From assembly GCA_028768545.1 (NCBI GenBank), contig CP054838.1, positions 632,727-696,726 on the forward strand: a stretch of 64,000 nt of DNA. The letters are read 5' to 3'. The DNA comes from Desulfobacter sp. (GTDB taxonomy: Bacteria > Desulfobacterota > Desulfobacteria > Desulfobacterales > Desulfobacteraceae). Positions 1-64,000 of this stretch are shown here, piece after piece. A model generated the notes under the pieces. That model was given only the letters and a program-made list of their open reading frames with translations, did no database searches and was not told the DNA's origin. Both the position numbers and the translations under genes were made by a program. The number at the start of each line of letters is the position of its first letter. Positions within the stretch are counted from its first letter, which is position 1.

Positions 1-138
1 GTTGGCAACCACCTGAAAGGTGCCGCCGGCAGGGCCGCCGCCGAAAACAACCCTTTCCATTTTTGCAAATGCAGACTGGGTAAATGCCATTGAAAGAACT
101 GCGATACACCCGATGATAAATAATTGCTTACCTTTCAT
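1..138 (-). CDS. TAXI-family TRAP transporter solute-binding protein, N-terminal part (runs off the window)
   Basis: Not in the ORF track. Translates to MKGKQLFIIGCIAVLSMAFTQSAFAKMERVVFGGGPAGGTFQVVAN: signal peptide plus the GGxxGGxF motif typical of TAXI proteins. RBS GGAGG upstream. Confidence 0.75.
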   Translation of the reverse strand, partial: MKGKQLFIIGCIAVLSMAFTQSAFAKMERVVFGGGPAGGTFQVVAN

Positions 139-265
139 ACGATCCTCCTGTTTTGGTGTTTAACGTAAACTGGCCATTTATACCGGATACCAGGGTAGCA
201 ATATGAAAGTCACGGATCAATGGGAGGTTTTCTGATTCTTGTGTAGGTAATTTTCTTACAAAGGG

Positions 266-1339
266 TTAAAAGGGCTGAACCATATTCCCTATCCTCCCCG
301 TTTCAACGGCCCCAAGAAACTCGGATCCCAGTGCCAGGCTTTTTTGGGCGACTTCCTGCCAGACTCTGGTGCGCAGCTCATCCTTCCCGTGGAAGCGGTT
401 AAAATCCTTGCGGTCCGGAATTCTGGCAAAGGGCAGTCCTGCCACAAACTCAGGAGAAGGGGCCACAAGGATGGTCCGGTCCATAATATCGCCCTGGGCC
501 CTGCGGTTGGGCAATGTCTTGTCAAACCAGCCCGGAATAATCTCAGGATAAAAATGGGGGTAGAGGATAAAGCCCTGTCTCTCCTTTAAAAGGGGAAATA
601 TTGGATGATAATCCAGAACGCCCCCGTCTCTGTAGGTACCCTTTTTTGCACCGGGGATATCTTTGATTCCATCCATGATAACGGGAATGGACCCGCTGGC
701 CAGAAGCGCCTGTTTAAAATTCTGTGAACTTAACCCTACCCTGTTTAGGGAAAGGCCGGTAAAATCCATGGGCCAGTCAAGGGCGCCGGGCACATGGAAA
801 AGGGTACGCTCAAAAAACAGAGACTGGGTATTTCTCGACAACAGATTCATGAGAAAGGCCGCGAGCATGGATGCCAGGAGCACACCCTTGTTTTCCAAGG
901 CCATGGGGCCTTTGCACTGAACGGCTGAAAACCCTAAATGTAAAAACGGGTTGGCAAGAATTTCACCTATTTTTTCTTTTCCAAGAAATTGATCAAAAAT
1001 CTTGAGAGATTCTTCGGTAATTTTTTCAGAGGTCACCCTGCCCTCATATTTCTGGCCGATATAGGCCTGTTTTAGACGGTCAAAGGCAGGGCCCGGATCT
1101 TTTTGAACTCCGGCAGCAAGTTTCCAGGCACCGATGGAGGTGCCGAACAGATAAATATCATGGGAGATAGGGTTCAGCCACTGGGAAAAAATCGCCCGGT
1201 CCAGGCCGTATATGGCCAGCCATTTGGCCGCACCTGAGGCTCCGAAAACGCCCAGAATATCTTCAGGAACGAGCCCCTTTTCCATGATATGGGTCCTTGC
1301 CGCTCTTCCGGCCCGTATGATAAGGGGGTTGGCCATCAA
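266..1339 (-). CDS. Patatin-like phospholipase family protein
   Basis: Gly-rich GASGAAKW loop, GTSIG nucleophile elbow and DGG motif. Confidence 0.75.
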   Translation of the reverse strand: MMANPLIIRAGRAARTHIMEKGLVPEDILGVFGASGAAKWLAIYGLDRAIFSQWLNPISHDIYLFGTSIGAWKLAAGVQKDPGPAFDRLKQAYIGQKYEGRVTSEKITEESLKIFDQFLGKEKIGEILANPFLHLGFSAVQCKGPMALENKGVLLASMLAAFLMNLLSRNTQSLFFERTLFHVPGALDWPMDFTGLSLNRVGLSSQNFKQALLASGSIPVIMDGIKDIPGAKKGTYRDGGVLDYHPIFPLLKERQGFILYPHFYPEIIPGWFDKTLPNRRAQGDIMDRTILVAPSPEFVAGLPFARIPDRKDFNRFHGKDELRTRVWQEVAQKSLALGSEFLGAVETGRIGNMVQPF

Positions 1340-2127
1340 TAGTCCCGGATCCTGTCCATATGATCAAATGCCACCTGGCCAAGCATGAGTCCTGAGGCCG
1401 GGGCAATGGTTTCAAGGGGGTAGGCGTTGCCCCCTGTCAGCGAGTCTTGAATTTGCCCAAGGGAAACGCTTCCCTTTCCCAGAGCGATGAGCTGTCCCAT
1501 GATCAAACGGATCTGGTGGCGTAAAAACCCTTTAGACCGGACCCTGTACACCCAGGTCTGGTCAGGAAAAAAGCTGGCTGAAAACTCTGTGTTTCGCTCA
1601 ATTTGGCTCACCAGAAGTTCACGTTTAAACCGGGTCCCAGGCCCGGGCTTTGTACAATATTGGACAAAATTATGAACCCCTTGGAACAGTCTTGCCCCTT
1701 TTTGCATCAAAGGGATATCCAAATCCGCCATAACGCCTGCCATGAACGGGGCGCAAAAGGGATGAATTTTTTCACCAAATGAAAAAAAATAAAGATACTC
1801 CTTTGTTTTCGGACTGTTGATAATATTGAACTTGGGCCCGACCTCTTCCACCTTAAGGGCCCGGATATCAGGGGGGAAATTCTGATTTATTTTTTTAAAA
1901 AACAGCGTCTGGTCAATGGGAGAGTCAATAAACAGTTCAAACACGGAATGAGCGGCCGAGACCATGGCATCGGTCCGGCTGGTGCCCAGAATTTTAAAAT
2001 CCAAGGGGTCCAGAACATATTCAAGGGTTTTGGCAACCATGGATTCAACGGTTTTGACCCCGGGCTGCCGCTGCCACCCGTGGAACCGGAACCCCAGATA
2101 CTGGATATGGATAAGATAGTACTTCAT
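1336..2127 (-). CDS. truA: tRNA pseudouridine(38-40) synthase TruA-like
   Basis: YLGFRFHGWQRQP, RTDAMVSA (catalytic Asp), GFLRHQIR and TIAPASGL motifs. Confidence 0.85.
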   Translation of the reverse strand: MKYYLIHIQYLGFRFHGWQRQPGVKTVESMVAKTLEYVLDPLDFKILGTSRTDAMVSAAHSVFELFIDSPIDQTLFFKKINQNFPPDIRALKVEEVGPKFNIINSPKTKEYLYFFSFGEKIHPFCAPFMAGVMADLDIPLMQKGARLFQGVHNFVQYCTKPGPGTRFKRELLVSQIERNTEFSASFFPDQTWVYRVRSKGFLRHQIRLIMGQLIALGKGSVSLGQIQDSLTGGNAYPLETIAPASGLMLGQVAFDHMDRIRDY

Positions 2128-2221
2128 TTTATAATTTAGTTATCAGGAAGGCGTCAGGAATGGCAAGCGCTTTTGTACCCTCCATATCAAAAGACCTTTA
2201 ACGCCTGTAGGGATCCGGGTC

Positions 2222-2713
2222 CTATTTCCACAGGGACCGGGTCATGGCCCCGGCCGTCACCAGCCTGACATCGTCAAAATAAATATCTCTGACCCGGGTC
2301 ATATCTTTCCATAAAATATCGTATCCCCGGCTGCCTTTGGCCCGCCTGATCTTTTTTTGCCAGATAAAAAGTTCTGACTCAGTTGCCGGCCTGAGTTCTC
2401 CCACCCGGCCGTATAGGCGCAGGCCCGGAGGCGAATGAAATACCCCTTTTCTCAAGGCCCTGAACCAATAAAAAAATCCTGTATTAACCGTCATCACGGC
2501 CACCCGGTCCGAGGTTTGAAAATTTTTGGGCATCTTTTCAGGAAACCGCTCAAAGAAAAACCCTTGGCACGCCTCCGCCAGAATCAGGGAACCAATGGGA
2601 GTGATATGGGGATTGCCCGCCTTGTCCACCGTGGCAAAGGCACAATAACTGGATTTTTTAATATTGTTTTGAAATTCCTCCCTGATCTCCTGCCAATGAT
2701 CTTTGATATTCAT
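2222..2713 (-). CDS. Pyridoxamine 5'-phosphate oxidase-like FMN-binding protein
   Basis: FATVDKAGNPHITPIGSL is typical of the split-barrel FMN-binding family; 163 aa. Confidence 0.7.
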   Translation of the reverse strand: MNIKDHWQEIREEFQNNIKKSSYCAFATVDKAGNPHITPIGSLILAEACQGFFFERFPEKMPKNFQTSDRVAVMTVNTGFFYWFRALRKGVFHSPPGLRLYGRVGELRPATESELFIWQKKIRRAKGSRGYDILWKDMTRVRDIYFDDVRLVTAGAMTRSLWK

Positions 2714-2825
2714 TAGGACCTCCTTGAACCGGATTATAAATAACCACTATCCTTTAAATCTTATTTTTTCTGTATTTTTAGAAAAAAATTACCCTTAAGT
2801 CAAGAAAAAAATCAATTTGTAATGG

Positions 2826-2985
2826 GCAAAAAAAAGAGATCACCCCAGGGTCGCCACCATCAAAAAAAATTTCAATTGCCAAAAGGCGCAGGCCCGAAGG
2901 GGTAGGCTCCGAGAGTAACGCCCTGATAGATAGGAAATAGCGCCTTTAATAGTCTTTAGCGTCTCCTGGGGATTAACAAGAAAGG
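2826..2985 (-). ncRNA. Candidate structured non-coding RNA of unknown class
   Basis: Nested long-range pairings (2843-2849 with 2965-2971; 2882-2889 with 2940-2947), a cUUCGg tetraloop and a 3' U-run on the minus strand. No match to a family I recognise. Confidence 0.35.
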
Positions 2986-3061
2986 ATCTTAAAAAAAAAC
3001 CGGGGGGCAACCGCCGACATATTTCACGAATCGGTTCTGCTTTAGCTGCAAGGCCCCAGGG

Positions 3062-3841
3062 TCAAAGAATTTGGGAAAGGGACTCAAGAACATGGGAAAA
3101 TCGTTGACCTTCCCTGGAGTGGGATTTATAAAAATCAAGAGCGGATTGAACAAGGTCAAGCACCTCATCCTGGGACAAAATCCCCGGCACTTCCATGCCC
3201 AGGCGGGGATGGCGGCCAAGCCGTCCTCCGAGAAGCACCCGGAATCCGTTTTTTGCCTCTTCCAGGGTGGCCGTAGGGCAGAGGCCAATACATTTGCCGC
3301 ATGCCAGGCAGGCCTGGGCGTCAATTTCAGGCCCTGAATCACAGAGGACAATGGCCTTTTCAGGACAGGCAGTTTCACACTCCCGGCAAAATGAACAGGG
3401 CTGGTCACTGATCCCAGGCAGGCTTGCACCAATAATGCCGATATCCGAAATCTGGGGGCGGGAACAGGCATTGGGGCAGTCGGAAATACAGACTCGAAAC
3501 TCGTGGTGAAATTTAAGGTCGCCTTTAACCCGGGACTTTAAAAACCCGAGGATATCCGCCTCTTCCATGAGATTCTGGATCTTTTTCAGCAGCAGGCCCG
3601 ATGGGGCCACAGCGTTGGGGCAGTCCTGGGTACCGAAGCAGGCAAAGACATCATATCCTTTGATCTCCTTTTCCATGCCCCCCTTTGAGAGAAACTTTTT
3701 TTTCAGGGCAAGGAGATCCGCGAGAACGACCCGCTCCCTTCCCCTGTCCTCTACAAAGGTTTCAACTCTTTTTTTCACCTTTTTCCGGACAAAGAAAGGG
3801 ACGGTTTTAATGGCCGTTTGGGCATCCTGCTCCCAGATCAC
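3062..3841 (-). CDS. Small nitrite/sulfite-reductase-like Fe-S protein (PCP_red-like N-terminus, siroheme/4Fe-4S Cys motif, ferredoxin insert)
   Basis: N-terminal WEQDAQTAIKTVPFFVRKKVKKRVE; C-x5-C (CFGTQDC) and C-x3-C (CPNAC); two CxxCxxCxxxCP motifs; GGRLGRHP. Confidence 0.75.
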   Translation of the reverse strand: MIWEQDAQTAIKTVPFFVRKKVKKRVETFVEDRGRERVVLADLLALKKKFLSKGGMEKEIKGYDVFACFGTQDCPNAVAPSGLLLKKIQNLMEEADILGFLKSRVKGDLKFHHEFRVCISDCPNACSRPQISDIGIIGASLPGISDQPCSFCRECETACPEKAIVLCDSGPEIDAQACLACGKCIGLCPTATLEEAKNGFRVLLGGRLGRHPRLGMEVPGILSQDEVLDLVQSALDFYKSHSREGQRFSHVLESLSQIL

Positions 3842-4578
3842 GAGAGAATCTCTCCCCTGGCTGAGACCACCACCTCTTCGAAGGGGATATCCATGGCCGA
3901 TTTTTCCAGGGCCTTTTTAATGATTCCGGCTATGCCGGAACAGCAGGGGACTTCCATGACCACCGCAGTAATGCTCTTGATGCCGGACTGGGCAAAAATC
4001 TGGGCCAGCTTGTCAACATAGGCCTGGGCATCGTCAAACTTGGGGCAGCCGATCATCACGGCCTTTCCCGTAAGGAAATCCGCATGAAAACGAGGATAGG
4101 CCACAGGCACACAGTCTGCTGCGATCAAAAGATCTGCATTTTTTAAAAACGGCGCCCCTGCAGGGACCAGGTGAATCTGAACCGGCCAGTGCCCAAGGGC
4201 GGAAGGCCCTCCGGGGGCAACCGTCCGCGCTTTTGAGGCACACTTGCACTCATGGCCTGCAGGCTCGGCTGTGGGAAATACTTTCAAGGCCGCAGAAGGG
4301 CAGCCTGAATGGGGCGCTTCTGCTTGCTTTTTCTGCTGTTTGAGCAGTTCTTCCACAGCCTCTTCGTCAAACTCATCAGCTTCTCTTTCCACGATGGTAA
4401 GGGCATCCTGGGGACAATCCCCTATACAGGCCCCAAGACCGTCGCAGTATTTATCAGCCACCACCCGGGCTTTGCCCTCAATGATCTGAATCGCCCCTTC
4501 GGCACAGGACAGCACACAATTACCGCAGCCGTCGCATTTTTCATCGTCAATTTCAATTATTTTTCGCACAACTTTCAT
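3838..4578 (-). CDS. 4Fe-4S ferredoxin-domain protein of the type linked to hcp loci
   Basis: CDGCGNCVLSC and CDGLGACIGDCP clusters; C-terminal WPVQIHL...ADC...GCPKFD...MEVPCC. Confidence 0.85.
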   Translation of the reverse strand: MKVVRKIIEIDDEKCDGCGNCVLSCAEGAIQIIEGKARVVADKYCDGLGACIGDCPQDALTIVEREADEFDEEAVEELLKQQKKQAEAPHSGCPSAALKVFPTAEPAGHECKCASKARTVAPGGPSALGHWPVQIHLVPAGAPFLKNADLLIAADCVPVAYPRFHADFLTGKAVMIGCPKFDDAQAYVDKLAQIFAQSGIKSITAVVMEVPCCSGIAGIIKKALEKSAMDIPFEEVVVSARGEILS

Positions 4579-4616
4579 TTTATATCTCCCCAGGGAAATC
4601 CCTGTTAATTACGATT

Positions 4617-5351
4617 TTAATCTTCCTGGATCAAAACTTCTTTGGCTAGAACACGGCCGGAATCCGTTAAAAATAAACGATCTATTTTAGCTGAAAACTC
4701 TTTTGAATCAACGTTTTGATGCTTGCCGCACTCGACCATATTGGTCAGCATGTCTGCATCATAAACCACCTTGAAATTCATGGTTTCATTCTCCAGAGGA
4801 TGATGGTGGCGGCCGATGATATCGCAGACTTCACTGACCAGACCTTGTTTGGCCCCCAGTTTTTCCATGATCCTTTTTGCCACTGGCGGCCCCTCTTCTT
4901 CCTGGTGTTTGGCAGCTGAGGAGTTGTATTTTTCCTCGGCATTTTTAATGCCGATGTCATGGAGATAAGCCGCACAAAGGACCACAGCCAGGTTGGCCTT
5001 TTTAATTTTTCCAATCTTTTCCGCATGCCGGGCCACCTTGACGGCATGGCCGATGCGTTTAAAATCCTTGCCAAAGTACCGTTTCATCTCAACGGCCACC
5101 CGGTCCTTGAGCAAGTCTTCCTGCTGGCCCACAAACTCTTCGGGAAGGCTGCCCAGGCATTGTTCGGCAAACTGGCAATAGGAGGCGCACCCGAAATCCA
5201 TTCGGGGATTGACGATCTTTTTTTTGCAATTGGGGCAGCGTCGGGTGGCATCGTCCTTGAAAAACTCCATGGAATGGCCGCATTCAGGGCAATTGGTTTC
5301 AAAAATAGCATCTGGATTCCAGTATTGGGTATCTTGTCCCGGACATTTCAT
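4617..5351 (-). CDS. HD-domain phosphohydrolase with Cys-rich N-terminal domain
   Basis: Likely start MKCPGQD. CPEC, CPNC and CxxxCxxxxxC motifs, then H...LHDIG...HHHP...YDAD. Confidence 0.75.
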   Translation of the reverse strand: MKCPGQDTQYWNPDAIFETNCPECGHSMEFFKDDATRRCPNCKKKIVNPRMDFGCASYCQFAEQCLGSLPEEFVGQQEDLLKDRVAVEMKRYFGKDFKRIGHAVKVARHAEKIGKIKKANLAVVLCAAYLHDIGIKNAEEKYNSSAAKHQEEEGPPVAKRIMEKLGAKQGLVSEVCDIIGRHHHPLENETMNFKVVYDADMLTNMVECGKHQNVDSKEFSAKIDRLFLTDSGRVLAKEVLIQED

Positions 5352-5438
5352 GGGGCCTCCTTTTCCATGTCCGGCCAGAGGGCCGGGCATTCATACGTTT
5401 GGTAAGCCGGGCAGGCCGAGCCTGCCCGGCAGTTTAAC

Positions 5439-7082
5439 TTATTTGCCTGCCATGATGGCAGCCACATCTGAATCCGCGTCTGTAATGGGTTTGATATCAA
5501 AATTTTCCACCAACACATTCAAGACCGCAGGAGATACAAAGGCGGGAAGAGTGGGTCCAAGACGGATCCCTTTCACACCCAGAGAAAGCAGGGCCAGAAG
5601 TACGGCAACCGCTTTCTGCTCATACCATCCAATGTCAAAGGACAGGGGCAGTTCATTAATATCTTCCAGACCGAATACCTCTTTGAGTTTTAAGGCAATC
5701 ACGGCCAGAGAGTAGCAGTCGTTGCATTGGCCCGCATCCAGGACCCTGGGAATCCCGCCGATGTCCCCGAGATTAAGCTTATTGTACCGGTACTTGGCGC
5801 AGCCGGCAGTCAGGATGATGGCATCCTGGGGCAATTTTTCAGCCACTTCCGTGAAATATTCGCGGCTCTTATGGCGGCCGTCACAGCCGGCCATGACCAC
5901 AAACCGCTTGATGGCGCCGGATTTTACCGCATCCACCACCTTGTCGGCCAGGGCAAGGACCTGGTTATGGGCAAATCCGCCCACAATCTTACCGGTCTCA
6001 ATTTCAACCGGCGCTGCACAGGTTTTGGCCTGCGCCACGATCTCTGAAAAATCTTTTGCTCCCCCGTCTGCCCGGTCCGCAATATGGGTGGCCCCCGTGT
6101 AAGAAGGCACCCCTGTGGTATAAAGGCGATCCAGGTAGGTGTTTTTCTTTTTTAAAGGCACGATGCAGTTGGTGGTCATGAGGATGGGGCCGTTAAAAGA
6201 CTCAAATTCCTCATTCTGATGCCACCAGGATCCACCGTAATTACCCTTAAGATGGTCGTATTTCTTAAAGGCCGGATAATAGTTGGCCGGGAGCATTTCC
6301 CCGTGGGTGTATACATCCACGCCCGCACCTTCAGTTTGTTTGAGCAGCTCTTCCATATCCTTAAGATCATGGCCTGAAATTAATATTCCAGGATTTTTAT
6401 CCACGCCGATATTGACTTCGGTAATTTCCGGATGCCCGTAGGCGCTGGTATTTGCCTCATCCAGGGCTGCCATGGTGGTGACGGTGACTTCCCCGCATTT
6501 TAATACCATGCCGACCATCTCATCCACGCTCAGCTCTTTTGTGGTGGAGGCCAGACCTTCATAGAGAAAAGTCCAGATCTCTTCTTTTTTTACACCCAGG
6601 ACCGCGGCATGATCGGCATAGGCTGACATTCCCTTAAGACCCAGGATCAACAGTTCCCGCAGGGATCTCACATCCTCATTGTCCGAGGCAAGGACCCCTA
6701 CGGTCTCAGCCTTGGCCTGGAAGGTTGCAACATCATTGGAAAACCAGGTGGCGCTGTCGTGAAGGTCTGATCCGATCTTATCGCCGGCAGCCTGGGCCAA
6801 CTCTTTTTTCACAGCCTGGGCCCGGTTGATCCACTGCACCAGGTTTTCATCGTTGAAATTGGCATTGGTAATGGTGGTGAACAACCCCTGGGCAATAAAT
6901 TCAGCCGCAGAATTGGGCACATCGACCCCGGCAGCCTTGGAGGCTTGAGCAATTACGGCAATTCCCTTGAGGTTAAAAATCAGAAGATCCTGAAGGTTTG
7001 CTGTTGTATTTTCTTTTCCGCACATCCCCTTGATGGTGCATCCGGTATTTTTCTGTGCTTCCTGACATTGAAAACAAAACAT
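5439..7082 (-). CDS. hcp: Hybrid cluster protein (hydroxylamine/NO reductase)
   Basis: MFCFQCQEA...[11 protein letters not shown]-terminal cluster; [26 protein letters not shown] and WYEQK motifs. Confidence 0.97.
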
Positions 7083-7164
7083 CTGGCATTCTCCTTATAT
7101 TATAGTGATAAACAATTCGCCTTTACATCCTGGCATGAACTTACTATAGGAAAAGACAAAAAAC

Positions 7165-7180
7165 CTTGACCTGGATCAAG
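7165..7180. promoter_or_regulatory. HcpR/FNR-type operator CTTGAC-CTGG-ATCAAG
   Basis: TTGA-N6-TCAA palindrome between divergent hcp and hcpR, centred at -41.5 relative to a minus-strand TAAGTT -10 hexamer (7143-7138). Confidence 0.7.
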
Positions 7181-7254
7181 ACGGATAAAAAAACTTATTT
7201 TTTTTATTGAGCGATAAAATTACGAACTGAAAGGTATATCCTATCACTAAACTA

Positions 7255-7968
7255 TTGAAATCCATACCCCTTTTTTCAGGATTGTCTTCTGATCAGCTTG
7301 AAAAAATAACCGGCCTGGCCAAAGAAAAGAACTTTTCCAAGGGAGAATTTATTTTCCAGGAAGGGGAAAAAGGAGACGGGTTTTATATTGTGGCCAAGGG
7401 CAAAATAAAGGTGTTCAAAATCTCCTTTGAAGGAAAGGAACAGATCCTCCATATTTACGGCCCCGGGCACACATTCGGCGAAGTGCCGGTATTTGAAGGT
7501 AAAAACTTTCCCGCCTCGTCAATGGCCATTGAACCGAGCCTTATTTTATTTCTGCCCAGAAATTTATTTGTCAAACTGATCACCGACTCCCCTGCCCTTG
7601 CCATGGGCATGCTGGCCGATCTTTCCAAGCGGCTGCGGGCCTTTACCGTCCAGATCGAAAATTTAAGCCTCAAAGAGGTACCGGCACGGCTTGCCGCCTA
7701 TATCATCACCCTGGCCCGGGAAACCGCTTCAGACTTGGGGCAGGACAACACAAGCCAAACCTTTGACGATACCACCGCCCTGCCCGGCAAAGTCACCCTG
7801 CCGATTTCCAAGGCCCAGCTGGCCAACCTCATCGGCACCACCCCGGAAACCATCTCCAGAATACTTAAAAAAATGGCCGATGCCGGCTTGATCATTGTTC
7901 AGAATAAAGACATCCTGATCCTGGATATGGACGGGTTGAGCGAACTCTCTGATCTGGGGCGGCTATAG
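7255..7968 (+). CDS. hcpR: Crp/Fnr-family regulator, HcpR-like
   Basis: cNMP-binding domain (GHTFGEVPVF) and C-terminal HTH (LANLIGTTPETISR); divergent from hcp; TTG start. Confidence 0.85.
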   Translation: MKSIPLFSGLSSDQLEKITGLAKEKNFSKGEFIFQEGEKGDGFYIVAKGKIKVFKISFEGKEQILHIYGPGHTFGEVPVFEGKNFPASSMAIEPSLILFLPRNLFVKLITDSPALAMGMLADLSKRLRAFTVQIENLSLKEVPARLAAYIITLARETASDLGQDNTSQTFDDTTALPGKVTLPISKAQLANLIGTTPETISRILKKMADAGLIIVQNKDILILDMDGLSELSDLGRL

Positions 7969-7970
7969 CA

Positions 7971-8064
7971 TTGATGAACCCGTAAAAAGTCCAACCGACG
8001 GCTAAGTAAAAATCTTCGCCTCCAAGGCATGGGGTTTGGTCAGGGGTGAAGGCATACATAATAG
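7971..8064. repeat. Possible half of a palindromic MITE-like repeat, truncated by IS6
   Basis: TTGATGAACCCGTAAAAAGTCC...GGGGTGAAGGCATACATAATAG resembles intergenic repeats I recall from Desulfobacterota. It ends exactly at the IS6 IR. No second copy in the window. Confidence 0.3.
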
Positions 8065-8904
8065 GGTTCTGTTGCAAAAAATATTTCCAGGACAAAGAGA
8101 TCGTTCAGGCGTAAAATTTACGCAGCATAAGAAAACAGATTTTCGACGAATTCTTTCTGCTTTAAAATTTCTCCCTTCCTAATATTTTTAACTTGTCCTT
8201 TTCTGATCATGTTCATAATTTCATAGCCTTTTAGCGTCCGCCAGGCAGAATGAAATGTCTTGAACCCCATACCAGCTCTGACAAGCTTTTTGATAAACCG
8301 GTGGTCTTGCTCAATAATATTGTTCAGATATTTATTCTGTCTTAGGATACAGTCCTTATTCAGAAGCTTTTTTTTCTTTCAAAGCCTTTACTGCCGGAGG
8401 ATATGCAGGATTTCCGTCAACACTCAGAACCCGAGGTCTGGAGCTATTGGAAGCTCGCAGCATCTTTTTAAAAAATCGTTTGGCAGATTCCATATTACGT
8501 CTGCTGCGAAGAAGAAAATCGATGGTATTTCCACGGGAATCGACCGCTCGGTAAAGATACTTCATTTTTTCCCCCGCACCTTGATATATGTTTCATCAAT
8601 ACGGTAAGAATCATTTGATTGCCGCAGATACTTCCTGCTTCGCTTTTCCATTTCAGGAGCATAGCGCTGAACCCATCGGTAAATGGTACTGTGATCCACA
8701 GACAAGCCCCGTTCTTGCATCATCTCTTCCAGATTCCTGTAACTCAGTTGATATCTCAGATACCAGCGAACATTCAACAGGATGATTTCTTTTTCATAAT
8801 GACGCCACTTGAAAGGGTTTTCATTTTTCATACTATCTCTCTGCAAACAAATTAGTGCCAAAACGGACTTGTATCAGACATTAATAATTTTTTGCAACAA
8901 AACC
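8065..8904 (-). mobile_element. IS6-family element, copy 1 (transposase frameshifted)
   Basis: IRs GGTTCTGTTGCAAAAA / TTTTTGCAACAAAACC. Same sequence as the other two copies except +2 T at about 8565-8570 and +1 T at about 8368-8375. No TSD. Confidence 0.95.
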
Positions 8905-9217
8905 GACTTGTGCTCCTGAAGATGGAAATAAACCAAAGCATTTATCTGGTCTTCGAATGTCATTTTTAAAGGGCGGTCTCCTCGAGATTGTAATTCCGGT
9001 GCTTTTAAAAGTAACTTTATCAGAGGGCACCTGAAATTGTCAAAGTTCAGGGACCGTAGTTGTTTTTTAGGGACTGAGATGTGCGTCATTTGAGCTCCTT
9101 GAGTTAAATTTTCAAGGCGCACAAAAATTTTTACGCACATTTGTCAACACAAAACAGACTGTTTTTTCAATGATTTTAGATGCTTTTTATATGCAACAAC
9201 CTAACCGGACACTACTG
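8905..9217 (-). mobile_element. IS4-family element, 5' fragment
   Basis: Nearly identical to 49048-49360, including the IR CAGTAGTGTCCGGTTAGGTT; cut by IS6. Confidence 0.9.
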
Positions 9218-9316
9218 ACAAAATCTATAACGCGTTTGCGTAAATCTGATGAATATCTCATGGGGAAAATATAAGTTGTATAAATCCTTGTTCAAGTAAT
9301 TGTTTGCTCTGCTATA
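9218..9316 (-). mobile_element. IS630-family left-end stub
   Basis: Minus strand from 9261 reads MRYSSDLRKRVIDF, an IS630 HTH-type start. A TA dinucleotide lies at the junction with the flanking gene. Confidence 0.6.
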
Positions 9317-9995
9317 TGATATCCCGCTGGACCTTTTCATATTCCTCGTCTTCCACGCAGCCGTCAGGGAAGCGGCTTTTCAGGTTCACATAGATGAAGA
9401 GCAGGCGCTGGGGCAGGGCCTTGGACTCTTTGAAAATCGGTTTCCGGGTCCAGGTGATGCCTTCGGTTTCTTTCATGGCCTCGGGCATGAAATCAAAGTC
9501 GTCGGGCAGATCATTGGGATCCGCCGTGGTCAGGGTGGTGAGTCCGGCTTCGGTCAGGGCATCATAGGGGTCAAAGTGGGAGCCGTCAGGCACGGAGCCG
9601 TGGTCGGCGGCCACAATGGTGAAGACGTCGTCCCCAAGAACATCCATGATGGTCCCCAGGGTCTGGTCAGCTCCCATGTAAACGGCCTTGTGGAGTTCCT
9701 TGGCTTCTTCGTGGCGTTCCGGGCTGTCTGCCAGTTCCGGATCCAGCTGGGTGATCAGGTAATGGTAGATAAAGTCCGTGGGATGGGTGTGTAGATAGAA
9801 CACATCCCATTCATTTTCCATAAGCAGGGTCACGGCGGCATGGTTCAGCCATTTGTTGTGCATCTCGATGAGTTCTTTGAACATGGGTTCGTCAAACCAT
9901 TCCATGGATCTATGCTGGAATCCGCCCATGATCGTGGGGGTGGATTCCACTTCCATGAGCTTGGCAGCCTTTTCAGGAGGATGGCACCAGAGTTC
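9317..9995 (-). pseudogene. Internal fragment of an alkaline-phosphatase-superfamily (type I phosphodiesterase-like) gene
   Basis: WDVFYLHTHPTDFIYH, ADQTLG, VAADHG and FIYVNLKSR motifs; both ends missing. Confidence 0.7.
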
Positions 9996-10248
9996 CATTA
10001 AGGAAAAATTCCCGGAGGTCCACATTACCGGCGGACTGTCCAATATCTCCTACGGCCTTCCCCAGCGCCATATCATCAACCGGACCTTTGTGACGCTGAT
10101 GATGGCTGCGGGCATGGATTCAGCCATTATTGATCCGCTGGACAAAAAGATTATGGCCACAATTCGTACCGCAGACATGCTTTTGGGTCATGACCAATTT
10201 TGTATGGAATACCTCAAGGGCGTTCGTTCTGGTGCTATTGAAAGTTAA
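9996..10248 (+). pseudogene. C-terminal fragment of a pterin-binding methyltetrahydrofolate:corrinoid methyltransferase (AcsE-like)
   Basis: IKEKFPEVHITGGLSNISYGLP...INRTF...AAGMDSAIIDP. The 5' part is replaced by antisense phosphodiesterase sequence. Confidence 0.8.
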
Positions 10249-10267
10249 AAAATTACCCCTGTTAGAT

Positions 10268-10301
10268 CCCCCTGCTTCTAATCCTTGAGGCAGGGGTTTT
10301 T
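10268..10301 (+). terminator. Intrinsic terminator
   Basis: CCCCTGCTTC / GAGGCAGGGG stem followed by TTTTT. Confidence 0.55.
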
Positions 10302-10435
10302 GAACCCTATCGGAAATTGAATTTACCCCCCACAATCGGGCGACGATTTGTTATTTTTGATCCAATTTTCAGGCCATAACATATGCAGGGATAGTGGACG
10401 GGACTATAATCAACCGTATTGGAGATTCAACCCTC

Positions 10436-11479
10436 TTATTCGGGGTGACAGAGTTCGTCCCGGATAAAGGCGTTCATCTCATTAAAATTGATTTTGTCCA
10501 CCCGGGCCTTTCCCAAGGCCTGGAGAAAGACAAAAAAGAGGTCTTCCCCCTGCTTTTTTTTGTCCCTTGAGGCGGCCTGGATAATTTTTTGACTTGAAAA
10601 CGAGTGATTCACCGGGAGTTTCAGGCCCAGGAGCAACTCTTTTATCCGGTCCACCTCCTGGGGAAGGATATAGCCTTTTTGCTGTGAAAATTTGGATGCA
10701 GCCACCATGCCCATGGAAACCGCCCGCCCGTGGCCGGACTGGTCCAGTTTTTCCATGGCATGGCCGATGGTGTGGCCGAAGTTGAGCTTTCGCCGTTCTC
10801 CGGCTTCGTGTTCATCCTTTTGCACCACCCTGGATTTGATATCCACAGAGTCGGCCACCAGGCGGAAAATAACGTCCCGGTCCAGATCCAGGGCCTTTTG
10901 CTGGTTGGCCTCGATAAATTCCAAAAGTTTGATATCTTTTATCAGCCCGTGTTTAACCGCTTCAGCCAGGCCGTTGGAAATTTCAGATTTTGGCAGGGTG
11001 GCCAAAAGGTCAATATCGCAGATCACAAACTCAGGCTGGTTAAACAGCCCCACCATATTTTTAAAGGCATCCAGGTTTACCCCGTTTTTTCCCCCCACAC
11101 TGGCGTCCACCTGGGAGAGTAAAGAGGTGGAGACAAAGCCGAACTTTACCCCGCGCAGGAATATGGATGCGGCAAATCCTGTGATATCGCTGACAATCCC
11201 TCCCCCGATGCCAAGGATAAAGCTTGACCTGTCACAGCCCAGACGAACCAATTCCCTTAAAATGTACTCAATCGTGGCCAGGGTTTTAATTTTTTCTCCG
11301 GTGCCAATGGTGATCACAGGGCCTTTGGGAAATCGGCGGTTGTAAATTCTGAAAATATTTTCATCGGTGATGATTACCGGCGTATTTCCAGAGGGAATAT
11401 ACGCCGGTACCCGGGAGAGGGATTCCCCAACATGGATTCGGGAGAGGCCAAGTCGGCCCTGGACTTTGAATGTTTTCAT
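10436..11479 (-). CDS. aroB: 3-dehydroquinate synthase
   Basis: GIGGGIVSDITGF, QVDASVGGKNG and LNFGHTIGHA motifs. Confidence 0.95.
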   Translation of the reverse strand: MKTFKVQGRLGLSRIHVGESLSRVPAYIPSGNTPVIITDENIFRIYNRRFPKGPVITIGTGEKIKTLATIEYILRELVRLGCDRSSFILGIGGGIVSDITGFAASIFLRGVKFGFVSTSLLSQVDASVGGKNGVNLDAFKNMVGLFNQPEFVICDIDLLATLPKSEISNGLAEAVKHGLIKDIKLLEFIEANQQKALDLDRDVIFRLVADSVDIKSRVVQKDEHEAGERRKLNFGHTIGHAMEKLDQSGHGRAVSMGMVAASKFSQQKGYILPQEVDRIKELLLGLKLPVNHSFSSQKIIQAASRDKKKQGEDLFFVFLQALGKARVDKINFNEMNAFIRDELCHPE

Positions 11480-12489
11480 CAGGCGTCCTTGACGATTTTA
11501 TGGATGGCGTTCATTTTTTCCATGACCTGGGCAAACTGGTCGGGAAACAGGGACTGGGCACCGTCGCTCAGGGCTTCTGCCGGGTTGTTGTGAACCTCTA
11601 TCATTGCTCCGTCCGCGCCCAGAGCCGCAGAGGCATATGCCAGGGGCACCACCTGGTCCCTTACTCCTGCGGCATGGCTGGGGTCGACAATAATGGGCAA
11701 ATGGCTTTCTTTTTTGGCTGCAGGCACCACGGAAAGGTCTAGGGTGTTTCTGGAGTGGCGGACAAATGTTCTGACGCCTCGTTCGCAGAGGATTACATTG
11801 GTGTTTCCCTCTTCCATGATGTATTCGGCGGCCATGAGCCATTCTTGCAGCATGGCGGACATGCCCCGTTTCAGAATCACGGGTCGCTTGGATCTTCCGG
11901 CACGTCTGAGCAGGGAAAAGTTCTGCATGTTTCGGGTGCCGATCTGAACCACATCTGCATAGGCTTCCACAAGGTCGAAGTTTTCAACATCCATCACCTC
12001 TGTGACCACGGGCAGGCCGGTTTCCTTCCTGACTTTTGCCAGAAGTTTTAACCCCTCTTCCCCAAGGCCCTGGAATGAGTAGGGGGAGGTTCTGGGCTTG
12101 AATGCCCCGCCCCTGAATAATAGTGCGCCTGCCTGTTTAACGGAAAGGGCAATGGACAATACCTGGTTTTCAGTTTCAACGGCACAGGGACCGGCAATTA
12201 TAGGAAAACTGCCGTCTCCGAAAACGGCATCCCCAACCTTTACATGGGTGTTCTCCTGCTGGAACTCCCGGCTGACAAGTTTATAGGATTTTGTCACCGG
12301 AATGACCTCCTTTACACCGTTAAGCCCAAGGAAATGGGCAGCATCCACAGAGCCTTTGTTGTGAAGGACACCAATGGATACCCTGTCTCCTCCTGGTATG
12401 GGCCGGGCTTCGTAACCTCTTTTTTCAACGGCTTTAACAACAGCCTGAATTTGTGAGTCTGTTGAGCCTTTTTCCATTACAATTAACAT
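11479..12489 (-). CDS. aroF: DAHP synthase type I-beta with N-terminal regulatory domain
   Basis: IAGPCAVE, RGGAFKPRTSPYSFQG, QIGTRNMQNF, LCERG and DPSH motifs. Confidence 0.95.
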   Translation of the reverse strand: MLIVMEKGSTDSQIQAVVKAVEKRGYEARPIPGGDRVSIGVLHNKGSVDAAHFLGLNGVKEVIPVTKSYKLVSREFQQENTHVKVGDAVFGDGSFPIIAGPCAVETENQVLSIALSVKQAGALLFRGGAFKPRTSPYSFQGLGEEGLKLLAKVRKETGLPVVTEVMDVENFDLVEAYADVVQIGTRNMQNFSLLRRAGRSKRPVILKRGMSAMLQEWLMAAEYIMEEGNTNVILCERGVRTFVRHSRNTLDLSVVPAAKKESHLPIIVDPSHAAGVRDQVVPLAYASAALGADGAMIEVHNNPAEALSDGAQSLFPDQFAQVMEKMNAIHKIVKDA

Positions 12490-12536
12490 GTTTTTCCTCC
12501 GATTGGGTTTTATCAGTATTCATGGGTTTGGGCAAT

Positions 12537-12565
12537 AAAAAAGGCTGCAGCACCTGCTGCAGCCT
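12537..12565 (-). terminator. Attenuator terminator upstream of aroF
   Basis: AGGCTGCAGC-AGGT-GCTGCAGCCT perfect stem followed by a T run, about 50 nt before the aroF start. Confidence 0.8.
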
Positions 12566-12599
12566 GTATCCGTTTTTTCGGGATGATCTCAAACCCAGG

Positions 12600-12698
12600 T
12601 CACAGGTGCAGGCAAAGGCCTTGCCACCGGCACCAGAACACCTCTCCTTTAAGGGAGATATTAAAAAACGAGTTTGTTTCTGTATATAAGAACAACAT
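12600..12698 (-). CDS. Putative aromatic-amino-acid leader peptide (32 aa)
   Basis: MLFLYTETNSFFNISLKGEVFWCRWQGLCLHL*. Contains 4 Phe, 2 Trp and 1 Tyr and precedes alternative hairpins. TTGACA upstream. Confidence 0.65.
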   Translation of the reverse strand: MLFLYTETNSFFNISLKGEVFWCRWQGLCLHL

Positions 12699-12810
12699 AA
12701 TGTCCCTTTTACAAGGAGTTTCTGGTACTTGTCAAGGAAAATTCAAAATTTATATTTGATTTTCGTCTGTCTTCAAGATAGACTCTGACAAAATTTACAA
12801 ATAGGAGCCT

Positions 12811-13461
12811 ATGTCGTTAAAAGTCATTATAGCAGATGATCATGCCATTATCCGGGAGGGCCTTAAAAGCCTGCTGGAAAAAAAAGGAATCATGGTCATG
12901 GATATTGCCAAAAACGGAAGGGAGGCCGTTGAAAAGGCCATTGCCCTCAAGCCGGATATTATGATGATGGATATCTCCATGCCTGATTTGAACGGGATGG
13001 AGGCCACTGCCAGAATCCGCCAGGAGGTTCCCCATACCCGGGTGATTGCCCTTTCCATGCATTCGAGCAAAAGCATCATTGACAAGATGTTTGCCTCGGG
13101 TGCCTCGGGCTATATTTTAAAGGCCTCTGCCTTTGAGGAAATTTATGATGCCATCCAGGAGGTCATCCAGGGCCAGTTTTACCTGACCCCGTCCATTGCC
13201 CGGATGTATGTGGATGAGCATGGCCAGAAATGCCGCGACGGGCAGGCGCTTCCTAAGTTTAACAAAATATCAAAAAAAGAGCGGGAAATTCTTCAATTGG
13301 TGGCTGAAGGTAAAAAAACGAGGGATATTGCCCAAAAGCTTGGGGTAAGCGTAAAAACGGTTGAAACCCATAGGCGAAACATAATGAAAAAACTCAATAT
13401 TTTTTCAGTGGCCGGTTTGACCAAGTTTGCCATCCAGGAAGGGATTATATCTCTGGAATAA
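12811..13461 (+). CDS. NarL/LuxR-family response regulator
   Basis: REC domain (IADDH, MDISMP) and LuxR HTH (SVKTVETHRRNIMKKL). Confidence 0.95.
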   Translation: MSLKVIIADDHAIIREGLKSLLEKKGIMVMDIAKNGREAVEKAIALKPDIMMMDISMPDLNGMEATARIRQEVPHTRVIALSMHSSKSIIDKMFASGASGYILKASAFEEIYDAIQEVIQGQFYLTPSIARMYVDEHGQKCRDGQALPKFNKISKKEREILQLVAEGKKTRDIAQKLGVSVKTVETHRRNIMKKLNIFSVAGLTKFAIQEGIISLE

Positions 13462-13487
13462 ATGTTGTAAAAACCCAGGCAGGATAA

Positions 13488-14633
13488 ATGGAATATATTA
13501 AAGTCAAGGATGAGTCGAGCGATGCCGTAGAGGCTTTGGCAAATGGAATTGCCCATGACGTAAACAATCTGCTGGCGGCCATCAAGGGGCATGCCTCCCT
13601 GATGATGAGCAGTGTGAATTCTTCAGATCCATTGTACGGGCATATCACGGAAATACTGTCATGTATTGACAAAGGGTCTGAAATTGCAAATCAGCTGTTG
13701 GGGTTTGCCCAGGTGGATGCCTTTTACAGTACAAGTATTGATGCCAACCGCCTGGTCCGTTCTGCCGTGGAAAATCTGGATCTTAAAGGCAAACGGATTA
13801 TCCTTGATGTGGATTTGGCGGCCACCCCCCTGGTCATCAACGGAGATTCCGACAAGATTCATCAGGTGGTTTCAACCATTGTGGAAAATGCGCTCCAGGC
13901 CATGCCCAATGGGGGCAAATTATCCGTGCTCACGGAGTCCGCAGCCATTATGAATGGAACGGCAGAGGCCTATGGGCTGGAAACCGGGTTTTTCTGCAAG
14001 ATTACCATCACAGACACAGGGGTCGGCATGGACAATGCCACCCTGGGCAAAATTTTTAAACCCTTTTATTCTGCAAACCATAAAGAGTTTCCGGACAGAA
14101 AGGGCCTGGGCCTGACCTTTGCAAAAAAGATTGTCCAAAACCATAGCGGGGTGATTGACGTCTGGAGTTCTTCCAATGTGGGCTCTTCCTTTTCCATTAT
14201 TCTGCCCCTGGCCGAACCCGTTGAAAACCAAAACCTGCCTTCGGCCCAGGAAAAACTGGTGCTGGGCAATGAATCCATTCTTCTGGTGGATGATGAACAG
14301 CGGATCCTCACCGTTGGCAGAGAAATTTGTAAGGCCTTGGGTTACAAGGTGATCACGACAGATTCAGGGAAAGAAGCCTTAAAAATCTATGCTGAAAAAC
14401 AAGATCATATCAATATTGTTGTCCTGGATATGATCATGCCCGAGATGAACGGGCTTGAGACCTTTATTGCCTTGAAAAAAATGAATCCCGATATTAAGGT
14501 GCTCTTGTCCACAGGCTATGCCATTGATCAAAAGGCACAGGAAATGTTGCGCCAGGGGTGCAAAGGGTATATTCTCAAACCCTATTCCGTGATTGATTTT
14601 TCACATAAAATCAGGGAGATACTTGAATTATAG
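13488..14633 (+). CDS. Hybrid histidine kinase (HisKA-HATPase-REC) without an input domain
   Basis: GIAHDVNNLL H-box only about 20 aa after the start; DTGVGM and GLGL boxes; REC with LDMIMP. Confidence 0.9.
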   Translation: MEYIKVKDESSDAVEALANGIAHDVNNLLAAIKGHASLMMSSVNSSDPLYGHITEILSCIDKGSEIANQLLGFAQVDAFYSTSIDANRLVRSAVENLDLKGKRIILDVDLAATPLVINGDSDKIHQVVSTIVENALQAMPNGGKLSVLTESAAIMNGTAEAYGLETGFFCKITITDTGVGMDNATLGKIFKPFYSANHKEFPDRKGLGLTFAKKIVQNHSGVIDVWSSSNVGSSFSIILPLAEPVENQNLPSAQEKLVLGNESILLVDDEQRILTVGREICKALGYKVITTDSGKEALKIYAEKQDHINIVVLDMIMPEMNGLETFIALKKMNPDIKVLLSTGYAIDQKAQEMLRQGCKGYILKPYSVIDFSHKIREILEL

Positions 14634-14759
14634 TTCCGGTGTTACCCCGGGCATTTTCCCTCTGTCAGGGCCAGGGAAAGGATCATGTCTTGACACGGTT
14701 TTATTGATTTCCTATAGTCCCTTGAATCGCTTAACAATTGAATATTTTTATGGAACTCA

Positions 14760-15455
14760 ATGATAAATTTTGACAATGCCGCACCTGTAAAGCTCAAGGG
14801 GGCAGGCGGGGGATTTTGGATTACCCTTGACCCTTCCCATCCGGAATCTGTTCTGATTGCTGAAATTGATAAACTGATCCGGAAATTGAAACACCTGGCA
14901 GTCAATGCCGACATCACCCTTGATGTGGGGGATGCCAGAGGACAGGAAGATCTTATTTTAAAGGTAAAATCCCACCTGGAGACAACCTTTGACCTGGGCA
15001 GGATTTCAACCTCTCCCCAAAAAAGATCCATTCCCACCGAACGAATCCGCCAGCGGGACCTGTCCAAGGGATGGAACCACCATAAGAGCGATGTCCTCAT
15101 GCTCCGGGGCCGGGTTCGTTCAGGCCAGAAAATACATGCAAAAAAGCATTTGGTGATTACAGGGGATGTAAATCCCGGGGCAGAGCTCCTTGCCGGCGGG
15201 GACGTCATTGTTTTGGGCCGCCTTTCAGGGAAAGTCCATGCAGGATATCCGGACCGGGAAGATGCCATTGTGTTTTCCCTGGCCTTCGATCCCAGCTATG
15301 TCAAAATCGGCCAAATTGCAGCCGCAGGCAGTGAGGATGACGACGGGCAGGAGACAAGGCCTGAATTTGCCGCTGTGGAAAACAGAGCTATTGTTGTCAA
15401 AGACTATATGAAGGCAAGCCCGTTCCGACGGCTGCCCTGGCCCGAAGCCATTTAA
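14760..15455 (+). CDS. minC: Septum site-determining protein MinC
   Basis: VRSGQ...GDVNPGAELLAGGDVIVLGRLSGKVHAG motif. Confidence 0.9.
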   Translation: MINFDNAAPVKLKGAGGGFWITLDPSHPESVLIAEIDKLIRKLKHLAVNADITLDVGDARGQEDLILKVKSHLETTFDLGRISTSPQKRSIPTERIRQRDLSKGWNHHKSDVLMLRGRVRSGQKIHAKKHLVITGDVNPGAELLAGGDVIVLGRLSGKVHAGYPDREDAIVFSLAFDPSYVKIGQIAAAGSEDDDGQETRPEFAAVENRAIVVKDYMKASPFRRLPWPEAI

Positions 15456-15494
15456 TTGGTATTGTAAATATATTAACATGAATTGAGGTGTGAA

Positions 15495-16292
15495 TTGGAA
15501 GGAAAAATCATTGTCGTAACATCAGGAAAGGGAGGTGTTGGAAAAACAACAGCAACCTCGTCCATTGGTGCGGCCCTGGCCCTTGAAGGCAATAGGGTGG
15601 CCATTGTTGACATGGATATCGGCCTGAGAAATCTTGATGTGGTCATGGGGTTGGAAAACCGGATTGTCTTTAATATTGTGGATGTGGTTCAGGGCCGGTG
15701 CAAAATTGACCAGGCCGCCATCCGGGACAGGCGGATTGATAACCTTTTTCTGATTCCTGCCTCCCAGAGTGACAACAAAGATGTGCTGACCACTGCCGGA
15801 GTTGAGCGGGTGACCAAGAAGCTGAAAAAGAAGTTTGATTATGTGATCATGGATTCTCCTGCCGGCATAGAACAAGGATTTCAAAACTCCATTGTCGGGG
15901 CCACTGAGGCCCTGGTGGTCTGTACTCCGGATGTTTCGGCCATCAGGGATGCCGACCGGGTCATCGGCCTGCTCTATTCAAGATCCCTGGAACCCAAGCT
16001 TATTGTCAATCGTATTGAACCCTCCCGGGTGGCCCGGGGGGAAATGCTCAGCCACGAAGATGTCATGGAAGTTTTGTCCATTGAACTGGCAGGGCTTGTG
16101 CCCATGGATGACAAGGTGTTGATTTCCTCTAACACGGGCACCCCTCTGGTGCTTCAGAATGATTCCGGGGCTGGCCAGGCATTCCGTCGAATCGCCAAGC
16201 GGCTTAACGGAGAAAAAGATCTGCCCATTGAAATGCCTTCCCACAAAACCAGCATGTGGACCAAAATCAGCAAAACTTTTGGGTTAAAATAA
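15495..16292 (+). CDS. minD: Septum site-determining ATPase MinD
   Basis: SGKGGVGKTT, DMDIGLRNLD and DSPAGIE motifs. Start set at TTG 15495 after GAGGTG (ORF track starts at 15483). Confidence 0.95.
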   Translation: MEGKIIVVTSGKGGVGKTTATSSIGAALALEGNRVAIVDMDIGLRNLDVVMGLENRIVFNIVDVVQGRCKIDQAAIRDRRIDNLFLIPASQSDNKDVLTTAGVERVTKKLKKKFDYVIMDSPAGIEQGFQNSIVGATEALVVCTPDVSAIRDADRVIGLLYSRSLEPKLIVNRIEPSRVARGEMLSHEDVMEVLSIELAGLVPMDDKVLISSNTGTPLVLQNDSGAGQAFRRIAKRLNGEKDLPIEMPSHKTSMWTKISKTFGLK

Positions 16293-16302
16293 GGAGAGTC
16301 GA

Positions 16303-16569
16303 ATGCTAAAAGGATTGTTGAGACGGTTTACCGGACAAAAAAACTCAAAAGATGAGGCCAAAAAAAGGCTTCAGTTTTCCTTGATCTACGATAAATTAGA
16401 GGTCAATGACACCACTTTGACCAACCTTCAAAGTGATATTGTGAATGTTATCTCAAAATATTTTGAAATTGATAAAGATGCCCTGGAACTAAAAGTCAGG
16501 CGGGATGATGATGTCTCTGCCCTGGTTTTTAACACCCCCATCCTTCATGTGAAGCGCAAAGGTGCATAA
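16303..16569 (+). CDS. minE: Cell division topological specificity factor MinE
   Basis: SKDEAKKRLQ...DIVNVISKY...NTPI; follows minD. Confidence 0.92.
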   Translation: MLKGLLRRFTGQKNSKDEAKKRLQFSLIYDKLEVNDTTLTNLQSDIVNVISKYFEIDKDALELKVRRDDDVSALVFNTPILHVKRKGA

Positions 16570-16614
16570 ACCCAACTAGAAAAAGAGCTTGTTCTTTTAT
16601 GATTATCTCAAGTG

Positions 16615-16638
16615 CCCGGATCCTTGGATCCGGGTTTT
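16615..16638 (+). terminator. Intrinsic terminator of the min operon
   Basis: CCCGGATCC-TT-GGATCCGGG followed by TTTT. Confidence 0.6.
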
Positions 16639-16690
16639 GTATTTTTTGCTCTGTCTTGAGAAATACAAAAAAGATGACCGTACCTGGGGC

Positions 16691-17140
16691 TTAATATCCC
16701 CTGGCAGATAAGAATTTATGGATGGCGTTGGCAAAGTTCTGGCAGTCCTTTGGACCCATGGGTGTCGGACCTGAGGTCTCTATTCCGCTTGAACGAAGAT
16801 TTTGTTTAATTTCCCTGACATAGAGACAGGACTTGATGGTCTCCTGGGTGTAAAATTTGCCCCTGGGATTCAAGGCCTGACCGTTTTTGGCAAGGACATC
16901 TGCTGCCAGGGGGATATCGCTGGTGATGACCAGGTCGGAAGGGGTCATCAATTTTAAAAATTCATTGTCCGCAATATCAAATCCTGCCCCCACAACAAGG
17001 GTGTTGATGAACGGGGAGCGCGGAGCCTTTAACGGCTGGTTGGCCACCAGGGTGACCTGGATTTTTGTCCGCTGTGCTGTCCTGTACAGCAGGTCTTTAA
17101 TTTTTACAGGACATGCATCTGCGTCTTCCCATATTTTCAT
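16691..17140 (-). CDS. YaiI/YqxD (DUF188) family protein
   Basis: DADACPVK, VTLVAN, DLVITSDIPLA and NPRG motifs. Confidence 0.9.
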   Translation of the reverse strand: MKIWEDADACPVKIKDLLYRTAQRTKIQVTLVANQPLKAPRSPFINTLVVGAGFDIADNEFLKLMTPSDLVITSDIPLAADVLAKNGQALNPRGKFYTQETIKSCLYVREIKQNLRSSGIETSGPTPMGPKDCQNFANAIHKFLSARGY

Positions 17141-17154
17141 CGGCTGCCTCTAAT

Positions 17155-17190
17155 AAAAAAAACGCGCCCGGCAAAGGGGCCGGGCGCGTT
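17155..17190 (-). terminator. Intrinsic terminator after aspS
   Basis: 12-bp stem AACGCGCCCGGC / GCCGGGCGCGTT followed by a T run on the minus strand. Confidence 0.8.
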
Positions 17191-17213
17191 GAATTCCTAT
17201 TGTTCCGGGATCT

Positions 17214-19001
<1,788 letters not shown>

Positions 19002-19003
19002 GT

Positions 19004-20296
19004 TTATTTCCTCGATCCATTATTGGTTTTTATTCCGTTATTTTTGTTGCAAATCTTTATCAGGTCCGGCACCAGGGTTTCCATGGAAATGGGGGTCTGT
19101 TCCTTGGTCTCCATATTTCTTAAAACCGCGGTTTGTTCCGCCAGTTCATTGTCTCCGACAATGAGAACAAAGGAGGTCTTGAGCTTGTTAGCCCGCTTCA
19201 TCAGGGCTTTCATGCTTTTTTTCCTGAAATCCGTATCTGTTTTCATGCCCTGGCGGTTCAGGTCACAGGACCAGTGAAAGCTTTTTTCAATGGCAGCCTC
19301 TCCCAGGGGAAGAATAAAGAGGTCCAGCCCGGTGTCTTCGGGCTGAATTTTGAGCTGTTCCATGACTTCCACCAGTCGGTCAAATCCTATGGCAAAGCCG
19401 ATGGCCGGGGTGGCAGGACCGCCCAGTTCCTCGACGAGCCGGTCATACCGGCCCCCGCCTGCAACGGCGGACTGGGCCCCCAGGGCATTGGTCTGGATTT
19501 CCCAGGCGGTCCGGGTATAATAGTCCAGGCCCCTGACCAGGGTTTTGTCCACCTGAAATTCAACCCCTTGGGTTTCCAGGGCTGATCTTACCTTTGTAAA
19601 ATGATCCTCGCATTCAGGGCAGAGATGGTCCACTGTTGCCGGTGCTCCATTCAGTGCCTCTCTGCAGGTTTCCACCTTGCAGTCCAGAATCCGTAGTGGA
19701 TTTTTTTCCATCCGCCGTTTGCAGTTGTCGCAGAGGGCTTCTTTGTTTTCGCCGAGAAAATCCATGAGCGCCTGTTGAAATTTGGGCCTGCAATCCGGGC
19801 AGCCCAGGCTGTTTATATGGGCGGAAAGTCCTGTGAGTCCCAGGCGCTGGAACAAGGTGTTGAGCAGAAGGATAAGCTCACTGTCAATATAGGGGGATTC
19901 AATGCCGAAGACTTCGGCGTCAATCTGATAAAATTGGCGGTACCTTCCCTTTTGGGGCCGTTCCCGTCTGAACATGGGGCCGGTGAGGTAAAATTTTCTC
20001 ACAGGATCCGTGGCATAGAGTTTATGCTGGATATAGGCTCGGCAAATGGAAGCGGTGGCTTCGGGCCTCAGGGTCAGCTTGTCCCCTTTCCGGTCCTCAA
20101 AGGTGTACATTTCTTTTTCAACGATATCTGTGGCTTCCCCGATGCTTCTGGCAAAGAGCTGTGTCTTTTCCAGAACCGGTATCCGAATTTCTCTATATCC
20201 AAAGGATTCAAACAGGTCGGCTGCCTCTTTTTCAACCCTCTGCCACAGGGAAATATTTTCCGGTAATATATCTCTAAACCCGCGTATGGTCTGCAT
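19004..20296 (-). CDS. hisS: Histidine-tRNA ligase
   Basis: LRPEATAS, FRRERPQKGRYRQF, LVRGLDYY and GGGRYD motifs. Confidence 0.97.
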   Translation of the reverse strand: MQTIRGFRDILPENISLWQRVEKEAADLFESFGYREIRIPVLEKTQLFARSIGEATDIVEKEMYTFEDRKGDKLTLRPEATASICRAYIQHKLYATDPVRKFYLTGPMFRRERPQKGRYRQFYQIDAEVFGIESPYIDSELILLLNTLFQRLGLTGLSAHINSLGCPDCRPKFQQALMDFLGENKEALCDNCKRRMEKNPLRILDCKVETCREALNGAPATVDHLCPECEDHFTKVRSALETQGVEFQVDKTLVRGLDYYTRTAWEIQTNALGAQSAVAGGGRYDRLVEELGGPATPAIGFAIGFDRLVEVMEQLKIQPEDTGLDLFILPLGEAAIEKSFHWSCDLNRQGMKTDTDFRKKSMKALMKRANKLKTSFVLIVGDNELAEQTAVLRNMETKEQTPISMETLVPDLIKICNKNNGIKTNNGSRK

Positions 20297-20564
20297 TCTC
20301 TTTGTCTTTACTCGCTTAAGGTTATGGTCAAAAATTTATACAAACGATATATATAGATTAAAATCAGCGTGTTAGTCAATATCTAATCCTCTGGAGAGGG
20401 GGTAAGCCGTTGATTTTTATTGCATTCTTTTTTTTTAAGAAATTAAGTATATAAAAAAAATTTTTTTTGATAAGATACTATCTTCCGAAAAAATGGCAAA
20501 ATTAATAATGGGTTAAATTATTGAAATGCCACTAAAAAGCAACGTGTTGGACAGGTGATTAATC

Positions 20565-22289
20565 ATGAGCGAGAAACCCAGTTACAAAGCGCTTGAGCAG
20601 CAGATTAAACGACTTGAGCAGGCTGTTTCCAGAACACGGCGGGCCGAGATGGTCAATAAAACGCTGTTTCACATTGCCTCTGCACTCAATACCAGCGACA
20701 CCCTCCAGGATTTGTACGTTTCCATCCACAAACATCTTTCCTCTCTCATGGACATGACCAATTTTTTTATTGCGGTTTTTTACCATGAGAAAAATGCCAT
20801 TCAATATGTATTTCGCAGGGATGAGGCTGCTGACTTTTCTCCTAAATGGATTTATAATTTCAATGAAAATTTATCCCTGACAGGAGAGGTGATTTTAAAG
20901 AAAAAACCGCTTCTTCTGGATGAGCAGCAGTTGAGCGAGCTTGCCGCCAAAGGCCAGGTCCTGGGCCGCCTGCCCAAAAATTGGCTGGGCATCCCCCTGA
21001 TGATTCAAGGGGATGTGCTGGGTGTGATGGCCGTGAAAAGCTATACCAATCCCATCAAGTATAACCAGGACCATGTGGAGCTTCTCAGCTTTGTCTCTGA
21101 AACCATTGCCGTTGCCATTGAAAAAAAGCGGGCTGAAAAGGAATTGATGCAGACCCGCAAACGACTGGTCCGGTCCCAGAAGCTTGAGGCCATAGGCACT
21201 TTGGCAGGCGGTATTGCCCATGATTTTAACAACACCCTCTCCATTACCCTGGGCAATATCAACCTGGCCCAGATGATTGTCACCAGTGATCCGGTAAAGG
21301 AATATCTGGCCGATGCAGAGCAGTCCATTCTCCAGGCCAAGGAGCTGGCCTCCAAATTTGTTGTGTTTTCCAAGGGCGGCGGGGTGCGGATCAAATCCCA
21401 TATTGATACCCATGGGTTTTTAAATGATGCCCTGACCCCCATGGAAAAAGAAGATGCCATTAAGTGCGATCTTAAGATTCTGGACCTGCCGCCCGTGATG
21501 GAAGCGGACAAGGAGCTTCTCCAGGAAGCGTTGAAAAATATTGTGATCAACGGGGCTGAAGCCATGGGCATGGCAGAAAAAGTCCGGGTGGAGGCAAAAG
21601 TTCATCCGGACAAGCAGGGCATGATCATGATTTCAGTGATTGATCATGGCCGGGGGATTTCACAAAAAGATATTGAAAAGGTGTTTGATCCTTATTTTTC
21701 TACAAAACCCATGGGCAATAACAAGGGAACCGGACTGGGCCTTTCCATTGCCTGGGCCATTGTAAAAAACCACCAGGGCACCATCCGAATTGAATCCAGC
21801 CTGGGTCAGGGCACCCGGGTGGACATGATTTTACCGGTTTTTCAAAAGGGAAATCCCAAGGGCCAGGCCCCTAAATCTGTCCACCAGGACAAGGCGCCCC
21901 CAAAGTATGCCCAGACCAGAAAACCCCTGGTATTGTTCATGGATGACGACACCATGATTCTTGAAATCACAAAGAAAATTCTGGAGCGGCTCGGGTATGA
22001 GCCTGTGATTGCCAGGACCGGAGAAGAAGCGGTTGAAAAATACCGGTCTTCCCTGATTAAAGGCAAAATTATCGGAAAGGTGATTTTGGACCTGGAGGTC
22101 AAGCGCGGCATGGGCGGGGTTGAAACCATGGAAAAATTGTTGACCCTGAACCCCGGGATTAAGGGGATTGTGGCTTCCGGATACTCCAATGATCCCACCA
22201 TGGAAAATTGTTCGTACTTTGGATTTTCAGCGGCCCTGTCAAAACCCTTTTCCATTGATACCCTGAAAAGGGCCCTTGACGATCTTTAG
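20565..22289 (+). CDS. Hybrid histidine kinase GAF-HisKA-HATPase-REC
   Basis: GAF (WLGIPLM), QKLEAIGTLAGGIAHDFNN, FDPYFSTK, GTGLGL and REC. Confidence 0.92.
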   Translation: MSEKPSYKALEQQIKRLEQAVSRTRRAEMVNKTLFHIASALNTSDTLQDLYVSIHKHLSSLMDMTNFFIAVFYHEKNAIQYVFRRDEAADFSPKWIYNFNENLSLTGEVILKKKPLLLDEQQLSELAAKGQVLGRLPKNWLGIPLMIQGDVLGVMAVKSYTNPIKYNQDHVELLSFVSETIAVAIEKKRAEKELMQTRKRLVRSQKLEAIGTLAGGIAHDFNNTLSITLGNINLAQMIVTSDPVKEYLADAEQSILQAKELASKFVVFSKGGGVRIKSHIDTHGFLNDALTPMEKEDAIKCDLKILDLPPVMEADKELLQEALKNIVINGAEAMGMAEKVRVEAKVHPDKQGMIMISVIDHGRGISQKDIEKVFDPYFSTKPMGNNKGTGLGLSIAWAIVKNHQGTIRIESSLGQGTRVDMILPVFQKGNPKGQAPKSVHQDKAPPKYAQTRKPLVLFMDDDTMILEITKKILERLGYEPVIARTGEEAVEKYRSSLIKGKIIGKVILDLEVKRGMGGVETMEKLLTLNPGIKGIVASGYSNDPTMENCSYFGFSAALSKPFSIDTLKRALDDL

Positions 22290-22497
22290 TTTGGGTCTAA
22301 CCCGAATATTTCATAACCAGAAGGTCAGAAACTGACAATTTGGGGCAACTGGATATTAATATCTTTAAATCCAGCAAGGTATAATTTTTTGCCCAGCCAA
22401 TTCCAAGGGTGCAAATTGTCACCCTTCGGGCGAACCGATTTTACTTCATCTGCGGCGTTGCAGACCGTTCACAGTCTTTTAATCCATTGATCCGGGA

Positions 22498-23823
22498 TTA
22501 TTTTCTGACCTTTACCGAGTTGGCATGGGCGTCGAGGCCCTCGGTCATGGCCAGGGTGATCACATCATCGGCCTCCTGCTTAAAGGCGGTTGACGAATAA
22601 TGGATCAGGCTGGTTTTTTTGGTAAAGTTTTCCACGCCCAGGGCAGATGAAAATCTTGCCGTTCCAGCCGTGGGCAGCACATGGTTGGGGCCTGCAATAT
22701 AATCCCCCATGGGCTCCGGGGTATAGGGCCCCACAAAAAGCGCACCTGCATTGTGAATCTGATCGATATAATCAAATGGGGCCTCCACCAGGAGTTCCAG
22801 ATGTTCAGGTGCCAGGCGGTTGGACAGTTCGATGGCGGTTTTAATATCCGGCACCACCAGGATGGATCCGAAATCCTCAATGGATTTTTTGGCGATCTCT
22901 TTTCTTGACAGTTTTTCGATCTGGGTCTTTAGGGCAGCAATGGTCTGTTCTGCAAATCTTCTTGAATCCGTGACCAAAATGGCCGAGGCCAGCACATCAT
23001 GCTCTGCCTGGGAGAGCAGGTCTGCCGCGGCAAATTCAGGGTTTGCCCCCTTGTCGGCAATGATCAGGATTTCACTGGGGCCTGCAATCATGTCAATTCC
23101 CACACTGCCGGAAACGATTTTTTTGGCCAGGGTCACATAAATATTGCCGGGTCCCACAATAACATCCACCTTTGGCACCTGCTCGGTCCCATAGGCCAGG
23201 GCGCCAATGGCCCAGGCAGACCCTGCCTTGAACACAGAGGTGATTCCCACCTTTTTTGCTGCCGCCAGAATATGGGGATTGATCCGGCCGTCCGCCATGG
23301 GCGGGGTCAAAAGGTTGATGGACTCAACCCCTGCGGTCCGGGCGGGAATTCCTCCCATGAGAACGGAGGAGACCAGAGGGGTTTTTCCGCCCTTGGCCCC
23401 CGGGGCATAGATTCCTGCCGCCTGGACCGGGCGTACCATCTGCCCCACCATCACCCCGTTTCTCGGGGTATCTATCCATGAGTTTTCCTTTTGCCGGGTG
23501 TGAAAGGATGTCAGCTGTTCAACAGACCGGTCCAGGGCCTTTAGAAATTCGGGAGAGATCCGGTCCAGGGCCTCATCAAATTCCCGGTCCGTAACCTTGA
23601 GGGTCTCAAGGGTGACGGCAGGGGAGTCAAACTTATTGGTGTATTCAACCAGGGCCTGATCCCCTCTTTTTTTTACATCATCCAGATAGGCCTGGACATT
23701 GTCATGGTCTTGTTTGGAAAAGCCCAACCCTCTGTCAATGGTGTCCTTAACTCTTTTTTCAGCGTCCTCGGACGGGTAGTTAAATATTTTCATGGCAATC
23801 TGTTTTTGTATTTTTATCATCAT
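22498..23823 (-). CDS. hisD: Histidinol dehydrogenase
   Basis: GIYAPG, VGPGNIYV, IDMIAGPSE, LLSQAEHD, APEHLE, GDYIAGPNHVLPT. Start placed after the GGGAG RBS. Confidence 0.96.
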   Translation of the reverse strand: MMIKIQKQIAMKIFNYPSEDAEKRVKDTIDRGLGFSKQDHDNVQAYLDDVKKRGDQALVEYTNKFDSPAVTLETLKVTDREFDEALDRISPEFLKALDRSVEQLTSFHTRQKENSWIDTPRNGVMVGQMVRPVQAAGIYAPGAKGGKTPLVSSVLMGGIPARTAGVESINLLTPPMADGRINPHILAAAKKVGITSVFKAGSAWAIGALAYGTEQVPKVDVIVGPGNIYVTLAKKIVSGSVGIDMIAGPSEILIIADKGANPEFAAADLLSQAEHDVLASAILVTDSRRFAEQTIAALKTQIEKLSRKEIAKKSIEDFGSILVVPDIKTAIELSNRLAPEHLELLVEAPFDYIDQIHNAGALFVGPYTPEPMGDYIAGPNHVLPTAGTARFSSALGVENFTKKTSLIHYSSTAFKQEADDVITLAMTEGLDAHANSVKVRK

Positions 23824-24057
23824 TGGATCTCCCTTAAGGCATACCATAGGGATGCCCCGGCAAGTTGGCAACCTTATATTTATAACAAAATTTGTCCGGG
23901 AAGAACAATTGAAACTTTTTAAGGGCCTATAAATGATTTAATCAGAGGGTCCTGGCGGGTTTGTACGGATTGAAAAAAAGGCGGGGCAGAAGAGAGGGGT
24001 TGATCTTGTTTTTTGTTGATAAACGAAAAAAAGAAATCAGAAAGGGCATTTGAAAAG

Positions 24058-24096
24058 ACCGGCAGGGGAGAGTTAAAATCGCTTTCCCCTGCCGGT
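24058..24096 (-). terminator. Intrinsic terminator after aor
   Basis: 12-bp stem ACCGGCAGGGGA / TCCCCTGCCGGT followed by CTTTT on the minus strand. Confidence 0.7.
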
Positions 24097-24100
24097 GTTG

Positions 24101-25828
24101 TTAGAACTCCAGGGTTTTCTGGAGGTCTTCGTTGCTAAAATCCCAGGTGGTTTTATGGGGGGGGAACTCTTCTAAGAACATTTCAGGGAGCTGGTCATCC
24201 ACAGGGGTAAACCCGGCTCTTTTGTTGAATTCCTTTTCATTCCTGAGAACGGATTTCCCCAGCTCAAGAATATCCTCCGGGGTCAGTTCAAGTCCGAACT
24301 GGGCATTGATCATCTTGGCAATGGTGGGCAGCCCGTCTTCATTGTCCAGGACGGCAAAGGCCACAAAGAGGCAGAGGCCTGCCGCATCAATGGCCGCGGT
24401 GGCGATCTGGAGCCCCTGGGAAAGTTCCATGTTCCCCTCTTTTTTGGTGGGGTCAATGGATCCGCCAACGGCCAGGATATTGGCAGTCACCCCGTAGCCG
24501 GCAGTATGGTCGGCTCCCATGGGGGTGGTGGCATAGGTAACGCCCACGCCCTTGCAGGAGCGGGGATCATAGGCGGGCAGGGCCTGTTTTTTGACCACGG
24601 GCACCCGGTCAACGCCCAGGGCTTCTCCGGTAAAAAAGGCCCCGTTTCCGATGATTTTGCCTTCGGAGCTGTATTCACCCACCTTGGAAAGCAGAGCAAT
24701 GGCGGCAGGACCGTCACCCCAGGGGATCATTCCCCCTTCCATGGCAACGCCCAGGGCCACACCCATGTCGATGGTGTCCAGGCCGTAATCATCGCAGATG
24801 CGGTCCAGCATGGCAATTTCGTCCAGGTTCTTAATGGTGGTGTGGGCGCCGAATGCCCAGATGGTTTCATACTCAAACCCTGAGGTCAGGTAATTGTTGT
24901 CCTTGTCATGGTAGACATTGGAACATTTGATCACGCAACCCGGGTGACAGCCCTCTGTGGTGATGCCGCCCCTTTTTTCAATGTTTTCAGCCATGGTTTC
25001 CCCGGAAATCGCCTGGGCATCTTCAAACCGGCCGGACCTGAAATTCTGGGTGGGCATGGCCCCGGCTTCGTTGACGACATTGACCAAAACGGCAGTGCCC
25101 AAGGCTGGCAGGCCTTCCCCGGTTACCGGGTGGCTGCGGAGCATTTCCATCCACCGCTTGTTGGCGGCCTTAAAGGCTTCGGGGTCCTTGATCTCCAGGC
25201 GTTCAGCCCCTTTATCATTAACCACAATGGCCTTGATTTTTTTTGACCCCATGACAGCGCCCAAACCGCCCCGGCCATGAGCCCGTCCAGGTCTGCCGTT
25301 CATATCAGCCTGCTGGATGGAGGCGGCCTTGAGGCATTGTTCTCCTGCCTGGCCAATGGACAGAACCCCTCTGTTTTTCCCATATTGGGTCCAGAGGGAT
25401 TCCATGACCTCATAGTTGCCTTTTTTAACCAAATCATCGGCAGGCAGGATTTCTACCCCGTCATTGTTGATGACGATCATGGAGTATTGGTCATCCTGGG
25501 GTTTGTCTTCAAGAACAATGGCGGTAATGCCCAGCTTGGCCAGTTTCTGGGAGACCAGGCCGCCGGCATTGCTCTCTTTGATACCGCCGGTAAGGGGAGA
25601 CTTTGCGCCGGCGGAAAGCCGTCCTGAATTTGTTGCAGGAGAGCCTGACATGATGCCCGGAGCAAAGATCAGTTTGTTGTTTTTTCCTAAAGGGTGGCAG
25701 GTGGCAGGCACTTCGTCCAGAATCATTTTGGATGTCAGCGCCCTTCCCCCGAGACCTGCATAGGCCTCCGGGGTTTCTTCAAAGGTAAAGGTTTTTTCCT
25801 TTGTATTAATTCTCAATAACTTCCCCAT
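24101..25828 (-). CDS. aor: Tungsten-dependent aldehyde:ferredoxin oxidoreductase family protein
   Basis: KSPLTGGIKESNAGG, GRGGLGAVMGSKKIKAI, EYET, DDYGLDTI and YDPR motifs. Confidence 0.92.
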   Translation of the reverse strand: MGKLLRINTKEKTFTFEETPEAYAGLGGRALTSKMILDEVPATCHPLGKNNKLIFAPGIMSGSPATNSGRLSAGAKSPLTGGIKESNAGGLVSQKLAKLGITAIVLEDKPQDDQYSMIVINNDGVEILPADDLVKKGNYEVMESLWTQYGKNRGVLSIGQAGEQCLKAASIQQADMNGRPGRAHGRGGLGAVMGSKKIKAIVVNDKGAERLEIKDPEAFKAANKRWMEMLRSHPVTGEGLPALGTAVLVNVVNEAGAMPTQNFRSGRFEDAQAISGETMAENIEKRGGITTEGCHPGCVIKCSNVYHDKDNNYLTSGFEYETIWAFGAHTTIKNLDEIAMLDRICDDYGLDTIDMGVALGVAMEGGMIPWGDGPAAIALLSKVGEYSSEGKIIGNGAFFTGEALGVDRVPVVKKQALPAYDPRSCKGVGVTYATTPMGADHTAGYGVTANILAVGGSIDPTKKEGNMELSQGLQIATAAIDAAGLCLFVAFAVLDNEDGLPTIAKMINAQFGLELTPEDILELGKSVLRNEKEFNKRAGFTPVDDQLPEMFLEEFPPHKTTWDFSNEDLQKTLEF

Positions 25829-25872
25829 AATATATCCTCCTTGGCAAAAGTTGATTAAACTTAAGGGGTGGT

Positions 25873-27117
25873 TTAACGAAATTTTTTTGGCTTTTTTAAT
25901 GCCATTTTAACCAATTTCGGCTCAAATTTGGCTAATATCTCAACAAGACCCTTTTGCTGGGACATAACACGGCCGATATTTTTATATGCCATGGGAATCT
26001 CGTCAAGTCCAGCAGAAATCAATCTAACCTGATTTTTTTCAAGAATATTCTGTAAATCCTTAAATGTGAATTTTTTAAGGGCAGCGGTTCTGCTCATGAG
26101 ACGGCCGGCCCCGTGGGCTGCTGAGCTGATGGCCTCTTCATTGCCCTTGCCCCGGACAATAAAGCAGGGATCTGTCATGGTTCCGGGAATAATGCCCAAA
26201 AGACCCTTATGGGCCGGGATGGCCCCTTTGCGGTGGACAATGACATTTGTCGGGCCTATTTTTTCCTTAAAGGCGAAATTATGATGATTTTCCACGCTTG
26301 CCAGGGGACTTAGGCCCAGGGCCTTGAAAATGGAGTCGTGTATGATGTCATGGTTGGCCGCAGCATAGGCGCCCATAAGGGTCATGGCCTTAAAATAGGA
26401 TTGGCCCTCTTCTCTGTCCATGGAGAGCCAGGCCAGGTGTCTGAGGTGGGCGGGCAGTTCCGGATGAAGGGACTGGGCCAGGTTTGAATAATGTTTGGCA
26501 ATCTTTGCCCCTGTCCCACGGCTGCCCGAGTGGGTGAGCAGGCCGATGTAAGCGCCCGGCGTGAGTCCAAGCACAGGTTTGTCCAGGGTCAGGTTTCCGA
26601 ATTCGGCAAAGTGGTTGCCACCCCCGCTGGTGCCCAGTTGTTTCCAGGCCCTGTCCTTTAAAACAGCCACCTGGTGACAGAAAGTCCAGTCCCTGTCCAT
26701 GACCTTGTGGCTTTTGGGATGCTTAAAATATTGGCCCGTTCCAAACCGGGTATGGGTTTCCAGGACTTTTTTCAGCTCTTCTCTGAGAGGGGCGAACCCG
26801 TTAAAGGGGATCGGAAGAACAGAGAGCCTGACCCGGCAGGCAATATCCACGCCCATGGCATAGGGGATCACCGCATTGTCGGCCGCCAGGACCCCGCCGA
26901 TGGGCAGTCCGTACCCCTTGTGGGCATCAGGCATGAGGGCCCCTTTGACCGAAACGGGCAGGGACATGGCGTTTTCCATTTGTTCAACGGCTGCCGGATC
27001 CAGATCCTGTCCAAACATGATGTATTTGTTTTTTTTGACCATAATTTTGCAAGGGTTTGTTTTTGCCGGTTTCAAGGTTGTGCCCCATGGCTTGAGTCTA
27101 TCAAATACCGGCCTCAT
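25873..27117 (-). CDS. rtcB: RtcB-family RNA ligase
   Basis: MPDAHKGYGLPIGG, DIAC, GGGNHF, HSGSRG, NHHN, HRKGA and HGAGR motifs. True start may be downstream (MVKKNK). Confidence 0.92.
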   Translation of the reverse strand: MRPVFDRLKPWGTTLKPAKTNPCKIMVKKNKYIMFGQDLDPAAVEQMENAMSLPVSVKGALMPDAHKGYGLPIGGVLAADNAVIPYAMGVDIACRVRLSVLPIPFNGFAPLREELKKVLETHTRFGTGQYFKHPKSHKVMDRDWTFCHQVAVLKDRAWKQLGTSGGGNHFAEFGNLTLDKPVLGLTPGAYIGLLTHSGSRGTGAKIAKHYSNLAQSLHPELPAHLRHLAWLSMDREEGQSYFKAMTLMGAYAAANHDIIHDSIFKALGLSPLASVENHHNFAFKEKIGPTNVIVHRKGAIPAHKGLLGIIPGTMTDPCFIVRGKGNEEAISSAAHGAGRLMSRTAALKKFTFKDLQNILEKNQVRLISAGLDEIPMAYKNIGRVMSQQKGLVEILAKFEPKLVKMALKKPKKFR

Positions 27118-27229
27118 GATAAAGGCAAGCTATCATCATTTTTTGGCATTTAGGGTCAGGGTCGTTTCTTTTATTGTTGATTTGCCGGTATGAATTTGAT
27201 CCCCTATTCATGGGGCTGTTTTATTGCCA

Positions 27230-27261
27230 AAATACCCGGCAGGATAAGGGCCCGGGTATTT
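27230..27261. terminator. Hairpin, probable terminator after the activase gene
   Basis: AAATACCCGG / CCGGGTATTT 10-bp inverted repeat. Confidence 0.45.
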
Positions 27262-27339
27262 GGGGAGATTTTTTTTACCCGCCATGGCCTTTGCCACAGC
27301 AAATTTCATACTTGAACGGCTCTGGATGATTCGTACATG

Positions 27340-28263
27340 TTAAGGTTCAAGGCCAATCCCTTGGTCCGTAAAAAATTTTTCGCAGGCCTTGACCTGCGGG
27401 TCCGGCATCCATTCTCCCAGGGACTCCGCCTGGGTTGCAACAGGTGCCATGCCGATTTTTTTAATCTTTTCCTGCCACAGGGGGTGGTATGGCAGCAGCT
27501 GGGTTTTTTTTACATTCTCCTGAATATAAAATTCAGCAATGGCCTTTAGATTCTCCTGGGTGTCGGTGATATTGGGGATCAATGGGGTTCTGGGCAGGAT
27601 CTTTACCCCGCCGTCCAGATATTGCCGATGAAGATGTTTAAAATTTTTTAAAATAGTTGTGTTGGAAATGCCGCAATATTTTTTATGGGCATGGCTGTCC
27701 AGAATTTTGATGTCAAAATAGATCAAATCCACATGGGGGTAGACCAGATCCATAAAGGCCCTGTAATTAAACTGCCCGCAGGTCTCAATGAGGATGTGAA
27801 TCCCTTGTTCCTTTAGTCGTTTTGCAGCCCCGCCCAAATATTCCATCCAGAGAGTGGGTTCTCCCCCGGAAAAGGTTACCCCGCCCTTTGAGGTATCAAA
27901 AAACGGTTTGTCCCTGATCACCTGTTCCTCCATGCTGGAAACGTCCATGGGCCGGCCGATACGCTCCAGGGCCCCGGACGGGCAATGGTCCACACAGTCA
28001 AAACACAGGTTGCATACACTGCGGTCAATGAACAGGGGATTTTCTCTGGAAAGGGCCTGCCGGGTGCAGGTGTCGATGCAGGTGTTGCATCCCACACAGG
28101 TTTTTGATTCAAAGGCAATCTCAACCCCGGGGTTTTTGCTTTCCGGGTTATGGCACCAGACACAGTCCAGGGGACAGCCCTTAAGAAAGATAACGGTGCG
28201 GATACCCGGGCCGTCATCAAGGGAGTTGCCCTTTAGTTCAAGGATAAGTGGGGCGTTTTTCAT
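27340..28263 (-). CDS. Glycyl-radical enzyme activating protein (radical SAM with ferredoxin insert)
   Basis: DGPGIRTVIFLKGCPLDCVWCHNPES, two CxxCxxCxxxC motifs and GGVTFSGGEP. Confidence 0.95.
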   Translation of the reverse strand: MKNAPLILELKGNSLDDGPGIRTVIFLKGCPLDCVWCHNPESKNPGVEIAFESKTCVGCNTCIDTCTRQALSRENPLFIDRSVCNLCFDCVDHCPSGALERIGRPMDVSSMEEQVIRDKPFFDTSKGGVTFSGGEPTLWMEYLGGAAKRLKEQGIHILIETCGQFNYRAFMDLVYPHVDLIYFDIKILDSHAHKKYCGISNTTILKNFKHLHRQYLDGGVKILPRTPLIPNITDTQENLKAIAEFYIQENVKKTQLLPYHPLWQEKIKKIGMAPVATQAESLGEWMPDPQVKACEKFFTDQGIGLEP

Positions 28264-28444
28264 CTTCTGTATTCTGTCCTTTCTATCAATTTAAATGGCA
28301 TCTTTTTGTTCAGGTTCGCTCAATAGGTAGTTTACCCTGGAATACCCGCCAAAAGAGGTCGGTGATTTTCCAGGCCGGGCGTTAACCCCTTTGATCTGGA
28401 TATTCAGGTTAATTTCATCCCCATCTATGGCTGCCCCCTAAGGA

Positions 28445-28481
28445 TTGACAATTAATAGAACAGCGTTTCATTAATTGTCAA
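28445..28481. promoter_or_regulatory. Inverted repeat containing the activase promoter and putative TetR operator
   Basis: TTGACAATTAAT-N13-ATTAATTGTCAA with core AACAGCGTT at 28459-28467. Confidence 0.55.
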
Positions 28482-28542
28482 CCTTTTGTCATAAAAGCCT
28501 GATCAATTGAAATCAGGCGCTATAATAATCAGAAAACAATCG

Positions 28543-28571
28543 TTGACAGGTAGATTTAACGCTGTTAAATA
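28543..28571 (+). promoter_or_regulatory. tetR-GRE promoter with putative TetR operator
   Basis: TTGACA-17-TAAATA. The palindrome ATTTAAC-GCT-GTTAAAT carries the same core in reverse complement (AACGCTGTT). Confidence 0.55.
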
Positions 28572-28603
28572 AATGATAATAATTTTTCGATGACGGAGAG
28601 GTC

Positions 28604-29254
28604 ATGCCCAGAATCACCAGAAATCCGGAAGAGATAGAAAAGACCAAAAATAAAATTTTGGATGCTGCGCTTGCCATCCTCTTTGAAGAGGGATTTGACG
28701 ATTTGAGCATGCGCAAACTCGGTCGGAAGCTGGGTATGACAGCCCCCAATATCTACAATTATTATTCCAGCAAGGATGAGTTATACCTTGTCATCCAAAC
28801 CATCGGGTTTGAACGCATCTGCCAACGATTTGAAAAAATTACATCAATGCACACCCTTCCCATCCACCAGTTTTCCGCCCTGGTGGATGCCTACCTGGCA
28901 TTTGGCATGTCCAATCCTGATTATTACAGCATTATGTTCAGCAGGAATACACCCAAATACACCGATTATATCGGAACCAAGCTTGAACCCATTGCCTTTA
29001 AAGAAAAAAAAGCAGCACTTAAAGTGGCGGATCTCGTCACCTCAGTCATCCGACGCCTGGCCCGGGAAAACAGCCGGATTCAAGAACAGGATGCGGCCTA
29101 CCATACCATTCAAGTCTGGACCAGCCTCCATGGCATTGTATCCCTTTATTATACCCGGGTCCTTCAGGAGCTGGACGAGAATGTGGAAATGACCATCAAC
29201 AGGCTCAAATCAGATATGGTCCAATCCTTTGGTCCTGAAAAAACAGTTACTTAA
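28604..29254 (+). CDS. TetR/AcrR-family regulator with WHG-type C-terminus
   Basis: HTH LSMRKLGRKLGMTAPNIYNYYSSKDEL; WTSLHG motif. Confidence 0.93.
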   Translation: MPRITRNPEEIEKTKNKILDAALAILFEEGFDDLSMRKLGRKLGMTAPNIYNYYSSKDELYLVIQTIGFERICQRFEKITSMHTLPIHQFSALVDAYLAFGMSNPDYYSIMFSRNTPKYTDYIGTKLEPIAFKEKKAALKVADLVTSVIRRLARENSRIQEQDAAYHTIQVWTSLHGIVSLYYTRVLQELDENVEMTINRLKSDMVQSFGPEKTVT

Positions 29255-31793
29255 CACAGGGGTAAAAAAATGAACTTAAAAAACCTTGCCACCCTTTCGT
29301 TTTTAGCACCGCCCAAACCCGAGGTTAAGGATAAAACCATTTTAAACACCTTTACCCATGTTGCCTTGCGATTGATGGCCCTTCAGTTCAACCTGAGACC
29401 CGCCTTAAAAAACAAACTCAAGCACACCGCCATGATTGATTTGTCTCCAAACGGGAAAGAGAACACGACCGGCAAGGGCCGATTTGAGAGGCTGAACTTT
29501 ACCGTGGGCATTAAGACCCAAACCAACTCTGTGCGCCAATATATCCGGTTTCAGGAGGGCAAGGTCACGGTCCTTGGCAAAGCGCCTGAACAGGTAAATG
29601 TCACCCTTACGGCATCAGATGACAAGGCCTTAAAGCAGCTGGCCCTCACCCCCCCAAGCGACATGCTCAACCTTATCTTAAAAAACAGGATCACCCTTGA
29701 GGGGAACCTTGCCTATCTCCAGCTGTTTAACTATTGCATCTCCCTTGTCATGGGTCGGTTCCATGAAAAAATGGCCCGAAGAACCCTGAGAGCTGAAAAA
29801 AAAGTCAGGCAGAAAAATGCCCCTCCCAGCAACCCGGAGTTTGCAAAGGAACTGGCCCTTAGAAAAAATTACAGGATTCAAGGGACAAAAGGTCTGGATT
29901 CCGGGGTAAAATACCTGGATGATCCTTTTCTGCCTGAGTTGAGCCTGGACGATTTTCCCCGGCTGTCCACCTTTTTTAAAACCCACCTTGATACGGTACC
30001 CGAAGTTGATCCGGAGCGGATCAGTTTGCTCACCCAATGGTACCGGGCCAACGGCTGGGAAAAGGATGCACAGGGAAACCCGTGGTTCCCGGAGTATCGA
30101 AATGCCCTGGCCTTTAAGCATCTTATGACCTGTAAACAGCCCATTATAAGGGAAAACGATTTGATTGCCGGAACCACAGGATCCAAGGAGATCTCCACCC
30201 ATGTCTTTGGTGATGGCCAGGGCACCCTTTTCTGGGGGGAGCTTGATTCTGTCAACAAAAGAACCTTAAGTCCCTATACCTGCACCCGTAAAACAGCAGA
30301 TATTCTTCACAGAGAAATTTTCCCCTTTTGGGCGGACAAGACGTTTAGGGAACATGTGCGGCTGACCAAAGATACCCCCTTGTGCCAGAAAATCGATGAG
30401 CGGTGGGTGGCCTATTATGTGTGGAAATCCACGGGCATTTCCCATACCATTCCCAATTTTGAGCGCCTGTTGACAAGAGGGTGTGCCGGTATCAAAGAGG
30501 ATATAAGAAAAAGGTCCCAGGATGAGTTTTTATCCAAAGAAGAGACAGACACCTTAAAATCCATGACCCTTGTTCTGGAAGGGGTTGAGATCTATGCAGA
30601 CCATTTGGCCCGGGAGGCTGCAAAACGGGCCTCTGCCCAGCAAGACGCCCAGCGAAAAAAAGAGCTTGAGGCCCTGGTCCGGATCTGCAGCAGGGTGCCA
30701 AGGGAGCCTGCCACCAGCCTTGCAGAGGCGTTCAATGCCATCAATATCATCTGGACCGCCCTGCACAATGAAAATTCAGACACAGGGCTGTCTTTGGGCC
30801 GGCTTGATCAACTGCTCCAGCTCTATTTTGAAAGGGACATTGAAAAATGCAGTTCAGATGAAGAAAGACAGGCGTATATCAAATCTGCGGTGGAGCTTGC
30901 CGGCTGTTTTGTCATGCGCCTTACCGACCATGTGCCCATGCTTCCGGACATTGCCAATTATCTTTTTGGCGGGGCAACCTCCACCCAGGCCATCACCCTT
31001 GGCGGGGTGACAAAAGAGGGAGAGGACGGGGTCAACGATATGACCTATGTTTTTCTTAAAACCGCGGAAATGCTTGTGGTCAGGGATGCCAATTTTAACT
31101 GCCGATATAACAGCGACAAAAACAGTGATAATTACCTCAAGCGGCTGTGCGAGGTCAATATCATTGCCCAGGCCACCCCCATCATGCACAGTGACCAGGC
31201 CATGTTCAAGGCCTTGGGCCAGCATGGATATCCCCTGGAAGATATCCGGGACTGGGCAGCCACAGGATGTGTGGAGCCCACGATCCAGGGCAAACATAAC
31301 AGCCACACCGCCTCGATCCTGCTCAACATGGTGGCATCCATGGAAATGGCATTAAACAACGGGTTTCATCCCCTCATGGGGTTTTCTGCCGGGCCTGAAA
31401 CCGGGCAGATAGAAAAGGGTGATTTCAAACGTTTTCAGGATTTTTTTGATGCCTGGGAAATACAGCAGAAATTTATCATTGACCAGGCCTGCACCCTGAA
31501 CAATTACCTGGGAGAGGCCCATGGGAAGATTCGCCCCACCCCTCTTTTATCCGTACTTCAGGACGGCACCATTGAAAGCGCCAAAGACGTGCTCAAGGGC
31601 GGGGCAATCTACAATAGTTCAGGCACCTCAAATATCGGCCTGGCAGATGTCATTGACTCGCTTCTGGTGATCAAACAACTGGTTTTTGATGAGAAAAAAA
31701 TCAGCTTTCAAAAATTAAAACAAGCCATTGATGCTGATTTTGAGGGATTTGACTGGATTCATGCCATGGTGAGCAACAAGGTGCCCCAGTTCA

Positions 31794-33244
31794 GAGGGCG
31801 TTCAAAATTCTGTGTCAGTTGAATGAAAGCTGATATACTCAGCTAAATAAGGAGAACTGACATGACCGAAGAAAACACCGAATTTGATTTTCAAAAAGCC
31901 CTTAAAGGCATCCAGGAAGGTAAACCCTTCACAGGTAAGGGCGGCGTCCTTACATCATTAATCAAAAATCTTGCTGAAGCTGCTCTTGAAGGAGAGTTGG
32001 AGTCCCATCTCGGGCAGGAAGTTTCTGCCAACCGCCGTAATGGAAAAAGCAAAAAGACCATTAAATCCCTGGATGGTAAATTTGAGCTAAAAACCCCGCG
32101 TGACAGGGCCGGAACCTTCTCTCCACAGATCGTCAAAAAACATCAGACAACGCTCAGCGATGAAATTGAAAGAAAGATAATAGCCCTTTACGGCCTGGGC
32201 ATGAGTTATAATGATATGGCTTCCCATTTACAGGAAATCTATGGACTTGAGATTTCAAATGCCACTCTGAGCACCATTACCGATAAAATCATCCATACCG
32301 TCAAAGAATGGCAGGCCAGGCCGTTGGAAAATGTGTACCCAATCGTATGGCTTGATGCCATACATTATAAAGTACGAGAAAACGGAAAGGTCGGCAGCAA
32401 AGCCGTTTACACAATTCTTGGGGTGAATATCGAGGGCCGCAAAGAGGTTCTTGGGCTGTACATATCCGAGAATGAGGGTGCGAACTTCTGGCTGCAGGTG
32501 TTAACAGACCTTTCAAACCGAGGGGTAAAAGATATCCTGATTGCCTGTGTTGATGGTCTAAAAGGTTTTCCCGAGGCCATTGAGACCATATTCCCGGACA
32601 CAGAAGTTCAACTCTGCGTAGTCCACCAGATCCGAAATTCATTGAAATACGTTGGTTCCAAAAATAAAAAGGAATTTATGGCAGATCTAAAACGTGTTTA
32701 TAAAGCGGTCAATAAGGATCTGGCCGAAGAAGAACTGGATATCTTGGAAAATAAATGGAATGACAAATACCCGATTGTGATAAAATCCTGGCGGAACAAC
32801 TGGGAACGCCTCAGTCATTTCTTTAAATATCCAGAAGAGATTCGACGGATAATATACACCACAAATACCATTGAGGCTGTGCATCGACAGTTTCGAAAAC
32901 TGACCAAAACAAAGGGATCATTCCCGAACCAGGACAGCCTGTTAAAGCTGCTTTACATGGGGATCCAGAACGCCAGTAAAAAATGGACAATGCCGATTCA
33001 AAATTGGTCACTGACAATTTCCCAGTTGGCAATTTTCTTTGAAGGCCGGCTGGATAAAGAGCTGGGAATTTGATAGGGATTTATTTACAGATGGAAAAGA
33101 TGGTTCCAGGAACTCCACTCCAGCAAAAGTCAACTCCTCCGACGTGGCTGATTGAAGGCCCATTCTCGGACCTGACTTTTACTTCCGCTGGCGCTGAGGC
33201 AGATCCGGGAACCGAAACCGTGACACAGAATTCTGAACATTCCC
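31794..33244 (+). mobile_element. IS256-family element, copy 1 (intact transposase 31862-33073), inserted in the GRE gene
   Basis: Imperfect 24-bp IRs GAGGGCGTTCAAAATTCTGTGTCA / TGACACAGAATTCTGAACATTCCC. Flanks CCAGTTCA and CCAGTTCG match at 7 of 8 positions. Mutator-type DDE motifs. Confidence 0.95.
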
Positions 33245-33746
33245 CCAGTTCGGGTCAAGAGATCCCGGGGCACGGCAGATGGCCGACAGGGTGTTGCGGG
33301 TGGTTCACCAGGGATATCAATCCAACCCCCACTACAGGGGCGGGCATTATACGGCTGGATTCTGGTCCATGTCCCAGCATGTGGCCTATGGTACCCTTTC
33401 CGGGGCCCTGCCCTCCGGAAGACGGCGGGGCAAACCCTTTACCCCGGGCCTGACCCCCTATCCAAACGCCTCAAGGAGCCTGACAGACATATTGTCAGAT
33501 GTGGCCGCCTTGGATCCCAGGCTTCTGGATAATAATATGGCCTTTAACGTGAAATTTGCCCCCAAGGCCTCGGATAAACGGGAAAAGGCCGTAGACCAGA
33601 TGTTTTCCTATGTAAAATCCTATTTTCTCCAGGGAGGCATGCAGATCCAGTTTAATGTCATTACCTCAGAAACCCTTAAGGATGCGATGAACCATCCGGA
33701 AAATTATCGAAATTTAATGGTCAGGATATCAGGGTACAATGCTTAT

Positions 33747-35269
33747 GGGCGCATTCCCATTTTCCCGGTTATACCGCTGGCACTGGATTGTGCATGTTTG
33801 CCATCTGCTTCAGGCAGTTCCAACGCCCTGCTTTATAAAATGATCGCAGCATAATCATTTTTTCTGCATTCTCCCGATACCAAAAGATGCATGGACCTTT
33901 AAGACGTAAATTCACGACTCTCCGAATCGAACTTTCAATAGCACCGCTGCCAATAGGTAAGTTCAACGCTTTTACAGTTGAAAAATTAAGCCTCAGTTCA
34001 TTGCGCACAAAATAATCCCGTTCCGTCTTGATAGCCTTACTGTTTCTGCCTCTACAAAGCTTCTGGACGGCCTGTACCACCTCAATCGCCTTTCCCTTCA
34101 GCAGAAGACCTCGCTGCTTCGATACCCAGCGTTTGCGTTCCTTGGATGACCAGGTCTTCCTTAAGCCTGCTACTGTACCCAGATGCTCAACTGCATGGTA
34201 GAAATCGAGAAGTTCATACACACGCTCAGGAGCCAAACCCAATGCTTTTAGCAGTCCGGGGATTCGATTCCAAATCCAATGTGCCCCATCTGCAACAAAC
34301 AGTATTTTGTCTGAGTTCTGAATATGAAGGGAGTTCAAATAACCCTTTAACAAGTGGAATACACCATCCGGTCCATTGAAACAGCCATCAATAAATGGTG
34401 AAAAGCTTTTTTCTTGTTTTCTATGGGCGTCCACTACATAAATGATCAAAAGCTTGGGTTCTCGCCATGCCCCACGAAATCGGGTTCTATCCTTTTGGGT
34501 TTTTGGTCCCCTTTTCTTCTCTCTGAGCCGAGTGCGGCCACCATCAGTGCTGATAACGACTCGCCGCCCTTCAAGTAAATCTCCATCATTTAATGGGATT
34601 CGGCCCGCTTGTTGTTCGGCTCGAGCCCGCTCTGCGTACCGATAGGTCAGTTTACGGATGACCTTTATACCCAACGTCATCCCACGGTCACAAAGCACTT
34701 GACGGACTTCTTCAAAAGAACTTAATAAGGCTGACCAAGAACTCACCATAGAAGCCAAAGCAGGCGAGCAGCGATCATGGATTCCAAGAAGGATTAAGCC
34801 AGCGTATGCACCTTTATATCTTTTTCCTTTTCGGCGGTCACAGGACCTTCGATAGTATCGAACATGAATATCAACCGAACTATCTGTACAAAGCTGAATC
34901 CAAACGGTCTCAAGCCCTTCGCTTTTCATCCGTCCCGGCCAATTGGACATCAATTCTTTTTCTTGGTCGACCTGTTCAGAGGAATCTACTGAGGCCTGGA
35001 TCTTTTTTTTAAAAAAAAGGCGCTTATCCGATTTGTATACTCAAGGATTTCCTGCTCCATCTGTTCTAATTCGTTAGCGTTACGAACCAAGCGATTTGGA
35101 TCTTCTTCCAGTTCTTTGAGGCATGCAAGGACTTCATCAACAGTATTACAATCTTCAACTTTCTTCATTAGCACAATCCATTTATGTTCATTTCAGCGTA
35201 ACAGAGGATATCATTCTTTTTGCTCTAAAAGACAGGCCTTTTTAAAACCGGGAAAATGGGAATGCGCCC
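33747..35269 (-). mobile_element. ISKra4/ISLre2-like element inserted just after the GRE glycyl motif
   Basis: Perfect 24-bp IRs GGGCGCATTCCCATTTTCCCGGTT and 8-bp TSD ATGCTTAT. Transposase lies in two frames; ADGAHWIW and PIGSGAIES motifs. Confidence 0.9.
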
Positions 35270-35814
35270 ATGCTTATTTTGTTCAGCTGAACAAGGATAT
35301 ACAAATGGAATTAATTCAGCGGTCTGAATACAGCCATTAAAAAGGTATGCAATCCTCGATTGCAGGCGGAAAAGGTTCTTGGCCATAACGGGCCTTGTGT
35401 TTATGGTCATAGATTTGAGCAGAGTAATCCAGCATGAAGTATTAAAGATGCTCAAGAAAGCCGCAAGATTAATGACGTCATTATTGAAAATATGTTGTTT
35501 TGTCATCATTCAGGTTTTCTGGTCTATATCATCGACAGGATTTATCCTTTGACAAAATCGGTCTTGGCAACCTGGCACGGTAAATTTTCCGGGCTTGTTT
35601 TGGTCAGGAAAGGATGACGATTGGCACTGATTTTTTCAAATTAATTTTGGGAGGATCGTCTATGGATTGGTCAACAAAAAGCAAGTTTCTACCTGTGGAA
35701 ACCATCACCAGCAAAGGGCCGAAATCAGACAGCAGGTGAAAAACCGTCAGAGCCAGTAAAAATCCCGGGGCCAGGCCGCCCTAAAAAAAGGGGGGGGTAA
35801 AAAAAGCGTTAATA

Positions 35815-36636
35815 TTATAGACGGAGGGTCTGGCCCGTGGCAATCTTTTCAGCCCCCAATTCCCGGTGAAACCGGCACAAGGCGTCAAACCCCGTACAAT
35901 GCATAGGCAAAAGGCGGTCCACAGGATGGGTTTTGAAATACTCAAGGGTTTGATCGAGCTGATCACCGGGCGCCAAAAGATGGAACCCTCCCAGGACCAT
36001 GTGAATCCGGTCCTGGGAGGTCACGGCCTTGGCGCATTCGCAGATATTGCATATTCCGGCATGGGCACAGCCGGCAATGACCACGCATCCCTGGTCGGTT
36101 TTAACGGCCAGGGCCGTATCATCTTCAAGAAAATCCGCCCTTTGTTTTCCGTTCTCCATCTTAAAAAAAGAGGTGGACCTGGATTCAAAATCATTGGACC
36201 GGGGAATTTGGCCCAAAAAATAAACCGTGGGGGTCAGCTGTCGGGGCCGGTCAGACAAGACAAGATCAAAGGAGGTTTCGATCTGCTCTCTGGAAAGGCC
36301 GATGCCGTTGTATTCCCCTGTGGGCTTGTGCCGGTCGGTAAACACGGCCGGGTGGGCAATTAATTTTGTTTTTTTAATCCGGCCCGGCAGACAGGCAAGA
36401 CCGTCGGTATGATCCCAGTGGCCGTGACTTAAGGCAATCCAGTCCAGGGTGTTCAGGTCAAGATTCAAAAGGGCTGCATTGTCGAAAAAGATCGGTGAGG
36501 GGCCGGTATCAAAAAGGATATTCTGCTCAGCCCGGATAAACAGGGAAAGGCCGTGGGCCCCTTTGAAAATCCTATCCTTAAATCCAATCACGACCTGGTC
36601 CTCACACAATACACTGATCTCAAGTTTTGTTTTCAT
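35815..36636 (-). CDS. MBL-fold metallo-hydrolase (COG1237-like)
   Basis: HGLSL, FDTG, SHGHWDHTDG, GCAHAG, GGFHL and PMHCTG motifs. Confidence 0.9.
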   Translation of the reverse strand: MKTKLEISVLCEDQVVIGFKDRIFKGAHGLSLFIRAEQNILFDTGPSPIFFDNAALLNLDLNTLDWIALSHGHWDHTDGLACLPGRIKKTKLIAHPAVFTDRHKPTGEYNGIGLSREQIETSFDLVLSDRPRQLTPTVYFLGQIPRSNDFESRSTSFFKMENGKQRADFLEDDTALAVKTDQGCVVIAGCAHAGICNICECAKAVTSQDRIHMVLGGFHLLAPGDQLDQTLEYFKTHPVDRLLPMHCTGFDALCRFHRELGAEKIATGQTLRL

Positions 36637-36720
36637 CTTTTAACTCTAGTCATTTTGTCACCCCGCATGAGGGCTGCGCCTTTTGGCTATAAATCAAATC
36701 CGGTGGGCAACGATTTTTCT

Positions 36721-37447
36721 TTACCCGATCCCGTTAAACGGGGCCATCACCCGGCCTAAAAATTGTTTTGTCCGGTCATGAACCGGTCGGGGAAAAAAGT
36801 CTTTGGCATTGTTTTTTTCCACAATCCGGCCCTGGTCCATAAAGGCAATCTCATCTGCGGCCCTGCGTGCAAACCCCATTTCATGGGTGACCACCACCAT
36901 GGTCATGCCGGACCGGGACAATCCTGCCATAACTTCAAGGACCTCTTTGATCATTTCCGGATCCAGGGCGGAGGTGGGTTCATCAAAAAGCATGACAGCA
37001 GGTTCCATGGCAAGCGCCCTTGCAATGGCGGCCCGAAAGCGTGGCCGGGTATTTGTTTGCCTGATCCGCAATTCCCACCTGGTCCAGCAGGGCCATCCCC
37101 TTTTTTTGGGCCTGGGCCTGGGACATCTTTTTAACCTTTACAGGGGCAAGGGTGATATTTTCCAATATGGTTTTGTGGGGATAGAGTTCAAAATGCTGGA
37201 ACACCATGCCGATGCGGGCACGCAAGGCATAGATATCCGTATCCCTGCCCTGGACTAAGACCTGGTCCACAAAAATTTCTCCGGACTTAAATTTTTCCAG
37301 GCCATCGATGCACCGGAGCAATGTGGATTTGCCGGATCCGCTTGGGCCGCAGATAACCAGGGTTTTACCGGCTTCAATGATGACAGAGACCTGGTCAAGG
37401 GCCTGGTAACTGCCGTATGACAGGCAAAGATTTTTGATTTCAATCAT
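36721..37447 (-). pseudogene. Polar amino acid ABC transporter ATPase (GlnQ-like), frameshifted at the signature motif
   Basis: Walker A GPSGSGKS is present. The frame breaks at LSG| and resumes as [10 protein letters not shown]...[11 protein letters not shown] in another frame. Confidence 0.88.
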
Positions 37448-38105
37448 AAGAGGCCTCCTTTGCCTTGGACCTTTGTTCCAGGTAATGACCTAAAAAAGTT
37501 CCCAGGGTGCAGATGATAAAATAAACAGATGCCGCAAACAAGTAGAGTTCAACGGACCGGGCTTCCCGAGCATCCACCAGGTTAACCCTGCGCAAAAATT
37601 CCCTAAGGCCAATAACATAGGCAAGAGACGTGTCCTGAAACACCACCACGCAATGGGTTACAAGGGCGGGAAGCATTTTGGCCAGGGCCTGGGGCAAAAT
37701 CACGTGTAAGGTTAGCTGGCCGGGCCGAAGTCCGGTTGCCAGACCGGCTTTTTTCTGACCCACGGGCACCGCCTGGATGCCCGACCGAACGATTTCTGCA
37801 AAATAGGCGGCTTCATAAAGGATAAAAGACAGAACCACCGCGGGCAGTTCCCCCAGGGACCGGCCCAAAAACACAGGCACCAGAAAATAAATCCAGAAAA
37901 TCACCAGGATCAGGGGAATGCCTCGGAAAAAATGGATATAAATACTGGCCGGATAATAAATCAGCCGAAAGGAAGACAGCCTGGCAAGACCCAGAACAAT
38001 TCCCCAGACAAGGCCGCCAGTGATGGCCATGACCGCGATTTCAAAGGTCAGAAAAAGTCCCCCGGCCATATACCCCAAATTGTCTGTGATAACGCTAAAG
38101 TCCAT
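37440..38105 (-). CDS. Polar amino acid ABC transporter permease
   Basis: FRGIPL and EAAYFAEIVRSGIQAV (EAA loop). Likely start MDFSVI. Confidence 0.88.
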   Translation of the reverse strand: MDFSVITDNLGYMAGGLFLTFEIAVMAITGGLVWGIVLGLARLSSFRLIYYPASIYIHFFRGIPLILVIFWIYFLVPVFLGRSLGELPAVVLSFILYEAAYFAEIVRSGIQAVPVGQKKAGLATGLRPGQLTLHVILPQALAKMLPALVTHCVVVFQDTSLAYVIGLREFLRRVNLVDAREARSVELYLFAASVYFIICTLGTFLGHYLEQRSKAKEASYD

Positions 38106-38116
38106 AGCCGTCAGCC

Positions 38117-38839
38117 TCATCCCCCCCGCCGGATCAGGCCGGGAACGGCCCAATGCGTTTCTATTCGCCACATCAAAAGGGCCACGCCCTGGGCAATGAC
38201 AAGGTAGCAAAGGCTGGCAGCCGTTGTGGTTTCCAGGCCATGCCAGGTAAAAGAATCAATGACATAAGCCGTATGGGTGATTTCCATAACACCGATGGTC
38301 ATGGTCAGGGCGGAATTTTTAAAACAGGTGAGAAACTCCGTGGTAAAGGCCGGGAGGATGATCCTGAAGGCATAGGGCAGGATTACGCAGCCATATACCT
38401 GAAAAGGCTTTAAGCCTGTGGCATAGGCGGCCCGGTAAAGATCCCGGGGAATGGCAAGAAGCCCTGCTCTAAATTGCTCGGCCACCCTTGAGGCCGTGTA
38501 CATGCCAAGCCCTGCAATCCCGCAAAAAAAGGCATAATCGGGAATCGTGTCATACACCCAGGCCTAGGCTGCGCGGGGCAGAACCAGAAGCGCTGCAAAA
38601 TACCAGAAAAATAACTGAACCAGAAAGGGAATATTTCTAAACACAAGGACGTATCCAAGGCCCAGTATCCTAAGCCCTTTATTGGGACAAATCCGGCAGG
38701 CCGCCAACCCGATTCCCAGGGCCACGGCCAGGCACCAGGCAGCCAGAGAAATGCTTAGGGTCGTCCAGATGCCCTTTAGCATCATGGTTCCGTAAGGCTG
38801 CTGCCAGAGGACCGACCAGTCAAAGGTATAGTTTAGCAA
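38117..38839 (-). pseudogene. Polar amino acid ABC transporter permease with an in-frame TAG
   Basis: FRNIPFLVQLF...PRAA*AWVYD...AEQFRAG. The stop at 38564-38566 is in frame with the downstream half. Confidence 0.85.
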
Positions 38840-38915
38840 AATACTCCTGTGAATTTAAAAGGGGGCAGGTTCTGCCCACCGGCTTTAGGTTTACCTTATT
38901 TTTTTGGCAAACCGC

Positions 38916-39818
38916 CTATTCAGGATAACTCAAGGATTTGAGCAACACCTTGTATTCCTCGGTCATGGGCAGAGGGACCACCCCGTCCGGTCCGAACCAT
39001 TTTGTGTACAGGGATTCAAACCTCCCGTCCTTGATCATGTGGATCAAAGAGGCATTGACAAAATCCCGCCATTCCCCCTGGCCTTCGGGCAGAATGATGC
39101 CATAGGGTTCATAGGTCAGGTATTTACCCATAATTTTCCAGTCGTCCGGATGACCGGCCTTGGACCGCATCCCGGCCAGCTGGCTGGCATCGGTGAAATA
39201 AGCATCGATTTTACCCTGCTGGAGGGCCAAAAAACCCTTGTTATGCTCTTCAAACAGGACTTTTTTGCAGGCCGGCGTCACCAGACCCTGGGCAATGGCC
39301 CGGTCCATTCCTTTTATATTGGCAGTTGAGCCAGAGCCCATGCCCACCCGTTTGCCCCCGATATCGGCAAAGGTTGAAATGGGACTGTCCTTGGGCACCA
39401 TAAGCCGGGTCCCTGTCAGAAAATAGGGAAGGGTGAAATCCACCACCTGTTCCCGGGCCAGGGTAATGGTCGTGGAACCGATGCCCATGGCCACCATGCC
39501 GTTGGTCACCATGGTAATCCGGGTTTTGGGATTCATGGGATGCTTGACCAGACGAATGGGCTTGTTAAACTTTTTTTCCAGATCTTTTACCACCTGGGTG
39601 CCCAGGTCAAGACCGAAACCCACCCAGGAACCGTCCTTATCAATGAACCCAAAAGGCACAGACCCTTCCCGGAACCCCATGTGAACTTCACCTGAGCTGC
39701 CAATGGTTTCAAGCAGATTGTCATTACCGGCAATGGCATGGTCCATGCTGCCGGTCATGCCAAGTAAAATTGCCAGGCTATAAAAGGCCCCAACGGCCGC
39801 TCTCATGATTTTTTTCAT
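38916..39818 (-). CDS. Amino acid ABC transporter substrate-binding protein (family 3)
   Basis: Signal peptide; GFREGSVPFGF, STTITLAREQVVDFTLPYF and EPYGI motifs. Confidence 0.92.
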   Translation of the reverse strand: MKKIMRAAVGAFYSLAILLGMTGSMDHAIAGNDNLLETIGSSGEVHMGFREGSVPFGFIDKDGSWVGFGLDLGTQVVKDLEKKFNKPIRLVKHPMNPKTRITMVTNGMVAMGIGSTTITLAREQVVDFTLPYFLTGTRLMVPKDSPISTFADIGGKRVGMGSGSTANIKGMDRAIAQGLVTPACKKVLFEEHNKGFLALQQGKIDAYFTDASQLAGMRSKAGHPDDWKIMGKYLTYEPYGIILPEGQGEWRDFVNASLIHMIKDGRFESLYTKWFGPDGVVPLPMTEEYKVLLKSLSYPE

Positions 39819-40457
39819 GTTTTCTCCTTTTTAAACGCTATGACACCCGCCCCAGGCGGCTTGGGCAGCAATGTCCGGTTTAACCCTCAACAAATATTGA
39901 TATTCCTTCCAAAGTTTGCCGGGAGTTTCTTATAAAAAAATATGAAAAGCCAATTGTTATATGTGATAACCTGCCAGGTCCCTATTTGAATTTTCTATAC
40001 CCCTTAAAAGAGGAAGCCGCTTATTTTCGCAGGCCACAGAACGCAATCCAGTCACAAAGTTTAAAACTATTGCCAGACTAAAAACCTGTAACAATCTGGT
40101 GCCATGCGACCCTTGTCCGACAGATATATAAAAGAAAGTCAGGCAGACTCCCCTCTGATTTTTGACAGAGGGAAAAAACCTGTGAAAACGGGTCCTATTT
40201 TTTATCCCAAAAAGATAAAAAGACCAGCTGTTTTACCTATGAATTTGATGGCAGATTCGGCCATTACACCACAAGGGTGTCATTTTGGATGAAAAATAGA
40301 GGCCGGCGGCACCTGCCCTATCCAGGTAACGGTTGCCGGCATGCCGTGGCTTCAGGCCAAGGCAGCCACGGGATTGGAGAGGTGGTGGAAAAAACAGGTG
40401 ATGAAATGCTGATATTGATGTCTGTGGTAAGGGATACTGTGTTCGGACTATGGGAAT

Positions 40458-41366
40458 TCAATGATTTGTGGGATCATACCACCATTTGGGGTCAATCAGG
40501 TTAAAAGCCTGGGTTGTGAATGGGTTGTCGATGCTGACAATGGCCCGTTGGGACAAGCGACATCTGTTTAACCCCTGCTGAGTGAATGGGTGGTGGAAAA
40601 TAAATTGTTGGAAACTGCCATCGGCCCAGGCAGCTTCCAGTCCCCTGGCGATATCTTCGTGGAGAGCGGCATTTCCTTTTTTGACATAGAAAAAGCGGCC
40701 TAGGGGATAGACAAGGGTCAGACTTTTTTCCACCATGAGTTTGGGCAAATCCTTGCCGTATTGTTCCAGGAATCCGTAGACTTCACTGACTCCTAAAGGG
40801 ATAAAATCAAACCGGCCTGCGTGGACCATGCGGAACAAATTATCGATTTTGGGTGATGCAATGACTTTGATGCCGGACTGTTCAAGTATCTTAATGTCCA
40901 CCCATTTAATGCCCTGTCCAGCTACCTTGACCTGAAGCTGATCCAGGTGTGATATCTGCGAAAATTCTTTTTCCTGATCCTGGTGGATGATAAAGACCCG
41001 CCACCCCAAAAGTCCCCTGTCGATAGGGATATAAACAGCCCAGGCCTTTTCTTCCAGGGCTCTTCCGGCACAGCCGTCCACCACCGAAAAAAGACCTTTT
41101 TTCAGATAGTTAAAGGCCCTTTCCTGGTTCACGGGATCATGTCGGAATATCAGTTTATAGGGTTTCCCGGTTTTTTTCAGGACCAGCTTCATCAACTGGT
41201 AGCCGTATCCCTTTTCTCCGGTGCCGTCAATGTTCGGAAAGACAATGGTCATGTTCGCATCACATATAACCGGTGCCATGAGAAGCATGATCACGTACAA
41301 CAAATTTTTTATGGGAACAGGGGTATATTTTTTCATCCCTTTAAATGTAAGTAAAAACCAGAACAA
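40458..41366 (-). CDS. Periplasmic-binding-protein-like hypothetical protein
   Basis: PIDRGLLGWR, GQGIKWVD, LFRMVHAGRFDF and LVYP resemble family 3 SBP-like proteins. Probable start MKKYTP at 41337. Confidence 0.65.
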   Translation of the reverse strand: MFWFLLTFKGMKKYTPVPIKNLLYVIMLLMAPVICDANMTIVFPNIDGTGEKGYGYQLMKLVLKKTGKPYKLIFRHDPVNQERAFNYLKKGLFSVVDGCAGRALEEKAWAVYIPIDRGLLGWRVFIIHQDQEKEFSQISHLDQLQVKVAGQGIKWVDIKILEQSGIKVIASPKIDNLFRMVHAGRFDFIPLGVSEVYGFLEQYGKDLPKLMVEKSLTLVYPLGRFFYVKKGNAALHEDIARGLEAAWADGSFQQFIFHHPFTQQGLNRCRLSQRAIVSIDNPFTTQAFNLIDPKWWYDPTNH

Positions 41367-41492
41367 TTACAAGAAAAAACCGGAAAGCTTATCTGCCAGG
41401 GCGTTGGGCAGGAATTCTTGAACAGGCTCAGGGATCTCGCACCTGTCCCAGCCTGTCCAGGTGAACCTCCCAAAGAAGCGGTATCATCGGCT

Positions 41493-41684
41493 TTATTGGG
41501 CTTGTTGAATTATGGGTTCAAGGGGATTTCCCTGGTCTAAGAAACGTTTAAATTCCTTTGAAATCCTTTCATCTTTTGCAACATTTTTTCAAAAAGTATG
41601 CGCCAATCTTTTTAACCTTTCAAGTTCGTCCCGGCTTAAATTTGCATCCGGGATATCTGATGCATCAAAAAGGAAGGATTGGAC
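41493..41684 (-). pseudogene. C-terminal remnant of an unidentified gene cut by IS6
   Basis: VQSFLFDASDIPDANLSRDELERLKRLAHTF*KNVAKDERISKEFKRFLDQGNPL looks protein-like, begins at the IS6 end and has one internal stop. Confidence 0.35.
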
Positions 41685-42521
41685 GGTTTTGTTGCAAAAA
41701 ATTATTAATGTCTGATACAAGTCCGTTTTGGCACTAATTTGTTTGCAGAGAGATAGTATGAAAAATGAAAACCCTTTCAAGTGGCGTCATTATGAAAAAG
41801 AAATCATCCTGTTGAATGTTCGCTGGTATCTGAGATATCAACTGAGTTACAGGAATCTGGAAGAGATGATGCAAGAACGGGGCTTGTCTGTGGATCACAG
41901 TACCATTTACCGATGGGTTCAGCGCTATGCTCCTGAAATGGAAAAGCGAAGCAGGAAGTATCTGCGGCAATCAAATGATTCTTACCGTATTGATGAAACA
42001 TATATCAAGGTGCGGGGGAAAATGAAGTATCTTTACCGAGCGGTCGATTCCCGTGGAAATACCATCGATTTTCTTCTTCGCAGCAGACGTAATATGGAAT
42101 CTGCCAAACGATTTTTTAAAAAGATGCTGCGAGCTTCCAATAGCTCCAGACCTCGGGTTCTGAGTGTTGACGGAAATCCTGCATATCCTCCGGCAGTAAA
42201 GGCTTTGAAAGAAAAAAAGCTTCTGAATAAGGACTGTATCCTAAGACAGAATAAATATCTGAACAATATTATTGAGCAAGACCACCGGTTTATCAAAAAG
42301 CTTGTCAGAGCTGGTATGGGGTTCAAGACATTTCATTCTGCCTGGCGGACGCTAAAAGGCTATGAAATTATGAACATGATCAGAAAAGGACAAGTTAAAA
42401 ATATTAGGAAGGGAGAAATTTTAAAGCAGAAAGAATTCGTCGAAAATCTGTTTTCTTATGCTGCGTAAATTTTACGCCTGAACGATCTCTTTGTCCTGGA
42501 AATATTTTTTGCAACAGAACC
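41685..42521 (+). mobile_element. IS6-family element, copy 2 (intact transposase 41728-42468)
   Basis: Both IRs present; YRIDETYIKV, YLYRAVD and NNIIEQDHR motifs. Flanks GATTGGAC and GTTTCCAG do not match. Confidence 0.96.
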
Positions 42522-42866
42522 GTTTCCAGTAAACTTATCTTTCTCATTCTCCTCAACATCTTTTTGCTGATTCTCGGAGCCATGCTGGACATATTTTCCG
42601 CCATCATCATCATGGTGCCCCTGATGCTCCCTGTGGCCCTGGAATACGGGGTAGATCCCGTCCATCTGGGCATCATCTTTCTGGCCAATATGCAGATCGG
42701 TTATTTTACCCCGCCCGTGGGTATGAACCTGTTCATTGCAGGATATCGGTTCAACAAACCCATTGTGGAAATTTACAGGGCCACCATCCCCTTTATGCTG
42801 GTCCTGCTCTTGTCCATTCTCATTATCACCTATTGGCCGGCCTTGAGTCTGTTTTTAATTTCCTGA
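42522..42866 (+). pseudogene. TRAP transporter large permease (DctM) C-terminal remnant
   Basis: LILGAMLD...GVDPVHLGII...IGYFTPPVGMNLF; 5' part lost at the IS6 end. Confidence 0.85.
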
Positions 42867-42870
42867 CCCA

Positions 42871-43290
42871 TCATTGGTCAGATTTGGACATCTGCTCACC
42901 CATCTGCTGCATGGCGGCCTGGACCTTGGGGTCCATCATATAGGCGGTTATTTTCATCATGGCCTGGGGAATTTTTTCCGATGCCTCTTTTAATCGATCC
43001 ATCTCTTCTTCCATCCCTTTGGGCATTTTGCCCTGCTGATATTCTGGAAATTTTTCCTGGAACTCCCGAAGCTGGGGAATCAATTTTTTCATGCCCTGGG
43101 TGTAATCCTCAATGGTCTCGATCACCTCGTCTGCGTTTTTGGCATCCAAAAGCCCGTTTACGTAGTCTTCTGTCACACTGGCCTGGGTTTTAATAATCGA
43201 TTTTGCCTGGCTGCTACCGTCTGAACCGCACCCACACACAAGCACTGCGCTCAAGCACACGGCTGCCATAATCTGATAAATCTGTTTCAT
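42871..43290 (-). CDS. Hypothetical lipoprotein
   Basis: Signal peptide with lipobox-like VLVCG-C, followed by a helical body. Confidence 0.65.
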   Translation of the reverse strand: MKQIYQIMAAVCLSAVLVCGCGSDGSSQAKSIIKTQASVTEDYVNGLLDAKNADEVIETIEDYTQGMKKLIPQLREFQEKFPEYQQGKMPKGMEEEMDRLKEASEKIPQAMMKITAYMMDPKVQAAMQQMGEQMSKSDQ

Positions 43291-43342
43291 CTGGTCTTTC
43301 TCCTCTTATGATTATAATTTTGCTTTTTTAACCTCTGGTTCT

Positions 43343-46291
43343 CTATTCATCACGCCCCAGGTAATCATCGTAAATCCCGGCCACAGCATCGGCCTTTTCA
43401 ATGAGTATGGCCTCTGCCACGGTCTGGGGTTTTTCCTGAAGGGTGAGCCTGTGCATGGACTGGCGCATGGCCACATATGTTTCCTGAAGGATCTGGCTCT
43501 CCTCTCCGGAAATCAGCCCTTCCACGCTCAGTCCCTCCATAAGGCGGATATTATCCGTCCACACCAATACATCGGGGAACCTGGCACCATGGCAAAGCAC
43601 CAAAAACTGAACCAGAAACTCAATGTCCACAATGCCGCCCCGGACCTGTTTCAAATCAAAACGGCCGGGTTCAGGAACAAGGCGCTGTTTTCTCATTTTT
43701 TCCCGCATTTCACGGACTTCAGTTTTAAGAATTTCAGGATCTCGGTCCTTTGAAAGCACTTTTTCACGAATCCTGTCAAACCGTTCAAACAGGGCGGGAT
43801 CCCCTGCCACGCATCTTGCCCGGATCAGGGCCTGGTGCTCCCAGGTCCATGCCTGATTTTCCAGGTAGTCTTCAAAGGATTCCATATGGGAGACAATCAT
43901 GCCGGAATCCCCCCCCGGCCTTAGCCGCATATCCGCCCCGTAAAGGGTGCCGGCAGAGGTATGCATGGTCAGGGCGTGGATAATGCGCTGGCCCAGGTTG
44001 GAATAAAACCGGACAGTATCAATGGACCTTTCCCCCCCCAGGGTCTGCCCGGGATCTGCCTGATATAAAAAAACCAGATCCAGATCAGACTTGTATCCCA
44101 TTTCAAGGCCCCCGACTTTTCCATAGGCTGCAATGGCAAATCCGCACCCTTTAATTTCCGAACCTGAAAGCCCCTGCGGCTGGCCGTATTTTGAGGTCAC
44201 AATCTCCCAAGACGATTCCAAAACCTGGGTTAAAATGGTTTCCGCAATATAGGTGAGATGATCACTGACCTTCATCAAGGGATAGTTCCCGCTCACATCC
44301 GCGGCCGCCACCCTCAGGGTATTGACCTGGCGAAAAATATTGAGTTCTTCGAGCAAAAATTCCAGATCCCCCCTGGGGGTTCTGGCCATGCGGGTTTCCA
44401 TCTCCTTTTCCAGGGCCGTCCGTTTGGGCGGTGCATATAGGGTGGCCGGGTGCATGAGTTCATCCAAAAGCACGGGATGCTGGCTTAGAAACGAAATGAT
44501 CCAGGGACTTTTCCTGGCCAGGACAATGAGGGTGGACAACGCTCCCTTGTTTTCAATGAGCAAAGAAAGATAGCAGGTCCTCCGTTCAATGGTGATAATC
44601 AAATCAATGAGTTTGTTGAGCACCGTTTCCGCCTCAGAGGTCCGGCCGGCTTCTTTGACCAGCCGGGGCACCAGCCGGGCCAGTTTTTTCCGGCCGACAG
44701 GGGTGAGGCGCTGGGTATTGGGGTGGTCGGCCAGGATCCTGAGCATGGACAGGACCTGGTCAGGATCACGAAACCCCGACACCGCAATGGTTTCCGTTAT
44801 GAACTGGGGATCATTGAGGTTGGTCCATATCTGTTCAAGATCATGGGTCTTACTCTCCTTGTCCTCCTGGTCGCCTCCCACCAGCAACTGGGAAAAATGA
44901 CCGTGGACATTATCCAGCACCTTGGACAATACCTGGAAAAAATCAGCATGGGATTCAAACCCCATTGAAAGGGCTAAAATCTCTCTTTGCAAAGGATCCT
45001 GTGGAATATCGTGGACCTGGCGGTCCTGGTATTCCTGGAGCCTGTTTTCCACCTTCCGAAGAAAACAATAGGCGTGTTTAAGTTGTTCACAGGTTTTTTC
45101 ATTGATACATGAAAAATCCAGGAGAAGGTCAAGCACCCTTAGAATGGGCCGGACCTGAAGATCCGGCTCCACCCCTCCCCGGATCAGCTGAAACAGCTGG
45201 CCGAAAAACTCAACTTCCCTGATCCCCCCGGCCCCGAGCTTGATGTTGTCTTTCAGCTTTGCGCTTTTAACCTGAAGGGAAATCCGCTGCTTCATCTCCC
45301 TGAAAGAATCAAAGGATCCATAATCAAAATACCGTCGGTAAATAAAGGGTTTGAGAATGTTCAACAATTCATTGCCGCTCTCAATGTCCCCTGCCACCGG
45401 CCTTGCCTTGATCATGGCGTACCGCTCCCACTCCCGTCCCTGGGACTGGTAATACTGCTCAAAGGCAGCTGAATTCATAACCAGAGGGCCGTTCTCTCCA
45501 AAGGGACGAAGTCTTGTATCCACCCGGTAAAAATGGGTGCCGCTGCCCATGGCAAAAAGCTTTAAAAATTCCCGACAGAGCTTGGTAAAAAACTCATCAT
45601 TGGAAATGGATGATTCCCCTGTGGTATACCCCTGTTCAGGATAGGCAAAAATCAGATCAATATCCGAAGAAAAGTTAAGCTCCCCGGCCCCGAGTTTTCC
45701 CATCCCCAGGACAATGAGCTGCTGGAAGTTGCCGTTGGCATCGGTGGGCGTTCCCCATCGGTCGCAAAAGAGCGGGTAAAGGCGGTTAATCCCATAAGAG
45801 AGACAGGCGCAGGCAAGGTGTGACAGTTCAGCCATGGTCTCTTCAAGGGAGGCGATTCCCGCAAGGTCCCGCCAGGCAATCCTCACGGCTTCATATGTTT
45901 TAAACCGGATCAGCCCCTCTTTAACAGATCCCAAGTCTGCATCCTTAGGAATGAGTGGGTCCAGTTTTGTTTCAAATGTATGTGAAGAATAGCTGCGGAT
46001 CAAATCCCGGCTTTGCCCCATCTGTTCCAAAAATTGGGGATGGGTGGAAACCTGGGAGGCAATGAACTCACTATAAAGCATCACCTTTAAAAAATCATCT
46101 GACCCTAAAATCGCCTCATCCACCCGGGATTCGCTCTTTTCCAGGCGGTCATAAAACCGTGCAAGCCGTTGGGTTAGAACTGCGGCAATATCCAAAGAAA
46201 GCCCCGGAAAAACAGCCTCTATTTTCAAAGATACGGACTTTGGAATCATGATAAAAACCCCGGTATTAGGATCAATGGTTTCACACCTCAC
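43343..46291 (-). CDS. glnE: Bifunctional glutamine synthetase adenylyltransferase/adenylyl-removing enzyme
   Basis: Two nucleotidyltransferase repeats: MGKLGAGELNFSSDIDLIF and YGKVGGLEMGYKSDLDLVF; WERYA and WEHQAL. Confidence 0.95.
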   Translation of the reverse strand: MRCETIDPNTGVFIMIPKSVSLKIEAVFPGLSLDIAAVLTQRLARFYDRLEKSESRVDEAILGSDDFLKVMLYSEFIASQVSTHPQFLEQMGQSRDLIRSYSSHTFETKLDPLIPKDADLGSVKEGLIRFKTYEAVRIAWRDLAGIASLEETMAELSHLACACLSYGINRLYPLFCDRWGTPTDANGNFQQLIVLGMGKLGAGELNFSSDIDLIFAYPEQGYTTGESSISNDEFFTKLCREFLKLFAMGSGTHFYRVDTRLRPFGENGPLVMNSAAFEQYYQSQGREWERYAMIKARPVAGDIESGNELLNILKPFIYRRYFDYGSFDSFREMKQRISLQVKSAKLKDNIKLGAGGIREVEFFGQLFQLIRGGVEPDLQVRPILRVLDLLLDFSCINEKTCEQLKHAYCFLRKVENRLQEYQDRQVHDIPQDPLQREILALSMGFESHADFFQVLSKVLDNVHGHFSQLLVGGDQEDKESKTHDLEQIWTNLNDPQFITETIAVSGFRDPDQVLSMLRILADHPNTQRLTPVGRKKLARLVPRLVKEAGRTSEAETVLNKLIDLIITIERRTCYLSLLIENKGALSTLIVLARKSPWIISFLSQHPVLLDELMHPATLYAPPKRTALEKEMETRMARTPRGDLEFLLEELNIFRQVNTLRVAAADVSGNYPLMKVSDHLTYIAETILTQVLESSWEIVTSKYGQPQGLSGSEIKGCGFAIAAYGKVGGLEMGYKSDLDLVFLYQADPGQTLGGERSIDTVRFYSNLGQRIIHALTMHTSAGTLYGADMRLRPGGDSGMIVSHMESFEDYLENQAWTWEHQALIRARCVAGDPALFERFDRIREKVLSKDRDPEILKTEVREMREKMRKQRLVPEPGRFDLKQVRGGIVDIEFLVQFLVLCHGARFPDVLVWTDNIRLMEGLSVEGLISGEESQILQETYVAMRQSMHRLTLQEKPQTVAEAILIEKADAVAGIYDDYLGRDE

Positions 46292-46328
46292 GAACAGGTG
46301 ATATTATTACCCCGCTGTCATGGTAAAA

Positions 46329-47291
46329 TCAATTCTTAAACCAGGCACCGCACCTTGATGCCACATTTTTTTTTAAATTTTCATAGAAAAAATCATAGTC
46401 ATATCCATGGTAAACCCCCGGCCCCATCTTATGGTTCAGCAGGGGATAAATCTCAGGTTCCGGTATGACCAGCCCGGATTGTGCCATATCAATTTTTGCG
46501 CCGGTAAACTGAAATATTTTTTTAATAGACCCGTCAGGCATCTGAATCACCGCACCCAGGTTCTCTTTGGCCGAGACAAAGGCGGGGGTGTCTGACTAGG
46601 TCAGGGGATTGACAACCAATGCCCCTTTGACAATCACAGGAGATTTTGCCTTGTCTCCAATGGTATTCCAGGAAATAATGCACCCGGTCTGATCCGGTTT
46701 AACGGCCAAAGGCATGTCCAGAGCATCAAGATCCGTCCGGGTAACAGACCAGCCGATAATATAGGCGGCAATCACATTTTCCAAGGGAATCGCCCCCTCT
46801 TTCATGGCCCAGAGGGTGAGGTTGGACCCCTGACTGTGGCCGGCCAGAATACGCCCCTGGTTATAATATTTCAGATAATACGCAAATGCAGCCTTGTAAT
46901 CTTTGAGCCCGAGTTTAAGATAAGCATCCCTTTCCTGTTCCGGCTTTTCAAGCACCGCCATGGATGCCTGGCGGTAATATGGAGCAAAGATATTGCAGTG
47001 ATCGGCAAAAAACCCTGACTGATGTGAGGCAACGGCTTTTGAAGCTGCGCTGACCTCTTTGTTTGCAAGGGACACATTATAGCCGTCTGTTGTATCAAAA
47101 TAGGTGGTGGGATGCATAAAAAACAGATCCACGGGCTTGTCCATAATCTGGGGCAAAGAAATCCATGCACTTTGCCCGGCATAATCAGGGGAATCGTTTT
47201 TAGGGGGCGTGCCTGCAAAAGCAGAACAGGAAAAAATCAGAAAACCCATTAGGCCGTATGCCAAATACCTGCAAACAAAAAATCTCATCAT
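46329..47291 (-). pseudogene. DUF3089-like secreted alpha/beta hydrolase with an in-frame TAG
   Basis: FFMHPTTY, APYYRQ, AGHSQG, NPLT*SD (TAG 46596-46598, probably from TGG), then YHGYDYDFFYENL. Confidence 0.8.
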
Positions 47292-47484
47292 CTCTCCTTA
47301 AACATTTACCTGGGAACTGCAAAAGCGATACACAGATATATTCTTTGTTAGGAATAACCCGATTAATTTTATGCAGTGCCGGGGGGATGAACAGTTAAAA
47401 TCTTGGGAACCGATTCTATGACTTAAATCTGCGGGGCGCAAGCCTTTATTCAAAGAATACGGCCCGGATACGGGTAAATTTGTG

Positions 47485-50255
47485 GGGAATGTTCAGAATT
47501 CTGTGTCACGGTTTCGGTTCCCGGATCTGCCTCAGCGCCAGCGGAAGTAAAAGTCAGGTCCGAGAATGGGCCTTCAATCAGCCACGTCGGAGGAGTTGAC
47601 TTTTGCTGGAGTGGAGTTCCTGGAACCATCTTTTCCATCTGTAAATAAATCCCTATCAAATTCCCAGCTCTTTATCCAGCCGGCCTTCAAAGAAAATGGC
47701 CAACTGGGAAATTGTCAGTGACCAATTTTGAATCGGCATTGTCCATTTTTTACTGGCGTTCTGGATCCCCATGTAAAGCAGCTTTAACAGGCTGTCCTGG
47801 TTCGGGAATGATCCCTTTGTTTTGGTCAGTTTTCGAAACTGTCGATGCACAGCCTCAATGGTATTTGTGGTGTATATTATCCGTCGAATCTCTTCTGGAT
47901 ATTTAAAGAAATGACTGAGGCGTTCCCAGTTGTTCCGCCAGGATTTTATCACAATCGGGTATTTGTCATTCCATTTATTTTCCAAGATATCCAGTTCTTC
48001 TTCGGCCAGATCCTTATTGACCGCTTTATAAACACGTTTTAGATCTGCCCAGTGATGTCCGGTTAGGTTTTTGCTTGCTCAATAATTTTTTGATCTTTGA
48101 CAATATTGTCCCTGTTTGAACTATGAGAGCCCTGCTCCTCGCAGCCAAACAGGTCATTTAGAATGGCGGTTCGCAGCTGCCGAACTCTTTTGATCGTGAC
48201 CTTTTCATTAAACTGTTTTTGGCAATGGATTGCCAGTAACAGGTAAGTGATAAGGCCGCCAAGAATCTGAACCATAAGGCCGTATTCACTGCGGGCAATG
48301 AGATGATATACCTTCAGATGTTCTTTCCACCATTTGAAAAAATCCTCAATGGTCCACCGGAGTTTATAAATTGTTGCTATTTGTTCCGCTGTTAAATCAT
48401 GCCTGTCAGTTGCCACATAGTATTTGACGCCAGCAATTTTATAGCCAACAACCCGAACAGGCCTTTTCGTCTGGTTTTGATTCGGAGTACCAAGTTTAAC
48501 CAGTGCATCATAAAAAATGTAGCTGTCGGAAGGGGTCTCGTGGTTATCAATAATTGTTCTTGTTGTCCTGGTTTTTATACGGCAGACAAAATGTTTGCCT
48601 TGCTCCTGAAGCAGGTCAAATTCTTTATGGGATTGATATCCACGATCCATAACACCTGTTTGCCCCTTGGAAAGTATTTTGGGAACAAAAGTGCGTTCAG
48701 CGCCGTTGCCTTCAGTCAAAAAGATTTTGTTTGGGATTCCGTGATTAATGTCAAATCCGCAATGTACTTTGGCTTTTTTACTTCCTTTTCTGTAGTTCGC
48801 CCAGTGCATTGAAAGGACTGCATTTATGAGACTACCGTCAATGGAAACCAACTCTCCTAACTCGGCGTGTTCACCCGGATGACACTCAAGAGCCTGTTTA
48901 TAAAGATCCTCAAAGATAAATTGCAGTTGTTCGAGTCCCCTGTGATTGATGGCTTCACAGAAACTACTACGGCTGATACCACCGTCTGGCGCAATATTTT
49001 CTTTAGCAAAAACATTCTCCTTGAGATCCTGAATTAAATGTCGGGCAGACTTGTGCTCCTGAAGATGGAAATAAACCAAAGCATTTATCTGGTCTTCGAA
49101 TGTCATTTTTAAAGGGCGGTCTCCTCGAGATTGTAATTCCGGTGCTTTTGAAAGTGACTTTATCAGAGGGCACCTGAAATTGTCAAAGTTCAGGGACCGT
49201 AGTTGTTTTTTAGGGACTGAGATGTGCGTCATTTGAGCTCCTTGAGTTAAATTTTCAAGGAGCTCAAAAATTTTTACGCACATTTGTCAACACAAAACAG
49301 ACTGTTTTTTCAATGATTTTAGATGCTTTTTATATGCAACAACCTAACCGGACACTACTGAGATCTGCCATAAATTCCTTTTTATTTTTGGAACCAACGT
49401 ATTTCAATGAATTTCGGATCTGGTGGACTACGCAGACTTGAACTTCTGTGTCCGGGAATATGGTCTCAATGGCCTCGGGAAAACCTTTTAGACCATCAAC
49501 ACAGGCAATCAGGATATCTTTTACCCCTCGGTTTGAAAGGTCTGTTAACACCTGCAGCCAGAAGTTCGCACCCTCATTCTCGGATATGTACAGCCCAAGA
49601 ACCTCTTTGCGGCCCTCGATATTCACCCCAAGAATTGTGTAAACGGCTTTGCTGCCGACCTTTCCGTTTTCTCGTACTTTATAATGTATGGCATCAAGCC
49701 ATACGATTGGGTACACATTTTCCAACGGCCTGGCCTGCCATTCTTTGACGGTATGGATGATTTTATCGGTAATGGTGCTCAGAGTGGCATTTGAAATCTC
49801 AAGTCCATAGATTTCCTGTAAATGGGAAGCCATATCATTATAACTCATGCCCAGGCCGTAAAGGGCTATTATCTTTCTTTCAATTTCATCGCTGAGCGTT
49901 GTCTGATGTTTTTTGACGATCTGTGGAGAGAAGGTTCCGGCCCTGTCACGCGGGGTTTCCAGCTCAAATTTACCATCCAGGGATTTAATGGTCTTTTTGC
50001 TTTTTCCATTACGGCGGTTGGCAGAAACTTCCTGCCCGAGATGGGACTCCAACTCTCCTTCAAGAGCAGCTTCAGCAAGATTTTTGATTAATGATGTAAG
50101 GACGCCGCCCTTACCTGTGAAGGGTTTACCTTCCTGGATGCCTTTAAGGGCTTTTTGAAAATCAAATTCGGTGTTTTCTTCGGTCATGTCAGTTCTCCTT
50201 ATTTAGCTGAGTATATCAGCTTTCATTCAACTGACACAGAATTTTGAACGCCCTC
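47485..50255 (-). mobile_element. IS256-family element, copy 2, interrupted by IS4
   Basis: 8-bp TSD AATTTGTG (47477-47484 and 50256-50263). Removing the IS4 and its duplication gives 1451 bp, the same as copy 1. Confidence 0.95.
48050..49360 (-). mobile_element. IS4-family element, complete (transposase ends at 48063)
   Basis: IRs CAGT(GA/AG)TGTCCGGTTAGGTT and 9-bp TSD AGATCTGCC. DGS, MDRGY and YKLRWTIEDFFK motifs. Confidence 0.95.
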
Positions 50256-50399
50256 AATTTGTGAGGGTATCCTGCTGGATTAACGGGATTTGAGCATCCA
50301 TCAGGACTTGCCAATTGGGCTCTGTTTATGGTATCTAAATAGGTTCGTTTTGTATGAATGGGTATTTTAAGCCAATAACGCACGGACAGGTAAATCCAT

Positions 50400-51536
50400 A
50401 TGAAAGCACTATTAGCCTTGGAAGACGGCAGAACATTTCCCTGCAGGAGTTTTACAGGACAGGGGGAGGCCGCAGGAGAAGCAGTCTTTAATACAAGCAT
50501 GACCGGATACCAGGAGATTTTGACAGATCCGTCCTATTTCGGTCAGATGGTCACCATGACCTATCCTTTGATTGGAAATTACGGGGTCTGCCCCGAAGAC
50601 ATCGAGTCAGACAGGGTTCAGGTGGCCGCGTTTATCGTCAAGGAATACCAGGAGTTTCCCAGCAATTTCCGATCCAAGGGCAGCCTGGCCGATTATTTGA
50701 TCAAAAGCCATGTATTGGGCATCGAAGACCTGGACACCAGGGCTTTAACCCGACATATCCGAAAATCAGGGGCCATGCGGGCCGTAATTTCCACCTCAGA
50801 CCTGGATCCTGATTCCCTGGTGGCCAAGGCAAAACAAATTGCCCCCATGGAAGGCAGTGACCTTGTGGGCCATGTGACCACCAAAAAGCCCTACTTTTGG
50901 AAGTACAATCAGCCGAAATATGTGGAGAACATAGATGATCCTTTGATCTGGCGGTACAAGGGAAAAAAGCATTCTGTGGTGGCCCTGGATTTCGGCATTA
51001 AATACAATATTATCCGCTGCCTTGAAGCGGCCGGATGCGAGGTCCTGGTGGTACCGGCCGCCACCCCAGCCGACACCATCTCAGCCCTCAAACCCGAGGG
51101 TATATTTTTGTCCAACGGCCCGGGAGACCCAGAACCCCTGACCTATGCCGTTGAAACCATAAAAGCCCTGCTGGGCCAGGCGCCTATTTTTGGCATCTGC
51201 CTGGGCATGCAATTGCTCGGCCTTGCCATGGGCGGTAAAACAATGAAGATCAAATTCGGCCACAGGGGTGGTAACCAGCCCGTTAAAAACATGGATACCG
51301 GAAAGGTGGAAATCACCTCCCAGAATCATGGATTTGCCGTGGATCTCAACAGCCTGGACAAAAAAAATTCATTGCTCACCCATATCAATTTGAATGAAGA
51401 TTCCCTTGAAGGCCTGAAAAACGATTCCATTCAAGCCTTTGCCGTCCAATATCACCCGGAAGCATCCCCCGGCCCCCATGATGCTGCCTATCTTTTTACC
51501 CAGTTTGCAAAAGTGATGGAAAATGCCAAAGCGTAA
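50400..51536 (+). CDS. carA: Carbamoyl-phosphate synthase small subunit
   Basis: [28 protein letters not shown] and [12 protein letters not shown] motifs. Confidence 0.97.
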
Positions 51537-54500
51537 TGACATAAAAAAGATCCTGATCATTGGAGCAGGTCCGATCATCATATCCCAGGCCTGCGAGTTT
51601 GACTATTCCGGCACCCAGGCCTGCAAAGCCCTGAAGGAAGAAGGGTTTGAAGTGGTTCTCATCAATTCAAATCCCGCCACCATCATGACGGATCCTGAAA
51701 CGGCGGACCGGGTCTATATCGAGCCTGTGACCCCGGAAACCCTGTGCAAGATCATTGAAAAGGAACGGCCAGACGCCATTTTGCCCACCCTGGGCGGCCA
51801 GACCGCATTGAACACCACCATTGATGCCGCCAAAACAGGGATATTTGAAAAGTACAATATCGAACTGATCGGGGCCTCCATTGACGCCATTAACAAGGCC
51901 GAAGACCGGGAACTGTTCCGGGATACCATGAACAAAATCGGATTGAGGATTCCCAAGTCCAGATTTGCCACCAATATGATAGAGGTAGAAGAGGTCTCCA
52001 AGCGCATCGGCTTTCCCATCATTGTCCGGCCAAGCTTTACCTTGGGCGGCACCGGCGGCGGGGTGGCCTATAATTCAGAAGAACTGGCCAATCTTTGTAA
52101 GGCAGGGCTTGATGCCTCCCTCAATACCCAGGTCATGCTGGAAGAATCCGTCCTTGGCTGGAAAGAGTACGAGCTTGAGGTGATGCGGGACCATGCCGAC
52201 AACGTGGTCATCATCTGTTCCATTGAAAATATCGATGCCATGGGGGTTCACACGGGAGATTCAGTCACCGTGGCCCCGGCCCAGACCTTGTCGGACAAGG
52301 AATACCAGAAACTGCGGGACGCATCCATCGCCATTATCCGGGAAATCGGGGTGGACACGGGCGGCTCCAACGTCCAGTTTGCCGTGAACCCTGAAAACGG
52401 GGATATCATTATTGTTGAAATGAATCCCAGGGTGTCCAGATCCTCGGCCCTGGCCTCCAAGGCCACGGGTTTTCCCATTGCCAAAATCGCAGCCAAGCTG
52501 GCCGTAGGCTATACTCTGGATGAAATCCCCAATGATATCACCGGGGAAACCATGGCCTGCTTTGAGCCCTCCATTGATTATTGTGTGCTTAAAATTCCCA
52601 GATGGACCTTTGAAAAATTTCCCGAAACCGATGATATCCTGACCACGGCCATGAAATCCGTGGGGGAAACCATGGCCATTGGGCGGACCTTTAAAGAGGC
52701 CTTTCAAAAAGGATTGCGGTCCCTGGAAATCGGAAGGGAAGGATTCGGAGCTGACGGCAAGGATCCTGAACCCGGGTCTGTGACCGGCAATGATCTGGAA
52801 TATAAATTGTCCACACCCAATTCCCAGCGGCTGTTTTATATCAAATATGCCCTGGAAAACGGGATGCCCATCACCATGCTCCATGAACTGACCGCCATTG
52901 ATCCCTGGTTCTTGTTTCAGATGAAACAGATCGTGGACCTGGAAAAACAACTCAAGCTGGCCGGTCAGAATCTGCCCAAAGATCTTTTTGAAAAGGCCAA
53001 AAAATACGGTTTTTCAGACAAGCAGCTGGCCTATCTTTCAGGGGGATTCACCGACAAACAGATTGAACAGAAAAGAAAAGATTTGGGTCTCGTGCCGGTA
53101 TACAAACTGGTGGACACCTGTGCGGCAGAGTTCAGGGCCACAACCCCCTATTATTATTCCACCTATGAAACCGAATGCGAGGCCCGGGTGGAAGACAAAA
53201 AAAAGGTAATCATCCTGGGCGGCGGGCCCAACCGCATCGGCCAGGGTATTGAATTTGACTATTGCTGTGTCCATGCCTCCTTTGCCCTGAGAGAAGAGGG
53301 GGTGGAATCCATCATGGTCAACTCCAACCCGGAAACCGTATCCACGGACTATGATACCTCGGACAAACTCTACTTTGAACCCTTGACCAGGGAAGATGTC
53401 CTCCACATCGTGGAAAAGGAAAACCCCTTTGGGGTGATTGTCCAATTCGGGGGACAAACCCCCTTAAACCTGGCCACAGACCTTCAAAAGGCAGGGGTCC
53501 CCATCATTGGGACCAGCCCTGAAAGCATTGACCGGGCAGAAGACAGGGATCTTTTCCAGGCCATGCTCAACAAGCTTGGACTTCTCCAGCCTGAAAACGG
53601 GATTGCCTATTCCTATGAAGAGGCGGTTTCCGTGGCCCGGGATATCGGATATCCAATCATGGTCAGACCCTCGTTTGTTCTGGGCGGCCGTGCCATGAAG
53701 ATTGTCTATGATGAAAAAGACCTTAAAGAATACTTTGATCTGGCGGTCCAGGCCTCTCCGGACAAACCCGTACTCATTGATAAATTCTTAGAAGAGGCCT
53801 TTGAGCTGGACGTGGATGCCATTTCAGACGGTGAAGAGACCATCATCGGCGGAATGATGGAGCATATTGAAGAGGCGGGCATTCATTCGGGAGATTCTGC
53901 CTGCGTTTTGCCCCCATACTCCATTTCCAAGGAGCACATCCATGAGATGGCAGATGCAGCCCGTGCCATTGCCAAAGAGCTCAATGTCCGGGGATTGATG
54001 AACATCCAGTTCGGGATCATGAACGACAAGGTGTATATCATTGAGGTCAACCCGAGAGCATCCAGGACCATCCCCTTTGTGTCCAAAGCCATTGGCGTAC
54101 CCTTGGCCAAACTGGCCACCAAGGTCATGCTGGGCAAAAGCCTCAGGGAACTGGGATTTACCAAAGAGGTCACCCCCGCTTACTATTGTGTCAAAGAAGC
54201 GGTCATGCCCTTTGACCGGTTTGCCAATGTAGATCCTGTTCTGGGACCTGAAATGAAATCCACAGGAGAGGTGATGGGCATAGACAAGGATCTTGGCGCG
54301 GCCGTGGCCAAGGCCCAGTTTGCCGCAGGCCAGAGACTGCCCAAAGAGGGTACGGTATTCATCTCTGTCCAGGACAAGGACAAGGCAGCAGCCCTGCCCG
54401 TGGCTAAAAATTTCCACGACATGGGATTCACCATCATGGCCACCCGTGGAACCGCCCAGTTTTTAGAAGAAAACAAGGTGCCCACCAAACGGGTGAAAAA

Positions 54501-54750
54501 AGTCTCTTCAGGACGTCCCCATGTGGTGGATGCCGTAAAGAACAATGAAATCCAGCTCATACTCAATACCGGTGCCTCAAGCCAGACCCAGCGGGACGGG
54601 TACCAGATCCGGCGGGCTGCCATTAAATATAAAATACCCTATGCAACAACCACTGACGGTACCCGGGCCATCTGCTCGGCCATCCAGGCCATGAAGCGTG
54701 AAGCATTGTCCGTCAAACCGATCCAGCATTACCACCAGGAAAATTTATAA
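51523..54750 (+). CDS. carB: Carbamoyl-phosphate synthase large subunit
   Basis: [24 protein letters not shown], two ATP-grasp domains and an MGS domain. Confidence 0.98.
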
Positions 54751-56180
54751 TGAACAAAAAAATATTAACGCCCAGTGAACGTCCCAAGGACGAATGCGGG
54801 GTATTCGGCCTGTACAAGCATCCCGAAGCTGCAAAAATCACTTACTTTGGACTCTATGCCCTACAGCACAGGGGCCAGGAAAGTGCCGGTATCTCTGTCA
54901 ACCGGGGGATCAACGATAAAATTTTCTCCCATAAAGGCATGGGCCTGGTGCCGGATATCTTTAACATGGAGGATCTGGAAAGAATCGAAGGGGGATCTGC
55001 CATAGGCCATGTGCGTTACTCTACCACAGGGGATTCCTGCATTACCAATGCCCAGCCCTTTGTGGTCAATCATCGGCATCGGTCCTATGCTCTGGCCCAC
55101 AACGGCAACCTGGTCAACGCCCATATACTGAGAGAAGAACTCGAAGAACAGGGGTCTATCTTCCAGACCACCATGGATTCCGAAGTCTTTCTCCATTTGT
55201 TCATCAAAAACCTGGTAAAGGGCGACATTGAAAACGCCGTGCTCAATGCCGTGGCCAAGATCCAGGGGGCCTATTCCATGATCCTTCTCACCTGCAAGGG
55301 AGAGGTGATCGGAATAAAGGACCCCAACGGGTTCAGACCCTTGGCCCTGGGCAAGCTCAACGGCCATTATGTCCTGGCCTCTGAAACCTGCGCCTTTGAC
55401 CTGGTTCAGGCAGAATTTATCCGGGAACTTGATCCCGGAGAAATTGTGATCATCAATGAAGACGGAATAAAATCCATTAAGCACCCAGAGGCGGCCGAAA
55501 AAAAATCCTTGTGCATCTTTGAATATATTTATTTTGCACGGCCTGATTCCACCATTGACGGGAAAAACGTCTATGAAATGCGCAAGGCCCACGGCAGGCG
55601 GCTTGCCCAGGAATCACATGTGGACGCGGATCTTGTCATGCCCTTTCCCGATTCAGGCAACTATGCCGCCATCGGCTATGCCGAAGAATCAGGCATTCCC
55701 TTTGAAATGGGGATGATCAGAAACCATTACGTGGGCCGCAGCTTTATCCAGCCCACCCAGTCCATGCGGGACTTTGCCGTCCGGGTCAAGCTCAACCCGG
55801 TAAGAGAACTCATCCGAGGCAAAGAGATCATCATCATAGAAGATTCCATTATCCGGGGCACCACGGCCAAAACAAGGGTCAAAGCGTTGCGGGAACTTGG
55901 GGCCAAAAAAATTCACATGCGCATCTCCTGTCCCCCCCATAAATTCCCCTGTTATTACGGAATTGACTTTTCTTCCAAGGGCGAATTGATTGCGGCCCAG
56001 AAACCTTTGGACGAACTCACAGAATACTTAGGACTGGATTCTCTTCACTATCTGTCCATCGAAGGAATGCTCGAGGCTTCCGGGGTAAAAAATCCCGAGG
56101 CCAATTTCTGCAAAGCCTGCTTTGACGGCAGTTATCCTGTACCCTTTGATCCCAATTTTACCAAACAATGCATGGGGTAA
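54750..56180 (+). CDS. purF: Amidophosphoribosyltransferase
   Basis: ECGVFG, LQHRGQE, GHVRYST, AHNGNL, PDSG, EDSIIRGTT and an Fe-S Cys motif. Confidence 0.97.
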   Translation: MNKKILTPSERPKDECGVFGLYKHPEAAKITYFGLYALQHRGQESAGISVNRGINDKIFSHKGMGLVPDIFNMEDLERIEGGSAIGHVRYSTTGDSCITNAQPFVVNHRHRSYALAHNGNLVNAHILREELEEQGSIFQTTMDSEVFLHLFIKNLVKGDIENAVLNAVAKIQGAYSMILLTCKGEVIGIKDPNGFRPLALGKLNGHYVLASETCAFDLVQAEFIRELDPGEIVIINEDGIKSIKHPEAAEKKSLCIFEYIYFARPDSTIDGKNVYEMRKAHGRRLAQESHVDADLVMPFPDSGNYAAIGYAEESGIPFEMGMIRNHYVGRSFIQPTQSMRDFAVRVKLNPVRELIRGKEIIIIEDSIIRGTTAKTRVKALRELGAKKIHMRISCPPHKFPCYYGIDFSSKGELIAAQKPLDELTEYLGLDSLHYLSIEGMLEASGVKNPEANFCKACFDGSYPVPFDPNFTKQCMG

Positions 56181-56181
56181 A

Positions 56182-57198
56182 ATGCAAAAAAATACTGTTG
56201 CCTTCTCAAAAGAGAGCTCAAACCTCTTTTTCCACATCCTGACCAAATGCAACCTGCGCTGCTCACACTGCTATATCAACCGTGAGCAGCACGGGGACCT
56301 TACCCTCTCACTTTCCACCATCCGATCGTGGTTTGAAATCTTTGCCCCCAAAGCCCAGCAGACCAATCTTGTGCTTTTAGGCGGAGAGCCCACGCTTCAC
56401 CCGGACCTGGCCCAAATCATAAAACTGGCCGGACAGATGGCGTTCAAATCCATTACCATTGATACCAACGGATTTCTCTTTCACGATATCCTGAACAAGA
56501 TCACCCCCCAGGACCTTGATTTTATCAGCTTTTCTTTGGACGGGGCCACAAGCGCCACCAATGATGCCATCAGGGGTCAAGGGTGCTGGGATGCTGTGAT
56601 GGCAGGGATTAAACGGGCAACAGACCTCGGGTTTGCCTGCTCCATGATCTATACGGTCTCTGAAAAAAATATCCACGAGCTTAATCTGATGCCCGATCTT
56701 GTAAAAGACATGGGTATTTCCCGGTTTTTCATCCAGGTTATCGGACTGAGGGGAGAATCCACAGGACCGAATACCCGGGATCAAGTCTCCAAAGAGACTT
56801 GGCAGACCACAATCCCCAAGGTGGCAAAACAAATTGCCGCACATAAAATCATTGTCACCTATCCCAAGGTCTTCCTTGACCTGGACCAGCCCTTTGAGTG
56901 TGCGGGCAATGTGGCTGATAATTATTTTGTATTTCCCAACGGAAGGGTATATCAATGCCCCATCTGTGAAGATTTTCCCCTTCACTCCCATTCCATTGAA
57001 AACAATCAACTTGTGCCCAGGCCAAAGATCAATGAAACAGACCTGTTTGCCCTGGATATTCCAGAAGGCTGTGTCATGAACAAGATGATCCAGCCGGGCA
57101 ACCTGGCCTATGACCCAAAGGGAAATCCCTGCCACAAGATTGAATGCTGCATGCTCAAGGAAGAAATCGTCCCCTGGCCCCATAAAATCATGCCTTAA
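56182..57198 (+). CDS. Radical SAM protein of unknown function
   Basis: CNLRCSHC, LGGEP, extra C-terminal Cys residues. The likely ATG is 1 nt after the purF stop. Confidence 0.88.
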   Translation: MQKNTVAFSKESSNLFFHILTKCNLRCSHCYINREQHGDLTLSLSTIRSWFEIFAPKAQQTNLVLLGGEPTLHPDLAQIIKLAGQMAFKSITIDTNGFLFHDILNKITPQDLDFISFSLDGATSATNDAIRGQGCWDAVMAGIKRATDLGFACSMIYTVSEKNIHELNLMPDLVKDMGISRFFIQVIGLRGESTGPNTRDQVSKETWQTTIPKVAKQIAAHKIIVTYPKVFLDLDQPFECAGNVADNYFVFPNGRVYQCPICEDFPLHSHSIENNQLVPRPKINETDLFALDIPEGCVMNKMIQPGNLAYDPKGNPCHKIECCMLKEEIVPWPHKIMP

Positions 57199-57212
57199 TT
57201 CCCCTCATAAAA

Positions 57213-59345
57213 TTGCTGCAAAGGATATTTTCAATGGACAGACATCAGTTAGACTTTCAAGAGAGTGCCGCCCTTTTGGGCCGCTATGATATCATTTCTT
57301 TGGGCAGACAGGTTTACTCTGTTTTGGAGGCAGCAACGGCCGCCAGCGACATGGGCTATCCTGCCGCAGTCAAACCTGTGTCCAAAAAAATCATTCACAA
57401 GTCAGATTCAGGTACCGTGTTTTTGAACCTTAAAACCCCTGAAGCCCTTGAATCCGCATGCCGGATCATTGAGGAAAAAATGGGCGGGTTCTCCCAAAAA
57501 GAAAAAGAGGGCATTTTGGTCCAAACGATGGCGGACAAGGGGTTTGAACTCCTTGTGGGAGCCAAACAGGATCCGGGATTCGGTCCCATTACCATGATCG
57601 GGATCGGGGGTATCTTTGTGGAATTATACGCAGATGCAGCCATGGGAATCGGGGTGTTGTCAAAAAATGATGTTGAACGAATGTTGACCAACACCCGTGC
57701 AGGCAAGGTGCTCGACGGATTCAGGGGCCAGAACTATGACAAAAAAGCCATTGTGGAACTGGCCATCAAGGTATCAAGACTCATGGCTGAAAATCCCCAA
57801 ATCAGTGAGCTGGACCTGAATCCGGTCATTGTTTATGAAAAGGGGTATGCCATTGTGGATGCCCGCCTGATCATGGATCCTGAAAATACAGCCGTACTTT
57901 CAGAAGATGTCAGGCCCTGGAAACAAGAGAGCGTGGATGCCATTTTCAATGCCAGGTCCGTTGCTGTGATCGGGGCATCCAGACCCGGCACCCAGGGCGG
58001 GGTGATCCTTAAAAACTGCATGGGGATAAAAAAACTATACCCGGTCCACCCCAAACTCAAAACCATCCACGGCCTGACCTGCTATCCCTCGTTGGCAGAT
58101 CTGCCCGAAGTCCCTGATGTCTGCGTCTTTGCCGTAAGTTCGGAAAGAACCGTCAGTATTTTTGAAGATTTCTGCAAGCTTGGGGGAAAGGGCGCCATTA
58201 TCTTCAGCGACGGATTTGCCGAAATGGGACGGGCCGACCTTGAAGAACGACTGATTGAGTTGAGCGAACAATACCAGGTCGGGTTCATCGGCCCCAACTG
58301 CATGGGGGTGATTGATAATTTTTCAGGACTCAATACCAATTATATCCCTGTTCAGCGCTCGGTCCCCCCGACGCCCTCCAATTGCGTGGGGGTGATCTCC
58401 CAGAGCGGGGGCATTGGCCTTGAACTTCTTGAAATGTTCGGGGCGGACAACCAGAACCTGGGCAAGTGGGTCTCCATTGGAAATGCCGCCAGCATGGGGG
58501 TGCCTGAAGTCCTTGCCCACATGGGAAAGGATCCCAACATCAAAATCATTGCCATCTATCTTGAAGGGGTAGCAGACGGGCTTAAACTCATGAAAGTGGG
58601 AAAAAAAGTGGCCCAAAAAAAACCGGTGCTGATTATCAAGGGCGGCATGGGCGGCGGGGCCCAGGCCGCACTTTCCCATACCGCATCCCTGGCAGGAAGC
58701 CATGATGCCTTTAAAGCCTGCTGCGAACAGGCAGGGTTTTATCTGGTGGAAGAACTCACAGAGGACCCGAAAATTATAGTCAATGTGCTTTCCATCCTCA
58801 CCAGCCAGCCAAAGACAAGAAGCTCACGAATTGCCGTGGTCAGTGTGGGCGGGGGGGCCGGCATTTTAATCGCAGACCAGGTCACAGAAGAGGGCATGAC
58901 CCTTGCTGAGTTTGCCCCTGAAACTAAACAACGGATGCAGGCCCTGATTGAAAAAGACCTGAAACCAGAACAGCAGATCATCAAGGATAAAATTCTGAAA
59001 AATGTGGGAAACAACCCCATTGACCTTTTCGGCAACTGCAGGGATGACAGGCTCCTGGAATCCATCCGTATCGCGGACCAGGACCCCAACACAGATGTGA
59101 TTATTGCCGCCATCTATCTCCAGGTGCCCCTGCTTTCCGAATACCTGCCCGAACGGCTGGTGGAGCTCAAGCAGGAGCTGACAAAGCCTTTGATCATATC
59201 TCCCAGGGGATTTTCCTCCTATGTGGCCAGGTGCAGAACCTATATGGCCGGCAAAAAGCTGCACACCTATACCGTACCCATGATGAAACCCTTGCGTATT
59301 GCTTTGGATATTTGGAAAAAATACCAAACCTCCTTTGTTGAGTAA
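57213..59345 (+). CDS. ADP-forming acyl-CoA synthetase-like protein, beta-alpha fusion
   Basis: N-terminal ATP-grasp (HKSD, ELDLNP), then CoA-binding (IGAS, GPNCMG) and SHTASLAG. Confidence 0.85.
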   Translation: MLQRIFSMDRHQLDFQESAALLGRYDIISLGRQVYSVLEAATAASDMGYPAAVKPVSKKIIHKSDSGTVFLNLKTPEALESACRIIEEKMGGFSQKEKEGILVQTMADKGFELLVGAKQDPGFGPITMIGIGGIFVELYADAAMGIGVLSKNDVERMLTNTRAGKVLDGFRGQNYDKKAIVELAIKVSRLMAENPQISELDLNPVIVYEKGYAIVDARLIMDPENTAVLSEDVRPWKQESVDAIFNARSVAVIGASRPGTQGGVILKNCMGIKKLYPVHPKLKTIHGLTCYPSLADLPEVPDVCVFAVSSERTVSIFEDFCKLGGKGAIIFSDGFAEMGRADLEERLIELSEQYQVGFIGPNCMGVIDNFSGLNTNYIPVQRSVPPTPSNCVGVISQSGGIGLELLEMFGADNQNLGKWVSIGNAASMGVPEVLAHMGKDPNIKIIAIYLEGVADGLKLMKVGKKVAQKKPVLIIKGGMGGGAQAALSHTASLAGSHDAFKACCEQAGFYLVEELTEDPKIIVNVLSILTSQPKTRSSRIAVVSVGGGAGILIADQVTEEGMTLAEFAPETKQRMQALIEKDLKPEQQIIKDKILKNVGNNPIDLFGNCRDDRLLESIRIADQDPNTDVIIAAIYLQVPLLSEYLPERLVELKQELTKPLIISPRGFSSYVARCRTYMAGKKLHTYTVPMMKPLRIALDIWKKYQTSFVE

Positions 59346-59361
59346 ACAGATTCGAATAAAG

Positions 59362-59389
59362 AAAAAAGGCAGGCATTCCTGTCTTTTTT
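59362..59389 (+). terminator. Intrinsic terminator, possibly bidirectional
   Basis: A run, AGGCAGG-CATT-CCTGTCT stem, T run. Confidence 0.6.
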
Positions 59390-59515
59390 CTTTCCAGGGA
59401 GAACGAACAAATCCCCATAACCCATTGACAAACCAGGCGCTTTCTGAAACTGTCTAAATCCATACTAATGCTGATGTCTGTTTTTTCTGCATATTTGTGT
59501 TGTGGAGGATGACCT

Positions 59516-59860
59516 ATGATTGAAGCCAGCAAAAGAAAAATCCTGATTGTTGATGATGTGCCGACCAACATCACTGTTTTGACCGAAATTCTGATGGATG
59601 ATTACAAAATGGTCTGTGCCACCAACGGCTCAGATGCATTAAAGCTGGCAGCCTCATCAGCGCCGGATCTTATTCTACTGGACATCATGATGCCGGAAAT
59701 GGACGGATATGAAGTCTGTCGCCGACTGAAAAAAGAAGAAAAGACCGGACCCATTCCTGTGATCTTTTTAACGGCCAAAAATCAGGAAACCGATGAAATC
59801 AAGGGACTTGAAGCAGGGGCAGTGGATTATATTGCAAAACCCTTCAATGCCCGGATTCTC
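59516..59860 (+). pseudogene. Response regulator truncated after the REC domain
   Basis: ILIVDD, LLDIMMPEMDG, DYIAKPF, then the IS256 IR. Confidence 0.88.
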
Positions 59861-61310
59861 GAGGGCGTTCAAAATTCTGTGTCAGTTGAATGAAAGCTGA
59901 TATACTCAGCTAAATAAGGAGAACTGACATGACCGAAGAAAACACCGAATTTGATTTTCAAAAAGCCCTTAAAGGCATCCAGGAAGGTAAACCCTTCACA
60001 GGTAAGGGCGGCGTCCTTACATCATTAATCAAAAATCTTGCTGAAGCTGCTCTTGAAGGAGAGTTGGAGTCCCATCTCGGGCAGGAAGTTTCTGCCAACC
60101 GCCGTAATGGAAAAAGCAAAAAGACCATTAAATCCCTGGATGGTAAATTTGAGCTAAAAACCCCGCGTGACAGGGCCGGAACCTTCTCTCCACAGATCGT
60201 CAAAAACATCAGACAACGCTCAGCGATGAAATTGAAAGAAAGATAATAGCCCTTTACGGCCTGGGCATGAGTTATAATGATATGGCTTCCCATTTACAGG
60301 AAATCTATGGACTTGAGATTTCAAATGCCACTCTGAGCACCATTACCGATAAAATCATCCATACCGTCAAAGAATGGCAGGCCAGGCCGTTGGAAAATGT
60401 GTACCCAATCGTATGGCTTGATGCCATACATTATAAAGTACGAGAAAACGGAAAGGTCAGCAGCAAAGCCGTTTACACAATTCTTGGGGTGAATATCGAG
60501 GGCCGCAAAGAGGTTCTTGGGCTGTACATATCCGAGAATGAGGGTGCGAACTTCTGGCTGCAGGTGTTAACAGACCTTTCAAACCGAGGGGTAAAAGATA
60601 TCCTGATTGCCTGTGTTGATGGTCTAAAAGGTTTTCCCGAGGCCATTGAGACCATATTCCCGGACACAGAAGTTCAACTCTGCGTAGTCCACCAGATCCG
60701 AAATTCATTGAAATACGTTGGTTCCAAAAATAAAAAGAAATTTATGGCAGATCTAAAACGTGTTTATAAAGCGGTCAATAAGGATCTGGCCGAAGAAGAA
60801 CTGGATATCTTGGAAAATAAATGGAATGACAAATACCCGATTGTGATAAAATCCTGGCGGAACAACTGGGAACGCCTCAGTCATTTCTTTAAATATCCAG
60901 AAGAGATCCGACGGATAATATACACCACAAATACCATTGAGGCTGTGCATCGACAGTTTCGAAAACTGACCAAAACAAAGGGATCGTTTCCTAACCAGGA
61001 CAGCCTGTTAAAGCTGCTTTACATGGGGATCCAGAACGCCAGTAAGAAATGGACAATGCCGGTTCAAAACTGGTCACTGACAATTTCCCAGTTGGCAATT
61101 TTCTTTGAAGGCCGGCTGGATAAAGAGCTGGGAATTTGATAGGGATTTATTTACAGATGGAAAAGATGGTTCCAGGAACTCCGCTCCAGCAAAAGCCAAC
61201 TCCTCCGACGTGGCAGATTGAAGGCCCATTCTCGGACCTGGCTTTTACTTCCGCTGGTGCCGAGACAGATCCGGGAACCGAAACCGTGACACAGAATTCT
61301 GAACATTCCC
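59861..61310 (+). mobile_element. IS256-family element, copy 3 (1-nt frameshift, no TSD)
   Basis: An A5 run replaces A6 near 60202. Both IRs are present and the flanks are unrelated. Confidence 0.95.
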
Positions 61311-61859
61311 GAAAAAACAGCATTGGCCAAAAAGCTAATTGAAAAGTCCTGTGAAAACCAGAAGATATTACCCGGTCAGCTTGGGCTACATGCAGATCGG
61401 GGAGCCAGTATGAAATCCAAAGGGGTTGCCCAGCTTCTTGTCGATTTAGGGGTAACCAAAACCCACAGTCGACCACATGTCAGCAATGATAACCCATACT
61501 CTGAAGCCCAGTTTAAAACATTGAAATATTGTCCACAATTTCCCAAAACTTTTGGTGCTATTCAGGATGCAAGAACCTTCTGCCAGGATTTTTTTGGATA
61601 CTACAACAAAGAGCATTACCATTCTGGTATTGGCCTGGTAACCCCAGAACAATTTCATTATGGCATTGCTAAAGATATTTATGAATCTCGCTGCCGAACA
61701 TTGGAGGATGCATTTATTCAAAACCCAAAACGATTTAAGGGAAAAATACCGAGGCCACCGGCTTTACCAGAAGAAGCCTGGATTAACAAACCGGAACAAA
61801 AAGAGAAGGATATTATTGGAGCTTAATTTTAGGCATAGAGTGTCTCATTGTCATTGACA
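61311..61859 (+). mobile_element. IS3-family element, 3' remnant
   Basis: rve motifs HADRG, SNDNPYSEAQFKTLKY and YNKEHYHSGI; right end TGTCTCATTGTCATTGACA. Confidence 0.85.
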
Positions 61860-62744
61860 CATTCCGTCTGTCAGAAAATCGTTTCCATGATGGAGGGCTC
61901 GATTCAGGTTGAAAGCACCCCGGACAAGGGAAGTCTTTTCAGCTTTACGATCTTTCTGGAAAAAGAGAATGCCCCTTTAAACAGCCGTATAAAGTTTCCG
62001 TATGAACTTCAGAGTATGAAAATTTTAGTGGTTGAAAACAATCCTTGTGTTCAGCATGTTCTCCAAGAGATGCTCTCTTCGTTTGGGTTCAGCCCCTGTG
62101 TGGTCAGCACCGGAAAACAAGCCATTGAACGCTTTGATCATTCACCTGAAAAATCTCTTTTTGACCTTTTGATTGCCAACACCAGTCTGCCGGATATGAG
62201 CGGGGAGCTTTTATCCCAGGAAATCAGGGTCAGGGCAGCGTCTGAAAATTTGCCGGTGATTATTATGGATACCTACAATGTCCGCAAGAAAAGCGCCTTG
62301 TTAAAGCATAATAAAAGCTATTATTTTCTCCAGAAGCCTGTGATTGCCTCATATCTTTTTGATGCGATCATGGAGGCCTTTGGCAGGCAGAATGATTTTT
62401 CTTCCCAATCATGCCCTGAAACCCTTTTTGGATACACCTCCCCTGCAATTGTACTCCTTGCAGAAGATAATCCCATTAATCAGATGGTGGCCGTTGAAAT
62501 TCTCACCCTTGCCAGAATGACGGTTCATAAGGCTGGAAACGGTATCGAGGCCATTGAGAAAATTAAAAACCAGGACTTTGATGTGGTGTTAATGGATGTG
62601 CAGATGCCGGAGATGGACGGGTTGGAAGCCACCAGCCGAATCCGTACTGAGTTGGGAAAAAAAGAGCTGCCCATTATTGCCATGACAGCCCATGCCATGC
62701 GAGGGGACCGCGAAAAATGTATTGCTGCGGGCATGAATGATTAT
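61860..62744 (+). pseudogene. Hybrid histidine kinase internal remnant (end of HATPase plus two REC domains)
   Basis: SVCQKIVSMMEGSIQVES...GSLFSF, LLAEDNPINQ and LMDVQMPEMDG. Cut by IS3 at the 5' end and IS6 at the 3' end. Confidence 0.88.
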
Positions 62745-63570
62745 GGTTCTGTTGCAAAAAAATATTTCCAGGACAAAGAGATCGTTCAGGCGTAAAATTT
62801 ACGCAGCATAAGAAAACAGATTTTCGACGAATTCTTTCTGCTTTAAAATTTCTCCCTTCCTAATATTTTTAACTTGTCCTTTTCTGATCATGTTCATAAT
62901 TTCATAGCCTTTTAGCGTCCGCCAGGCAGAATGAAATGTCTTGAACCCCATACCAGCTCTGACAAGCTTTTTGATAAACCGGTGGTCTTGCTCAATAATA
63001 TTGTTCAGATATTTATTCTGTCTTAGGATACAGTCCTTATTCAGAAGCTTTTTTTCTTTCAAAGCCTTTACTGCCGGAGGATATGCAGGATTTCCGTCAA
63101 CACTCAGAACCCGAGGTCTGGAGCTATTGGAAGCTCGCAGCATCTTTTTAAAAAATCGTTTGGCAGATTCCATATTACGTCTGCTGCGAAGAAGAAAATC
63201 GATGGTATTTCCACGGGAATCGACCGCTCGGTAAAGATACTTCATTTTCCCCCGCACCTTGATATATGTTTCATCAATACGGTAAGAATCATTTGATTGC
63301 CGCAGATACTTCCTGCTTCGCTTTTCCATTTCAGGAGCATAGCGCTGAACCCATCGGTAAATGGTACTGTGATCCACAGACAAGCCCCGTTCTTGCATCA
63401 TCTCTTCCAGATTCCTGTAACTCAGTTGATATCTCAGATACCAGCGAACATTCAACAGGATGATTTCTTTTTCATAATGACGCCACTTGAAAGGGTTTTC
63501 ATTTTTCATACTATCTCTCTGCAAACAAATTAGTGCCAAAACGGACTTGTATCAGACATTAATAATTTTT
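62745..63570 (-). mobile_element. IS6-family element, copy 3 (intact transposase 62799-63539; left IR cut by ISL3)
   Basis: Same transposase as copy 2. The sequence stops at TAATTTTT, before GCAACAAAACC. Confidence 0.95.
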
Positions 63571-64000
63571 GGTTCATCAGAAAATCGCGTACCTGGACTG
63601 AGAAACATCACTGGGAAGGCAATAACACAGTAAGGATTTTTATGCTTGAAATGATGGTGTGAACATGATCATGTTCTAATTTTTTTGTGTTATTCGCACA
63701 AAATCGGAGAATGAATTAATGTCCACAAGCTTCATATACCATGCCTTTGGCCTTCGTGACTACTTTTATAAAACAACACGTTTCATCGGTGGAATAATCA
63801 CTTTTGAACTCATACCAAAACCGGAGGCGGTAAAATGCCCGGAATGTAATTCCAGGTCCGTCACCAGGAAAGGGATTGTGACAAGAGATCTCAGAAAAAT
63901 ACCGGTAGGTTCAAAACCCGTGATTCTCAGGACGGCTATCCAGAGAATTTGGTGTTCGTTCTGTCAATTTGTCCGGCAAATCAAACTATCCTTTGCCCAG
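63571..64000 (+). mobile_element. ISL3-family element, 5' part (transposase starts at 63719 and runs off the window)
   Basis: Begins GGTTC after an AT-rich site. Translates MSTSFIYHAFGL...CPECNSR...IPVGSKPV...QRIWCSFC (zf-ISL3); not in the ORF track. Confidence 0.88.

Follow-up and report, generated by a model that had tools for sequence, protein, structure and literature searches.

A probable tryptophan-responsive leader-peptide attenuator upstream of the aroF-aroB operon in Desulfobacter sp.

The aroF-aroB operon of Desulfobacter sp. encodes a DAHP synthase and a 3-dehydroquinate synthase, and its upstream region was found to contain a leader ORF with Trp codons, a 1:2 hairpin that includes the regulatory codons and an intrinsic terminator before aroF, which are features of the attenuator class. 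We consider it probable, at roughly three chances in four, that aroF-aroB is controlled by a ribosome-mediated (leader-peptide) transcription attenuator responding mainly to charged tRNA-Trp. The operon would very probably be switched on by this leader at a shortage of Trp, and perhaps of Phe. The sequence elements, their folding energies, their conservation in relatives and the covariation of the terminator were established directly. The window referred to below is the whole stretch of 64,000 nucleotides that was analysed, and all positions are counted from its first letter.

A first-pass annotation of the window had described a 32-aa leader ORF, a 1:2 pairing, a 2:3 pairing of 10 bp with one bulge and a 10-bp terminator followed by a U run, and every one of these elements was recovered in place on the minus strand (Table 1). 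The start of aroB overlaps the stop of aroF. A LuxR-type response regulator gene starts at 12811 on the plus strand, and because this upstream neighbour of aroF is divergent, the 320-nt spacer is a 5' region and not the end of a same-strand gene. An Rfam scan of 11500-13800 on both strands with E up to 10 detected no leader, T-box or riboswitch family, including Trp_leader (RF00513), and returned chance matches of eukaryotic snoRNA and miRNA types only.

Table 1. Elements of the aroF-aroB locus, in positions of the window
Feature	Position	Strand	Remarks
-35 hexamer TTGACA of the leader promoter	12730..12735	(-)	read from sequence
-10-like hexamer TAAAAG	12706..12711	(-)	18-nt spacer from TTGACA; 7 nt before the leader ATG; read from sequence
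Leader ORF MLFLYTETNSFFNISLKGEVFWCRWQGLCLHL	12600..12698	(-)	32 codons + UGA; UGA at 12602-12600
5' box TGTTCTTATATACAGAAACA	12675..12694	(-)	codons 2-8; 20 nt; imperfect inverted repeat
Predicted sensor codons UUC-UGG-UGC-CGG-UGG	12624..12638	(-)	F21 W22 C23 R24 W25; aligned with UGG-UGG(-UGG) of L002-L004
Segment 1 GGUGCCGGUGGCAAGG	12619..12634	(-)	5' strand of the predicted 1:2 anti-antiterminator
Segment 2 GCCUGCACCUGU	12602..12613	(-)	pairs with segment 1 or 3; last bases overlap the UGA stop
Segment 3 ACAGGCUGCAGC	12556..12567	(-)	antiterminator 3' strand and terminator 5' arm
Intrinsic terminator AGGCUGCAGC-AGGU-GCUGCAGCCU + U6	12537..12565	(-)	hairpin 12565-12542; 10 pairs (7 G-C), loop of 4
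Conserved 3' box TTGCCC-N17-(TGn)TAAAAC	12507..12535	(-)	downstream of the terminator, ahead of the aroF Shine-Dalgarno sequence; resembles an extended -10 promoter
aroF Shine-Dalgarno sequence GGAGG	12500-12496	(-)	
aroF	11479..12489	(-)	type Ibeta DAHP synthase; N-terminal ferredoxin-like regulatory domain; Pfam DAHP_synth_1 (8e-77) and DAHP_snth_FXD
aroB	10436..11479	(-)	3-dehydroquinate synthase; Pfam DHQ_synthase and DHQS_C

The TTGACA hexamer of the leader promoter was invariant at the homologous place in the three close orthologues (L002-L004) and in loci L031-L038, L044, L046 and L050. The TAAAAG of the window is a weak -10 hexamer and was missed by a promoter scan because it has no T at position 6; relatives carry TATAAT, TAGAAA or TAAATA at this place. 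The distance between the end of the -10 hexamer and the leader ATG was 7 nt in the window and 8-12 nt in nine relatives of its subgroup, five of which have TATAAT, and no Shine-Dalgarno sequence was found before the leader ATG in the window, nor was one conserved in these nine relatives. Because the conserved promoter lies so close to the ATG, the leader ORF appears to be leaderless or nearly so, its putative start lying no more than a few nt from a 5' end that is placed from the promoter position. The spacing and the lack of a conserved Shine-Dalgarno sequence are thus in line with the suggestion of the first-pass annotation that the leader may be almost leaderless. An internal GTG start at codon 20, with AAGGAG ahead of it, was considered and rejected; L002-L004 have no counterpart of this Shine-Dalgarno-like sequence, and its distance to the GTG is only 2 nt.

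The beginning of the leader ORF coincides with a conserved 5' box. The homologous ORFs of L002-L004 read MMFLYTET followed by runs of RRWWW, WQWWW and RRWW. The 5' box, however, was conserved in 17 aroF loci, some of which (Desulfotignum type) lack the leader ATG as well as the Trp run and terminator, and the conservation of MMFLYTET is therefore ascribed to a box conserved at the level of DNA or RNA, not of the peptide. The box was found once in this genome with up to 3 mismatches allowed, and a role as a regulon-wide operator was rejected for this genome on that ground. The 3' box was kept in L001-L004, in L031-L038 and in Desulfotignum-type loci without the attenuator. Long-range pairing between the two boxes was also rejected, since the duplex energies were no better than those of shuffles. 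The 5' box, which spans +1 to +24, may add a further regulatory layer; in some lineages this box outlives the attenuator.

The RNA downstream of the 5' box can adopt mutually exclusive structures. In the 2:3 helix, the segment 2 core CUGCACCUGU (12611-12602) pairs with ACAGGCUGCAG (12567-12557) through 5+5 bp with one bulged C (CUGCA/UGCAG and CCUGU/ACAGG), and the whole 2:3 structure has an energy of -19.6 kcal/mol (ViennaRNA). The terminator, which is separated from the leader stop by a 34-nt spacer and lies 54 nt before aroF, has an energy of -20.0 kcal/mol (ViennaRNA). The 1:2 hairpin spans both UGG codons at -15.1 kcal/mol (RNAfold). As GGUG occurs twice, two registers of this hairpin are possible, and RNAfold favoured GGUGC/GCACC with GGU/GCC, which is one repeat off the GGUG/CACC with GCAA/UUGC given by the first-pass annotation. 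Folding of the 171-nt leader gave z = -3.26, with 0 of 200 shuffles as stable, and the 2:3 duplex gave z = -1.84, with 12 of 300 shuffles equal or better.

The effect of a ribosome was modelled on RNA truncated before segment 4, with a mask of 13-16 nt downstream of the ribosome. A ribosome at W22 or W25 left segment 2 free, and the 2:3 helix formed at -17 to -23 kcal/mol, whereas a ribosome at the stop codon masked segment 2 and left segment 3 unpaired and available to the terminator. In such truncated RNA the terminator arm paired upstream for nearly all placements of the ribosome other than those in the last 2-3 codons, and when the full leader was folded at equilibrium with the ribosome mask, the terminator was preferred in every case. 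Masked equilibrium folding hence displays the effect of the ribosome at the stop codon and cannot rank early against Trp stall sites, so that the switch proposed here rests on assumed co-transcriptional kinetics.

From these elements we infer where transcription starts, that the ORF is translated, in which order the RNA folds and how the operon responds to amino acids. Transcription would start about 7 nt after the TTGACA-18-TAAAAG promoter, with the leader ORF at or near the 5' end and without a Shine-Dalgarno sequence. When Trp is ample, the ribosome would reach the UGA codon and occlude segment 2, because the UGA stop overlaps this segment; segments 3 and 4 would form the 10-bp terminator with its U6 tract, and transcription would halt 54 nt before aroF. 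When Trp-tRNA is scarce, the ribosome would stall at UGG22 or UGG25, or plausibly at UUC21, covering segment 1 and leaving segment 2 free. In this stalled state segments 2 and 3 would pair before segment 4 is made, no terminator would form, and aroF-aroB would be transcribed. If no ribosome is on the leader, or if it is still far upstream, formation of the 1:2 hairpin and subsequent termination would be expected.

Taken by itself the window is only suggestive, because two-Trp ORFs ahead of terminator-like hairpins are common in the genome; a genome-wide scan returned dozens of short ORFs with two Trp in 6-7 residues in this position. The comparison with relatives is decisive in that it, and not the window alone, carries the significance of the leader. 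For this comparison 87 aroF upstream regions were assembled, among them 76 loci of public Desulfobacterales genomes and a few loci, from Acidobacteriota and others, without such a leader, and ATG-initiated ORFs of 8-80 aa were scored by the number of Trp in 6 residues, with dinucleotide shuffles and the opposite strand as controls. At least three Trp were found in 41 of the 87 loci (shuffles, mean 0.3 and maximum 3; opposite strand, 2), and at least four in 14 (shuffle mean, 0.0; opposite strand, 1). By this run measure Trp exceeded all other amino acids in the 87 regions, and none came near it. A conserved leader ORF in relatives, on whose existence the first-pass annotation had staked its interpretation, is therefore present in the form of the Trp-run ORF.

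The position and pairing of the terminator arm showed the same regularity. In the 42 loci that passed the terminator filter, the leader stop usually lay 25-44 nt before the terminator arm. When a stall at the last Trp was modelled in relatives, 80% of the terminator-arm bases paired upstream, compared with 23% for a ribosome at the stop codon, and in the Trp-stall model the partner of the arm was nearly always located within the final 3-25 nt of the ORF. The z value of the duplex between the ORF end and the arm averaged -1.05 and was below -1.64 in 40% of loci. Alignment of aroF upstream regions for conserved aromatic codons and helix covariation had been named as a check by the first-pass annotation. 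The codons proved to be conserved as Trp, and in an alignment of 25 sequences (A2) the terminator covaried strongly, with 6 pairs showing double changes and a score that 0 of 500 shuffles reached. For the antiterminator, 78% of the cells in A2 were paired in register against 31-54% when the strands were slid, and its covariation was level with the mean of the shuffles, since each strand is itself conserved. The antiterminator thus appears conserved, and it is not proven by covariation; in the window the 2:3 helix is stable and its 5' strand overlaps the stop codon. The conserved Trp-run ORFs, the covarying terminator, the stop-adjacent partner of the antiterminator and the conserved promoter close to the leader ATG together support the earlier proposal of a ribosome-mediated attenuator in which a stall at F-W-x-x-W would cause read-through.

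The elements of the window were also traced at different evolutionary distances. The close orthologues L002-L004 (86-91% aroF protein identity) still share with the window the promoter, the opening 24 nt of the ORF, a Trp run, segment 2, the place of the stop codon and the terminator. Of the segment 1:2 pairs they have kept 6-9 of 11, or 6-7 of 8 in the register of the first-pass annotation, and of the 2:3 pairs 7-9 of 10 when aligned, with a register shift at the bulge; in the window itself the pairing is perfect. A Trp-run ORF with a terminator was present in 12 of 14 aroF orthologues of the order. In orthologues of 65-71% identity the leaders look otherwise unrelated, and the Trp run and the terminator were retained, with runs such as FFRYWWW, SWCWWW, YWCCW, KWCWW, WRRWW, WQWRW, CWWW and IWCWWW. 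A candidate AACCGG/CCGGTT 1:2 pairing is conserved and visible in the wider family. For short, the family may be written as a W run, then UGCCGACCGGUUC, then GGACCGUGGGC. Most relatives have two tandem terminators, and the window and L002-L004 have one. The attenuator element is single-copy and restricted to the aroF locus. In some close lineages it has been lost: in genome G014 the syntenic promoter and a relic of the 5' box stand directly before aroB, with aroF and the attenuator deleted, and loci of the Desulfotignum type retain the promoter and both boxes but have an ORF and a terminator that are either missing or in decay. The attenuator is accordingly dispensable.

The peptide had been interpreted in the first-pass annotation as a Phe/Trp/Tyr leader. 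This interpretation held for Trp, which in the alignments is the only constant feature and by that token the conserved signal, and the evidence points away from an even mix of the three amino acids. An even three-way sensor, in which stalls at F3, Y5, F11, F12, F21, W22 and W25 would all lead to read-through, seems to us unlikely, although a response to all three products would be physiologically sensible for an operon with the only DHQ synthase gene of the genome. Phe and Tyr are indeed enriched directly before the Trp run, where they account for 37 of 123 residues (30%) in the three preceding positions against 92 of 1095 (8%) elsewhere (Fisher p about 1e-10, in a count that ignores shared ancestry), in motifs such as YYFW, FRYW, VFFW, NFYW and GFW, and placing the model ribosome at F12 likewise gave 2:3 as the fold of lowest energy in the truncated RNA. 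However, F21 in the EVFW of the window, adjoining W22, is the sole Phe or Tyr of this leader that fits this recurrent pattern. A ribosome stalled at F21 would stand almost where a stall at W22 would place it, so some response to Phe through this codon is plausible. A Tyr response is not plausible in the window, where no codon for Tyr stands close to the Trp block. The two aromatic residues of MLFLYTET (F3 and Y5) lie inside the 5' box, which is conserved even without the ORF, and on that evidence they are part of the box and not sensors, while the FF pair at codons 11-12 is not conserved and is absent from L002 and L003. Moreover, a ribosome at codons 3-12 would leave segments 1 and 2 free for the 1:2 hairpin, and dedicated Tyr/Phe leaders precede the other DAHP synthase gene and pheA-aroE-aroA in this genome.

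Two further readings were weighed. The leader could be a decaying relic, with a partial terminator acting constitutively and aroF-aroB driven mainly from the promoter-like 3' box, which is conserved as TTGCCC-N17-TGnTAAAAC after the terminator. The Trp run of the window is slightly eroded, since its CGG-UGG (R24 W25) corresponds to UGG-UGG in L002, L003 and L004 and its two Trp are separated, and the attenuator has been wholly lost in related lineages. On the other hand, E. coli trpL also has two Trp codons, the UGG at codon 22 was gained in the window and is absent in L002 and L004, and no damage is seen in the ORF, its stop position, segments 1-4 or the terminator, with perfect pairing in the window, which makes decay distinctly improbable. 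Less probable still, to a degree that leaves it very little weight, is an untranslated ORF whose UGG repeats or hairpins are read by a trans factor (a TRAP-like protein or an sRNA), or Trp sensing on the nascent peptide in the manner of TnaC. The ATG without a preceding Shine-Dalgarno sequence and the indirect case for translation of the leader would fit such a scheme. Nevertheless, the Trp triplets are always in frame with the ATG, the stop stands at a fixed distance from the terminator, and the codons between the Trp vary (WCW, WRW and WQW). TRAP sites are spaced repeats, unlike the contiguous UGG repeats found here, no Rfam family matched, T-box included, and the logic of TnaC, by which high Trp induces catabolism, has the wrong sign for a biosynthetic operon. 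An attenuator that responds mainly to charged tRNA-Trp is hence the reading that we prefer.

Control by Trp only would nevertheless be a poor fit for aroB, the sole DHQ synthase gene of the genome (one PF01761 match), unless basal read-through, Phe sensing or an internal promoter is present. Because aroB is the only such gene, some Trp-independent expression is needed, and basal read-through, Phe sensing at F21 and a putative promoter in the 3' box are candidates for providing it.

The aroF-aroB leader is one of at least four predicted aromatic leader attenuators in this genome. A genome-wide scan for ATG-initiated ORFs with amino-acid runs and a terminator also brought up the leader MNNRKTDRFYFFGYYFYIHLPVLR (FYFFGYYFY), with a terminator of -21.5 kcal/mol, upstream of a second DAHP synthase gene, of type Ialpha, at C1:4401408-4402451. 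A type Ialpha DAHP synthase was present in 24 of 24 other genomes of the genus, and 18 of 19 type Ialpha upstream regions from other genomes of the genus (L115-L133) carried an F/Y-rich leader ORF, mostly of the form M..RKTD.FYFYFWYYFYTGLPVLR. Furthermore, the leader MNFTENRYFYFCTPFKRGPACLW (YFYF) and a terminator lie upstream of pheA (chorismate mutase-prephenate dehydratase)-aroE-aroA, and trpEGDCF is preceded by a leader beginning MNFIGCKYHLRWQKNWQAMPCWF with three spaced Trp, followed by a hairpin and T9. In relatives, a DAHP synthase-prephenate dehydratase fusion that is absent from this genome lies behind the Phe-run leader FFFFFNFGRFFFF and two tandem terminators; this leader is probably the 'pheL' candidate of Desulfobacterium autotrophicum (PMC3082878). 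Because the second DAHP synthase gene has a Tyr/Phe leader of its own, the aroF-aroB element is one arm of an isozyme-specific set and not the sole gate of the pathway. The earlier view that entry to the shikimate pathway is controlled here accordingly stands as a predicted Trp-type control of aroF-aroB, without the role of a sole gate.

Several known systems share features with the predicted leader. With the E. coli trpL-trpEDCBA leader (RF00513) it has in common the Trp codons in segment 1, a stop next to segment 2, the exclusive 1:2, 2:3 and 3:4 pairings, of which 3:4 is the intrinsic terminator, and a similar balance of hairpin energies. However, the two have no homology in sequence or structure, as judged from the lack of an Rfam match at E up to 10, and the window leader precedes the common-pathway operon aroF-aroB whereas trpL controls the Trp branch. 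In addition, the window leader has 32 codons and is apparently leaderless, compared with 14 codons and a Shine-Dalgarno start in trpL, and its Trp codons are separated by two codons, unlike those of trpL.

A direct functional precedent is provided by aroR-aroF of C. glutamicum (Neshat et al. 2014, according to PMC11802643; see also PMC3890552), a DAHP synthase operon whose leader-peptide attenuator has been studied by experiment. In the former description, the sensor of AroR is Phe-Tyr-Phe and responds to Phe, and stalling at aromatic codons raises transcription (PMC11802643). Compared with aroR as it is described there, the leader of the window has a Trp run and not Phe-Tyr-Phe, comes from another phylum, is unrelated in sequence and has aroB as the partner gene, and aroR was tested experimentally whereas the window leader was predicted from sequence. 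A uORF with Phe codons beside an intrinsic terminator, uORFC-13-1, has also been predicted by comparative genomics upstream of aroF in Acholeplasma (PMC8632094). In both cases a uORF and an intrinsic terminator precede the gene for DAHP synthase; the Acholeplasma motif differs in its Phe codons, its restriction to Acholeplasma and environmental sequences, and its unrelated sequence (PMC8632094). The statement of the first-pass annotation that attenuation of this kind was known for terminal-branch operons, and not for a DAHP synthase/DHQ synthase operon in sulfate reducers, needs correction in so far as precedents exist for DAHP synthase genes.

Within the same clade, a pheL-type Phe leader candidate has been reported in Desulfobacterium autotrophicum (PMC3082878); pheL-type leaders differ from the present one in both leader and gene and are absent from this genome, and the element of the window would be their Trp counterpart. 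Isozyme-specific control of DAHP synthases is established in E. coli, where aroH is regulated by TrpR, and aroF and aroG by TyrR (PMC5343134). The logic that each DAHP synthase isozyme answers to a different aromatic end product would be shared, but E. coli uses DNA-binding repressors, whereas leader peptides are apparently used here, of the Trp type on Ibeta-aroB and of the Tyr/Phe type on Ialpha. In a literature search that covered few subscription journals, no description was found of a Trp-run leader before aroF-aroB or of aro attenuation in Desulfobacterales, and attenuators and aromatic genes are not mentioned in the study of delta-proteobacterial regulons by Rodionov et al. 2004. The mechanism is thus a textbook one, in a place where it has apparently not been reported before.

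In conclusion, the aroF-aroB leader would account for how entry into the shikimate pathway is regulated in a large group of sulfate reducers from marine and sediment habitats, for which no regulator of aromatic amino-acid synthesis is described in the literature searched. With DAHP synthase precedents in existence, the gain is one of coverage and detail, not of principle. The findings also provide a rule for annotation, by which a mini-ORF with a run of Trp, Phe or Tyr/Phe should be taken as a candidate leader if a terminator follows it and aro, phe or trp genes lie downstream, and they indicate that isozyme-specific feedback on DAHP synthase can be built from leader peptides alone. Whether Desulfobacteraceae run the whole aromatic regulon on leader peptides, with a Trp-run leaderless leader for Ibeta and the sole DHQ synthase, FYFYFWYYFY for Ialpha, a Phe run for the fusion in relatives, and the leaders of pheA-aroE-aroA and trpEGDCF, is in our judgement an evenly balanced question. 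If they do, the AroH/AroG/AroF logic of E. coli would be reproduced in these bacteria wholly at the level of RNA.

Aromatic leaders were also found upstream of other aromatic biosynthesis genes in the Desulfobacter sp. genome. The genome encodes a second DAHP synthase, of type Ialpha and 347 aa in length. Ahead of its gene lie a Tyr/Phe-rich leader, MNNRKTDRFYFFGYYFYIHLPVLR, and a terminator with an energy of -21.5 kcal/mol. This type Ialpha enzyme was present in 24 of 24 other genomes of the genus, and an F/Y-rich leader ORF, most commonly of the form M..RKTD.FYFYFWYYFYTGLPVLR, was located upstream of its gene in 18 of the 19 regions examined in these genomes. Moreover, the pheA-aroE-aroA operon, in which pheA encodes a chorismate mutase-prephenate dehydratase, has MNFTENRYFYFCTPFKRGPACLW as its leader, together with an upstream terminator of -15.6 kcal/mol. 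Upstream of trpEGDCF, an ORF of 33 codons, which contains Trp at three spaced positions (RWQKNWQAMPCWF), is followed by a hairpin and then T9; trpBA is separate from this operon and is located behind a GntR-like gene.

In the relatives' loci L015-L024, a type Ibeta DAHP synthase is fused to prephenate dehydratase in a protein of about 620-630 aa, and the fusion gene is preceded by the Phe-run leader MKMIETNNFFFFFNFGRFFFFRSVHPV, into which Tyr is mixed in some copies, and by two tandem terminators. This fusion was absent from the genome that contains the window.

The attenuator ahead of aroF-aroB was found to vary or to be missing in some of the loci compared. The Desulfotignum-type loci L035, L039, L040 and L106, which contain aroF orthologues (78-83% identity), retain the promoter and both conserved boxes, but the ATG and the Trp run are gone and no functional terminator remains. 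A natural deletion variant, L134, carries the same promoter and divergent response regulator as the window, with the 5' box as a relic; it lacks both the attenuator and aroF, and aroB comes directly next. In L014 (genome G035), the Trp leader MIVTQSTIWCWWWQTRERGLHRPD and tandem terminators are located about 330-700 nt upstream of aroF. Because this distance is approximately 330 nt greater than usual, an insertion between the attenuator and aroF is suggested.

The stretch downstream of aroB contains overlapping ORFs only, one of 243 aa on the minus strand and one of 131 aa on the plus strand, and neither matched a Pfam family. To us, the frame of 131 aa resembled the end of a pterin-binding methyltransferase, and the stretch may contain gene remnants.

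Features of the window, of the same genome outside the window (contig C1) and of a relative's genome (G014)
Feature	Location	Strand
Overlapping ORFs downstream of aroB	window 9300-10436	both
3' box, TTGCCC-N17-TGnTAAAAC, between terminator and aroF Shine-Dalgarno	window 12507-12535	-
5' box, TGTTCTTATATACAGAAACA, 20 nt, imperfect inverted repeat	window 12675-12694	-
pheA-aroE-aroA operon with leader	C1:3182380-3179020	-
trpEGDCF operon with leader	C1:3600748-3605536	+
Second DAHP synthase locus with leader	C1:4401240-4402451	+
Natural deletion variant L134	G014:C13:41300-44300, positions 300-1441	

The 5' box, which would span roughly positions +1 to +24 of the leader RNA, occurs only once in its own genome, yet it is kept in 17 aroF loci, some of which have lost both the leader ORF and the terminator. 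One possibility is that this box is an operator. Furthermore, the 3' box is also retained in lineages lacking the attenuator, and it could be an internal promoter for basal expression of aroF-aroB.

Follow-up and report, generated by a model that had tools for sequence, protein, structure and literature searches.

A TetR, activase and SCP2-fused glycyl radical enzyme module in Desulfobacter, with the enzyme gene split by two insertion elements

A locus within the 64,000-nucleotide stretch of Desulfobacter sp. contig CP054838.1 analysed here (the window) is a three-gene module, one gene of which has recently been inactivated. A TetR-family regulator gene and a gene for a glycyl radical enzyme (GRE) fused to an SCP2 domain are transcribed together, and the activase gene is divergent from both. 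The GRE core has a 1,2-eliminase/isomerase fold with a Cys-x-Glu loop and the dehydratase acid histidine, and the enzyme belongs to a large and conserved family which matches no characterised GRE. This family is widespread and oxygen-sensitive, yet unstudied, and is not mentioned in a June 2026 review of GREs. The features of the locus are as follows.

27340..28263, minus strand: GRE-activating radical-SAM enzyme, 307 aa, with a two-[4Fe-4S] ferredoxin insert; intact, divergent from tetR-GRE
28445..28481, unstranded: 37-bp palindrome TTGACAATTAATAGAAC-agc-GTTTCATTAATTGTCAA; block kept in orthologous loci L014, L015 and L001
28543..28566, plus strand: TTGACA-N9-AACGCTGTT, a -35 hexamer and predicted operator box facing tetR-GRE; block kept in the same three loci
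28604..29254, plus strand: TetR-family regulator, 216 aa, TetR_N and TetR_C_33 (WHG type); intact
29270..31792, plus strand: GRE fragment 1, residues 1-841; SCP2 domain, long helical linker, and barrel with His392 and Cys667-Val-Glu669
31794..33243, plus strand: IS256-family insertion, 1450 bp; transposase 31862-33073
33252..33746, plus strand: GRE fragment 2, residues 842-1006; radical Gly1002 at 33732-33734
33747..35269, minus strand: ISKra4-like insertion, 1523 bp; transposase 33769-34953, minus strand
35278..35340, plus strand: GRE fragment 3, residues 1007-1026 and stop

Joining 29270-31792, 33252-33746 and 35278-35340 produced 3081 nt that are open throughout as a single frame of 1026 aa plus stop, in agreement with the frame of about 1026 aa that a preliminary description of this DNA had obtained by removing two insertion sequence (IS) elements. 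In the spliced protein the SCP2 domain spans residues 66-153 (nt 29465-29728) and the Cys667 codon lies at 31268-31270, with Pfam matches to PFL-like at residues 233-888 (PF02901, E 4e-152) and to Gly_radical at 904-1008 (PF01228, E 4e-25). The first insertion encodes an IS256-family transposase (Pfam Transposase_mut E 5.5e-104; NCBIfam IS256 420 bits) and is bounded by inverted repeats and a 9-bp target duplication, CCCCAGTTC; blastn found approximately 180 matches to it in the genome, of which the 40 listed were all full-length copies of 99.8-100% identity. The second, whose transposase is assigned as ISKra4-like with a score of 142 bits that is under the NCBIfam cut-off, has 29-nt inverted repeats (97% complementary) and an 8-bp target duplication, ATGCTTAT, and gave approximately 68 blastn matches, all 40 of those listed being full-length copies of 99.4-100% identity. 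This insertion lies four codons 3' of the radical Gly1002. Because the Gly-radical domain is cut off from the barrel, the GRE cannot be made in this IS-swamped genome, of which the split gene is the sole family copy; the earlier view of this copy as dead was thus correct. The activase and TetR genes remain intact.

The Cys loop WAATGCVEP (Cys667, Glu669), the RVxGY-type Gly loop RISGYNAYF (Gly1002) and the three pocket segments ENSDTGLS, GGATSTQ and HNSHTASIL that had been reported from the interrupted gene were all found in the spliced protein. GCVEP was invariant among 65 aligned family members, and His392 (GISH), also invariant in the family, aligned with His164 of 1r8w, the acid catalyst in glycerol dehydratase. 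An AlphaFold model of a full-length orthologue, P0003 (pLDDT 87.8, pTM 0.90), superposed on GRE crystal structures with TM 0.88-0.94, which together with the PF02901 match supports a ten-stranded barrel with the Cys loop at its centre, the closest folds being glycerol dehydratase 1r8w (30% identity, TM 0.93) and then propanediol dehydratase. In the alignment to 1r8w, Cys433, Glu435 and His164 were retained and several pocket residues were swapped (S282 to Gly, Y336 to Ala, Y339 to Thr, D447 to Ala and Y640 to Trp), indicating a roomier, less polar pocket and bearing out, for glycerol dehydratase, the claim that the pocket differs. At the position of CutC Asp216, which binds the trimethylammonium group, the GRE has His. 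Its proposed placement in a separate clade was supported by its identities, which do not exceed 30% to any GRE of solved structure but are 51% or more to family members, and by scores far under the cut-offs for all NCBIfam models spanning the full-length enzyme: 448 bits against 678 for TIGR01774 (PFL2/glycerol dehydratase subfamily), 378.6 against 1050 for TIGR04394 (CutC), 398 against 1100 for the HypD equivalog, 355 and 345 against 1000 for the HpsG and HpfG equivalogs, and 241 against 1100 and 205 against 1150 for those of indoleacetate and hydroxyphenylacetate decarboxylase. The Cys-Val-Glu motif had been taken to mark an eliminase-type enzyme; the motif is present, but Cys-x-Glu also marks GRE isomerases (PMC13450708) and so is not, alone, proof of an eliminase or of net elimination.

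The N-terminal domain has an SCP2 fold, as the preliminary description had suspected. Residues 66-153 matched PF02036 (SCP2) with 24.6 bits in the full protein and 27.8 bits in the N-terminal fragment, above the gathering cut-off of 21.3 bits, and the same profile matched 12 of 32 diverse family N-termini. The AlphaFold model of this region (pLDDT 83) gave UbiJ-SCP2 as its best Foldseek match (6h6p, E 4e-6, TM 0.73), followed by AF1534 SCP2, alkylsulfatase SCP2-like domains and eukaryotic SCP2, and the top 41 PDB matches were all SCP2 proteins or SCP2-like domains. In the alkylsulfatases SdsA1 and Pisa1 such a domain serves hydrophobic substrates. SCP2 folds can also act in binding to membranes or, as in UbiJ, in scaffolding proteins, instead of delivering substrate. 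The full-length P0003 model suggests that the N-domain packs on the core, and we infer that the domain delivers a hydrophobic substrate.

The gene immediately upstream, separated from the GRE start by 15 nt, encodes the WHG-type TetR already recognised there, and 37 of 77 related loci have an orthologous TetR gene directly upstream in the same orientation. The divergent two-ferredoxin activase was likewise confirmed, its minus-strand gene encoding CX3CX2C and two CX2CX2CX3C motifs, scoring 272.8 bits against TIGR02494 (cut-off 174) and matching the Radical_SAM and Fer4 Pfam families; it is 74.5% identical to the activase of locus L001, and an activase adjoins the family GRE in 32 related loci. 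The 37-bp palindrome is unique in the 4.96-Mb genome, and its minus-strand reading from 28481 to 28459 is TTGACA-N8-AACGCTGTT, a -35 hexamer and predicted operator box facing the activase. With the copy at 28543..28566, where the box falls in the promoter spacer, the TTGACA-N8/9-AACGCTGTT pattern occurs twice in the window, divergently arranged, against none expected by chance. AACGCTGTT is the AACAnTGTT unit of the family with one mismatch, and both divergent promoters bear the family's predicted operator box. A cross-phylum predicted operator, AACAnTGTTAA-n-TTAACAnTGTT, was found in 11 of 12 genomes, with one or two sites in each, against a match in only one genome for the reversed pattern. 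Fourteen of its 15 sites adjoin a clear TetR orthologue, and the fifteenth, near a contig end, adjoins only a weak 56-aa TetR match; the window operator departs from this consensus in having single 9-bp boxes rather than a 23-bp palindrome. As judged from sequence, the predicted operator is shared by different phyla and restricted to TetR-GRE modules, which backs the earlier proposal of TetR control.

The family comprises more than 200 full-length homologues, 51-87% identical, with 203 alignment columns at least 97% conserved. Hosts of the full-length relatives belong to Desulfobacterota, Spirochaetota, Actinomycetota and others; many fall in groups that degrade fatty acids or hydrocarbons, for instance Desulfosudis oleivorans, Syntrophaceae, Syntrophomonadaceae, Desulfatibacillum and Desulfatiferula. 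Across 80 species-representative loci the operon took the forms TetR-GRE(-AE), TetR-AE-GRE, AE-GRE and GRE-AE, with no recurrent partner other than TetR and the activase. Neighbourhood genes pointing to a particular lipid were not found in the family loci, leaving the earlier suggestions of acyl-CoA, sterol or bile acid substrates without support from this source.

With TetR and the activase as the only recurrent neighbours and the operator beside TetR, sensor, enzyme and activase form a self-contained unit. On balance we favour, as the probable reading, a TetR, SCP2-GRE and activase module that in intact orthologues carries out a radical-eliminase mechanism on an amphiphile, the GRE most likely being a radical 1,2-eliminase with an amphiphilic alcohol as substrate. 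In such orthologues an amphiphilic ligand would release TetR from its operator and the activase would then install the glycyl radical. The SCP2 domain would hold the hydrophobic part of the substrate and present the polar end to the barrel, where the Cys thiyl radical would take hydrogen from the carbinol carbon, Glu would deprotonate the hydroxyl and His would protonate a vicinal oxygen, or possibly nitrogen, leaving group. The carbonyl product, an aldehyde or ketone, would join general metabolism without dedicated partner enzymes. A lipid-carrier fusion with its own repressor is a design that suggests radical bond cleavage on a greasy molecule, and we know of no enzyme of the dehydratase branch of the GRE superfamily that acts on one.

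The SCP2-like domain could instead be a membrane anchor, a complex scaffold or a channel gate, the last being the role of the small subunits in benzylsuccinate and methylalkylsuccinate synthases. The substrate would then be a diol, amino alcohol or sugar derivative that is small and polar, like those of every eliminase and isomerase known so far. Accessory elements are known to act as gates in GREs (PMC13450708). The best structural match, UbiJ-SCP2, is itself the scaffold of a biosynthetic complex, and polar pocket residues remain (His392, Thr505, Ser571, His679 and Thr680); however, Gly, Ala and Thr take the place of large residues in the glycerol dehydratase pocket, and the family loci show no recurrent transporter or catabolic partner that would handle a soluble substrate. 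Lipophilic ligands are, moreover, those that TetR sensors usually bind, and SdsA1 and Pisa1 use their fused SCP2-like domain for hydrophobic substrates (PDB titles). A non-carrier role appears unlikely, while keeping a real chance.

Non-eliminase radical chemistry on a hydrocarbon or fatty acid, for example decarboxylation or the addition of fumarate to an alkane or alkene, with SCP2 standing in for the small subunits, is improbable. The family does occur in the alkane and alkene degraders Desulfosudis oleivorans, Desulfatibacillum and Desulfatiferula olefinivorans, and the related A. fulgidus PFL2 (2f3o), among the top matches, has been proposed as an alkylsuccinate synthase (PMC13450708). 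Benzylsuccinate synthase is nevertheless more distant (18-20% identity, TM ~0.8) than the eliminases (26-30%, TM ~0.92), scores are 232 bits for MasD and 155 for TutD but 365 for glycerol dehydratase, and the Cys-x-Glu loop and dehydratase histidine are retained. Neither beta, gamma or delta subunits nor genes processing succinate derivatives recur, and the family operons show no recurrent small ORFs. The family is also present in Spirochaetota and Actinomycetota MAGs, hosts not known as hydrocarbon degraders. A pathway in which an aldehyde formed by the GRE is oxidised by the aldehyde ferredoxin oxidoreductase (AOR) encoded two genes away (24101-25828) is very improbable: the AOR adjoins RtcB and the activase in the window, but RtcB intervenes between the two, no homologue of this AOR was found within 10 kb of a family gene in 93 loci, and the predicted operator was not found near the AOR gene.

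Among known systems, the B12-independent glycerol dehydratase of C. butyricum (1r8w/1r9d) and 1,2-propanediol dehydratase (R. inulinivorans 5i2g; 9rco) share with the GRE the barrel fold (TM 0.92-0.93), Cys-x-Glu loop, His164 equivalent, Gly-radical motif and two-ferredoxin activase at 28-30% identity, whereas the GRE has an extra 230-residue N-terminal SCP2-plus-linker module, a TetR regulator and no microcompartment or diol-pathway context. The same structural class holds CutC, the hydroxyproline-type dehydratases HypD, HpyG (8id1) and HpzG (8iof), the C-S lyases IslA, IseG and HpsG, and the isomerases PflD, YbiW and HplG; these are 23-28% identical to the GRE, which scores about one third of the equivalog cut-offs, and none of them carries an SCP2 domain or takes a lipophilic substrate. 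In Cys-x-Glu chemistry hydrogen is abstracted beside a hydroxyl and a vicinal group is then lost or migrates (PMC13450708). Benzylsuccinate and 1-methylalkylsuccinate synthases, the only GREs known for hydrophobic substrates, use additional protein elements at the mouth of the channel (PMC13450708), but these enzymes, 18-20% identical to the GRE, perform fumarate addition with separate small subunits, of which the GRE locus encodes none. The SCP2 proteins UbiJ and UbiT of ubiquinone biosynthesis, which the N-domain matches best in structure, hold a highly hydrophobic intermediate on behalf of soluble enzymes; they are only 16-18% identical to the N-domain and are separate proteins rather than fusions, and nothing in the neighbourhood ties the GRE locus to quinone genes. 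The alkylsulfatases SdsA1, Pisa1 and YjcS and MFE-2/SCPx resemble the GRE in fusing a catalytic domain to an SCP2-type domain, which in those proteins recruits long-chain amphiphiles. Their catalytic domains (metallo-beta-lactamase, dehydrogenase/hydratase and thiolase) are unrelated to the GRE, and their SCP2 domain is C-terminal, whereas that of the GRE lies at the N-terminus, ahead of a 40-residue helix.

The glycyl radical enzyme (GRE) gene lies downstream of a tetR gene on the same strand, with a radical-SAM activase gene divergent from the pair, and is interrupted by two insertion sequences (IS). An 850-aa open frame from 29270 on the plus strand stops within an inserted element. The arrangement is as follows.

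27340-28263, minus strand: radical-SAM activase
28604-29254, plus strand: TetR-type regulator
29270-31792, 33252-33746 and 35278-35340, plus strand: GRE gene, in three pieces
31794-33243, 1450 bp: first insertion, with an IS256-family transposase (Pfam Transposase_mut, E 5.5e-104; NCBIfam IS256, 420 bits)
33747-35269, 1523 bp: second insertion, with a 394-aa ISKra4-like transposase on the minus strand (142 bits, below the cut-off)

The first element has terminal inverted repeats and is flanked by a 9-bp duplication, CCCCAGTTC, and the second has inverted repeats of 29 nt and an 8-bp duplication, ATGCTTAT. Excision of each element with one copy of its duplication gave 3081 nt with a single frame of 1026 aa, reproducing the splice proposed in the preliminary description. 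The codon for the radical-bearing Gly1002 is at 33732-33734 and the second element inserted four codons beyond it, so that no translation product joins the barrel to the Gly-radical domain, and the earlier judgement that this copy is dead stands. A tblastn search of the 4.96-Mb single-contig genome found no second copy, only short relics near 399,000. The first element has approximately 180 blastn matches genome-wide and the second approximately 68, the best 40 listed for each all being full-length at 99.4-100% identity, indicating a burst of IS activity of which the GRE gene was one victim. The reconstructed protein retains 201 of the 203 family positions conserved at 97% or more, indicating recent inactivation. 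The two exceptions, Pro to Leu at 518 (within an LDQ..QPYF motif) and Gly to Arg at 844, the latter just past the first IS junction, are possible early signs of decay. That the module is being lost from this IS-swamped genome shows that it is dispensable.

Other degraded genes were observed in the same genome. Outside the window, C1:398700-399077 holds two relics of another SCP2-fused GRE, of 38 aa (66-68% identity) and 41 aa (49%), encoded on opposite strands, which suggest a paralogue lost earlier. A second, unrelated GRE gene (approximately 28% identical) at C1:1744799-1748075 is a pseudogene with internal stops and is adjoined by an ISKra4-like copy at 1743280-1744802. Within the window, an amino-acid-type ABC transporter ATPase at 36721-37447 on the minus strand appears to be divided between two overlapping ORFs (154 aa with the Walker A motif, and 116 aa), and is probably a frameshift pseudogene broken near the LSGG signature.

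The N-terminus had been proposed to adopt an SCP2 fold, and two independent methods agreed on this. Pfam analysis of the spliced protein placed SCP2 at residues 66-153 (24.6 bits against a cut-off of 21.3), followed by PFL-like at 233-888 (E 4e-152) and Gly_radical at 904-1008, and SCP2 was matched by 12 of 32 diverse family N-termini taken alone. A profile search with the N-terminal alignment against PDB sequences returned only designed proteins, which were spurious, and fold comparison was therefore needed. Residues 1-232 were modelled in AlphaFold together with 32 homologues (pLDDT 83): the chain starts with a helix, forms a sheet of five strands accompanied by two short helices, and passes through a long helix (147-183) to the core. 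The top Foldseek match in the PDB was UbiJ-SCP2 (E 4e-6, TM 0.73), with further matches to archaeal SCP2 AF1534, the SCP2-like domains of the alkylsulfatases SdsA1, Pisa1 and YjcS, and yeast, insect and human SCP2. The model of P0003, an intact full-length orthologue 82% identical to the window protein, had a pLDDT of 87.8 and a pTM of 0.90; since this pTM is high for 1024 residues, the model suggests that the N-domain is packed on the barrel rather than floating. A search of 1.8 billion representative proteins with the N-terminal module recovered mostly truncated fragments of the same GRE genes, together with a few distant stand-alone SCP2-like proteins, and the sequences inspected included no fusion to a different class of enzyme. 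As judged from this search, the module appears essentially confined to these SCP2-fused enzymes (SCP2-GREs). Two stand-alone proteins of 158-173 aa, P0261 and P0267, carry the GN.NY..F motif of the family (E approximately 1e-11) and may be unfused relatives of the module.

The catalytic core was placed among characterized GREs by identity, TM-scores and curated cut-offs. The PDB sequence search returned glycerol dehydratase 1r8w first (E 6e-108), followed by the methyl-hydroxyproline dehydratases 8id1 and 8iof, CutC, propanediol dehydratase, A. fulgidus PFL2 and HypD. A structural search with the full model gave the same order, with identities of 30% to glycerol dehydratase, 28-29% to propanediol dehydratases, 26-28% to CutC, HypD, HpyG and HpzG, 23-27% to C-S lyases and isomerases, and 18-20% to benzylsuccinate synthase. 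None of the NCBIfam models spanning the full-length enzyme reached its cut-off, the best scores being 448 against 678 for the PFL2/glycerol dehydratase subfamily, 398 against 1100 for HypD and 379 against 1050 for CutC. These values, with identities to characterized enzymes of 30% or less in the structural search, accord with the separate clade suggested earlier. Residue alignment equated Cys433 and Glu435 of 1r8w with Cys667 and Glu669 of the window enzyme, and His164, the proposed acid protonating the departing hydroxyl (PMC13450708), with His392, which is invariant within the family; His392 also occupies the position of the cation-binding Asp216 of CutC. In contrast, the residues with which 1r8w grips glycerol are changed (Ser282 to Gly, Tyr336 to Ala, Tyr339 to Thr, Asp447 to Ala and Tyr640 to Trp). 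The catalytic machinery is thus dehydratase-type, with a predicted pocket that is roomier and less polar. Identification as glycerol or propanediol dehydratase, CutC, HypD or another named enzyme was rejected, as neither the defining pocket residues nor the curated cut-offs matched. The Cys-Val-Glu motif had been read as a mark of eliminases; the dehydratase-type Cys, Glu and His are indeed kept, but Cys-x-Glu is common to the GRE isomerase class too (PMC13450708), so an isomerase-type outcome, with bond cleavage and no net elimination, may also be envisaged.

A search of 5.8 billion proteins yielded 218 homologues. The 120 listed were 51-100% identical and nearly all full length (976-1034 aa), and came from Desulfobacterota, Chloroflexota, Bacillota, Actinomycetota and Syntrophales. 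The N-terminal profile, run against species-representative genomes, identified 80 loci, including those of Desulfosudis oleivorans, Desulfobacula, Desulforapulum and the cultured Desulfoluna limicola ASN36 as well as members of Spirochaetota/Leptospirales, Anoxymicrobiaceae, Acidimicrobiales, Syntrophaceae and Syntrophomonadaceae. The module was present in only 8 of 121 genomes of the taxonomic family of the window and 3 of 22 of its genus. Carriers often had two or three paralogues in tandem, each accompanied by a separate TetR. This low, scattered presence and the tandem paralogues indicate that the module is accessory, patchy and expandable. Targeted full-text searches pairing GRE with SCP2, TetR or lipid terms did not find the family, and a June 2026 review of the superfamily, which covers every characterized class, mentions no SCP2 and no lipid substrate among eliminases and isomerases (PMC13450708). 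SCP2-GREs are best described as belonging to the eliminase/isomerase structural class with a new fused domain and their own type of regulator.

Upstream of the TetR genes in many distant loci a palindrome was found with the consensus AACAnTGTTAA-n-TTAACAnTGTT. When 12 whole genomes were searched allowing up to 2 mismatches, with the reversed pattern as control, this putative operator occurred once or twice in 11 genomes and the control matched in one genome only. Fourteen of the 15 sites adjoin a clear orthologue of the window TetR, and also an SCP2-GRE where the fetched piece was long enough; for the fifteenth, close to the end of a contig, the only TetR match is a weak one of 56 aa. By this search the predicted regulon does not extend beyond the module. 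In the window, the intergenic region between the divergent genes (340 bp) contains two TTGACA-N8/9-AACGCTGTT elements, with 0 expected by chance.

28481 to 28459, minus strand: TTGACA-AACGCTGTT element facing the activase
28543-28566, plus strand: TTGACA-AACGCTGTT element facing tetR-GRE

Both blocks are conserved in three orthologous loci (L014, L015 and L001). The activase-facing element lies inside a 37-bp palindrome that is unique in the genome and in its exact form absent from the other loci, the common unit being the shorter AACAnTGTT box. Because the AACGCTGTT box sits downstream of a -35-like TTGACA hexamer in either element, bound repressor would be expected to block both promoters.

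Clustering of all ORFs within 10 kb of the GRE gene identified only two recurrent partners, TetR (37 of 77 loci, directly upstream on the same strand) and the activase (32 loci). The reconstructed operons were TetR-GRE(-AE), TetR-AE-GRE, AE-GRE and GRE-AE (AE, activase), all other members being sporadic. The layout of the window suggests one further partner.

24101-27117, minus strand, just past the activase: tungsten-type aldehyde:ferredoxin oxidoreductase (AOR, 575 aa) and RtcB RNA ligase

However, no AOR homologue was present within 10 kb in any of 93 loci, and a functional partnership of AOR with the GRE is very improbable. Two other candidates were set aside. The metallo-beta-lactamase downstream at 35815-36636 has only faint similarity (E approximately 4e-4) to one encoded after the GRE in 5 loci, all from a single lineage. 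In 7-11 loci, genes for acyl-CoA synthetase, Pat and deacetylase occur upstream; these appear to belong to a regulatory cluster for acetyl-CoA synthetase, kept together by lineage synteny. In loci L092 (6172-7785) and L093 (6194-7795), the GRE is followed after 27 nt by a gene for a protein of 533-537 aa whose FPEGSRS motif resembles that of glycerolipid acyltransferases. Elsewhere, a third member of its cluster is likewise 27 nt from the GRE; such hints of a glycerolipid link are rare. Locus L001 (16199-21708) has a further TetR_C_33 regulator beside three TetR-GRE paralogues, divergent from an operon encoding a 263-aa protein without Pfam matches, a split transketolase, DUF362 and SDR.

The SCP2 fold, the enlarged pocket, the Cys/Glu/His triad and the make-up of the module together point, on balance, to a radical 1,2-elimination, or a related C-O or C-N cleavage, at the hydroxyl-bearing end of an amphiphile, with an aldehyde or ketone as product; beyond the fold, motifs and operator, the mechanistic steps are those that we infer. 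The module is a self-contained sensor, enzyme and activase, duplicated with private sensors and having no dedicated transporter or downstream enzyme, an organization that fits a membrane-partitioning substrate and a product usable by general metabolism. Alternatively, SCP2 might serve as an anchor, scaffold or gate for an enzyme whose substrate is small and polar, which is rather unlikely. A reaction of fumarate-adding or decarboxylase type on a hydrocarbon or fatty acid is improbable; identity to benzylsuccinate synthase is only 18-20%.

If the substrate is indeed an amphiphile, SCP2-GREs could, tentatively, be the first GREs devoted to lipids or amphiphiles, the carrier drawing a membrane-soluble alcohol from the bilayer so that the head group reaches a radical C-O (or C-N) lyase. 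Among the candidate substrates would be ether-linked head groups such as alkylglycerol, long-chain 1,2-diols, amino-alcohol lipids and surfactants of the alkoxyethanol type, and its own TetR sensor would tune each paralogue to a different lipid. Anaerobes would then cleave, without oxygen, bonds for which aerobes use oxygenases. A large, conserved cross-phylum family combining an eliminase-type barrel, a lipid-carrier fold and its own ligand-sensing repressor points to unstudied anaerobic radical chemistry of lipid-like compounds. Such reactions would be relevant to how lipids and surfactants are turned over in sediments, digesters and the subsurface, and to what becomes of ether-lipid biomarkers. 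The window adds only a dead copy to the family. Laboratory work is made approachable by D. limicola ASN36, which is fully sequenced and has an intact copy (locus L073, 9959-12928, with the activase at approximately 7636-8538), and the conserved operator offers a DNA-binding assay for TetR ligand screening. To our knowledge, the characterized GRE eliminases and isomerases all act on small, water-soluble molecules, and the only GREs known with hydrophobic substrates are the fumarate-adding hydrocarbon activators.
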